DNA of 64,000 bases, from positions 76,322,001-76,386,000 of the forward strand of contig OX597816.1 in assembly GCA_951406725.2 (NCBI GenBank). Direction: 5' to 3'. The notes beneath the pieces were generated by a model. It saw only the letters and a list, made by a program, of their open reading frames with translations, had not been told where the DNA came from and made no database searches. Source of the stretch: Octopus vulgaris. Its lineage: Eukaryota. Made by a program: the position numbers and the translations under genes. Positions 1 to 64,000 of this stretch are shown here, piece by piece (the stretch's first letter is position 1; each line of letters begins with the position of its first letter).

Positions 1-220
1 ACCCACAAGTGGTTAAACATAGAGGGAACAAAGAAGTACAGACAAACGGATTAAGTCGATTACATTGACCCCAGTGCGTCACTTGTACTTAATTTATCGA
101 CCCCGAAAGGATGAAAGGCAAAGTCGACCTCGGCGGAATTTGAACTCAGAACGTAACGGCAGACGAAATACGGCGACGCATTTCGCCCGGCGTGCTAACG
201 TTTCTGACAGCTCGCCGCCT
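1..220 (-). mobile_element. tRNA-derived SINE (Meta-domain-like, octopus-type family), cut by the window edge
   Basis: Reverse complement reads GGCGGCGAGCTGTCAGAAACGTTAGCACGCCGGGCGAAATGCG...GAGTTCAAATTCCGCCGAGGTCGACTTTGCCTTTCATCCTTTCGGGGTCGATAAATTAAGTAC, with a B-box-like GTTCAAATTCC. Near-identical copies at 22664, 24079 and 46645. Confidence 0.85.
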
Positions 221-260
221 TTCCAATATTAGAATCAGTAATACAATACATCAGTACAAA

Positions 261-344
261 AGCTTACGATCGTTTCGATGAATGCGTTTGCATCGGGCGA
301 ATTTCCAAGCCGATACAATTAGTCGCATTTCTCTCATCAGAGGT
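261..344 (-). ncRNA. Type I hammerhead ribozyme motif with long stem II
   Basis: Minus strand ACCU-CUGAUGA-GAGAAAUGCG...CGCAUUCAUC-GAAA-CGAUCG-UA-AGCU. Intact core, palindromic stem III, GUA triplet; stem I has one mismatch. Confidence 0.65.
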
Positions 345-760
345 ACAAAAGAATTGATTAAAATATTTTAAAATTTGAGAAAGCTTAAAATACCTCCTAC
401 TTACAGAACTTGTGGTCACATCGAGTAATATTATATTTTTTTTAAATGTTATAGTATTTTAAAAAAAGTACAGAGTGAAAAAGGTTGTGAAGTAAAACAT
501 TTGTGCGAATGAAAATATTTGTAAAAATATGAGGACTCAAATTTGGTTAACCATTTAAAAAAACAGTTAGATTGCTGATATGTAAACAAATAAAAATAAG
601 GTGAATCCATATATGCAGAATGTTAGTGGGAACAGTATAAAATTTCACATGTTATTTCACAACGATTCACAATGACCGCTAACTTACAACTTATATATAG
701 AAGGTTAATATGTTATAGACAGCCATGTGCAACTTGTTACTAAAAGGAAAACTATAAATG

Positions 761-1057
761 TCACTAAATATGAATAGAGTGTTAGACTACCTACATTGCT
801 AGAAATAAGAGCTAAAAAGATCTAAAGCTGCAGAGAATTAAATCCGGAATCAGTCGAATCAAGCGGTCCCTAGTGATGAGGCTACGGTCTAGTTATGAGG
901 CTATTAGTGTAGGGTATTTCTCGACCGGGGTTTTCGGGCGATTACATTCCTTGTCAGTACACACGTATAAAATTACGTACTTCAATTACAATATTAGAGC
1001 TTTTAGCTTTTATTTCTAGCAATGTAGGTGTTCTAACATCCTAGTCATATTTAGTGA
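761..1057. repeat. Diverged inverted repeat (~65-bp arms) of the dispersed CTAGAAATAGCAGCTAAA-type repeat
   Basis: 761-824 TCACTAAATATGAATAGAGTGTTAGACTACCTACATTGCTAGAAATAAGAGCTAAAA matches the reverse complement of 994-1057. Related copy at 40141-40215. Confidence 0.75.
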
Positions 1058-1119
1058 AATATATATATATATATATATATAAGTGGTTAGCTATAAGCCT
1101 CTCCAGGTGCTAGAAAAAA

Positions 1120-1365
1120 CTCCGAAAAATAAAACACGGGCTGTAGTCGGGCAAAGAAACCAGATAATGAATTAAACTTTTGATTAACCATGTACAAGAT
1201 CCTGGTTCAAGCTTAAGGCAAAAACAAAGAAATATTCCTACTGCTCTCATCAGCAACGGTACTCCGTAGCCTGAAACAGGATCTTGCACACAGTTAATCA
1301 AAAGTTTAATTCATTATCTTTCATTTTCCCGGCTACAACCCGTGTTTTATTTTTCGGTGTATTTT
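1120..1365. repeat. Inverted repeat (~95-bp arms) overlapping a hammerhead motif; PLE pseudo-LTR-like
   Basis: 1120-1212 (CCGAAAAATAAAACACGGGCTGTAGTCGGG...AGATAATGAATTAAACTTTTGATTAAC...CAAGATCCTG) matches the reverse complement of 1268-1365. Confidence 0.8.
1188..1259 (-). ncRNA. Degenerate hammerhead motif
   Basis: CCGUUG-CUGAUGA-GAGC...GCUU-GAAC-CAGGAUCUUG-UA-CAUGG. GAAA is mutated to GAAC; stem III is near-palindromic. Confidence 0.55.
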
Positions 1366-1547
1366 AAGGTAGTAATAGCGTCATTGGCGTCTATTTTTCT
1401 AGTGGGTGGAGAGGCTTATAGCCAATCCCTTGATATAGTTATGTATATAATTAAAAAAATATTTGTAAAATTTACCTATTAGGCTTTGTTTCCGCGCTGA
1501 CAAAAATGCACCAAAATTTACTGGAAATAGTAAGTAAAACTTCAATG

Positions 1548-1641
<94 letters not shown>

Positions 1642-1721
1642 CTGGCAAAATGTTAACGAGCAGCGAACGTAAAAATTTCATCTTACCTGTAGGAAGAACA
1701 TTAAATAAATATACAACCCAG

Positions 1722-1793
1722 ATATGGACCTAGGTTCGAACTTTCCAAATAACGTTTGCTAACGTAAATTTGATAAGTTCTCATCGGCTAGAT
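1722..1793 (-). ncRNA. Degenerate hammerhead motif
   Basis: CCGAUGA-GAACUU...AAGUUC-GAA-CCUAGG-UC. U4C change and one A lost; 6-bp stem II base and palindromic stem III retained. Confidence 0.45.
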
Positions 1794-2025
1794 TTACCTT
1801 GACAAACTCTCAAATGTCGCTACATCAATACTAGTATATACTTATCTGAAACGTCTAGATATTAACAGACCGAGAACTGTGAAAAAGTTTCCAAAGAAAA
1901 CATTATTAAATAGCGCGATACAGTAGTATTGCTTCCCAGTAAAACAAAGTACTATCAGATTAAAGTATGAATAAGATATATTAGTACAGCAATGTACTGG
2001 AAATATCAGTCGATAATATACGACC

Positions 2026-2062
<37 letters not shown>

Positions 2063-2065
<3 letters not shown>

Positions 2066-2250
2066 AGAGTTTACGAAAAAAACCCAAAAGACGAAGTCAG
2101 GTGGTGTACAAAACAAACAGATGTATTAGTATAACGCTCAGGAATAGAAAAAGTCTTTTACGTTTCGAGCCTACGCACTTCTACAGAAAGGGACACAGAA
2201 AAAACAGGGAGAGAAAAAAATGTGTGTAGTGGCTAACGATCTATCATGGC
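2063..2250 (-). mobile_element. ~190-bp dispersed repeat with a variant HHR core (family A; PLE terminal repeat-like), inserted in (TA)n
   Basis: Minus core at 2155-2190: CUUU-CUGUAGA-A-GUGC-GUAG-GCUC-GAAA-CG-UA-AAAG. Homologous to 15243, 16436, 44934 and 45420. Confidence 0.7.
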
Positions 2251-2259
2251 TAACGATCT

Positions 2260-2299
<40 letters not shown>

Positions 2300-3272
2300 T
2301 ATATATATACATACATACACACACGTGCGTGTGTATATGTATGTGTGTGTGTTGAAACATGCAGATATGCATATAACTATTATATTTGTACGCATGTGCT
2401 GAATGGAGGATGAACATGAAGCGATTTGCACTAAACAAATGAAAATATTAATGTCCAAAACGCTATGTAATGGTATGTTGATAGTTGTATATTGTGAGAG
2501 TAAACTATGATCGCGTAAGTACAAACGCGGACACAATCATGAATGTATATGTGTGTGTGTGTGTGTGTGTGCGTGCGCGTGTGTGTATAATTAGAAACAG
2601 GCGCTCATACATGTATGCGTGAGAAAAAATGACCTAAATGAACGAATAAATAAATAAAATCCATTACGCAACATAATAGAATAGATGAACCAGATTACGC
2701 AATATGTGAATCTACTCATATAGAAAACCATATACTATATGTAATGTATTAATCTATTCACAGAGAAAATCACACAGTTTGCGTAATATTTTAAGCGATT
2801 GAGAGAGAAATTCATGTAGCATATATAATATATTGATCTATTCAAACTAAAAATCACTGGTTATTTTAATGTCCTTTGCATTTTATGTGTGTGACAAAAT
2901 GCAAAAGAAGATGCCTGGTAAGTAATTGAAATTTTTTTTAAAGTATGCAAACATGTTTCAGAATATGGACTGTTGAATGTACGGAAAATAATTTTAACCC
3001 ATTTTTGCTTTGGAATCTCCTATTTTGCATATAAATAAAAAAGATGAGCAATTTTTTTAGCAACAAGCCAAACTTAGATTGCTAAATTGATTTCTATTTG
3101 TTAATGAATATTTTCGCATGTATATTGTCATGCTATTTTCCCTTTTCAACCGTTTGAAAGAAGGAACTCGGATTAACGATTCACAAAGCTTCAATTTCCC
3201 ATATACTATACAAATATATTTTATATATTAAAAACTTTTCTCTTGTCATTTTCTAAACAGAAATATTCACAC

Positions 3273-3412
<140 letters not shown>

Positions 3413-3589
3413 ATCTCTCTATTTATCGATCTATTAGTGTGTGCACGCATATTCCCCAGACGTGAACATACACACACACACACACACACTCTCTCTCTCT
3501 CTCTCTCTCTCAAACGCGTATGCGCGCACACATGCACACACACACATACACGCAGAGACACACAAGCACTTATGTTGCTGCAGTATGAC

Positions 3590-3735
3590 TGTGTGTATAA
3601 GATGATCACTTTGTGATAATGAGACCATGGTTCCCATTCTGCTGCGTGGCATTTTGGAAAGGTTGATCCATCTATAGTCTCATGTAGACCTTGTGATTGA
3701 AATTAGGCAGACGGAAACTGTATGGAAGCAGGTAT
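3590..3735 (+). mobile_element. Degenerate CORE-type SINE remnant
   Basis: CCATGGTTCCCATTCTGCTGCGTGGCATTTTGG...CCTTGTGATTGAAATTAGGCAGACGGAAACTG. Similar decayed copies near 11985-12130 and 39230-39370. Confidence 0.5.
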
Positions 3736-3989
3736 GATGGATTGTAACTCTAATTCAAAAATCCATCCCTGTCAAACAGTACGACAGTGAGTCCGCTGGA
3801 CAAATAAATTAAGCTGTACGAGTCAGTGGAATACTCGTCCAAATGCACTAAATCACTGAATCTGGTTGTTCATGTTACTGAAAAGCTACTATTCATGTTC
3901 GAAAATTCTGACCTAGCTCATGTATATATAACCCGTGCACAGGCACATCTACAAATACATTACTCGAATTGAAAAACTAAAAAACTTCA

Positions 3990-4028
3990 TCGCAACTTGA
4001 GTTTCTTGCTACAGAAATCATCAAGCGA
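3990..4028 (-). ncRNA. Degenerate minimal hammerhead motif
   Basis: UCGC-UUGAUGA-UUUCUGUAGCAA-GAAA-CUCAAG-UU-GCGA. 4-bp stem I, C3U, and a stem III one change from the CUCGAG palindrome. Confidence 0.5.
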
Positions 4029-4750
4029 GAACTGTATGCTTTTTTTTTACGGAACCAGTATATCTGCTCTTTAATAATATCAATGCAATCGTATATTTCT
4101 GATTATGATTCTTGACTCGATTGGTGCATCTTTACTCTTTTTTCTCTTCGGTTGTTTTAATTATGGGCTTTTCATTGGCTGGTTTCAAATTGTATTTTAT
4201 TATATTTTATTATAGTCGATTTCCTTGGATTATTTATATATATAATTCGCTTCGTCATGCTTATAATTTTTCTTATGCGTATGATACTTTTGGTTTTATT
4301 CTCATAAATATATTTGTTTAAAGCTCATTGTTATTGTAAGAATATCTTGCTGTTCATCAAATTCACTGTGAATTTTTGTTGTTGTATAGACCATATCTTG
4401 ACTTTCAAATACTGAAATAGCAAAAAATGCGTCTTTATGATTCATTGGTCATGCAACAACCTTTGAAATTTTAGGCCCAGTGATTTTGCCTTCCCTGCAA
4501 AAAGCAAATTCTCTATAACAAAAACACAAAAAAGCAGGGAGAATGAGACATGTAGATTCATATGTAAGTATGTATGTACACACACACACATGTATAAATA
4601 TATATGTACACACACACACACATATATATATATACACCTAAGTGCGTATACACGTACATGCACTCTCACTAACGTGTGTGTTTGTGCATCGTATGTGTCT
4701 GTGTGTGTGCTGTATGGATATGCATTCCGCACGAATGCATTTCAGATGTG

Positions 4751-4833
<83 letters not shown>

Positions 4834-5528
4834 CAATATCCACGAATGCTATGTAGTGCACTCATTTCTATCGTTCGACATTTACGTATATATATACCTT
4901 TTCTTTCCTTTCTTTGTGCCTACTCATCCCGCATTTTGCATCAACCATCACGTTCTTTCTTAAGTTTTCTTATGTACCGGTGTGGTGCTTTTCAAATAAG
5001 CCTACCCATGTGCACTAAACCCGCAATATTACTCGTACGAAGTGAGACATGTTTGTATAGAAAGGGTTAAAACATGATAAGTCATAAAAAGTATAGTATC
5101 ATATGCTAAAATCATTAGAATACGATATCATCTAAGTCTTTCACATCTGTAGTGTAAATGCACTATTGTCACGAAAATTTTGACAGCTCATGAACGATGA
5201 ATATAACAGCTGTTTTATGCAAATTTGTGTGACCTAAATGACTCTTCAGCGGTGTAATTATTGTAGCCTCAAAGCAGGTGCTTGATCAAATTACTAGTTA
5301 TATAAATGCAGCTTCAACGTAAATACGAAGAACAAATACATGCAGATATAGATATGCACACATGCACACATCCACACAACATACACATTTATACAATCTT
5401 GCATGTATGTATGTATGTATGTATGTATGTATGTATGTATGTATTTATGTATGTATGTATGTATGTATGTGTGTATGTATGCATGCATGCATGTGTGTAT
5501 ATATGTATTTATATACATACATACATAC

Positions 5529-5562
<34 letters not shown>

Positions 5563-5563
5563 T

Positions 5564-6750
5564 CGAGGGGCGTTCAATAAGTAATGCCCCTGACCCACTT
5601 CGCATACCAGTAGAGCAACGGAACTTGGCACAGTTATTGGTCTTTTTCTACATAGGAACCACTCAGAGTTACGCATTTCTCCCATCGTTTGATCCAGCTC
5701 TGGAGACCGTTTTTGTAAAAGACCCCCAGCTTGGTCCTCCATCCACGACGTGACTTTAGAAATCAAGGCTGCATCATCTGGGAAATGCTTTCCTTTCAAA
5801 AACAACTTCATGGCTGGAAAGAGGAGAAAATCACAGGGTGCAAGGTCAGGAGAGTAGGGGGGGGGTTCATAGCCGCACGCCTGTGCTTCTGATCTGGCGA
5901 CACGCGAGTTGTGGACCGGAGCGTTGTCCTGCAGGAGGAGGATGCCTTTGCTGATCTTGCCCCGCCTCTTGATTTTGATAGCTTCTCTTAATTTCCTCAA
6001 AAGTGAAGCATAATAGGCTCCTGTAATTGTGGTACCCTTTGCCAGGAAATCTGTCATCACTACTCCGTCCTGGTCCCAGAAGACTGTGAGCATGACCTTG
6101 CCAGCAGAGGGCTGCACCCTTGCCCTCTTTGGAGGAGGTGAGTCACGGTGCTTCCACTGCATTGACTGGGCTTTGGTCTCTGGATCATAGTGATGGACCC
6201 AGGTTTCATCCTGTGTAATCAGTCTTTTGAAAAAGTTTGACTCATCTTCTTGGTACATCTCCAAATTCATCCTCGAGCATTCGACGCGTTCTTGCTTCTG
6301 GAAAGGTGTGAGCAACCTGGGAATCCGTCTGGCAGACACCTTTTGCATATGCAAATGGTCATGAATAATAGTTTTCACTAACCCGGTACTAATCTTGACC
6401 TCATGGGCTATTTGGCGAATAGTTATGCGTCGATCTTCCAAAATGGCAGCCTCAACTTGACGGGCATATGCCTCATCAATGGCAGAAGGGGGTCGACCAG
6501 ATCTGGGAGCTGTTTCCACAGAGTTCCGACCATGTTTGAATTCACGATGCCAGCGTTTTACAAGGTCATATGATAGGGCATCATCACCATAAGTTACTTT
6601 CATTTCATCAAAAGTCTCCCATGGTGTGCGTCCTTTCAAATACAAAAACCGGATCATTGCTCGACACTCAACAGGCTCCATTTCACACTTGACTCAGTTC
6701 AAACACCTGTTAATCGGAAACCAGAGGCATTACTTATTGAACTTCCCTCG
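5564..6750 (-). mobile_element. Mariner DNA transposon, copy 1 (DD34D; irritans-subfamily-like), internally deleted
   Basis: TIRs CGAGGGGCGTTCAATAAGTAATGCC at 5564 and GGCATTACTTATTGAACTTCCCTCG ending at 6750. Sits in (TA)n and encodes a transposase. Confidence 0.95.
5640..6681 (-). pseudogene. Mariner transposase, probably inactive
   Basis: HTH N-terminus, RSGRP, (W>R)IPRLLT, TQDETWVHHYDPETK, LLQDNAPVH, YSPDLAPCD. A 3-aa deletion before YSPDL leaves D-D spacing of 31, and the C-terminal frame runs through the TIR into the microsatellite. The left (C-terminal) coordinate is approximate. Confidence 0.9.
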
Positions 6751-6930
6751 TATATATATATATATATATATATACTGATAAATTGATAAATAAATATAGA
6801 GATATGCACACAAAGTGCTGCATTTATACATACAAACAAACATTCATTCCCGCACACATGCACACACGCACGCACAAACACGCGCGCCCACATACACCCC
6901 CCACACACACACATACACGCGTGCATCCCC

Positions 6931-6969
<39 letters not shown>

Positions 6970-7266
6970 TGTATACAAATGAGATATGTAAATGTTATGT
7001 AAATGCATTCTACCAATTTATATTTAACACATTCTCAACATTAACAGCGCTAATTATCTCTGACGCTTAATAAGACACATGCTCAAAGAAGAATCAGTGA
7101 GTTTTAATTATTATTGCATTAATTATACTATAATGGATTTATGAAAATTTAAAAGGCGTTTTCTGAGGTATAAATTTGAAATTCAGTGCATGCTGCAGCT
7201 AATTCTTAAGTGCTATTTTGAAAATTTATGGACACTATCGTCAGTTTGCGCGCGAATATATGTATA

Positions 7267-7378
<112 letters not shown>

Positions 7379-7392
7379 CATGGATATAAGTA

Positions 7393-7423
<31 letters not shown>

Positions 7424-7525
7424 ATACATACATACATATATATTTTTTTTATATACGAATTTTTAAGTGTTATTTAGAAAATTCATGGACATTATCATCA
7501 ATTTGCGCGCGAATATATGTATATT

Positions 7526-7587
<62 letters not shown>

Positions 7588-7602
7588 CATATATATATAT
7601 AT

Positions 7603-8430
7603 AAAGGTAAATGACGTGCAGACTGGATACACTGGCCCAGGAAGAATTGCAATCCCTGAGTCAAAATCAGTGCGTGACCTAGGCATTGACATGAGCAATG
7701 ATGCATCTTTCCAAGTGCATATTACTAATCTGGTGATAAAATGCAGACGGCTAGCTGGATGGATTCTCCGAACTTTCAGAACAAGAGAGAAGGAGACACT
7801 GATGGTCCTCTGGAAAACATTCGTCCTCAGCCGCTTGGACTACTGCTCCCAACTATGGTCACCACACAATATAAAACTAACAGCAGAACTCGAAGCAATT
7901 CAGAGAAGCTACACAAAGAAGATCGTCTCAATGCAAAATATCAGCTACTGGGAAAGACTGAAAGTATTAAACCTCTTCTCCCTAGAGTGGAGGCGGGAGA
8001 GATATGCGGTGATATACATCTGGAAAATCCGGGAGGGTCTTGTCCCAAACTTTGGCATTCAAAGTTACCCTAACCGAAGAACGGGGCGCCACTGCATGGT
8101 GCCAAAGATTCCAACATCACCATCAAAATACGGGACCAGATACTGCAACAGCTTGGGTTTCAGAGGACCACAGCTCTTTAACATCCTCCCTAAATGCCTG
8201 AGAGACTTACATGGTGTGGATGTGGGTTTCTTTAAAAATAAAATGGATCTCTTCTCGTCGGGTGTCCCAGATGAACCTACCTCACGACAGGAGACGCAGA
8301 TGCGGGCAGCAGCATCGAACTCCCTTGTTGATCAAGTGCCACGTATCAGAGGTGGATTCACATATTAGTGTAGCTCATTCAGCGGTGGTGCACCAGCATG
8401 GCCGCGGCCTTCGGGCTAAAACATTTTAAA
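7603..8430 (+). mobile_element. 5'-truncated CR1-group LINE (C-terminal ORF2 plus 3' UTR)
   Basis: VRDLGIDM...WILRTF...VLSRLDYCSQLWSP...LEAIQRSYTKKI...SYWERLKVLNLFSLEWRRERY is the post-RT region typical of CR1/L2-group LINEs. Frame open to a stop at 8368, then tail GCGGTGGTGCACCAGCATGGCCGCGGCCTTCGGGCTAAAAC. Confidence 0.88.
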
Positions 8431-8446
8431 GAATTTATGGATTTAA

Positions 8447-8487
<41 letters not shown>

Positions 8488-11189
8488 TGTATATCTCTAT
8501 AATTGTGAATGTATGTATTTATATAATATTGTATGTATAAATATAAGTGTGTATGCATATAAGTAGACACACACACACAAACATACGCGTCCACTCCCCC
8601 ACACATTCACACATAGGTCTATAGGTCTATCAGTTTGGCTAGCATCGATGTATCATTGGGAAGCTAAAACAATGCAAAGAAACGCGTTGTGACCAGTGGT
8701 GTGTAACAACAACCGATAGTCTGGTCGATACAGTGATACAGCGATATATATACATACATACTTTCTTGCATGCGCAAACATACACTCTGCCCAAACATTC
8801 CCACATAGACACATACACGCGCACCCCGCAACACACATATACTAATATGGTGGTGCTGTATGGGAACTTGGGTACTTTGTCTGTATAAAATTGCAGATAG
8901 TCAGTATTAAGAAATTTGAACGAAGCAAATTATATATAAATTTACCTTATTACACGAAAATATTATCGAATTGAATGCGTTCTTTTGAGTAACTTTAGCC
9001 GTTAACATTGTAAAAAATGTCTCTCAACATGTATTTATTAGAATGCATTTATTATAAGTTGTATCAGTTTACAAGAAGTCTGAACGTAAGTCACTTCCTT
9101 TCCTTCACTTCAAGATAAGATGAAATGAACTCATTTTAACTTTTATTCATAATTCCCAAATAAGAATGTTATTGGAAAATTTTAACGATATTTTTAAATT
9201 TAATTTACATCAACCGCAAAACATTTTCCTCTTTGTTCGTAAACATCACTTCTAAACTTTTTCTGCCTCTAAGTTGCCTTTTATCTCTCGGGATAATTTA
9301 ATCTATTAGCCTTCATATAATCCCAGCTTCTCTTTAACCTCTTCCTTTCTTTCCTTTATATCGTTCTTCTTCTTTCACTATTTACCCTATTGCCAACGAT
9401 CTTTTGAACTATCTTTATTAGAGAACTGTTAAAATTTTTGGTTATAATGAAACCTTTCTTCCCGAACTCAATTCTAATCTCTGAACTGTATTGTTATCTT
9501 CAGAAACCGTTTGTTCTTTCTCTCTTTCATACTGTATTCCTGTTTTCGTAAACACTTTCTCTCTTTTTCAACCACATCTCTATCCTCGTAGTACTTTGGG
9601 GGGAGGGTCGGTGGGGGGGTATTTCTCATATAATCATACCTTCTGTCTAATTCAATCTTCACTTCATAACGTTCTTTTTGGAAACCATTTCTTCTGTTTC
9701 TGAACATTTTTTTGTGTTTCCTTCACATAATCCAACCCATGTCATTATTACCTGCAGTTATTAACTGGACACACTCCTATCCACGATATCAGATGTACCA
9801 ATGTCTTGGTATGATGTGCAGACGGGGGTGGCAGTGTGGGCCTCCCTCATACACGAAATGGGCCAGCAACCGAGTAAAAAGCATACGCAACAGTTGTGAT
9901 ATGAGATCTTAATACTACTCAGAAGAAATGAACCATATAAGAGGATTGTGGAAAGGGTATATAAAGACACTAACACGCACACATACATAACTGTTGGAAT
10001 TTTCTTTTTACATAAGAAGAGAATAAAACTTCTTATATAAATTTGAATTTCGGTAACGCATTAGAATTTAAAGTATATCCAGTCATTCCGCAAAGATTTT
10101 CGTTAGTAATTATTTCCACTACTGAGTGATAGTCTAACATTAATTTAATCTAAGTATATCTTTATACACACATATACATAAACTCTGACGTAGACACACA
10201 GGCACACACATACACACACATTTATGTATACATATATATATATGTGTGTAAATTAATTAGTCGCAGAGATACAATTTCTTGCTCTCTAGTAATAAAAGTA
10301 AAGAATCTGTTGTCGCTTATATCAAATTTGAATTTATTAAGCAGAATATTGACTTTAATATTTTGTTGGTCCAGCAAAGTATGTTTCATTTAGAAATAAT
10401 TAGACGTCATGCATTATGCTTCCAGCATGTTTCTCGTTCAACCTTGGAGATAATTAGCTTCCTCGATTTTCAGGGTGCTTTAAATATAAAAGATTCCTCT
10501 TGCTCAGATTCATTTACATAAAATACATGCAAAATATTCTTTTACTGTAAACATTTGTTTTAATGGGAAAATGTACTTATGCGTTGCCTCTTAGCCTGCG
10601 TATGTCTATGAGCTTTACAGATTTCGTAGGGTTGCTTGATTATTAGCTACGAACACAAGTTTCACATTTCTTGTGTGTGCATGTGGCTTCGAAGGTGATG
10701 GAGTAATGTGAGGAGAAGCCGAGTCATCTTTGCTATGCTCTATCGATTGTCAGTTTAATGATATAAATTACGCTTAGCTTTCCACTTTAATGGTTTTCAG
10801 AAAGAAATGTTAACTTCACAGTCTCATAATGTTTGCTATAACATTATCAGTGTCGTGGCTCAATTTCATGGAAGTAGACACTAAATCTCCATCAATGTAA
10901 ATACAAAGAGCTATTGGGTTAATGCATCCCAGGATAAACGTTAAACTCTGAATATGTAACATAAAAATAACGGTTGTACGCCGTTATTTTTATGTCGTTG
11001 ACCATATGTCTTTTTGATGAGAGTTAATCTGAGTTAGCACAACTTTCTCTTGAAGTTATCTTCCTGTGTCGTAATTAGTGTTGTCTGATCTTTACTTATA
11101 TACCCATGACCGGCCACTTTTAAGGATTGGAAGTAAAATTTTAAGCCTTTTATAGAGTTAATATGCTATCTAGAAAATATTACTATGCT

Positions 11190-11380
11190 GATGGAAAATA
11201 TATTAAACATGTTGGCTTGAGAAAATCGATGGCGCGTCAAACAAAATGCCAAGGCATTTCTCCTTGTTGTTTACGTTCTGAATTCAAACCACGCCAAAGT
11301 CGACTTCAGTATTTCAAGGTCAATAAAATAAAGGACCAATCCTATACTGGTGTAGTAGTCGACCATAACTGGCTTTAATC
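11190..11380 (+). mobile_element. Degenerate Meta-like SINE copy
   Basis: TTTACGTTCTGAATTCAAACCACGCCAAAGTCGACTT...GGTCAATAAAATAAAGGACCAA resembles the 1-220 family. Confidence 0.55.
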
Positions 11381-12185
11381 GTATTGTATCATTTATTACT
11401 CTGATGGTGGCTTATGGTTAGGGCTCTACGCATCCTTTATATTGAGTGTGTATGTGTGCGTATATTTATGGCCTCTGATTTGTCTTAATGACAGATCTTT
11501 TGGCTGTTTGGAAAGAATTTTCACTTTACTATTCTTATTGCGACTCTTTATCGAGTGCTTCTGTTCGACAAGTTAATAGAGTCTGTCTGTTTGCTCCTTT
11601 TCATACTGCAAATCTTTCAGGTGAACTGCAGGATGTTTCTCCTACTGTTTTGATATCACTACATTGTCTTTCAGTGATTATATATGTACTGCACAAACGT
11701 TAAACAAAGGTCTGAAGTAAAGAACTCACATTTCGTAAGTAGTTGTAGTGTAAGTTAAATCTTAAACGATTGCAGTGCTAAGCTAAAACTCTTCATGTGA
11801 TTATAACTAGGAAATCTTATACTTTAAAAGTAATAGTTCTTCGTTAGTTTATATAAGGATGAATATTCCCTTGTGCGAGTTTAAATTATTACAGTCATCG
11901 AAATGAGCGTGATAAAATAAAAGAAACAGTATATTATCGGATTAAATTAATAAATCCGTTGTTTGCTGCTACAAAATGAGTGTGTGGTTAAGATGTGGGA
12001 TTCTGAACTAAATCATTTTGGTTTCCATCTCATTGCACAGCCATTTAGACAAGTATTTTGTAGTACAATGTCAGTCAACCTAATCCTTTCATTGGAAGAG
12101 AAATTTTAACAACGTTATGTGGAAGCACAGAGGAAGTGGGTTTCAAGTTTGGAATTGTAGGTATAATCCATCGTCCTGTCTAATG

Positions 12186-12234
<49 letters not shown>

Positions 12235-13044
12235 TACATATATACATATATATACACACATATATATATATATACATATATATATACATATACATACATA
12301 TATATATATAAATATATATATATAGATATATGTATATATGTATGTATTTGTGAATTAAGGCTAACATTGGTTTCATTTTAATAAAAGTGGGAAAATATCC
12401 TAATGTTTTAACAATTTTTCAAGCCGATCACATGGAGAAATGTGCTCCACTCTAATTTGGAGAAGACAGCCTCGTTTAGTTCGCGGAGATTCTCGTGAAT
12501 TCACGTGAACAAAACAGTGAATCAATGAATCAAGGGACGTTACTCTTGAGTGGTATTTTTGGATGTTTGTCTCCGTTTGATTTGTCTTTTGGGCAAACTG
12601 TTGTGTGATCAATTTGTTTGCCTTATTTAGTTTTTGTTCTGGGCATGGTCTTCTTATACTTGTTTGCTGAGGTAGTTCGTCATTGGAGCATATTTCTTCT
12701 GTGTGTGGAGTTTTTGTGCTATGTGTGTTCAGATTCCACGCTTAGGAAATGGGCTATCTTGGTGGCATTATCGCCATAGATAGTGACTCTTCTTTGAAAT
12801 ATCCGAGTGTAAAATATTGCTTCTGTATTCAGGAAGAATAAGTTTTGGTGAGGGAATTACCTTCCATTATTGTGTAGCCTTGTGTATTTTCATCCAAGAT
12901 GTGACGGGCTGGATAATTGTTGAGATATTTCTCTCAACATGAAACCATCTGTAGCTTTATTAACGCACAAATAAAGTATATTTGTGTGTGTGTGTGTGTA
13001 TATCTCTCTCTATAATCTATCTATCTATCTATCTACCTCGCTTT

Positions 13045-13086
<42 letters not shown>

Positions 13087-14289
13087 ATATATATATGAAG
13101 AAATATGATTGTGCGTGTGTATGCAATTATGAGTTGGTGTGTGTCTTGATTGTTGTATATTGTCGGTTAAGCTTAAATCTATGTGTAATTACCTATGTTC
13201 AGAAACATTCAGTTCATGACTACTCCAATATTTTCCTATGCAAAATAAACCACATTACCCAACACATAATTTTGTATGACAGAAGATTGTGATATGAATG
13301 AGTTTTGGCTGGTATTTCTCAATAGTCGAGCGACCATTGAGATGCGAACCTGCGTTCTGTTATTGTTTACCTTTGGATTAATTTTGAAGGAGCACATTTA
13401 TTAAGTGTATTATAGTTGTTATCTCCATATGGGGAGACCTGAACATTATTATTGATTATGTAATTTTAAGGCGGTAAACTGTTATTAGAAAAAATTTTGA
13501 GCTGCTCTGCCTATCACATAGAGGGCTTGGCTCATAAACTTACTTTCAACTGTAGGTCGAGATTTTTACCAAATCAATCAAACACATAGAGGCTTCCTAG
13601 CTGACTCGTTACGTAGGTGCTGTCTGTATACATGTGTGATTTTGCATATTGCTTATATGTCCGAGAGGGTATATTTATTTGTCACTCTATACATGTGTTT
13701 GTTATTTTTTGTTGCGTGTTTTTATGTCTGTTGTGATTTCGTGCGTACACTTAGTGTATGTTTGTGAAATGACTTGTGAGAAGAAACATGAAAACTGAGC
13801 TTGCATATGAAAGAAAAAATCAATGAAGGATAGAAATATTAATGAAATAAAGAAACGGAATTGAATTCTCTGATATTTGAAACGGAAAATATATTAGTCA
13901 CAAGAGGCTTTTACAAATGTATAATTCGAACAAGAATAAATTTCTGCCAAGGAAAGAATACAAATGAGCAGAAATGACTGTCGCCGTCTGCAATTGACGC
14001 GTTTAAACAAAGGAAGTTGTGACAGACATGTCCGATTTTGAGATTATATGTATATTTCTGATCGTATTTTTGAGAAATATGTAATTAAGACGTTTTATTT
14101 GGTTCGTTTCCTATGAAAGATTCTGTTCAAGCATTTTAGTAATTGTTATTTGATAATGTATAAGTTAAAGAGCAACTTTGTAAAAGAAGCTATTTTTTAA
14201 AAAGATGGTCCATATTTAAAAGACAAAATCGATCCAAAATTTCCCTTCTCGTTTGCTAGCTTAAAGCAAATATTACCAAATATCTCTGC

Positions 14290-14380
<91 letters not shown>

Positions 14381-15007
14381 GTGTGAGCGCGCGCGTGTGT
14401 GTGTGTGCGTGCGTGCGTGCGCTGGTATGTTTTGCATGCTCTTACACTGATTCTTTCAACCATGTTCTATCAACCACCATAATTTCATGAACGAGGACTC
14501 GCAAATCTTCATTATCCAATCACAATGCATCACTGTGATAATTGTAGACATTAAGGCTCTATCGAGATTAAATACTCACCTTTGAATCACGATGACTTGC
14601 AGATCTTTAGCTCCTTAGTCCAAAGGGCAAACATATTTCGTCCAAAATTCGAGGAATAATCATCATAACGGTCAAAGTTTGGGCCGTTCAAGTTATTATT
14701 AATACCATTTTGGTGCCGCTAGTTGTAACTAAGCTGTTGCATTTCTGTTTACATAATGTATAGAGTATCTCTTATAACACGTATATAAGAATTATAAAAA
14801 AAAACTGGCTTACTAGAGAACGTTGGTTTATAGAATAAACAGAATTAAAGGAGTGAACGAAGTTGCTCCTACGTGGCTGATTAACCTGCTAGAAGTGACT
14901 AGAAAATCTCATTTAATTAACACCCTGTCATCTTAGAATAGGAACGATATACTGGAAGATCTAGTCCTAGTTGAACAAAAATTCAGGAGCACAAACGTAG
15001 AACACCG

Positions 15008-15105
<98 letters not shown>

Positions 15106-15156
15106 ATCTATCTATCTATCTATCTGTATATGTGTGTATACATACATACACACACA

Positions 15157-15201
<45 letters not shown>

Positions 15202-15242
15202 GCACCCACACACACACACACATATATATATGTTCCAACCAG

Positions 15243-15430
15243 TCACCATGCTTGATCACTAAATCTACAGGATTTTTATTCTCTCTGTTTATTTTCCTCT
15301 TCTTCCTCTTTGATGAAGAGTGTAGGCTCGAAATCTTAAAATACTTTCTCACTTTCCTGGGCGTCAAACTAATACACCTGCTTGTTGTTGATACACCTGT
15401 CTTCTCTTTTTTTTTGTTGCAAATTTCAAA
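15243..15430 (+). mobile_element. Family A HHR-bearing short repeat
   Basis: Core at 15306-15340: UUGAUGA-A-GAGU-GUAG-GCUC-GAAA-UCUUA, followed by the shared ACTAATACACCTGCTTGTTG...ACACCTGTCTTC tail. Confidence 0.7.
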
Positions 15431-15630
15431 TATATACTTACATTTACATACATACATGCATGCATACATATAAATATGTTTGTGTGTGTGTTTTCATTAG
15501 ATAACGATATAATCATTATTTTATATACGTAGTATATATATATGTATATATATATATGTGTGTGTGTTATATATATATATATATATACATACATATTTAT
15601 ATATGTGTACACACATACATATATATGTAT

Positions 15631-15682
<52 letters not shown>

Positions 15683-15804
15683 ATATACTTTATTTAGAAG
15701 CAGCAGAAATACATAAGGTAGTTTACTGGTAAAGCACGTTCACTTTCAAAATGTTCGTTGTGTATTTGATAGACGCAAGATGGAAGATACGAGAATTTTT
15801 AATA

Positions 15805-15909
15805 ATCACTATAATTGTTTCCGACAAATCTACCATCGATCCCGTACGGAAGATACTTAACAACTGGTTCAGAAGTACACGATGGTGTAGATGTGTCTCT
15901 TCAGATAAT
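15805..15909 (-). ncRNA. Type I hammerhead motif with long paired stem II
   Basis: AUUAU-CUGAAGA-GACACAUCUACACCAUCG...CGAUGGUAGAUUUGUC-G-GAAA-CAAUUA-UA-GUGAU. Confidence 0.65.
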
Positions 15910-16372
15910 AAAGAGATACTACTCGTTAAAATAACACTTCTCAGTTCGTGTAAAGAGAAGTAGCAAATTAAAGGATATAGTTTCATTTATATAGAAGATC
16001 GATTATAAAAAAAATAACAGATGCAAAAAAGAAACGAACACGCTACACAGCGAAAAAGGATTACTAGATATAACCGTTAACGGATACTGATGTATTAACG
16101 CCCTCGCCTAGCTTGTATGACGCATGTATACTCGTTCATACAAGATTCCATGAAGTTGTAAGCATACGTTCACATAGCAAATTGAATAGCTATTTGATAT
16201 TTATAAGAACAGGGAGGTTAGAGCTAAATTTAACTCATCCATACTTTTTTTTACTAAGATGGGTTGAAACAATTTTTGTGATTAATAAGGATTTACGTAT
16301 CTTCCATCGTTCGTCTCTCATTAACTATATATACATACCTACATGCATACATACGTACGTACATACATACAT

Positions 16373-16435
<63 letters not shown>

Positions 16436-16438
<3 letters not shown>

Positions 16439-16633
16439 GGCGGGGGAGAATTCACAAAATAAAAAAATCGAAGGCAGGTGGTGTAGAAAACAAAAAGAAG
16501 TATTAGTATAACGCTCGGGAATTGAAAAAGTCTTTAACGTTTCGAGCCTACGCTCTTCCACAGAAAGGAACATAGAAAGAAACAAGGAGAAAAAAAATGT
16601 GTGTAGTAGCAGTAGCTAGCGATCTATCATGGC
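16436..16633 (-). mobile_element. Family A HHR-bearing short repeat after (TA)n
   Basis: Highly similar to 2063-2250. Core at 16532-16567: CUUU-CUGUGGA-A-GAGC-GUAG-GCUC-GAAA-CG-UU-AAAG. Confidence 0.75.
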
Positions 16634-16639
16634 GAATCG

Positions 16640-16691
<52 letters not shown>

Positions 16692-18263
16692 CGAAATCAA
16701 CTTCTAAACAATGTATACATCTCTAATTTGCAAATTGATAGATGGAAGAAAAAAACGGCACCAATAGATTCTTGAGAAACAGATTATATAGAAATAGCTG
16801 AGTAAGTCGTATATCGAAAGCATATTGTAGCATTTTCTCATTTGAAATATTAACATAGCTAAAGAACTTCAAATGAATTATAAATTTTAAAAACATATTG
16901 TACTATACATCTGAATTATTTAACATTTCCATACAAACCCACAATAATACACTTCCTTTCGTTACTAATATGCATACCATAAGTTCATGTATATATCTTT
17001 CTCTCGCTCTCTTGTTGTGTGTGTGTCTGTGTGCGTGCATGCATGCGTGTGTGTGTCCGTGTGTATTATATATGCTATATACATGAACATGTGTGTATGA
17101 GTGTCCGCGTGTTTAACCTCTTCACCAATGCCTCGAATACCAGGTTTCTCTTTCGCCAGAATAACAAACCACTCTGCACATACTAGAGATTCATCACATT
17201 ACTGATTAAGTTAATACATCGTTTTGTTGTTGATACTTCCTTTTTCATTTTCTAACCTTAATTTGTTTCAAGATTACAATCAGTGTCTTTTCTTACGAAT
17301 GTTGTACAGTTACACTATCTTCTATTTTTATATATAGATTAATAAATACGGAAACTTTACGCTCAATTTAATTAAGATATTTTTGCCAGTATTGTAATTG
17401 AAATGTTTTGAAACTGATTCTTTAAAAATATCTGTGAATAATTTTTTGTTCAAATAATCAAAATAATGATGACGATGATAATAACAACAACAACAACAAC
17501 AACAACTAAACAACAACAACACTAATACCACCAGCAACAATAACAACAACATAAGGAAAATAAATTTCGTTTATATTTAGTTGCATTTCCAGCGGAAAAA
17601 AGTGCTTTGGATTAAAAAAGAAACGTACTTACAAAAAGTGAAGTAAGTAATATAATAATTTGGGATAAATACACCTATTCAGTATCTTGAAAATAGAATG
17701 AATGTCCGTATTACGGAAATTACTAAAATATATGTATGCGGGCGATGAATTGGCAAATCATTCGACATCGAGCAAAATGCATTTCGTTAATTGTTCTGAT
17801 TCTTTACGCACGGTGTTCAAAATCCGCAAAGGTAAATTTTATCATCCTGAATTCGATAAGATATTAGCAAACACTGCGCTGAATTAATTACATATATTGC
17901 TAATCTATGCCAACATGTTATGATCTAAGGTGTTATAGGAGAGCCGAATACACCGTTCAACGATGGATCTCCGACAACTAATGAAATGACACAGCTTAGC
18001 TTTCGTTAATTCTATTTACCTGTAACAGCTGATATTAATGCAATAACACATTCGCACACAAAGCTGTACATGTTCATACATGCGTGCAAACACACAAAAA
18101 CATTACGACGTTCACTAACCTCCAAACACATTTTCTGTCTTTAATAGGTAATTCTATACAAAAGGGAAAGTGACTTGTCCTTTTGTAAACAACCGATATA
18201 TAATTTGAGTTTATGAACAAAGCAATGCTGTTCCCATTATATATAGTTGTTTGTTTTCAATAT

Positions 18264-18298
18264 TTTAATTATCTTATTTCCTTTCTTTGCAGGTAAGT
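18264..18298 (+). promoter_or_regulatory. Candidate recursive splice site (acceptor AG abutting donor GTAAGT)
   Basis: TTTAATTATCTTATTTCCTTTCTTTGCAG|GTAAGT, with AG at 18291-18292 and GT at 18293-18294. Confidence 0.5.
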
Positions 18299-18469
18299 AA
18301 AGGTGACTTCATTCAATATGGTAAAGTATATTAAATAACGTTATTATTTTTGCAAATTCAACATTTTCAAATGTAAATGAAACAACTTCTCTTGAATATG
18401 CACAGCCATATGCACAATTACATACATACATACATACATACATACCTTGGATAGGATCGAGGCAAGGAA

Positions 18470-19097
18470 ACAAGAACCCACCGTATGATTGAAACCATAA
18501 CCAATCATAATAAAAAAGGAGAATTAGTGGAATATTCCAGTGAAAGCCTCGATAAAATGTAAACACAACAGATGTAACATAATGATTTGGGATACAGAAG
18601 AGAAATTGTGTACAGTCGTGGAAATCAGCCAAAGATCAGCGACAAAAAAATACCGATACTGAACCTTTGAGAAATTTGCTATTTTATCCAGATTACAAGT
18701 TCAGGTTCATACGTGTAATCGTTGAGGCACTAGGATTTGTAACACATTGCCTAAATACCAATCTTGAAAAATTAGGCTTCCCAAATCCAGGGAGGAAAAA
18801 GCAGATTCGAAGACTACAGATCCAATTCATCACTGGAACTGTAAAAGTCTGTAAGACTTTCCAGAAGTTTATCATTCAAGTATATATGAGCATGACTAGA
18901 TATGCAAATATATGCATAAAACATATACATAAAACAAAACATACAAATTTGCACATATACATACATACATGCATACATACATATATACAAAAATTACCCT
19001 CTTGATATTGAGGAAATTACCATGAAGGAGTCTTGGATCTAGGTTAGAAACCGCCTCTTTCTGTATTGACAAGAAATCTTGAAATAAAACAGAATAA
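18470..19097 (+). mobile_element. 3' fragment of a non-LTR retrotransposon with a restriction-like endonuclease (R2/NeSL/R4 group)
   Basis: Frameshifted translation WNIPVKASIKCKHNR..IMIWDTEEKLCTVVEIS...LLFYPDYKFRFIRVIVEALGFV...LQIQFITGTVKVCKTF fits the PD..D/E REL C-terminus. 3' UTR follows. Confidence 0.7.
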
Positions 19098-19258
19098 TGA
19101 CATTCACACACACATACATGTATACATACACATACATACATATATACATACATACATACATACACACACATACGTACATAAAGACATACAAACATACATG
19201 CATACATACGTACATAAATACATACATGCATAAATACATACATACATACATACATACA

Positions 19259-19291
<33 letters not shown>

Positions 19292-20674
19292 TAATTGACT
19301 ATTTGTTTAATCGTTCCTTCAGTCAATCACTTAGGTTTGTCAAATTCCACTCGTCACCATTATAAGTGTCGATGAAGTATAGAAAGTATTTTCAAAGCGT
19401 CAGGCAAGGTATAATCTCCCTCGGTATCACTAAATACCTTTGCATGATTTGTTTAAGTAATACTGAAAATGTTATATATGCCTCTTCCTCCATCACGTCA
19501 AACCTTCTCGTTAGAAAGATTTAGTAGAAAATGATTATCCTCTTCCCTGGTGTCATTGGTATCTCACTCACGCCTTCGCCAATTTTTGAAGAATGGGACT
19601 ATCATTAATCCAAGGAACATTTTTTTCACCGCATGATAACTCATCCAATCAGCCGTTGTAATGTCAATATTTGATTCTTTGCTGCATTTAGAGGTGTTCA
19701 TTTTTCCGCAAACACGAAGCTGATTCCGGTTTGGGGATACAATTCTCTACTCTTACACGCATACACACACACACACACACATATACACGCACACACACAT
19801 ACACACTCCAGAATTGGAGGCTCATGGATCCTACCCTCTGTTCTCTGACTCAACTATAAAAAAAAATTAACTATTTCAGAACCGCCAAAAATTTTAGTGA
19901 CCTGGATAAATAAGGCTTTAACAGATAAATAAGGCTAGAAGCATTGACTGATAATATTTCTTAATAATTCCTTACATTTTTCCGGTAGCTAAACCCAAAG
20001 AGCTCCATAGATCTAAGTGTTATGAATCACCACAGAGAATCACAACAGAGAAATCATGTCTGGTAGACATTCAGTCAATGTTCCCAGTGTTTATTTTCCG
20101 TTGAAATTTTGCAATCTCCATACATAAAATAGATGGATGGACCACGCATCAGTTTTCAATCCTTATCAAGTGAATTTCTTGTTTGCATAACTTGAACATT
20201 AAATAGACTAAACCTTGCTCATTGCACGAGGCAGAGCTTCAAACAATACGGCGAAAACGTAAAATAAAAGTAACTTTAGCAGTAGGTAACTGACACACGT
20301 GATAACTAATATTTTATATATTATTTTGCTTGTTTTCTTTTGTTTTAAAACTTGAAAAGGACTATGTAAGAGGATGGTATTGAGTATAATATCTTAAAAG
20401 GAAACAATAACTGGGGAAAATGTGATACTTTAATGTCCTGAATATCCGTCCATTAAGGGAGTGAACTTGATAGCATGCTCATGCTCACTGCGCTCAATGA
20501 TACATTAACAATTGTATGTCTGCTGCAGGTCAGTGAAACAGCTTCTCAACTATAATTATATAAAAGTAGGATTATTCAGATAAATGTCAAGCTATAAGTA
20601 ACAGTGGGCGATAAACAGATAAGGAAAAGAGAGAAGAGATAGGGAAAGGAATGTGTGTGTATATATACATACAC

Positions 20675-20722
<48 letters not shown>

Positions 20723-21536
20723 GAGACAGGCAGAGACAGATAGACAGACAGAGGTAGATAGACAGACAGGAGAGTGTGTGTCTCTTGTAAAGAGAAGTAA
20801 GTAAGACAGAAATAAGGGAGAAGTGAATTTCACTACGTTTAAGAACTTTTTGCTTTTTAAAAAGATGTGTGAGAAACATTAGACTGGTCTCTTTGTTTTA
20901 CCGATTATTATAGCGGCTGAATTAAACTTCTATGACTCAAATACGTGAGATAATTTTCACATATTATTGAAATGATTTTATTTCACATCGTACTTATCAC
21001 AGGAATAGCACGCCAAAATGTAATTTTTTTAATTTGCTAAATTGTGCTAAATTCTGAGTTTAAAAAATATTACTTCCCATTTGGTTTGTGGTGAACGCTG
21101 TAGGGCAGGCATTAAGCTGCAAAACAGCAATCTGACTTCCCTAATAGAGTCGCTCATAGCGACAAGCCCAAAACTTTAATATTGTATCTAAGACAAATCA
21201 GCAAGGCATATTTCACTGCTACTACAGGTTACGCTGTAAGAAAACAGCAGAGCACTGGAAGCTAATAAAATTCTCCTCTATTTTATAATTCTGACGCTGC
21301 TTAGAATGATGTGTCTTGAGCCTCTTTATAGCTCGGAGTACTGAATAGTTTTAGTATCAGGTTATAGCTAGTATTTAGCTTCGTATCGTCTCTGGTTGGC
21401 ACTGGATGTACTTTAATACCCAGTATATTTATTCGACTAAAGGTGGGTGTTTACAAGTAAATTTGACCCAACCTGATGCCTATCATTTAATTATATCTGA
21501 TTCTCTCCCGAAACCTTAATATTGTGTGTGTGTGTA

Positions 21537-21819
21537 TAAAATTATAATTTAGGGTATCTAAGAGATAGGACCACGCTGGAAATAGCAGTCAAAACTTGAC
21601 TCTAAAACCACATTAAATGTTCATACAGCACCAGGAGAGAAGACAAAGAGACAAAATAAACTAGCGAAAAGTAATCCAGAAATATTTTTGGCTAGTTTAT
21701 TTTGTCACTTTGTCTTCTCTCCTGGTGTTGTATGAACATTTAATGTGGTTTTAGAGTCAAGTTTTGACTGCTATTTCCAACGTGGTGGTATCTCTTAGAT
21801 ACCCTTAATTATAATTTTA
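21537..21819. repeat. Long inverted repeat, ~130-bp arms with ~25-bp spacer
   Basis: 21537-21665 matches the reverse complement of 21691-21819 with only a few mismatches. Contains the GGAAATAGCAGTCAAA motif. Confidence 0.92.
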
Positions 21820-21902
21820 AATAATTATTACCATTGAAAGTTTTTATATCCATGCTAGCCACCTGATAAGATCGGTATTTAAATATCGATCTTATCCTTA
21901 AT

Positions 21903-21944
<42 letters not shown>

Positions 21945-22114
21945 TCACTATCAAGGTTGTGTGGAGTTCCGAATATATACAGGTGCTCAACCATAACAGA
22001 TCTTCAGGTAACACTTTATTGTATCAAATTACAGATATACGGGTTAGATAGGAATGTATATTTCAAGATCTGAGGAACTGAATTTGTAAGTTTTAATACA
22101 CTAGAATGAAAATT

Positions 22115-22587
22115 ATAATAAATCTCTGAACGAGATATAAACAGTAACCGCTCGACAACGTAAGGGGCTAAAAGCATCAGTAACAACCCCCGCCCCAGTG
22201 GCTAGCCACATTCAGATGGCTGATACCCCCTACGTTATCGAGCGGTTACTGTTTATATCTCGTTCAGAGGTTTATTATTGTTTTCAGACAGTTTTTCTAC
22301 ATCAGTGACAGTGGTTACTGTGAAAAACATTATATATTACTTGTGAGGGGACTCCTTCATCGAAGACCGATGCTTACCATGCGTTGACGAGAGGCAATTA
22401 CCTTGAAACTATAGTCCGTATGTAGTACTCGGGTCTTCGAGGGAGGATGACCTCCCTTTGCAAGTAACACAAGGACACTGAGATAGTGTCTAAAGTCCTT
22501 CTGGTGACGTTGATCGCCTGGGGCTAAAAGCATCAGTAACCCACCCCCCAGTGGCTAGCCACATTCAGATGGCTGATACCCCTTACG
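22115..22587 (+). mobile_element. Non-autonomous HHR-containing retro-insertion (retrozyme/PLE-like) with 13-bp TSD
   Basis: TAGAATGAAAATT at 22102-22114 and 22588-22600. Direct repeat at 22164 and 22520 (period 356). Inverted segment 22115-22167 matches 22226-22278. HHR at 22378-22422. Confidence 0.8.
22378..22422 (+). ncRNA. Type I hammerhead ribozyme (C3U variant); predicted cleavage after C22416
   Basis: CAUGCG-UUGACGA-GAGG-CAAUUA-CCUU-GAAA-CUAUAG-UC-CGUAUG. Stem I is 6 bp and is extended by UCGAAGACCGA/UCGGGUCUUCGA and further pairing out to ~22338/22467. Confidence 0.75.
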
Positions 22588-22663
22588 TAGAATGAAAATT
22601 GTTCTACATTTATTTTGTGTATCATCGCTCACTAATTACCTAGCCAATACTGGACTAAAGAAA

Positions 22664-22850
22664 GGCGGCGAAATGCTTAGCGGTATTTCGTCTGTCTTTA
22701 CGTTCTGAGTTCAAATTCCGTCGAGATCGACTTCACCTTTCATAATTTCGGATCCGATAAATTGAGTACCAGTTGCGTACTGGAATCGATAAAATCGACT
22801 AGCCTCCTGCCCAAATATTTTGGACCTTGTACCTAGCGAAGAAAATAATA
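22664..22850 (+). mobile_element. Meta-like SINE copy with an internal 5' deletion
   Basis: GGCGGCGAAATGCTTAGCGGTATTTCGTCTGTCTTTACGTTCTGAGTTCAAATTCCG...GATAAATTGAGTACCAG. Confidence 0.8.
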
Positions 22851-23072
22851 GTGGAGTAAACAACGCACTAACATACACACACAAAAACACACACACATAC
22901 ACACACGCACACACGTACACATACACGTACATGACTTCTCTCCAACACATCTCTGATGCAAACTCTCAGTCATTAGATATGCATAAATCTATATTTAGAT
23001 GTGTGTGTGCATGCGTAACTATTTATATAAATGTATATGTGAGTGTATGTGTATGTATATATATATATATAT

Positions 23073-23272
23073 ACTCTTTTACTTGTTTCAGTCATTTGAC
23101 TGCGGCCATGCTGGAGCACCGCCTTTAGTCGAGCAAATCGACCCCGGGACTTATTCTTTGTATGCCCAGTACTTATTCTATCGGTCTCTTTTGCCGAACC
23201 GCTAAGGGACGGGGACGTAAACACACCAGCATCGGTTGTCAAGCAATGCTAGGGGGACAAACACAGATACAC
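23073..23272 (-). mobile_element. 3' part of a second SINE family with a LINE-derived tail
   Basis: Reverse complement ends ...CGACTAAAGGCGGTGCTCCAGCATGGCCGCAGTCAAATGACTGAAACAAGTAAAAGAG. The tail resembles the LINE end at 8385-8422. Confidence 0.75.
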
Positions 23273-23274
23273 AA

Positions 23275-23333
<59 letters not shown>

Positions 23334-23357
23334 TACGACACACACACAGACACACAA

Positions 23358-23414
<57 letters not shown>

Positions 23415-23433
23415 TACGACATATATATATATA

Positions 23434-23496
23434 TGATTGATTGATTGATTGATTCTAGTTTCAGCTTATGAGCTGTGGCCATGCTGGGGCACCGCC

Positions 23497-23497
<1 letters not shown>
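23434..23497 (-). mobile_element. Extremely 5'-truncated LINE/SINE tail with (AATC)n end
   Basis: Reverse complement GGCGGTGCCCCAGCATGGCCACAGCTCATAAGCTGAAACTAG followed by (AATC)n. Confidence 0.65.
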
Positions 23498-23541
<44 letters not shown>

Positions 23542-23620
23542 TAGGGATGGTATTATTAAAATACCATCACAAGTGGTAAGCAAAATATCAGCTGTACAGG
23601 CAAATTAATAAAATATACAC

Positions 23621-23796
23621 ATACTATATTAGATATGTACATATATACACAAGGGTACTACATGAGTACCCATATCGCTAATGATAAAAGTCAAAAAATA
23701 TTTCTGTACCACCGAACAGTCACTATTTTTCGACTTCTATCTTTGGCGATATAGGTACTCATGTGGTACCCTTGTATATATATGTACATATCTAAT

Positions 23797-23803
<7 letters not shown>
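23621..23803. repeat. Inverted repeat, ~80-bp arms with 23-bp spacer
   Basis: 23621-23700 matches the reverse complement of 23724-23803 (ATTAGATATGTACATATATACACAAGGGTAC / GTACCCTTGTATATATATGTACATATCTAAT). Confidence 0.9.
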
Positions 23804-23839
<36 letters not shown>

Positions 23840-24074
23840 GTACATACTTATATATAGTGTATATGTATGTATACATATTGTATATACGTTTGCATATATA
23901 TTATACGCAAGTATATACGTTTGCATATATATTACTTCTCAGCAAGTAAGATATTACTTTTAAACAAAAGAAATATATTCGGTAATATTAGTATAAACAC
24001 AACTATCATAGCAGAACTTGAGTTAGAAATTAAAATAGGTACAAACAAATCCTGGTTCCAATATTTGTATAGAG

Positions 24075-24418
24075 AGAGGGTAGCGAGTTGGCAGAATCGC
24101 TAGTATGCTGGGCAAAATGCTTAGCGGTATTTGTCTGCCGCTACGTTCTGACTTCAAATTCCGCCAAGGTCGACTTTGCCTTTCATCCTTTCGGGATCGA
24201 TTAAATAAGTACCAGTTACGCACTGGGGTCGATATAATCGACTTAATCCGTTTGTCTGCCCTTTTTTGTCCCGTCTGTGCCTCTGTGTTTAACCTCCTGT
24301 GGGTAGTAAAGCAATACGTATTTCGTCTGTCCCCCAGTTCTTAGTTCAAAAATTGCTCCGAGGTCGACTTTCATCCTTTCGGGGTTGATGTAATAGGCTT
24401 ATTCCATCCCTAGAAATT
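24075..24418 (+). mobile_element. Full-length Meta-like SINE plus a partial second unit, flanked by a 15-bp TSD
   Basis: SINE 24079-24313, second partial unit from ~24317. AATATTTGTATAGAG at 24060-24074 and 24419-24433. Confidence 0.85.
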
Positions 24419-26084
24419 AATATTTGTATAGAGGGAAACATATCTTTTACTAAGAATACTTTTGTATACATATGAATCACGCAATCTACTGATTTGTAGA
24501 TAAGTTATATGAAATCGTCGTCAATATATGGCAATCCTTAGAGAAATAGCATCTGAAACTCAGCATTTGAAGCTCTCGGTTATTATTTCTTCTTGTTATC
24601 GTTTCGTATATAGATGACTTACTGCAAACTCTATGATTCAAAAGATAAATTATGAAAGGCTCTTTTGGGACTTGAATAAGATTTGATTTTACACATATGT
24701 AGGAAGTTTCATTTTACATATATAGATTTGTTCGTTAATAATGTAAAGACTGAGATGTATTTGTACAACTAGAGAGATTGAAGCCACGAATATTGTTTAG
24801 ATAACAGAAGCAGTACATAGCCTGAGGCAGAAAATGAACGATTGATTCGTGGTCCCGGTAGTCAGACATCTAATTGATTGAGTCACTTTTGAGTCTAAAC
24901 ACGTTTTTTTGCCCTCCACTCTTTATAACCTGAAAAATCAGCAAGCTGTAGATCGTCTCTGAAATAGCAGACATCCTGCCTGAGAGAACCTAATTTTAAT
25001 TGCACGATCGTGTTGTTTGTAATTAGCTCTCCCTTCAATTCAATGGAAATGTAATCGTATGATTATTGGTGACAGTTGTGCGAGCCAAAGCCCAATTTTC
25101 TTGTAAAGATTCTGAATGAGATTGATTATCTTTCTTTTTTTATTCCTAGTGCAACAAATCTTCAATTAAACAAATAATGGAATGACTAAAATAAGCAAAA
25201 CAAACAAATATGTAAATAATCATTCAGCATTTTAAACAAAGCAATATTTTATGTCATTCTGTCTGGTTGATAATAGTAGTTTTAATTAGGTTTACTTTAA
25301 AATTTGTTTGTTTCTTTTTTGCCTAACAAAATATATCCAGTAGAAAGAACGATGATCACACGGAACGAATAAGTAAAATAATGTTTTTACTAATTAAAGA
25401 CCAATCTTATGTCGGGTTTGTTAATAGATATAAAATAAAATTAAACAAAGCATTACTTACACGTAATAACAGTACTGAGTGTGGTTGGAGGGTGAAAATA
25501 ATCGGAAAATGTATAACAAATTGTTAGAAAAGGAATAATAAATCAGAAAGAGAAGAAAATACTAAAGAGATACGATAAAACCTTCTTTACAGAATTTCTC
25601 ATGCTTTTGAGAAATGGAAAGCGTTCTTGCACACACACAAACACACACACACACACGCACACACACACACACACACACTAACACTCACACGCACACACGT
25701 ACACGGGCACATACACATGCAGGCGAACATACACACACTCGTGGGCATGTATATTGGCATTGCTGCCTTAAGAGGTAATAAACGCCTGGAGATATTTTCA
25801 TGAAATGTTTATGTTTTGAGTGCCTCCTGCATTCTGACCACGTTTCTCTTTTTAGTTACTGCTATACGGAGCTGCTAATATACAGGTCTCTCCTACATCC
25901 TGATTATATTTTGTTTTCGCAAAAATCCACGATCACCATCCACTCAATAATAACAATGACGATGATGATGATGATGAAGACGAGGACGACGTCAACGACG
26001 ACAACAACAACAACGATGGAGATCAATAAAAAACTGGAATATAGAGTTAACTTCATGTGGAAAATTTTTGGCGAAGGTTATCAC

Positions 26085-26807
26085 GAAGAGAGGCATAATT
26101 TCAAGGAGATAACTCATCACCATTGCTGTTTGTGATTTGTATGATACCACTCATACAGATACCACGGAAAGTGACATCGAAGTACACCTTGAAAAGTGGA
26201 GGAAAATTAAATTATCTGTTATATATGGATGATTTACAGGTCTTTGGAAATACCGAAAGTGAAATAAATGCCCTAGTTTCAACGGTGCATATATTCGAGG
26301 AGGATATCCGAATGGAATCTGGGACTAAAAGTCGTGGTACGCTTATAAATACTAAGAAGCAAAATAGTGTCGAATGGTGTAGAGCTACTCAAAATCAAGC
26401 ATATTGAGACTAATGGATACAAACATCAGGAGATTTTAGAATACGACAAAATCAAGGAAAGTGAAATGAAAGAAAGCTTTAGGCGAAAATATCTCAGAAG
26501 AACCAGGTTAACTATGGGAAGTAGATTCAATGGAAAAAACAAAGTCAGAGCAATGAACACATGGGCTTTTTCCTTAATGTGATACGGCGCAGGTGTTGTT
26601 AGATGGACAAAGAACGAGCTTGAGGAAATTGATAGGAAAACTAGAAAAGAGATGACAATTAACAAGTAACTGACAAAATTGGTGCTTAGAAACAGGAGTG
26701 GAATAGGTATCATATGATGCAAGATCTGTGTTGTCAACGCAAACATGAACCAGACATTTTGTGGCACTTTAACATTGAGACTGACAGAGTAATAGAAGGT
26801 AGAGTTG

Positions 26808-26901
<94 letters not shown>

Positions 26902-27240
26902 ATAAAGAGAATAGAAAGTGCCAGATAATTGACTTTACAGTGAGAAATATAGAAAAAATAGCAAAGTACTAGGACCTAGCTATTGAATTATAGAGACTAT
27001 GGAAAGCGGGGGTAAAATGTATCCCAGTAGTTGTAGGCGCATTGGGAACTATCCCTAAATATCTGAATAGATGTATATAGGATAAAGATCTGAATAGATG
27101 GATAGAGGAATAAAGGATAGAGGAAACCCAGTCTAGTACAGCTGTAGAAAACAGTGTTATTAGGGACAGCTACGATACTTAGGAGGGTTCTTGGCATCTA
27201 AGGTTACTTGCTGTAACCCAATAGGAGGTTGCTTGGTATC
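26085..27240 (+). mobile_element. Decayed, internally deleted R4/Dong-like non-LTR retrotransposon (RT plus REL endonuclease)
   Basis: FQGD..SPLLFVICMIPL...LNYLLYMDDL (RT core); NKVRAMNTWAFSLM.YGAGVVRWTKNELEEIDRKTRK; ILWHFNIETDRVIE; CQIIDF; IPVVVGALGTIP; KTVLLGTATILRRVL. Many stops and frameshifts. Confidence 0.85.
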
Positions 27241-28077
27241 TAAGGCTAATTGTTGTTGCCTGGTGTTAAGATTCTTTTCTTTTGCAACACTGTAATCTGT
27301 TCAGTGTATATGAATAACAATAAAACTCCGTAGCATTCATGACGATAAATGATAATCTTATTCAAGTACTGGAAATAATTTTTCCTTTTATATTTCTTAT
27401 ATTTAGTGATACACTTTGTGGAAAATCTAAACTGAAATAAAAAGATACTGAAATAAAAGGAATATAAACGTGTACTAAACAAATAACATAGGCAAAAGCT
27501 GAATGAAATCGCAAATTTAGTTTTACAGACGAATATATTAATAGTAAACAAACAATACATCGAATCTATAGTAGAAAATTCAAGAGACATACTCTAGAAA
27601 CATATTACAAATAAATATTTTAAAAAGCTAAGCAGAAATAGCAATGCAGAAGTTATAAACTTCCATAATAAAAGTTTTAAAGAATTATAGATGTTCGTTG
27701 AGAAAACTGATATTGAAATCTGAAAGAATATGAAAATAGAATGGAAGACATTTATGAATTATTAAAGGTTCTGATGGGTGAAATTATAGACATTAACGAC
27801 AGGAAATGTTGACGCAATATAAAATTTGAAGCGTAAATAAAGACGTGTACAACAACATATTAGTTTAGTTTGTGAAAATGTTAAATAAGGCGAATTGTAA
27901 CAGTTATAAAAATCAGAGGAAAAACCCTTGTTGTTTATATAAAGTGAATGTTTTATAGCTAGCTGTATCTTACTTTTAAAATCGCGCCGGCAGTATTAGA
28001 GTGTAACCTATAGAGCTAACAGATAGATCAAATTCTAACAGAACAGTTAGTATTAAGTGATTGATTGTATTTTTATT

Positions 28078-28126
28078 ATTGTCACTGAGGAGGTCACACA
28101 TGTGTGACGAAAGATTTCCTGACAAT
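28078..28126 (+). ncRNA. Compact type I hammerhead motif
   Basis: AUUGUCA-CUGAGGA-G-GUCAC-ACAUGU-GUGAC-GAAA-GAUUUCC-UGACAAU. Perfect 7-bp stem I and 5-bp or longer stem II; the cleavage-site region deviates by one nucleotide. Confidence 0.65.
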
Positions 28127-28888
28127 GGACATGAGTTAGAATAAGAACAGTAATAAATGAGTGAAGAACGAATATATAGTGGGTGTGTTTATTTGGCAAA
28201 ATAAATAAATAAACGACCGTCTCAAAATACAACAATAACTCTTTCAATACATGACTTTACATCAGAAATCTTGCAACACAAATTAATAAATTTTTAATAT
28301 TGCTTTTGTTAATGTTTACGTCCATATCAGCTGTTATCCAAAAGTTCTATGATCGAAAGCGTTCCAGAGATTATCTCCTCTTCTTTGTTTTTAGCCATAT
28401 CATATCTAGAACTGTATTATCCAATGTACTATTCATTTTCAAGGAGGTATTGTATGAATTGTTTTATTTAAGACAATAAAACTATATTACCAATCCCATC
28501 GTTGGAAAACATTACTTTAAAGTGTTATTCCTCCTTAATTAAGATGCAATAAGCTTCATTAAGTGTATAGCTCATTATTTAATGAAAAAAGTATTGTTTT
28601 TTCTCTTCAGAGATCTTAAACAAAATGAACAGGAGAAAGACGTGCAAAATATCAAGTAAAAGAAGGGTTTATGTAGTTGGTGCCAAATTTTATTTATTCA
28701 GTCGCCAGCACGCATTTGGGAGTCCCATGAAGAAAACAAATTCCCATTCCCGATCGGTAAACTCATCAATATAACTTTTACTGCGTAGAGAAATGTGCAA
28801 AAGCAATAGAAGACAATTGCAATCGTTTATAGAGGCGTTACTTTCTGCTGTAAATTACCTGATCCATTGTATAGGATGATTTGCAACG

Positions 28889-31015
<2,127 letters not shown>

Positions 31016-31499
31016 GTAAGCTACTACAAAGGAGGTAAATATCGATCATTACGATACAAAAGGCCATAGGAAGAACCATGCTAGGAATTTCATTCCGTGT
31101 GCATGTCCAAAATGCAGCTATTTGAGAAGAAGCGGAGTGAAAAATATATTAATATTATTATTATATCTTGTCTGTTGAAAATCTATATTTCGTGCAGCTG
31201 AAGAGAGCGCTGCATTTAAATTGATGTTATGATTACAATGTCCAATTAAATGGAACCTCTTGACACTGTCGTACTGCATTGACAATTTTCGTAAAGTTTG
31301 TAGCTGAGATTACACCTATTGCAGTAAATAAGGCTGGAAGAAGTGCAGCAGAAGAAATCCCTAATGTAGAGGTTGTACTGCTTGAGGGACGCGGTGCTAG
31401 AGATGAAGAGACATGTGTGGCAACAGGATCTGAAGCAAAGGAAGGATCCGAGTTGTGTTGGAATGGAGAGAGTGGGTCCAACGGAGCAGTAGTTTAAAG

Positions 31500-32090
31500 G
31501 AGGACAAAGGTGCCGTAGGGAAAATAGGGATAGTGGTGGGATATAGCAGGAGGTGACGTAAGGCCCGTAGGGTCCTCTGATGAAGGGGTGGCAAAGGAGG
31601 GGGAGGGGATGTGTTTGGGGGTTCGGTGTGGGGAAGGAGACCGGGCGGTGGTGCGATCGATTTGACGAGCGCGGGTAAGGGTACATTGGACTAGGGTGGA
31701 TGGATATCCGCGACGCATGAACAAGCGGGCCAGATACGGGTACTGGGTTTCGAAATGCTGATCGCGCTTGCACAGGGTTTGGAGGCGGAGGAACTGGGAG
31801 TAAGGGGTGGCCCATTGGGCATGGAAGGGATATGAGGGGGAAAAATTGAGGTAGAGCGGGAAGTCCGTGGGTTTGAAGATGGCGGAGATAGTGAGAGAGT
31901 GGGTGGAGATCAATGGGGGGAGAGAGAGAGAGATATCCAAGAAGTTTACAGAAATGCCAGGGATGGTAGAGGTAAATTGGAGAGTAGGATGAAAGTTAGA
32001 AATGAAAAAGATAAAATTGGAGAGTTGTTCGCGGGAGAGAGAGGTGGCACGAGTACCGTCGTCTATATAGCGACCGTATATGGGGTCGGT
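31500..32090 (-). mobile_element. Penelope-like element RT fragment (Neptune-like)
   Basis: GRYIDD...NFHPTLQFT...VNFLDI...FKPTD..LYLNFSPSYP....TPYSQFLRLQTLC...FMRRGYP matches the PLE RT palm/thumb signature. Confidence 0.88.
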
Positions 32091-32110
32091 TCGATAACTG
32101 TGAGAATATT

Positions 32111-32154
<44 letters not shown>

Positions 32155-32660
32155 TCCATAATAATTCAAACACTTTTTCTTACATCCACTTTCACCATTA
32201 TGTTACAGACGTTAGAAAATTATTTATAAATATCACTACGAATTTTCTATCTCTTTTATCCATAACTAGATTCTCAATTCATATTGCAATTTTTTTAATA
32301 ATTAACATTAAAATATAGAAACGTATATTTCTTTGAAAAATCTTTCTTACGAATTTACCTTAGCCTTATCTCTCCTACATTGTTATCAAATTCAACTTCT
32401 CTCTCAAAAAAGAGAAACTCTTTTATCAACACTAATTTTTTTGTCATTTGAATTTCAAGTAACTTACATAAAATTATACTAAATATTTGTATTTCTTATT
32501 CTAGGAATTTTTCAAACAAATTTCTTTTTAATATACACCATGATTTATTTTCATTACTTCCATTGTATAACTCTTATAACTGTCAACGCATATTCAAATT
32601 TAAATATAAGTATGCTGTCCCTTTGGGCGCTTATTTATTTATACACACACACACACACAC

Positions 32661-32701
<41 letters not shown>

Positions 32702-33019
32702 TATATACACATATATGTATGTTTATATGTGTGTGTGTATGTGTGTGTGTTTGTGCGTGTGTGTGTGTGTGTGTATGTGTGGAAAAAGCCAAGGTGGAAA
32801 ATACTAAAATACTCTTACAAAAAACATTTCAGTACCAGTTCCAGTCATTGAGACTTTTTCAACTCTAAGTATTGGAAAAAAATTAAATTCCGGAAAAAAT
32901 TTAAAAAAAAGTTTTTTAAAAGAATATTTGCATAGTATTCAAATACAAGGAGCATTTTTCTCTCTGTCTCTCTCTTGTTTACTCTTGTGGGTTCGAGGTC
33001 GTTGTGAATTCTTGACAGT

Positions 33020-33110
33020 GAAGAAGAAGAAGAAGAAGAAGAAGAAGAAGAAGAAGAAGAAGGATGAGGAGGAGGAGAATAAGAATAAGAAAGAGGTGGA
33101 GAAGAAGAAT
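33020..33110. repeat. (GAA)n/purine-rich microsatellite
   Basis: Direct read. A 37-bp direct repeat TATGATAGTAGTAGAATGTTAAATGGTCAAGTGACCT follows at ~33121 and ~33349. Confidence 0.9.
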
Positions 33111-33398
33111 GCGGGAGGGCTATGATAGTAGTAGAATGTTAAATGGTCAAGTGACCTGGAAGTGAATTGTCGTGGATTGTAGTAGTGATTGAATTCTTGA
33201 GGTATCTCTTTTGAATGTTTTCTTTATAAATTTTGTGTAGTTGTTATTCTAAACAGCAATAGTGGTAAAGTTAGACAGGAAGTGGCGGAGAGGAAGAAGA
33301 CGAAGAAGAAGGAGAAAGAGAAGGGAGAATAAGAAGGAATGTAAGTGGTATGATAGTAGTAGAATGTTAAATGGTCAAGTGACCTAAAGGAGGTTCGT

Positions 33399-33432
<34 letters not shown>

Positions 33433-33799
33433 CATATGTATGTATATATATATATATGTACGTATGTATGTATGTATGCCTGTATATATATATATATATA
33501 TATATATATGCATATTAATTCTTATGATAAATACTTTATATGGAATGTATATCACGTAATTACTTATCTTCATATAAAGAGAAGTTTTCTTAAACATTTT
33601 CACTTATATTTCCAAATATCCGTTAGCCGCGTCAGTTATACTTTATTCACAACTAGTCTTAACACTACCTAAGCCTGTTTTTATCTTTCATCTTTCATAA
33701 TCATATTATGCCTATCCAAATATGTTATGCGACACTCACTCCATCTAGTTTTCTGTAACAATATAATATTCTGCAGATGTATTCTTTTTTTATGTATTC

Positions 33800-33914
33800 G
33801 CACTGAGGAGAACGGTAGTATGTCATTAATGTAATTATAATTATAATTGAATTAATTTTAATTTTTTTCCATGTTTCTTACATGTTAATATTACCGTTCG
33901 AAACGATCGTATGC
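33800..33914 (+). ncRNA. Type I hammerhead ribozyme with intact core; predicted cleavage after A33911
   Basis: GCA-CUGAGGA-GAACGGUAGUAU-(~66 nt, AU-rich)-AUAUUACCGUUC-GAAA-CGAUCG-UA-UGC. 12-bp stem II base and palindromic ACGAUCGU stem III. Confidence 0.8.
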
Positions 33915-34321
33915 ATGGATTAAAATTCTATGAAAATTTTAACACCTAGTCTTCTCCATCATTAATTGTACGTTGAGTTTCAATAGAATACGTGCCCTAT
34001 AAATTCTCATACCACACACACACACACACGCACACATATACATACAGATATAAAACTAAGTATGGTTAATTTACTAAATTAATTGAATTAATTAAAATTA
34101 TCAATTAATTAGAAGATAAGGGATAATATATGAAAATTTAAGTGCTACTACAATACTTAGAAAGACTTAAGAGGAAATATTATAAGAGAATATAGAAAAA
34201 ACTGACAATATATGAGTTTATTCAGACATGTGCTATCATAGAAGAATTCAGATAAAAGAAGAAAGTTAGATGCAGAGGAATAGAGATATACACAACGAAG
34301 AATATACGGGGAGGAACTACA

Positions 34322-35795
34322 AACGTGTTTCGTGGTCTGCTACCACAACAGCTCCATTATAGGATCCAGTTAGCTCAAGACATCATCAGGAGGAACCACG
34401 TCCGGTTTCGGCCCCTACTCCTCTATCGTTTTGACGTGGCGGGGCCCCCCTTTCGGAGGTGTCTTCAGCTCTGGTGTTGGGTGCATGTCTTCTTTCTCCT
34501 TCTTTCTTCTGTTCCCTGGCCTCTTCGATGTATCGTCAGTGAGTGTCAGCCGGTGACTGACTATCTTGTCAAAGCTTTCCCTTTAAATACCTGCTGCATA
34601 GTCTCCAGCAGGCAGCCCCAGCAAGTTGTCACGTGACACTGTCTCACCTTAACTGACTAGTGAAGGCGCGTAGTTTTAGCCCGCGCTTTTACTAAACGAC
34701 CGTTACCTGACAGGCAGCCCCAGCAAGTTGTCACGTGACACTGTCTCACCTTAACTGACTAGTGAAGGTGCGTAGTTTTAGCCCGCGCTTTTTCTAAACG
34801 ACCGTCACCTGTCAGTCAGCTTGTCTCACCGAATGGTGTTATTTCCTGTCGGCGTGTTTATGACTTTCAAGCCATTTTCGGTCTTCCCGCTTCAACCATA
34901 TATAGAAGCTGGCTTTTTCGACCGCCTCCTGTACTCTCCTTATTAGTTTACGCAGCTCGGGGCTAAAAAAAACAAATCTTCTTTTGAAAAGTGTTGTCAT
35001 TCTCTTTTCAATGAAGACTTTAGCCCCCACTGCCAGGTGATAACATTCGACATTCCATCCCTGTTCTCTGCATTCTTCGATTAGCATTTCATACTTCTTC
35101 CCCTTTCGTTCCTCTGCATTGCCGATGTTCTCTTCCCAAGGTGCTGTCAGTTCTAGTAAAATTCTCATTCTCCGGTCTCTGTTCCAAAGAACTAAATCCG
35201 GTCTTTTTGTTGTTTTTATTAGTAGAAATATTACTTGTCTTTCCAAGTCCGTGGCCACCGCCCAGTATCCCTTCCATCTTTCGTCTATCTCGTATACTTT
35301 ACTTGTAGGCCTGGATTTATAACCTTTTCCCTCCTTGTTGAAGTATACTCACCTGCGCTTTTCTACTTTTGGGTATTCTCCTCTATTGTACCTCTCGATC
35401 TTATCCTTGAGTGCTGCGCTTATGACGCCGATGACTTGATTATGCCGCCATGTATATCTTTCAAGTGCTTGTCTGCAACCTGACAGAACATGTCTAACCG
35501 TCGCTTTCTCTCCGCATCTACACTCGTCGGTTGTTTTTATGAGGGTAGAACGTCGAAAGTAGACTTGATCAGGAAGGATGTTCTTGCTTGTTCCCAAGCC
35601 CAAAGTTCCTTCCATGATATTCTGCGGTTGATCATACATTCCTCCCATCTCAGGCACTGTCCCTGTTGACTGCATTACACCAAATGTACATTTCGCCTTT
35701 CTTCTTCTTCCTTTCTCACTTCGTATACCACTGCCTCTTTCATCTCTTTTACACTGCTCTTGCAAAATGGCCCGAAGTTTTGCGACCCTACGCCG
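34322..35795 (-). mobile_element. 5'-truncated HERO-like non-LTR retrotransposon (CCHC knuckle, REL endonuclease, 3' UTR)
   Basis: CRCGEKATVRHVLSGCRQALERYTWRHNQV; RPDLVLWNR...LELTAPWEENIGNAEERK.KKY..LIEECREQGW; stop at 34839; frameshifted. Confidence 0.85.
34608..34812. repeat. 102-bp tandem duplication in the HERO-like 3' UTR
   Basis: CAGGCAGCCCCAGCAAGTTGTCACGTGACACTGTCTCACC...AAACGACCGT(T/C)ACCTG occurs twice with ~3 differences. Confidence 0.92.
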
Positions 35796-35947
35796 GTTGA
35801 AGATAAGATAGAAGATAATTAAAGAATGAAACTCTTCTTATATGTAAATTTTAAATGTTAAAAACACTTACTTATATATATATCTATTATTCTGCATTTA
35901 TGTACACACGCACTTATATACACATACGCATAAACATATATATATAT

Positions 35948-36327
35948 ACTTATGAGTAAGGGCTAAAGAAAATTATTTCAATGCCAATATGCTGATAACA
36001 GACTATTAAATCGTCAATTTCCACATATTGTTTACTCACTACAGATAAACGAAGAATTGAAATCGGGTAAGCCGGCCGATAGAATTTTTTAAAAAGTTCG
36101 TTATTTCTATATTGAATCAATTTCGGAATTAATCTCATAAAAGATATTTTCCTCTTCCGTAGAACATACGAAAAGATATAAATAAGATACTTACATGCGC
36201 CCGTGGAAAAATCACGAGTATATATAAGTACCCCAGCGAGTAAATAATATGTGGAAATTGACTATTTAATAGTCTGTTATCAGCATATTGGCATTGAAAT
36301 AATTTTCTTTAGCCCTTACTTATAAGT
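35948..36327. repeat. Inverted repeat (82-bp arms) enclosing a decayed HHR-like motif
   Basis: 35948-36029 matches the reverse complement of 36246-36327. The minus-strand interior reads CGGAAGA-GGAA...UUCC-GAAA-UUGA-UU (36108-36162). Confidence 0.85.
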
Positions 36328-36423
36328 TGTATATAATTTTAACCGTAAAGGTATTTTAATATGCTGCCACAATTTTTGATGGAATTTTTTTTCTGTAGAA
36401 AAAAACTTCATCCTATATGAGTA

Positions 36424-36468
<45 letters not shown>

Positions 36469-36791
36469 TATATATATATATATATACGTATACAAAAACA
36501 TTAATACACATACGCACATACACACATCTACATATATAAAGTACATAGATGAAGAAAAAACAAAATGAAATGAAAATTATATTAGTGATAAATTAAGTTA
36601 TTTAATCTATAAAAAATTTATTGAACAAATAGCTATGAAAATACACGAACACACATATATATATACATATACACCTACATAAATATCCACACACACACAC
36701 ACACACATACACACACAAACACACACACATATATACATACATACACTTATACATATATAAATATACAAACATATATACATACACCATAAGT

Positions 36792-36839
<48 letters not shown>

Positions 36840-37333
36840 CACATATATATACATATATATAAACACATACACATATACATACACACATACATACGTACAC
36901 ACATATATAGATATATAAGATTTATATTTGTGTATGTGTAGATATATATATGTGTATGTGTGTGTATTTATGTATGTATATGTGCTTGTGTGTGTGTATG
37001 CGACTGTGTGTATGTGACTGTGTATGTATGTGTATATACATGTTTATATATGAAACACCTAATGATTTCACTTTTCTACTCCCATAATTTAATAATCGGT
37101 CTATTGTTTTTTTTATATATCACCATTTATCATATTTTTGCATAAGTATGTCTGCATTAACATTATTGTTATTAATATTAATGTATGACAATAACTATTT
37201 TTATAACTATATATATATATATTTATTTATATTATGTGTTATTTGAATGGTTCACTGTATTTTTCCTCTTTGTCTTTTCAATGTTTATATTATGTTTTCA
37301 ATATGTTATATATAAATTTCTTTCTACGTTCTT

Positions 37334-37434
37334 CCCTGGTGATATCCAGGCTTATAATAACTAATCAAATTGATTTAATTAAATTCAAATTTGATTGATT
37401 TTATGCTATAAACGAGGAATTGAAACAATTGTAG
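37334..37434 (+). ncRNA. Decayed hammerhead motif
   Basis: CC-CUGGUGA-UAUCC...(internal hairpin)...GGAAUU-GAAA-CAAUUG-UA-GG. A6G change. Confidence 0.4.
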
Positions 37435-37599
37435 GTCTTGTCAATGTGTTAATAATTTTTTATTGATATTATCTCCATCTTTTCTCTTCGTTTTTATAAT
37501 AAAAATCTATATGCGAGTGCCTATATTATAAGGTATTCAATCTGTCTAATCTTGGATATTTTTCTCCCTCAGCTCTTTATATATCCTCCCTGTTCTTTA

Positions 37600-37662
<63 letters not shown>

Positions 37663-37814
37663 TATAAATATATATATAAATATATATATAAATATATATA
37701 AATATATAAATATATATATATATATATATAAACAATACGTTCATGTATATATATATACATATATATACACACATACACATATATATATATATACACAATG
37801 TATGTATATATAGA

Positions 37815-37846
<32 letters not shown>

Positions 37847-38148
37847 CAATAAGGTCACGCTTTGATCATATACCTATATGGAACGCAATGTTCTCGTTTA
37901 GAGCGGAAGGAAAAAGCTATCGCGTGATGTTGGATGAAGTGCAGCATTATAAATTATACCAAGCAATGTTGACAGAATTCCATCCGTGTCCAATTATATC
38001 TAATGATTTATTGAACCTCAAGTGTCTCAAAGGTAGATTTCATATTGATAAACAAACTACTTCTCGTGGTTAAGCATAATAGTTTCCACTTCTTAAATAT
38101 ACTAGCTTATATACAGAAACATACATACATACATACATACATATGTAT

Positions 38149-38233
<85 letters not shown>

Positions 38234-38902
38234 AATACATATATGCATACACACACACACATAAGTATGTTTCTTTGTATGTATCTCTGTGTGTGTAGGC
38301 AGAGTGCATGACCGTATGTATTTGAGTTTGCACGCACATTATAACATCCACTTGTCATTGATATCTGTTTTATTACGAATATGCTTGAAGATACTATCAA
38401 ACTCCGACTTGGATAAAATTTCTTTCTAAAAGCATTACATGATGTTGACAATAAAATGAAATCAAAGCATCAATATATAACAACAGGTGAAAGTGTCCCT
38501 GTGAACACAACTAGCAGATAGACACATTAGTGAATTTTTCCAATTTAATTATGTTATATATGTACAATGACATGAAAACATACGGGGAATAATGTTTTAC
38601 TTTTTTTCGGGTTAATTCGTGTGTCTTAACATACGGAAGCAATACACGAGAATTACTGATGGCGTAGTTAAATACATTCCGATTACACTTGTGTAAGGTG
38701 TGTATTACAAGCGGTTATGCTGTCTGCGAATGGGAAATAATAGAAGTAAATGATCAGGTAACACAACCGGTGTGAGGTATAGCGACTCACTGATACAATA
38801 TAACAGGGACGTGTAGATGTATAAGTGCTAGGTCAATATTTCAATGCCTCTTCAGTTGCTATATGCTGCAGAACCCGTCTACACAAGAGCACATAATATA
38901 CT

Positions 38903-38944
<42 letters not shown>

Positions 38945-39012
38945 TATATGTATGTATATATATAAATACATAGTACGTACACACACATATATAGTTTCAT
39001 ACACACACACAT

Positions 39013-39052
<40 letters not shown>

Positions 39053-39082
39053 TTACGTATACATATGTGTATATATATATGC

Positions 39083-39128
<46 letters not shown>

Positions 39129-39945
39129 TTTTGCGTGTGTGTGCGTGTGTGTATGTGTGCGTGTTATAGACACATGTGTTTACGTGAGTGATTGCGTGAT
39201 GTGTGTTTGTGCTTTTATACAATATAAATAGGCCTCATAGCCGAAAGAGTGAAAAGTCCATTTCACAATGTCAATGGTCGAGATTTCACCCCACTGTTTG
39301 TCTCCTCACGTGAATTTCCTTTCCTATAGCCTCTAGTCAATCAAGACCTGGAAGGGAAATTGAATGCGTATTACAAAAATTAAAAAAATTCCATCTACGG
39401 GCGTTTCAGAGACGTGCCAAGTAGTGTGATATATTTCATGTTTTTAAAACTGACACTCGCCTCATTAGGATGGTTTAAAACAGTACAGAAAAAACAAATA
39501 CAGAAATACAATTATACAATTACATACCAGCCACTCGAGGAAAAAAAAACTTTTACTTTTTAAATTTTTGTAATATTTTCGTGGTATTTTAGTACGTCCT
39601 TTTAATGTTTTATCATATCAAATTTTTTATTACACCATTGTATTATAACTTCTAAATTTAAAATTCACTTTGTTTTATATATCGATTTTTATCTATTCAT
39701 ACGTATTTTTATATTTATGTTTTTGTAATTTTTATATCCGTTTTATAAATGTAGAAGAATATATGTATAAATTTGATTTTGAGTGTGGTCATTACTTATG
39801 TTCCTCTAGTTTCTGCTTGTATTGCCTCCATTCAGATTATTAAGCGGAATATAGCTCACTTGGAGCACTACAACTTTAGTCTGTATTTTATTTGCGAGTA
39901 TTGTTAGTATTAGCAATCTCAAAATCAAGTAGTGTATTTAATATA

Positions 39946-39984
<39 letters not shown>

Positions 39985-40282
39985 GAGCAAAACGTCCCCC
40001 CACCTTCCAATGGATGGTGCTGAGTTGTCAAACGTTTAACCTAAATTTTGAGAAACACTGATTTAACCAAAATTTTATACATATATAATTAAGGTAGGCA
40101 GCGGTTTAGCAATGTGTTACAGAAAAGTAAGACTAAAATGTTCATTAAACATGACTAAGGTTGTCAGAACACCTAAAATACTAGAAATAGGAGCTAAACC
40201 GCTCTAATGCTGCAGTCAACGGACGTAATTGCATACATACATACATACATACATACATACATACATACATACATTCATTCTG

Positions 40283-40430
40283 ATAGGTTACCTAGGAGTA
40301 ACTGTTGATAACGATTGCAGCTGGAATGCCCACGTCAACGATAAGGTCAATATAGCTCGTAGAAGGATGTCCTGGATCCTACTGTAAAGAACCTTCCAGT
40401 CAGGGTCATTCAAAAATAGGGCAGTTGATC
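40283..40430 (+). mobile_element. Small CR1-group LINE fragment
   Basis: YLGVTVDNDCSWNAHVNDKVNIARRRMSWILL*RTFQS parallels DLGIDMSND...WILRTF at 7675-7780. Confidence 0.65.
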
Positions 40431-40467
40431 CGTTATATATATATATATATATATATATATGAGCTGA

Positions 40468-40535
<68 letters not shown>

Positions 40536-42009
40536 ACACACACATACATTTTGACATATAACAGTATATACGGATAAAATTATTTTCAATTTCTCTGCAA
40601 GCTATATTGGAATTTAAGTGAATATAAATACACAAATACACCCGCAAATGTGTATGTGTGTGTGTATACATGTATATATGAGTATGTTTATGTGTGCGTG
40701 TGTGTCTATACATGTTTGCCGCACGTGTAGATACATGCACACACGCACACACATATCTACATAAGTGCGTAGATATATATGTGCGTGTTCCAGGTAAGTC
40801 ATCCTGAATCACTAAGTATGCAAATGTGCCTGTAACATCTGCACAAAATAATACTTTCTATTTATTTCTAAAAATTTCTCACAAAAATTGTAGTTTCGTT
40901 TATTCAACAGCAAATGCAATGCAAGCAAGACAGTTTTTAAGATCAATATATAGATATATATAAAGATCGAAGATGTAAATACCTACATATGTACACACAT
41001 GTAGATATACCTGAATATCTACATATATACCTATACATACATACATATATATGTGTGTGTGTATGTGTGTATGCGTATGTATATATATAGACGCACGCAC
41101 ACACACATATACACATACACACATACGTGCTCACGAGAATCAACAGCTATAATAGCAACTACAAAGTGAACATTCAAAAGATTGATATCTCCCATGGTTT
41201 TATTTGCAGCAGAAACAAAATTCTTTCTTTTAGTCAGACGCGTCTTGGGACATTAAGTTCAGGCCTCTTTTTGTTATCCTCAGGCATCAGCAGGTAGTTC
41301 ATTGCGCACACACTCGCACACATCTTCACATACGTTTTGCCATCCACCTGCACACGTACCCGCGCACACACACAAACTCACGGCCAGATTCACACAGACA
41401 ATCATCTACATATATTGTTAAAGACATACACTCGCACACAGCTGCATACATGCCTGCTTAGAGACATGCATGCGTACACAAAAACCCACGGGTCTTTTAT
41501 CATACTGAACTAGAACAAAATGTCCTGCGTACCTGCGCATGCGCACCACTCGGTTATAGTGGCGCGAGTGCATATTTGTTTTCACACATACAGTAGTAAA
41601 GTTCTTTATATAGGTCACTAAGTCCTGCAAGTTTATATGTCCTTAGTCCACGATCATATGATATACACATTGTACTTCGCAGAAAGTTGTGCTTTACATG
41701 TATCCAGCGTCTTTGCTCCAGGCATTATGTATCATGGATCAATCAATGTTCTGGCTGATTAGTGCACTAAGTTCATTCGCCAAGTTTATGGTAGTGATGA
41801 TATCAACCAGTATTCCACAGAATTTTGTCGACATGAGCAATACTGGTGTATATACGGAGTTAGATTGGATGAAGTTGAAGATGGTATAGTTATGAGAGTG
41901 TAATAAACTTATGCAAAAATTGTGAGTATTGCCACCATGTAAATTTAAAAGACAGCTGTGAACTGGCGTTCTCGTAGTTGTTAAAGTGATTTCCGATCTG
42001 GTTAATTTT

Positions 42010-42180
42010 TGGAATATTCTATTTCTATACTGTTCACAGTAGATCTCTATCTCTATCTCTTTCCGCTTATTGAGAAATCGTCCATTGTTGCTTAATATAA
42101 TCTCCAAACTGTCTGAATTAGTTAGTGGGCAGGGACGGAAAAATAGGATTAAAAATCTAGACGAATACCTGATAAACACT
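42010..42180 (-). mobile_element. Possible PLE endonuclease C-terminal remnant (Naiad/Chlamys-like)
   Basis: PCPLTNSDSLEII...FLNKRKEI...CEQYRNR loosely resembles C.LC..EKL.I...LNKRSE....CRH.NK. Confidence 0.3.
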
Positions 42181-42598
42181 CAGTAGGGATCAAACTAAAT
42201 AAATTATCCAGTGAGAGCCATTGTAATCCATGTCTGCCCTAAAATTACTTCCGGGTGGCTGTACAATTTGTAAATCCGGATTTGTAAACTCCAAATAATT
42301 TAGAGACAAATTTAGTGAAAAAAGTCACCAAGTACAAAAGCATAACACAGAGAATGGAGAATTATATATTGATTCACTCACGCGAGGAAGACGTTTCGTG
42401 ATTTAGCAATGTACGCAGATTAATCGATCAGATATTTGATCGACTGAGATACTACAGAGAATGTTAAATCTTAGAAACTTAGTCGATGAAATACGAGATC
42501 GATTAATAAATATGTGATTGCTGCATCGCAAAATGCGATCCTATCCGAAACGCGCGTAAGAAAATTAAAGAATGTATAATTCTCCATTCTTTCTGCTT

Positions 42599-42665
<67 letters not shown>

Positions 42666-42666
<1 letters not shown>

Positions 42667-43955
42667 GAGGGGCGTTCAATAAGTAATACCCCTGACCCAC
42701 TTCCCATAGCAGTAGAGCAACGAAACTTGGCACAGTTATTAGTCTTTTTCTACATAGGAACCACTCAGAGTTACACCTTTCTCCCATCGTTTGATGCAAC
42801 TCTGGAGACCGTTTTTGTAGAAGACCCCAGCTTGGTCCTCCAACCACGACGTGACTTCAGAAATCAAGGCTGCATCATCTGGGAAACGCTTTCCTTTCAA
42901 AAACAACTTCATGGCTAGGAAGAGGTAAAAATCAGAGGGTGCAAGGTCAGGAGAGTAGGGGGATGGGGGAGGAGTTCATAGCCGCACGCCTGTGCTTCTG
43001 ATCTAGCGATACGCGAGTTGTAGACCGGAGCGTTGTGCTGCAGGAGGAGGATGCCTTTGCTGATCTTGCCCCGCCTCTTGATTTTGATAGCTTCTCTTAA
43101 TTTCCTCAAAAGTGAAGCATAATAGGCTCCTGTAATTGTGGTACCCTTTGCCAGGAAATCTGTCATCACTACTCCGTCCTGGTCCCAGAAGACTGTGAGC
43201 ATGACCTTGCCAGCGAAGGGCTGCACCCTTGCCTTCTTTGGAGGAGGTGAGTCACGGAGCTTCCACTGCATTGACTGGGCTTTGGTCTCTGGATCATAGT
43301 GATGGACCCAGGTTTCATCCTGTGTAATCAGTCTTTTGAAAAAGTTTGACTCATATTCTTGGCACATCTCCAAATTCATCCTCGAGCACTCGACGCATTC
43401 TTGCTTCTGGAAAGGTGTGAGCAACCTGGGAATCCATCTGGCAGACACCTTTTGCATATGCAAATGGTCATGAATGATAGTTCCCACAGACCCGGTACTA
43501 AACTTGACCTCATGGGCTATTTGGCGAATAGTTATGCGTCGATCTTCGAAAATGGCAGCCTCAACTTGACGGACAGATGCCTCATCAATGGCAGAAGGGG
43601 GGTAACCAGATCTGGGAGCTGTTTCCACAGTTCCAACCATGTTTGAATTCACGATGCCAGCGTTTTACAAGGTCATATGATAGGGCATCATCACCATAAG
43701 TTACTTTCATTTCATCAAAAGTCTCCCGTGGTGTGCGTCCTTTTAAATACAAAAACCGGATCACTGCTCGTCACTCAACAGGCTTCATTTCACACTTGAC
43801 TCAGTTCAAACACCTCTATATCAGAAACCACAATTAGTTCAGAGCTGTAATTTGCCACTTAATCTATAGAGATATAAATAATTGCACATGTAAATTTTCA
43901 GCTAGATCAAACAACTGCAAGTGGGTCAGAGGCATTACTTATTGAACGCCCCTCG
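42666..43955 (-). mobile_element. Mariner DNA transposon, copy 2 (1290 bp, full length, TA on both sides)
   Basis: ~37-bp TIRs CGAGGGGCGTTCAATAAGTAAT(A/G)CC(C/T)CTGACCCACTT. Transposase is frameshifted: WIPRLLT, TQDETW, second catalytic D changed to H (LQHNAP), shift at HPP/YSPDL. Confidence 0.95.
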
Positions 43956-44031
43956 TATGTATGTGTGTGTGTGTGCGTGTGTGTGTGCATATTTACATGT
44001 ATATATACATATATATATATGTATGTATATG

Positions 44032-44089
<58 letters not shown>

Positions 44090-44193
44090 GTGTGTGTGTG
44101 TGTGTATGTGTTCAGAGAGATGGAGAGGCAGAGAGAGAGAAAGACTAAGAGTGACAGCGAGACAGAGAGAGAGAGAGAGGAAGAAGGAGAGCG

Positions 44194-44254
<61 letters not shown>

Positions 44255-44817
44255 GGCACAAACTTACGGTTCATTGGTCGATTCCATCAGCATTGCCTTT
44301 GCATCACCCTCAGTATTAACTGGAGTGACTTTATCACTAAAATCTAGGTCCTACAGCAGATGATTATCACCAGAGCTGAAGCTGCTCTGTTTAAGAGCTG
44401 GGCTCTGTTTAAGGGCAGGGTGGAGGCACATCCACTGCTCAATCTCACGAACTCTCTTCTGATCACTGTGACAGAGGGGGACGAAAGAAGTTGTACAATG
44501 ACACCTAAAAGTATCCCTTTGTCTCTGCCACACTGATAACCACCGGTGGTCTGTTCTTGCCACCGACCGTGAATCCTGGTCTCTCACTGTCCACTGAGCA
44601 ACAATTTCCTTTAAAGACAGCCGCAGGACAATCCTTAAAGACAAGGAAAACGGAAGGAAAAAAGGGCACTAGAATCAACCTCGATCAGCCTACCTTCCAA
44701 TGCAGCCTTGACTGTCCCGAGCCGACTCGTTGGGCATCAGCAAGGTTGTATCAAACTTATACATCCGCCTTCCGAAGCCAACACGCACACACAAGGAAAC
44801 ACACACACACACACACA

Positions 44818-44864
<47 letters not shown>

Positions 44865-44933
44865 CTATATATATATATATATATATATAAATCAAACGTA
44901 ACATAAGCGATATATATATATATATATATATAT

Positions 44934-45047
44934 GAAAATGAGAAAGTGTTTTACGTTTCGAGCCTACTCTCTTCAAAAGAAAGGAATAAGAGAAAATAAA
45001 CAGAGAGAATGATCAAATTATAGATTTCAGCAGTGCAGCATGGCCGA
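44934..45047 (-). mobile_element. Family A short repeat (partial)
   Basis: Reverse complement CCTTTCTTTTGAAGAGAGTAGGCTCGAAACGTAAAAC; inverted relative to 45420-45583. Confidence 0.7.
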
Positions 45048-45060
45048 TATATATATATAT

Positions 45061-45128
45061 ATCGCTTATGTTACATTTGATTTATATATATATATATATA
45101 TATATAAATCAAATGTAACATAAGCGAT
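45061..45128. repeat. Perfect (TA)n-centred palindrome
   Basis: ATCGCTTATGTTACATTTGATT(TA)nAATCAAATGTAACATAAGCGAT. A third half-copy lies at 44889-44911. Confidence 0.92.
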
Positions 45129-45158
45129 ATATATTTATATATATTTATATATATATAT

Positions 45159-45358
45159 GTGACCGTGTGTGTACCATTGGCGATTTTTTTCCTCTGTCTT
45201 CCCTTCTCTGGATCTTTCCTTCTCCTATGTTTCCAAACGAAGAGCTCTGCTCGAAACTTTAAACCCTCCTTCTTTCCTTCTTTCCTGAGCGTCCAATAAT
45301 ACTATATTTGTTCCACGTCCTCGCATTGTTGTGTTTTTCTGTGCTTTCTTGTTTGGAT

Positions 45359-45363
<5 letters not shown>
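45159..45363 (+). mobile_element. Family B HHR-bearing short repeat (PLE terminal repeat-like) between (TA)n tracts
   Basis: GTGACCGTGTGTGTACCATTGGCGATTTTT...GTTTCCAAACGAAGAGCTCTGCTCGAAACTTTAAACCC...CTGAGCGTCCAATAA; homologous to 54199 and 58283. Confidence 0.75.
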
Positions 45364-45419
<56 letters not shown>

Positions 45420-45422
<3 letters not shown>

Positions 45423-45583
45423 CCATGCTGGACCGCTGAAATCTACAATTTGTTTAATCTCTCTGTTTATTTTCTCTTATTCCTTTCTTTTGAAGAGGGT
45501 AGCCTCGAAACGTAAAAGACATTTTCATTTTTCCCTCCCGTCGAACTAATACACTTGCTTTTTGCTTTTTTATAGATTTCAAC
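45420..45583 (+). mobile_element. Family A short repeat
   Basis: CGCCATGCTGGACCGCTGAAATCTACAA...CTTTTGAAGAGGGTAGCCTCGAAACGTAAAAGAC...ACTAATACAC. Confidence 0.7.
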
Positions 45584-46644
45584 TATGTATATATATATGG
45601 ACTAGCACTTATGTATGTCATAATAAGATTTATATAATTTATTCAAGATGTTACCTCAACGTAACCACATAGATATTTGACAAGGAAAAAATGTTGTATA
45701 TGAAATATTTTTGCGGCTGCCTCTAACATTAAGCGAGTTATTGATGTATCAATAAATATCACCCAAATGAGTAAGAATCTTCATACTGTAATATACATCA
45801 AACAAGTACAAATAATTATGAATACATAAGCATGATAACTCAATATTATGAAGCCAGAAGCGTTAACACAACGAAGTTTTTCCCAGGGAGTAACAGTAAA
45901 ATGCAAATTTCCCAATAGAAGACCTATATTTAAAAGTTAGGAGAGATATAAAAAGACTAAGGAAGAGGGGGATTAATGATGATGAAATGAAAAAAGTAGT
46001 AGAAGAATAGTTGTGCGATCGATATCAAGAATATATAAGGAAAAGTGAGGGAGAGAAAGCTGTGGTGGGAGGGAACGACTACGAGAAAGAATGAAAAAGA
46101 AAAGAGAAAATAGTAAATAAGAGGTGAAAAGGGCAAATTCACTTGAAACTAGTCATAAGAAATCATAAATCAAAATGAGAGGATAATAGATAAAAGAAAG
46201 AAAGAAAGACAAAAAAAAAAGGAAGAAAGAAAGACAAAAAAAAAGGAAGAAGGCAGTTAGGCATCCCTTGCTAAAAGCTGGGAAATGATCTTGTGACACC
46301 TTTAATATACTACAAGCAACCAATTGTGTAGACCAGACAAGAGCGCAGATAAAAATGTAAAGAAATATGTAAATAGGAAGACAAAATGAAAAATATTAAT
46401 AGGAAAATTAGAAAATTAAAAGAAGCTATAAACAGATGATTATAGTTTAAAAAAAATATATTTTAATGTATCTATCTTATGGATATTAGGTTAAAATATA
46501 GGTTAATTGTTATCTAAGGGGATTGGACATATTGGTCTGTGATAAAGTGTAAACGATTTAAAGCATCAATATATGCAGAATGTAATTGCTTCAGGCTGTT
46601 TGTTAAGGAGAAGACATCTATTATCATTTAATATTCTAATGATG

Positions 46645-46850
46645 TGCAGGCAGAACCATTAGCACGTCGAGCAAAATGCTTAGTGGCACTTCGTCCGTCT
46701 TTACGTTCTGCGGTTGACTTTATCTTCCACGCTTTTGAAGTCAATAAAATAAGTATCAGTTGATCACTGGTGGTGGTGGTGGTGGGGGGCGATGCAATCA
46801 ACTTATCTTCTCCCACAAAATTGCTGGCCTTGTACCAACGAATATTTCAA
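46645..46850 (+). mobile_element. Meta-like SINE copy
   Basis: GGCAGAACCATTAGCACGTCGAGCAAAATGCTTAGTGGCACTTCGTCCGTCTTTACGTTCTG...GTCAATAAAATAAGTATCAG. Confidence 0.7.
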
Positions 46851-46859
46851 GGAAGTACC

Positions 46860-47460
46860 TGCTGAACAGATTGCATGTAGTGCGACAGCCTCGATAAAGT
46901 CTTTCAGTCCTAATAATTGACCTGCTAATGATATAAGGTATTTTATTAGTATGGGTATACTTTGGAAGATTTGAGGGTAACTTTTTTAATATGAAATGGT
47001 ATAAACTAAGTATCATCTTTTAGTGGAAAACCCAACGCATAATTTTGGTGCCAAGTATAATCAATGCACCAATAAATATTATATTGCAAGCAATGGTTAA
47101 CCAAAGGGTTATAGTTGGGTTATCTATAATTATTTCAACCACATGTTAAATAACCAGCAATAATGATCTTGTAAATATTTCTTTTCTTCTCCATAATATC
47201 AATTTCACTAATACTACTCATACAATTATTATCAAAATTTCCGTTATTCCTATTGTTACTCTTAAAAGGAATATATCTATCTGCGACCCCTTAACTATTG
47301 GAACAACTATTACTGCTTTTCTTACTACTATAATTAATACTGGTGGGACTCGTGAATATTTCACGGAATTAATAGTAAACTTTAGGATTATTCCTGAAAA
47401 CTTTAACCAAAACATTTGAAATCGTAGCCTGTGTTGTGTCTGTATCAAAAGCTTGAAAAG
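46860..47460 (-). mobile_element. Decayed PLE GIY-YIG region (Naiad/Chlamys-like)
   Basis: LPKY...KIPYIISRSIIRTERLYRGCRTTCNLFS resembles LSKY.W.LK...Y.I.W.I......Y..G...CNLC. Upstream frames contain HCLQYNI and KYSRVP. Confidence 0.45.
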
Positions 47461-50044
47461 TGAAGGAAATTGGAATACGATGATTACTTAATGCATTTTA
47501 TATACATACTTTATATACTTTATGCACAATTTTATAGACTTAATACACAGCACTCATAAAATAAATATTCACTCTTATTTTTCTATTTCTTCCATAGAAA
47601 GGGAGAAATATAATTTTCACAATTTCATATCTAGAAAACAAAAATTTATAGTAAAAAATATATCTTATATGTAAAATATAGGGATCACAAATTAGGGGGT
47701 AAAACATCACCCCTCTGTCAAAATTATATTCCTAACTCTCCTCTACATCATTACTTTCAACTAACTTTTTTAACTACGTAATAAATATTACGTTCATTCC
47801 ACCTCACGTCATGGACGCTTCTCTCACCCTATTTTTTCTATCTTCTTTTTTAAGCTTATATAAAAATACCATCACACACACACACACACACGTATATATA
47901 TATATATATATATGGTTTTCTTCGTAGGTAACCTAATTAAGCCAGGACAATGATTAGAGACACTGGTGTCTAGGTTTAGGATGTTCTGTCATATATATGT
48001 GTGTGTAGTAGATACGATCAGTTCAAGATTAATAATCAATATATATTTTATTTTAATTTGTTTGCATTGATTTGTTTCGCTTTGCTTCATTTCACATTTT
48101 CATTTTAATTCATTTTGCTGTATTCTTCCACTTCATTTGTATTTCCTCTTACCATTCATTAATCTTCCCTATCTTCATTTCATTTTATTTATCTCAAATC
48201 CAGCACTCTTCTTTACATCATTGCTTTAATGTAACTTATATATATATTTTTTTATTTGTCTTCATGCAACCCACCCGATTCCCTCATTCCTCTCGCCTTC
48301 CATCAGTAATTCGTATTTGAAGAAATGTGAGTTAATCACTGCGTGTGCGTCCGTCTAATTGAGTACATATATGCATAGAGAATCACTCAAAGTAAATGAG
48401 AGTATATTTATATGTACACACATACCCGTGTATGTAGAAAAGTAGGAATTTGAAGAACACAAGGATATATTAATATGAGGACTGCCAGAATCAAGCATGG
48501 TAACAGATACCATGGATATAGGTGTATCTATGATATAGGTGTATGTATGTGCATACACCTATATCCATGAATGGGCTGAAATATGCAGAGGATACATACG
48601 TTCTTTTGAATACATTCTCCGTGATTCTTGGTCTCTGTATGCGTGTATATGTGTGTATGTATACATATGGGTGTAGAGACCGTCACATTTAAACACGTGT
48701 GTACGTCTGTTTTTGTGTATTTGTGTGTGTGTGTGTACGTCTGTTTTTGTGTATTTGTGTGTGTGTGTGTGTGTGTGTGTGTTGCTTTGTATGTCTATGT
48801 GTGAAAAGCAATCCTGAACAACTGAAACAATTGCCCATATTGGAGTGAAAGTGAATATATATTTATACAAGTGGATGCATCACTGTACATTTTGTGTCCC
48901 AGTGTGTATGCATGCGCCTATTTCCATGCCATACTGTGAGTATGTGCCGATTCATGTGTTTGCGTCCATGAAGATACGTACATCAACCTACACTTGCCTG
49001 AAAGCAGGAAGACACGAATGTATACGCGGGACGAGAAATGCAAATGATGCCAGTGACATCATAGAAACTATTTCCCTTTTGAACAATTAACTGAAAGCTA
49101 GCATTTAACTCCTCTGCACTCCGTGCTCTTTGATCTCAGCGTATAACCTCAATGACATGCAACTGTTTAATATTGCTCGTGTCTATGCATTACTATTTGA
49201 CATTATTATATTTTTCACATTATCACAAAACTTTGAACTCCTTTACTTATGAATAAATCTTAACCAAATACCCGAAAAGTTTTCATCCTCTATTTTGTCA
49301 CTTTTTATATTTCCACATACACACTCCCGGCAAAGCAGAGACGAATCACCTGCTCAAACTCCAATGAAATAGGGTTACGCAAACATATATTAGACAAGAA
49401 CATAACTGCTTGTCTCAGCATCTAATCGGTGCCCAGGATCTTATTGAAATACACCAATATCCTGCTAGCAGTCTCCTTTAAATGATATAAATGTTTAACG
49501 CTTAGCTAATACTTATATTTCATTATCAGTAGTTCTTCTAAACACATTGTGCGAAGAAGCTGGACGTCTTTGGTTCCGGGATAGCTTCATGTTTGTCTTA
49601 TGTAATTATCACTTGACACGAGAAAAGGGTCTGTAGCCAAAAACGATTGCAAACTAATAAGTTTACTGTATTAAACGAGCGCAAACACAGACACACACAG
49701 ATATCCATGTGTTGTATGTTGGTAGGTACAACGATTACAAATACGCAATAAAGAACGGAATTATAAAAAAAAAATACTGTTTGCTATCTTTTTTTACTTG
49801 GATACTAGATGGCAGAGATAATTCTGGTTGGATTCTAATTGAACTTACTCACGAATACGTTTAACTGTAACTGATTATGTTGGAACCGAAACAGCAGTTA
49901 CTCTGTAAACGGAACACACATCCATAGTGTAATTAACCACCCACCCATCCATCCATCTGTCCGTCCGTCTGTCTGTCCGTCTGTCTGTCTGTCCGTCTGT
50001 CTGTCCGTCTGTCTGTCCGTCTGTCTTTCTCTCTATCTCAATAT

Positions 50045-50112
<68 letters not shown>

Positions 50113-50533
50113 TGTATGTATGTATGTATTGCCGCATTTTCATATATCATTCTTCTGTTGTTTCATTATTTTTCATACGTTTCTTTCCTATGTAACTTTA
50201 ACTTGATCTATGTCAATGAATGACAGTATTAGTAAATACGGGTACCTGACAGTGAGTATTTACAAACATATTATATAACGAATATCTGTACCTTTCGTAA
50301 GTAATACACATACAGTTATATATATATATATTTGTGTGTGTGTGTGTGTGTGTGTATCTGTGTGTGTGTACACTTATGTAATATATGCAAGGTTGTATGA
50401 ATACATATATATATACATACATACACACACACGTACACATATATACATACACATATGTACATATATATATATAGAGAGAGAGAGAGTGAGAGTGAGAGAG
50501 AGAGAGTGAGATAGATAGATAGATAGATACATT

Positions 50534-50600
<67 letters not shown>

Positions 50601-51706
50601 TTCTACTGCAAACGCATCTTTGTTTTCCACAATTCATGTCACATTCATAATGCGTTCTGACTTTATCTGTCATAGAATAGACAAATTCAGCTAGTCTTTA
50701 TCTAGTGTATGTAAAATCGTATTTCATGCTTTGTTTCTTTTTTAGCTCTTTTTTATATATTTCTGCTATTATTGCCTAAATATAGACACACGTGTCTGTG
50801 TGCACACTGAACATACATACACACACACACTATCTCTTTCTCACACACATACAGACACACGCACATACGCATACGCCCCCCCCACACACGCATATGCCCC
50901 TCCACCCCCTTGCTAACATATTTTCGTTTTTGATATTGCGCAATCGTATTCGTTTATATAATTTGCGCCTAAATAAATGATGGCAGTAGTGGCATGTTAT
51001 TAGCACACTCTGCAGTAGGTGGCAAAGGATCATGGTACTACAGCTGTAACTAATAAGATAAATAACACAAGTTTACGACCTGGTAATATACTTAATAATA
51101 TTCTTCTGGATTCTTACTCTTTTCATATTTGTGTGGTGTTATACAAAATTGTAGCTCTATTTACCTAATATTTTGTTATCTAATGTTACTTCTAAGAATG
51201 GGTAATAATGAGTTGTGATACTCCTTGTAAATTTATGGTCAAGTGACGAAAAACTGCCGTAAGATTTGACAGTTTCAGCAATGCAGTTAACAAATTCTAG
51301 TTTAGTTCAGAGTTTGTTGAATACATTGGATGTCTGAAATTCTGTTTACTAATCGCCAGTTTTGCAGTTTTGTGAACTATGACGACAAATTGGATTTGGT
51401 TTCTGTATTCATGCCTACACTTGCGGTATTGTGTAAGGCTAACGTTAAAAGCAGAGTCATAATTAAACATAATAACACTATCTATACCAGGTATGTTTAT
51501 GGCATATTCATTGTGGAAGATATGGACGAACAGTTCAAAAATAATTCTGTCCTTACATGTAAGATCCAGCTTCATTCAGACCACAGCAACAATCTTAGAT
51601 AGAAATGTAGCAATAAAGAATATAACAAAAGCACTTCAGTTTTGCTCACACTCTCACACAGACACACCCAAACACATAAAAAAATGCAGAGCAAATGCTT
51701 ATATAT

Positions 51707-51759
<53 letters not shown>

Positions 51760-52148
51760 ATCAGAATCGATATAAAATATCTGTCATAAAACTCTTGGAT
51801 TATCATCATAATTTTCATGAGCAAAAAATGTTTTACAACTAAATTAAATATATGATAATAATGGCCATGCAAACAGCAGCCATAGTGTGATTCATGAAGA
51901 GATTTTAAGGCTCTACGGATCGATACACCTACGCACACACAAACATGCACATGAACGGAGATCAAGCACTCATACAGAGACACACATAAATATTTGCGTC
52001 TGCGTGTGGGTGCTTACACACACACACATACATATACATAGAGGGAGAGAGAAATAAATTTACACTTACGCATAACTGCAGTTGAAACGCCCATACAAAG
52101 CCTCACATATATATATATACATACATATATGTGTGTGTTTGTGTGTGT

Positions 52149-52213
<65 letters not shown>

Positions 52214-53666
52214 TAAATTTTAAAATTACAATAAGGGTGTTGAATGATTACAATACCAGTCTACTAGAAAATAGACCCCAAATGGTCTATGAACCACTTA
52301 GATTATTACTCCACTACACAACGTTGTAAGCGAGGAAAATAGAAAACGAGGATTTATAAAATAATTTGGATAGTACCATATCTATAGATTTCATGGTTTG
52401 AGTTATTAAAAATCCTTTCCGATCAGCAGTGGCAACATACTGAACGTAAATAAATGAAAAATATATAATAGATATATAATATGTATAATATTATACATAA
52501 GCACAAATAATGTACATGCATCACAAATTTTAAATCCAAGTGCCTATTTCAGCAATGTGCTTATTTACTCAGAATAGTTCTGCAGTAAATATATATCTTT
52601 ATACGTAACTGTGTACAGTTTGAACACTACAGTATGTAGCGGTACACATAGATTATCATTATTCAGTCAGCTTCCTGTTTAGTGTTGAGTGTAATACTGT
52701 ACTTAGCAGTTTTACTAGTTCTAGGGTGATGAACCACTCACACTTTTCCAATGATGGAACTAGTGTTACATGGAATAGCGATATCCCCACTTGAACAATG
52801 CAGTATCCATATCTTCTGGGCAACTGTTTATCGTTTGTTGTCAATTTAACACATTGAGGTATACAGAGAATAGAATTCGTTTCAATCTCTAAATGATTGT
52901 CATGATAAAATTATATGTCTTTTGTACTCTTTGAGATTCAGTTTTTTTCCAACGCACAACAAACTATAAATATCTTGGCAAAATTAATCAGATGGCACAT
53001 ACGTTAGTTTTAGTAGTTGAGTATCTGAAACATCTGCAACAATGGAAAGCCAACATTGTCTTAGTTTCATATCAGTGCAAGGAAAAGAAAACTGTATTTG
53101 GGAACACTCAATATTCATTGTTCACCTGAAATTGTTACATTCACTCTTGAAGTGTTAGCAGTATCGAGGATGTGAAATCTTTCTGCTATGGTGTTGTGTC
53201 TTCGTTATCGTGAGAGTAGGTGATGAACAGAAATGCAAGTCTTCATATTGAAAGAAGGATGCACAAACACGCATTTTTGCATTTGTGTGTATGTGTGCGC
53301 GCGTGTGTGTGCATGTGCTGATGTTATTCAGCCTGGAGTAAAAAGTGGTACATTCGAACAGAAATAACCAGTAGCATTAATGCTTGGAGGAGTTAACGTT
53401 TCCTATCACATGTATATAAATAAGACGTTTATATAATATAAAGAATATTTGCCAACATAATTTGGCTGTCCTAAAAGAGACAATGTTACTGTTGTTTTAG
53501 CCCCAAGAAACAACGTTTCTAGCTGGCTATACGATTCCCGCCTAGCGCAAACCAACATATGTGGAGTAGTTTCTGTTATGGCTCTTTATTAACACAGAGT
53601 AACTGCTTTCACCGTTCGAACCTATAGTTTTCAAAGTGACACACAGTCACTGATCAAAAAATAAAA

Positions 53667-53833
53667 AATATTATTATTTCTAAATCTCTCAAAGAGAGAC
53701 ATTCAATAACAGTTCTTTAAAGTAAATGCTATATGCCCCTTTCGGGACAGCCATATTATGTTGGCAAATGGCCTTTATTTTAAAGAACTGTTCCTGAATG
53801 TCTCTCTTTGAGAGATTTAGAAATAATAATATT
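53667..53833. repeat. Inverted repeat with ~70-bp arms; the spacer is repeated in inverted form at 53446-53478
   Basis: AATATTATTATTTCTAAATCTCTCAAAGAGAGACATTCA / TGAATGTCTCTCTTTGAGAGATTTAGAAATAATAATATT. Confidence 0.9.
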
Positions 53834-54198
53834 CATAGTTATAGGTTTATTTGTATGCACTGTAAATCCGTATTATGTTTCTATGCACATATATTTTCGT
53901 ATGCACATTAAAAATCACGCAAAAATAAACACATACAAAAATACGAACACACACAGATAGAATGGGTAGGCAGACAGCCAGTTTGTCACATAACTCCAAA
54001 CAATAAGAAAGGAATATCCAATCTCAAGAATTGAATGAAATGGTATATGGAAGCTGAAAGATCATGAATCATTACTCTGAGTAACTCGGCACTAATACTT
54101 ACCTTTGTAATGTTTAAAAACGAGGAGAATGAAGCAAAAAGGAGAGGTGGGCATCATTAACATAGATTTCGTACCAGACATATGCATTGGTTATTAAT

Positions 54199-54390
54199 GG
54201 TTAATTCAAACATGAACAAAGGGAAAACACAACAAGACAAGGACGTGGAACAAGTATAGTGTTATTGGACGCTCATGAAAGAAGGAAAGAAGGAGGATCT
54301 AACGTTTCGAGAGGAGCTCTTCGTCAGAAACATAGAAAAAGGAAAGATCCAAGGAAGAGAACGATACAAATGCGGTCACATATTGAAATG
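54199..54390 (-). mobile_element. Family B short repeat with an intact CUGACGA/GAAA core
   Basis: Core at 54297-54331 on the minus strand: GUUU-CUGACGA-A-GAGC-UCC-UCUC-GAAA-CG-UU-AGAU. Confidence 0.75.
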
Positions 54391-54419
54391 GTTATATAGT
54401 TGGTTACATTAACAAGTGA

Positions 54420-54743
54420 ATGCACATGGCTAAGTGGTAGGTGGATTCGGCTTACGAGCATCAGGTCGTGAGTTCAATTTCCGGCGACGATGCACTTTAT
54501 TTCACGTTGCAAAATACACTTTATTTCACGTTGCTCCGGTCCACCCAGCTGACAAAGAGTAGCAACTGTATTTCAAAGGATCAGCATTTTCATATTCAAT
54601 GACACGCTGAATCTCATTGTGAACCAAGTTAAGTGCACACGTGTCTGTGGAGTGGTCAGCCACTTGCACGTTAATTTCACTAGAACGCTGTTCCGTCGAT
54701 TGGATCAACCGGAAACCTCGTTGTCGTAACCGACGGAGTGCCA
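54420..54743 (+). mobile_element. tRNA-derived SINE (third family)
   Basis: A-box-like TGGCTAAGTGG and B-box-like GAGTTCAATTTCC. Body CACTTTATTTCACGTTGCTCCGGTCCACCCAGCTG with an internal duplication; 3' end CGTAACCGACGGAGTGCCA. Confidence 0.7.
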
Positions 54744-56008
54744 TTTATATTGACAACAGTAAGCGAACTGTACTTATTTCATAGACACCAAAGGTAAAAA
54801 TTGATATCGCTGTGACTGGAACTAAGAACTCTAAGTAGCATGAAACTTTGTCCGCCCCCTACTGATTCTGCCTATTCATCCACCCTGAAGCGTGGTAAAC
54901 ATTAAAATTTTAAAAAAATAGCATAAATATGAACATGGTAACAATCAGCTCTCATGTATAGTGCCAAGAGATTAAAGTTTGCTGATCATCAAATCAACTC
55001 AGCAGCAAACTGCACATAAAACCGCTTTACCAGAACAGCGAGCATTATAAAGTTTTCAGAGCAAGAACTGTAAAACAGCAAAATATTTTTTTTTTAAATA
55101 GAAATAAGCGGGGTAAAACAGCAAAATAATTTTTTTTTTAAATAGAAATAAGCGGGGTTCCAAATAGACACAAATGTACGTAAGTTCATAAACACGCTTA
55201 AACGCATGCATAATTCAAAACACACACGTGCACACACACACACATGCACACACACACACACACACACACATACACACACACACACACACACACATGCACA
55301 CACACAAAGCGTACATCCCGACCGCGCACGAACATGAGTTTATGCAGACATTCAAATGAGGATGTCTCCAAAATGATTTATGAAACGCACACACATACAC
55401 AAACACACATACACACATAATATGAATGTGTGTGCGTATTAATATGTATGTATGCATGAATATATATAAGCATTTATGTGTGTATATACATGTATGCATA
55501 TATATGTACATGTGATAAGTATTTATATTTTGGTTGTGTCTGTATACGTGTGAACGTGCGTATTATGTACGTTTGTTTGTAAGTACCTACATATGTACAT
55601 CTAGTTGATTAAATCATTGAATTCTCTTGATGTAATAATTATTTTCTTTCCTTCTAGCCTCTCAAGTACTTGTCGATTCGTCGATTTATTGATCTGTTTA
55701 AACAACCATTCCAATTATCTAAGACAATAACATCCAGTTTTTCATTTCTTTCATCCAGTCCGGTTTTTTTATTTCTCTTTCTCATTCATGGATTCCTCTG
55801 TTAGCACCCCCTTTCTTCTATCTGTTTCTCTCCGGATATGTATGTTTAATCCTCTCGACCATCACACACGCACACACACATGCACAGTTACTCACACATA
55901 TTAAGAATCTTAAATTACTTTTACATTATTTTTCACATTTACATACATACGCACATCTATGCATCCATGTGTGGTGTGTATGTATGTATATATATAATAT
56001 ATATATGA

Positions 56009-56047
<39 letters not shown>

Positions 56048-56377
56048 CATACATCTACATATATATTTTATATATATCATAGGATACATATACACACATA
56101 CGTATGCACATGTATATATATGTATGTATGGGTGGATGGATGGATGGATGGATGGATGGATCAATGCAGAAAAGAAATAAATATTGGTAACGGAAAAGGG
56201 AGGGATATAGCAGTTTCCAAGTGAGATGAAGCATTACAATTAAGAAGCAAATCGCAGCAGAAATACTAGCAGTGAAATTATGGTTAAATTATGGATAAAA
56301 AGGAAGCGGTATTATTTAAAGGGGGATATGGTAATAAGAGTCGTTATTGTGCTTTTACTATTCACACACACACACAC

Positions 56378-56420
<43 letters not shown>

Positions 56421-56489
56421 TACATAGACACACACACACATACACACACACACACATATATATATACATACACATATATACACATGCAT

Positions 56490-58480
56490 ATATGGGCACA
56501 GGATGTCACCACAGTAAACAACAATATATACGAAAACAATGAGTTCAATACACAAACAACAAGAGAAACAAATGGAAAACAGGACAAGTATATAAAGAAC
56601 GACCTTTCATCAGATGTCGACGGTCTATCTACTTCTCATTTCGAGCATTGATCGACAATATGAGTCCTCGAAGACTATTGCTCCTATAAGTAAACAAACA
56701 TGAAGGGTCGTTAGACCAGAACGAGGGTAAAATAGCGAACGCCGCCTCCAGGCCATTTCAGTAGACTAGACTTGTACCTGCACGACTGCAATGCGCTGGT
56801 CGACCGATTCAATTTCAAAAAAAGATCTCTCCGAGCCAACCTCACCCGTGCTGAATCGATCGCCCTCGCGATCCCTGTCATTGGACCAGCAGGAAAAGGT
56901 GGAGCAGTGGTGGTGTGGTGCGGGGACCTATACAGAGATGTTCGGCTACGTGCGAACACTCCCTTTGCCCGTCACTTCCGCTTTGCAAACCCCCTCTAAC
57001 ACCTCCGACTTTAGCCTCGCTCTGCACCACAGATTCACACACTCACGACTCTGCCTAGAACAGCGGTATATCTTTAATCTACGAACAATTATCCACTTCG
57101 GACTAAACACAACCCCCTCCTCCTATTGACTGCCTCTACACCTCCTGCAAGAAAGCAACCTTATTCCATTTTCACTTCTTTTTTTGTAAATTGCGCCATT
57201 TTATATTGTATTAACTTCTTTATCTCCTTTCTACCTTACTTTTTATAATTCATTGCTTTTATTTCTATATACACGCACACATACAGACACATACGTACAC
57301 ATCCATACATACATGAAAAAGCACACGCACCCGTGCACACACATTAATGCGCATATATCTCTCACACACACTACACATATACAACACACATACATGCACA
57401 TATACACATACACATACTTCCACACACACACACACGCACATACACACGCACACACGCGCACACACATATGCCCACACATACATTTGCACACATAACCCGA
57501 CACACATCTCCACGTTCACGCATACATATACACATGCATGCACATACGCACATACACACACGCACAAACATATACACACGTACATACACATATATACGCA
57601 TATTCGCACATGCATGTACACACGCACACGAATGCACACATGCACGCACACACGCACATGAATGCACACATGCCTAACACTCACAACCCCACGCATACCC
57701 GTATACACACACGCACACGCACACACGCACACAAATACACACGCACACAAATACACATGCGCACATACACGCACATACAGACACATGTACACACGCACAT
57801 ACATTCACACGCGCGCACATATATACACACACGCACACACACAGAGTAACGTACAGTTACTGTACAGACACAACCTCACACGTACACACACATATATACA
57901 TATACAAACACACACACTGCAAACAAAACACACAAACAGTACATATATATACACGCACACACACATACTTCAAACTACCAGTACCTTTCTACTGACCATT
58001 CTCCTACGCACATGTGTAGGTTGAGACACGACAGCCACTCCTAATTCTTCCTATGACCTTAAACGATAGTAAGTCCAACCACACACATACATAAACAGCC
58101 ACAACCACACACATACACACATACACACACACTCGCACGCACATACACATACTATCATTACACACATACACATATGCAGACGCACGCACACGCACATACC
58201 CACATATGAACACACACATATCTCCTTCTTTTGCACTCTCCTGTCTTTGAAAGAACTTTTTCTTCCCCCATTCCCTTCCGGTCATTTCAATATGTGACCG
58301 CGTGTGTATCGTTGGCGATTTTCTTTCTCCTTCTTCCCTTCTTTGGAATTTTTCTATACCACTGATGAAGAGCTCCGCTCGAAACGGGAAATCCTCTTTC
58401 TTTTCTTTCGTTTCCTGAGTGTCCAATAACACTGTACTTATTCCACGTCCTTGTTGCTTGTTCATGTTTGGATTGACTAC
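56490..58480 (+). mobile_element. Internally deleted Neptune-like Penelope element with a probable HHR-bearing 3' terminal repeat
   Basis: NLTRAESIAL...VIGPAGKGGAVVVW..DLY (ADKG-type motif upstream of PLE RT) is fused to PFARHF...SRLCLEQRYIFNLRT..HFGLN (GIY-YIG C-terminus). CA-rich tract at 57270-57965; family B repeat at 58283-58480. Outer limits are inferred. Confidence 0.65.
58358..58390 (+). ncRNA. HHR core in a family B repeat
   Basis: CUGAUGA-A-GAGC-UCC-GCUC-GAAAC; stems I and III are degraded. Confidence 0.5.
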
Positions 58481-58496
58481 ATACATACACATACAC

Positions 58497-58573
<77 letters not shown>

Positions 58574-58719
58574 AATATATATATATATTCATATATATTT
58601 ATACGCACGTACACATATATATGTATCTACATCCATATCTATATCTATATATACACACGCGTATATGTATTGTAATGAGAAAAAGAATGAAGTGTTATAT
58701 GATTTATATGATTTTATTT

Positions 58720-58838
58720 GCTGACATCTTTCGTAAAGCTTGCGTGAAATGGCTTGAAACACATAATCGATCAATTAAATAATCAATTAATCAATAAAAT
58801 ATTGCGACAGTTATCTCGCAAACTCTTCTCATCAGACC
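58720..58838 (-). ncRNA. Type I hammerhead motif with long stem II
   Basis: GGU-CUGAUGA-GAAGAGUUUGCG...CGCAAGCUUUAC-GAAA-GAUG-UC-AGC. GUC triplet; one stem I mismatch. Confidence 0.65.
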
Positions 58839-59921
58839 TGAAAAGTAGATCTGTTAGATTTTTTCAAACACTGCTAGAAACTCGAGAAAGTAGACAATAA
58901 GTGTATCGTATTACATTCCCTATACATATATATATATATATATATATACATTCCAGTGATTAGATCCAGAGATTCTCAGTACAGAAGACATTTGATATGT
59001 GCCCAAAAGACTCCGATGTCTTTACAGGGGATCGATTCTACAAGGTAAAGCATGACTGTAAGAGGGATCAAGTTAAATACATTAAATATATTAAATAAAA
59101 TAGTTTGGGTATGAATCAGAAAGTATAAATATAGGGATATCTATATTAATAGGTGAAACTTACACAGAGTACAAACATGGGAGAAAATTGAAGAGGTGGA
59201 AGAAAGGTATAATAAGGCCATCAGCTGTTTACCGAGGCTCGGACATCCATAAAGATGTTGGTAGATTTAGTTAAACATAATATGTGGCTGGAATGGATAC
59301 AATCAACATTGGATAAGGCGAGTCTCCCTCATCAGAGTAGAGGTATTTCATTTCAGATCTTAATGCAATGAGGTTCAAAGATGGAATGATTAAATGTGGA
59401 GAGCTAGCTGTATTGGATGGGAAAATATGAAGATTGGTGGGTTATAGGGGTGGAGGTGCAAGATTGGGGGGTTGATAATGAAGGTACTAAGGGAGATGGT
59501 GGCAGAGGTGGCGAGTTGGGAGATGCATAAGAGGGTCAGGATAGAATTTGAATGGTAAGGAATCGAGTTGGATTTGTGTCTAGGTGTCAAAGTTTAGGAA
59601 TAATAGCCATAGGATTATTGTAAGGTGAGGTAATGAGAAAAGGAAAGGCAATTATTTGAGGTAGGTAAAGTGTCTAGTTCAATGGTAGAAAGAGATTACT
59701 AAAGTATGTACAAAAGTATGAGAAGGGGTAGAGGAGGACAGCGTCGAAGGGGTGAGTGAATGGACAAGTTAGCAGTGGTTAGTAGAATTATGAATTTGAG
59801 TTGGTATTGGGATGGGAGTACTGAGTATATGGAAATGTATGAAATTGAATAGAGAGATGTTAATAGAGAAGGGAGGAGAGGTTGACAGGTTAATATCTAA
59901 TTGAGTGGGGGTAGTAGTAAG

Positions 59922-60104
59922 TGCCTTTGGTTGAAGAGGAGAAATGAGAGGAGGGAAAGGATAGCCTCCCCATCTTCACAAGTGGTATACTTTCCATGCT
60001 CTAAGTGGGGATGGGGAGATTTTACAAGATGCGAAGCAATGGGATTGAAACCGAGAATACTCGCATTTGTATGGGTGCTTCATAAGTACAAGAATATGAC
60101 TGAG

Positions 60105-60153
<49 letters not shown>

Positions 60154-61196
60154 TTAGAGACAAAACCACTATTTTGCAAATCAAACAAGGAAAGACTTAA
60201 TCAATACATAAAAAAAAAATTAATATAAAGTAAATAAATCGCCACTACAATTGTTTCCTGTCTTCAAATGACATTCATCAGGTGGATTTCATATCTAAAA
60301 ATATCAATATTTAAACAAATAAATTTAAAATGGTTAAAACTATAAATAATATAAATTTATCAATGAAAAAAATATAAAAATATATAATCTATATATAATC
60401 TATATATAATATAATCAAGAACTAAAATAACCTCTATAAACAATTGAATATAAAGAAACCTATTATTAAAGTTCTCATATTTAAAGATGAAGAATCTAAT
60501 TTCAAAAAACAAATGTATATATAGTCAATAATAAAAGGGTAAAATTAATTAATTATTTAATTATTAATTAATAATTTTACCAAGTAGAGTTCAGTATGTA
60601 AAAAGACCATTTACGGTATATTTAAAACATTACGTTATATAATTAGGGTTCAGTAAAAAAATTTACTTTACCACACACCGAACTTTTAGAAATAGCAGCC
60701 AAAAAGTTTAGCTATTTCGTGTACTATAAGAAAAGTCTCCCAGATAATGTATACTCAAAAATAATTCACTTACGTATAGAGGGAAAAATAACGAAAGGTC
60801 ACACGTACATCGATTACTTGAGAACGCCGTTTCTGGATTAGGTGGATATAGAGATCAACATTTCCGTCATCAGCCCAAGATTTCTTTAGGTTTGAATTTG
60901 AGAGCACTAAAAATCGAACATACCCGTCTGATATGAGTAATCCCAGACAAATCATCTTCGACTTCCAGTACTAACGAATTCAAAAAGTACGAATGAGGCT
61001 TCACATTCTTCCCCGTCCACCCACATAATTATTCAATTCCACTGCGTCGCATCTTGTGCAAGTTTTTTTATCTAAGAGAATGGCAGTGTTAGATAAAAAT
61101 TCCCCACCCCCACTGAGAGGAAGGAAAGAATACGACTTTTGAAGATGAGGCGGCTATTCTTTCCCTCCTCTCATTTCTCTTCTTCAAACAAAGCAC
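59922..61196. repeat. Diverged inverted repeat pair (59922-60050 and 61033-61196)
   Basis: GAAGAGGAGAAATGAGAGGAGGGAAAGGATAGCCTCCCCATCTTCA matches the reverse complement of TGAAGATGAGGCGGCTATTCTTTCCCTCCTCTCATTTCTCTTCTTC; CAAGATGCGA pairs with TCGCATCTTG. Confidence 0.75.
60242..60285 (-). ncRNA. Minimal type I hammerhead ribozyme with intact core
   Basis: CCAC-CUGAUGA-A-UGUC-AUUUGAA-GACA-G-GAAA-CAAUUG-UA-GUGG. Predicted cleavage between 60246 and 60245. Confidence 0.78.
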
Positions 61197-61426
61197 ATAC
61201 CCTAAAATCTCCGACAGAGATGTTAAGTTAGTAAAAAAGACTTTAACGTCTATTTCTAGCAGTACGTGGTGAGGGATTAAGCTGACCCCTTGTTATAACT
61301 ATGAATATAATTACAAAATAATTTGTAAAATTTACCTAAAAGGTTTTTATTTCCGCACTGGCTACCTGTAAAATCATTATTAATTTTAACCTCTCTCTCT
61401 TTCTATCTCTCTCACTTTCTCTCTCT

Positions 61427-61494
<68 letters not shown>

Positions 61495-61501
<7 letters not shown>

Positions 61502-61710
61502 AGAGTGGTGGGTCTGGTCGATTTCATTGTCTTCAGTCCTCAAGTAGTGATAGTAAGGTTATCGACTCTCAAAGAATAAAATTCGAAGTTGAACTCAGAA
61601 CGTGTCTTCATAAGCACATATATATGCACACAGGTATAAACGCACTTATGCATCCATTGACAAGGTAGCAAAATCACAAAAAAATTGTGGAAAACATAAA
61701 GAAAAATAAA
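61495..61710 (-). mobile_element. Degenerate Meta-like SINE
   Basis: TTATCGACTCTCAAAGAATAAAA...TTGAACTCAGAACG resembles 94-152. Confidence 0.5.
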
Positions 61711-62350
61711 TGAGTGAAAATCGAATCCCTGTGTGCGATAAATATTAAGGCACATGCATATACATACATATATAAATATATATTTGTGTGTGTGAGTGTG
61801 TGTTTGTGTGTGGCAATAAAAACAAAGGGATGTGTTTTACAGTATCGCTAAAATCTTTTCTTTGGGAGATTTTATAGCATTGCAACTTCCTATAGGTGGT
61901 CATGTATGAAGTAAAACATCTAGAACATAATGAAAAGAGAAAAGGAAAACGAAGGACTGACTTGCTCAACGACATGCCACTGGGCTACGCTGACAAGAGG
62001 CACATCGGTATTTGCACGTATGCAACGCAGTATAGCTTGAAGATTCGGGACGTTCTCTTTCATGTTTCACAGTATCGCATAGATGTTACACTTCTACACA
62101 CTTGCTTGTACAATGTTACAATGCAATAAAATCTCATCATGAAATGATTGTAGCGACTCCATGCAATCCATTTGTTTGCTTTCATTGATATTTTACTCCG
62201 TGCTGAAGTTCTTTTGAACTTTGGACGCTCTTGAATTTGCCAAATACCAGTGGACTCCTGGATTGTTTACCTTTCAATTTGTGTGGTATCACATAACCAT
62301 TAATGTGGTCTGTTTTAGTATGATACGCACCAATATATCAATCATCTTTA

Positions 62351-62567
<217 letters not shown>

Positions 62568-62722
62568 TTTGAATTGTATGTATTATATGTATATATATAT
62601 ATATATATATAAATACATATGCATAAATAAATATATTTTCATATATGTACGTATATATAGGTATGTATATATAAGTATGTATATGTTCATATACATATAT
62701 ATATGTATATAATATATTATAT

Positions 62723-62787
<65 letters not shown>

Positions 62788-63018
62788 CGTATATACATAT
62801 ACATATATTACCCTCTCTCTCTTGTATATGTATATACAAGTTATATATAAGTCTCTTTTGAACTATTTTCTTATTGATTTTGATATTAAATTGTAATATG
62901 AATTTATCTATCTACATATGTGTACGTATGCAAGAATACATGCTGGGGACTGTAAGTGTGGATGTGTTTCCGCGTGGATATGTATGTGCGTGTGGGTGGT
63001 GGTGTTGTGTGTGTGTGT

Positions 63019-63050
<32 letters not shown>

Positions 63051-63374
63051 CTGCTGTTACTTCCGTTTGGACGTTCGTGGCTCGAGCTCTACGCATTTCG
63101 AGATAAGGGTTTTGGTAAATTGCTATTTGCATTTCACGCTTGCCAAGCGTTTGTTTAATAGCGAACACTTTAATACATTCTTTTTCTCACAGTTTGTCTG
63201 TCTGTGTGTCGGTGTGTTGACAATGATAAGTTTGTAGATGACATGTTCTTCCTTCAAAAGTACTCGTACCTGAGGTTACAGTTTGGTATATGAATGTTTC
63301 CAATTTATGCGATTACATCTATCTATCTATCTATCTAGCCGTCTGCCTGTTTATCTATCTACCTAGCCATCTAT

Positions 63375-63445
<71 letters not shown>

Positions 63446-64000
63446 CCTAAATATATATATTCATACATACATACATGTATATATGTAATGTGTGTATATA
63501 TACATACATGTATATATGTAGTGTGTGTATATATACATACATGTATATATGAGTGTGTGTATGTACATCCGTATGCATACATACATACTTATTTACATGC
63601 ATAGATGTATATATGTATGTATACGGATGAAAATACACACACTCACACACACACTTACACATACCCATGCATGTATACAGACATCTGAAGAGAAAGTTGA
63701 CACCATTATTTTTGAAAGATTTATTTCTATAAACAAAATAATGTCATTTGATGCATTTGAATATTTAATCTAGTATTTAGTAGACATGTTTTGTGCATAA
63801 TATATTAGCATGTTTGCAGTATCAGGTAGCACCCGCTAGTGTCCACACAGGTAAAACGGAAGAATGAGTATGTATGTTCTCATCTATCTTTAATTATTTA
63901 AATTCTTCCTCTCGGGAAGGAGCGTGTTTCTAGGAAGGATAAAAATTTATCATCGTTGGAATGTAGATAATGAGAATAACTCACATTTCAAATTGGAGAA

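Follow-up and report, generated by a model that had tools for sequence, protein, structure and literature searches.

The 64-kb window analyzed here, the whole stretch of Octopus vulgaris DNA under study, contains a short non-coding insertion with a hammerhead ribozyme. What kind of element is it, how would such an element be transcribed, and which machinery would move it? The last two questions coincide with gaps in the retrozyme field: in the available sections of a 2020 review, how animal retrozymes are transcribed and what mobilizes them are both unsettled, and retrozymes seem to have neither a promoter nor a motif pointing to a helper (PMC7761336). Metazoan non-LTR retrozymes of similar size, 350-390 nt in mussel and 330 or 350 nt in axolotl, appear in the accessible part of an earlier report (PMC7229834).

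Here, we describe the octopus family to which the insertion belongs. The family offers genome-readable answers to both gaps, with base-level predictions for the start, the promoter motif, the two reverse transcriptase (RT) starts, and the cut site. Its value lies in the family as a whole, that is, in a rule for paired insertion ends (A+B), a likely U1/U2-type promoter, and a LINE that homes to the predicted start site, and not in the window copy, which is a dead end.

Anatomy of the window copy

The insertion is bounded by identical 13-mers at 22102-22114 and 22588-22600, a 13-bp target-site duplication (TSD) whose edges are ambiguous by 1-2 nt owing to microhomology. Its features are as follows, unit position p being window position 22163+p.

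22102-22114, plus strand: left copy of the 13-bp target-site duplication, ending in bases microhomologous to priming site B
22115-22167, minus strand: the shorter arm, inverted and spanning unit positions 63-115, with its outer end at fixed site B
22164-22167, no strand: GGGG microhomology, 4 bp, at the junction of the two arms
22164-22587, plus strand: long arm, 424 nt or 1.19 units; outer end at fixed site A
22235-22238, plus strand: internal copy of end site A, unit 72-75
22276-22287, plus strand: internal copy of end site B, unit 113-124
22301-22307, plus strand: ATCAGTG, candidate core of an snRNA-type proximal sequence element (PSE), 58 nt upstream of the predicted start
22337-22467, plus strand: rod hairpin, pairing sequence 5' of the predicted start with sequence 3' of the ribozyme
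22356-22375, plus strand: predicted +1 (ATCG at 22359), also the site at which a Tx1-like LINE inserts in other copies; empty here
22378-22422, plus strand: type I hammerhead; U3 lies at 22384, stem III is palindromic, and the cut is predicted at 22416/22417
22588-22600, plus strand: right target-site duplication, identical 13-mer

The start of the unit reappears 356 nt on, monomer positions 1-72 being repeated at 22520-22588 with 92% identity, and a 3-nt indel in this repeat makes the spacing 356 and then 353 nt. The inverted arm is the reverse complement of window positions 22226-22278 and overlaps the unit start by four G residues. The hammerhead core (22384-22416) comprises stem I, stem II, GAAA, the palindromic stem III, and GUC at 22414-22416; a hand-made hammerhead descriptor matched a single locus within the 64-kb window, namely this copy, and an Rfam scan of 21500-23200 at E<=5 did not detect the hammerhead. 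The rod has a predicted fold of -56 kcal/mol, and there is no ORF of 120 aa in the copy. The first-pass annotation had described the 13-bp TSD, the 356-nt monomer with its repeated start, the hammerhead with a GUC site and palindromic stem III inside a rod, and the 53-nt inverted cap, and all of these were borne out.

Position 22164 is a mere meeting point of two cDNA arms and no natural unit start, and the window copy is a single, ageing, ordinary daughter copy of a dispersed retrozyme superfamily. It retains the promoter motif and the ribozyme, yet with one ribozyme it would not yield a circle by itself, so the earlier idea of this copy as a source of circular RNA was abandoned.

The window also holds a second relative of the superfamily at 53425-53850; this one is far older and has two arms, its core is decayed, and its promoter motif lies on the minus strand. 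Other repeats include a near-perfect, MITE-like inverted repeat of ~215 nt at 21569-21786 (where Rfam miRNA matches all fell under the gathering score), Mariner transposase frames at 5509-6693 (label from a search) and 42915-43664, Penelope element (PLE) fragments at 31246-32165 and 56742-56948, and what we take to be LINE fragments at 7478-8368 and 34839-35837.

A dispersed superfamily with a covarying hammerhead fold

A search of the 2.8-Gb genome with the unit gave 166 matches from the 40 that were scored among 2309 candidates, and the exact core pattern gave 242 matches genome-wide with none in the control; these hundreds of copies agree with the original view of a multi-copy, non-coding hammerhead retrozyme. 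The unit is 353-356 nt long and arms extend to as many as 3.4 units. The U at core position 3 had been suspected to be a private, inactivating C3U change in the window copy, to be checked against a consensus with C3 restored. However, U3 and the hammerhead core occur in all 39 aligned units, U3 is found in 99 and C3 in one of the 100 core matches listed among the 242, and more distant subfamilies have canonical C3. C3U is a family trait, not decay of the window copy. The literature search found no passage on a U3-G8 core, which departs from the canonical hammerhead core.

Distant subfamilies, 70-80% identical, were found beside the LINE described below and by pattern search. A promoter-start-C3-core pattern had 163 matches (7 in the control), and among 17 fetched matches, chosen by eye for diversity, 16 are relatives with canonical C3. 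The fold was examined in 15 units, five from the U3 subfamilies and 10 of these 17, the other seven being left out as truncated, deleted, or unrelated. In the hammerhead-plus-rod structure 86% of cells are paired, compared with 31-48% in slid controls, which flatter this score because the structure was drawn from the same 15 sequences. Two-sided changes occur in 15 of the 43 pairs, and the hammerhead fold covaries across the family. Eleven of the 15 units have a perfectly palindromic stem III, in five different sequences, and two more have a wobble-compatible one; a palindromic stem III is a mark of dimeric hammerheads according to the available portion of a previous study (PMC4209133). When folded as a circle, a natural unit (L022) is 64% paired at -95 kcal/mol, with a modest z of -2.2.

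A type I hammerhead is present in each unit, the non-coding tandem unit falls within the 150-450 nt range of retrozymes, TSDs exceed 4 bp, and the unit has no LTR, PBS, or PPT layout, its insertion ends being the A and B sites. The family works like a PLE-mobilized non-LTR retrozyme, and none of the defining features tested spoke against this, cleavage and circle formation being predictions. The superfamily is apparently undescribed: the literature search, with Repbase and subscription papers outside its coverage here and below, found no description of it.

Insertion ends carry a Penelope signature

Insertion ends were tabulated for 86 loci, comprising the 24 best matches, with their bias toward full-length copies, plus a further 62 core-pattern matches in order of genome position. 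We set aside duplicates (L072, L081-83, L144), chimeras with a short repeat that we call element X (L067, L172), and the composite locus L097/L098. The outer 3' ends cluster at site A (unit 70-77) or site B (unit 113-124), ~44 nt apart. Two arms are present at 44 of the 86 loci, and their ends are A+B in 37, B+B in one, and A+A in none, with one end broken or elsewhere in the remaining six. Script scoring had given 35 A+B, one B+B, and eight with one other end; hand correction of five loci then removed a duplicate pick (L102, -1), reassigned L150, L023, and L158 to A+B (+3), and resolved L140 into two single-arm insertions. Thus, 37 of 38 scorable two-armed insertions are A+B (p about 1e-10 under independent site choice), and the composite locus, not counted among the 86, breaks the rule in that both of its outer ends are at site A. 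The inner joints of the two arms are scattered along the unit.

(AT)4 is present at an end in 47 of the 86 loci, and the other targets are AT-rich. Flanking duplications of 9-16 bp (median 12) were found in all 15 A+B insertions tested outside long TA runs; among mismatched pairings, 8 of 210 reach 9 bp. The fixed A+B ends, the 9-16-bp TSDs, and the TA-rich targets are the signature of PLEs, whose tail and two RT start sites are known (PMC11167929, PMC8557442). The table upholds the first-pass reading of PLE-type ends, inserts longer than one unit, and ends permuted relative to the cut site. Priming at two sites and on two strands has been seen in vitro for one PLE, and the dozens of natural insertions behind the A+B rule put it to the test in genomic data. 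As a separate observation, L143, L144, and L097/L098 have a common inner joint (138|10), indicating that whole two-armed insertions were duplicated, and L097/L098 contains the LINE in both arms.

A helper of the PLE class is well supported by the insertion ends. A young 6.2-kb PLE family, with copies 99-100% identical and an ORF encoding RT and a GIY-YIG-like end, terminates in (TA)n in all eight matched terminal copies, and the window PLE fragment near 31.3-32.1 kb is 70% identical to this family, with no match in a Pfam search. The proposal that the window PLEs are helpers holds in that their family targets (TA)n, but it finds no backing in sequence common to unit and PLE, which was absent from 34 of 36 loci of one PLE group; the other two have short matches only, a captured fragment and a 20-mer. 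The first-pass annotation had also considered that copies might always be joined to a coding PLE, and no RT/GIY-YIG ORF is attached in the fetched copies. Core pairs spaced 1.4, 1.6, 3.6, and 5.9 kb, taken up as coding-PLE candidates, proved to be host duplications, separate insertions, or LINE insertions. Element X was considered as the end of the helper and rejected as a separate short TA-targeting family, the chimera occurring in 2 of 25 loci as one duplicated event.

Two other repeats deserve mention in their own right. At L051-L066, the very young 6.2-kb PLE lies in tandems, and its RT ORF is followed by long extra open frames (445-720 aa) without a Pfam match. Element X (L219-L243) is a short, AT-rich, TA-targeting family with 1131 first-look candidates; its copies often have two arms, with 3' ends at two places separated by ~40 nt, and it is another likely PLE passenger.

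A likely U1/U2-type promoter

Of 30 U2 loci, many of them array copies, 23 contain ATCAGT between -57 and -61, and three of the seven that lack it are LINE-interrupted; U1 genes have it at -56 to -59 in 9 of 14 regions, one of the 14 being misframed. The retrozyme unit carries ATCAGT at -58 from a conserved ATCG (22301 versus 22359). The motif lies at -59 and -60 in the subfamilies found via the LINE and between -57 and -60 in three subfamilies whose discovery did not depend on it, the chance of the motif in such a window being ~0.002. The family thus has the element expected of a PSE, common to U1 and U2 and ~55-60 nt before +1. A second ATCAGT in the window copy's subfamily (unit 13-18) is not conserved and, by eye, the A-rich CAGA 3' box common to U1 and U2 has no conserved match after site B. 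Conservation of the promoter motif may owe part to RNA structure, because the motif also sits within a conserved small RNA hairpin. This pattern, with the LINE leaders described below, suggests that ATCG is likely the transcription start and that the family is likely transcribed from an internal snRNA-type (U1/U2-type) promoter. Within its coverage, the literature search found no retrozyme with a U1/U2-type element besides newt satellite 2, discussed below. Non-retrozyme matches to the promoter motif plus ATCG, at G000 C8:100465241, C11:62003687, and C3:97510953, may belong to further snRNA-type genes.

A Tx1-like LINE homes to the predicted start

At one locus, a 5.5-kb APE+RT LINE lies within the unit at 193-212, with a duplication. 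Across 30 loci retrieved with the 3' end of the LINE, two of which (L103 and L106) are the two arms of one locus, the 3' flank opens with ATCG within a few bases in 29 and differs in one. These 29 flanks comprise 20 retrozymes of several subfamilies, five U2 +1 sites, three retrozyme-like starts followed by another LINE head, and one unknown, the U2 genes being presumed such from their sequence; no U1 insertion was present among the 30 loci. The LINE copies are 86-100% alike in host units that differ by up to 30%, and truncated copies (L014, L128, L188) have different 5' ends, which argues that the insertions were independent. All four full-length U2-inserted LINEs contain, after the U2 duplication, a 14-nt leader that agrees with subfamily 2 from +1 to +14, one mismatch aside (13 of 14 positions), and is absent from LINE copies inside subfamily 1. 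This leader likely marks a LINE donor transcribed from the retrozyme ATCG, and the four copies may stem from one donor.

The LINE appears to be Tx1-like, given an ORF1 zinc knuckle, APE, RT, and zf-RVT domains, and a specific target with TSD; its top Atlas cluster is named TX1 and its top PDB match is L1 ORF2. Within the same coverage, no LINE at U2 +1 was found, and the +1 of snRNA-type promoters is a LINE target site not found in the literature searched. The LINE piles up in tandem in U2 arrays (L098 1488-7008; L103-L132; L181-L186). Inside U2 array units, a retrozyme piece of ~60 nt has also been captured in another repeat (L056 9840-9906, L186, L211-L213), presumably a Helitron given that its end resembles a Helitron terminus (hairpin then CTAG).

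Predicted cleavage, and circles or multimers

Two independent chimeras break exactly after C17, one joined to element X and the other to the head of another LINE (L132), and both fusions need an RNA that ends at the cut site. The X chimera at C1, C5, and C15 is one event that was re-copied. A genome-wide purine-junction pattern at the cut site had four matches, all of them the X chimera, the last letter of the pattern missing about a quarter of cases, L132 included. Among Xenopus dimers, only 1 of 9 cleaved in vitro in the accessible portion of a 2026 preprint (10.64898/2026.07.22.740005).

A transcript from +1 to site B would measure 281 nt and lack the promoter; 79 of 146 arms are longer than 285 nt, the longest being 1,239 nt. 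Element 5' ends show no peak at the cut site (none at 254, two at 256), and two fall exactly at +1. The 26 nt before +1 form an outer helix with sequence 3' of the ribozyme, 19-25 of them being paired in 14 of 15 units, and three two-sided changes fall in this helix, which can form only in a circle or a read-through multimer. To release a cut-to-cut monomer, a copy needs a promoter and then two ribozymes, an arrangement present at 7 of 86 loci; the window copy is not among them. Circular RNAs of related retrozymes are described from coral, mussel, and axolotl in the part available of the report cited above (PMC7229834). None of the sequencing runs holding the repeat is recorded as RNA; four contig sets, three of them presumed RNA, all cover it, and contigs cannot show ends, strand, level, or circles. 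We infer circles from the logic of outer helix and arm length, together with the related retrozymes.

A proposed life cycle and its alternatives

We consider it probable that the insertion is a dispersed daughter copy of a 356-nt non-LTR retrozyme, with an internal snRNA-type promoter and predicted cutting and circularization, that was inserted by a two-strand-priming Penelope-type RT/endonuclease. Pol II would very probably start at ATCG, 58 nt upstream of the cut site and driven by the U1/U2-type element, a start suggested by the LINE leaders. Quite probably, read-through of two-ribozyme copies would then release cut-to-cut monomers, the palindromic stem III permitting dimeric cleavage, and ligation of these monomers into circles is probable as well. 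A PLE protein, to which the end pattern points, would nick the two strands of AT-rich DNA at positions staggered by 9-16 bp; priming would take place at site A from one strand and at site B, ~44 nt further 3', from the other, and the cDNAs would join by microhomology. Nicking, priming, and joining taken together we hold to be highly probable. For the window copy, the bottom strand would have been primed at A and extended for 424 nt and the top strand primed at B via target microhomology and extended for 53 nt, the arms meeting at GGGG. U2 +1 and this same +1 are both targets of the Tx1-like LINE, which would likely borrow the promoter. We give about even chances to a three-tier system that combines a viroid-like, promoter-carrying hammerhead circle, a PLE dimer that primes both target strands, each at its own fixed site in the RNA, and a Tx1 LINE that homes to snRNA-type +1 sites, hopping between U2 and retrozymes, with the U3-G8 core cleaving in vivo; in such a system, circularization would be the sole way in which the retrozyme regenerates its promoter, and the LINE leader would record the start site.

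The life cycle could also run with the same promoter and PLE helper but no circle, the templates being linear read-through multimers or cut monomers joined by RT template jumps. The chimeras imply template jumps onto a cut 3' end, hammerhead cleavage is dispensable for PAc insertion in vitro (PMC11167929), and a circle and exact cut-to-cut jumping look alike in genomic sequence; the absence of an RNA record among the runs and the nature of the contig sets also leave room for this reading. We nevertheless regard it as rather unlikely: plain linear copying from +1 drops the promoter in every round, no donor array bigger than the longest arm occurs among the 100 listed of the 242 core matches, 5' ends are not enriched at the cut site, and the coral, mussel, and axolotl relatives form circles.

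The remaining alternatives concern the nature of the unit and of its inverted cap, and each is less probable still. That the copies are 5'-truncated remnants of an ordinary coding PLE, with the unit as its pseudo-LTR, seems very unlikely, even though every insertion feature is a PLE feature and Xenopus retrozymes resemble pLTRs in the available portion of the preprint (10.64898/2026.07.22.740005): units run head to tail for up to 3.4 copies with no ORF in between, all fetched core pairs of wider spacing have the other origins given above, and the PLE loci offer nothing beyond the two short matches, in flanks mostly of 1.2-1.5 kb and a tblastn with one PLE family. The first-pass annotation had a single RT copying from A and then switching strand or folding back to produce the cap, for which the microhomology at inner joints, such as GGGG in the window copy, might speak. 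Yet the outer end of the inverted arm is fixed at B and abuts the TSD, the joints that vary are the inner ones, and the window cap contains sequence 3' of site A, which is never in an A-primed cDNA end, and keeps the family letter at three places where the long arm differs; strand switching is therefore highly improbable, and the fixed outer end with scattered inner joints fits separate priming of both target strands. The tight association with the LINE (20 of 30 LINE 3' flanks) might suggest a SINE-like passenger, an idea to which we give almost no credence, as the LINE is nested within the unit and flanked by a TSD of its own, the repeat ends without poly(A) or a LINE-like tail, the targets differ (TA-rich versus ATCG), and a retrozyme at U2 +1 with LINE-type 14-20-bp TSDs is found in none of the 86 loci.

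Relation to known systems

The probable PLE-mobilized retrozyme resembles metazoan non-LTR retrozymes, as described in the available part of their report (PMC7229834), in size, lack of coding capacity, type I hammerhead, short palindromic stem III, tandem units, GC below 50%, TSDs above 4 bp, and a self-paired unit. In comparison with that account, the octopus family differs in consisting mostly of dispersed insertions of 1-1.5 units with fixed PLE-type ends and in a U3 core fixed in three subfamilies; it also has the U1/U2-type promoter motif, whereas known retrozymes seem promoterless in the review sections cited at the outset (PMC7761336). With PLEs, known from PAc/Poseidon in vitro (PMC11167929) and from tail anatomy (PMC8557442), the family has in common two adjacent 3' ends, a tail at one end only, an inverted 5'-truncated arm, partial tandems, AT-rich or microsatellite targets, and priming of both strands. 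Unlike PLEs, the octopus unit has no ORF, its tail is ~44 nt versus 30-40, and it has no sequence in common with the sampled PLE family.

We know of no PLE-type ends or homing LINE in newt satellite 2. In the available sections of a paper that cites the original newt work (Coats 1994), that hammerhead repeat is reported under an snRNA-type Pol II promoter, as is likely in octopus (PMC2220036). It forms vertebrate satellite arrays, from which the octopus family differs. Xenopus retrozymes have been interpreted as non-autonomous PLE derivatives, the same conclusion on helper class; the case made there is built on co-occurrence and on pLTR trees from vertebrates, and the available portion of the preprint holds no analysis of insertion ends, TSDs, or promoters (10.64898/2026.07.22.740005). 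The octopus LINE is similar to Keno and Utopia in being an APE-type LINE in U2 arrays with tandem pile-ups (PMC4640811, PMC4494074). Keno and Utopia insert at U2 nt 38/39, whereas the octopus LINE duplicates U2 +1 to +14 and also uses the retrozyme +1.
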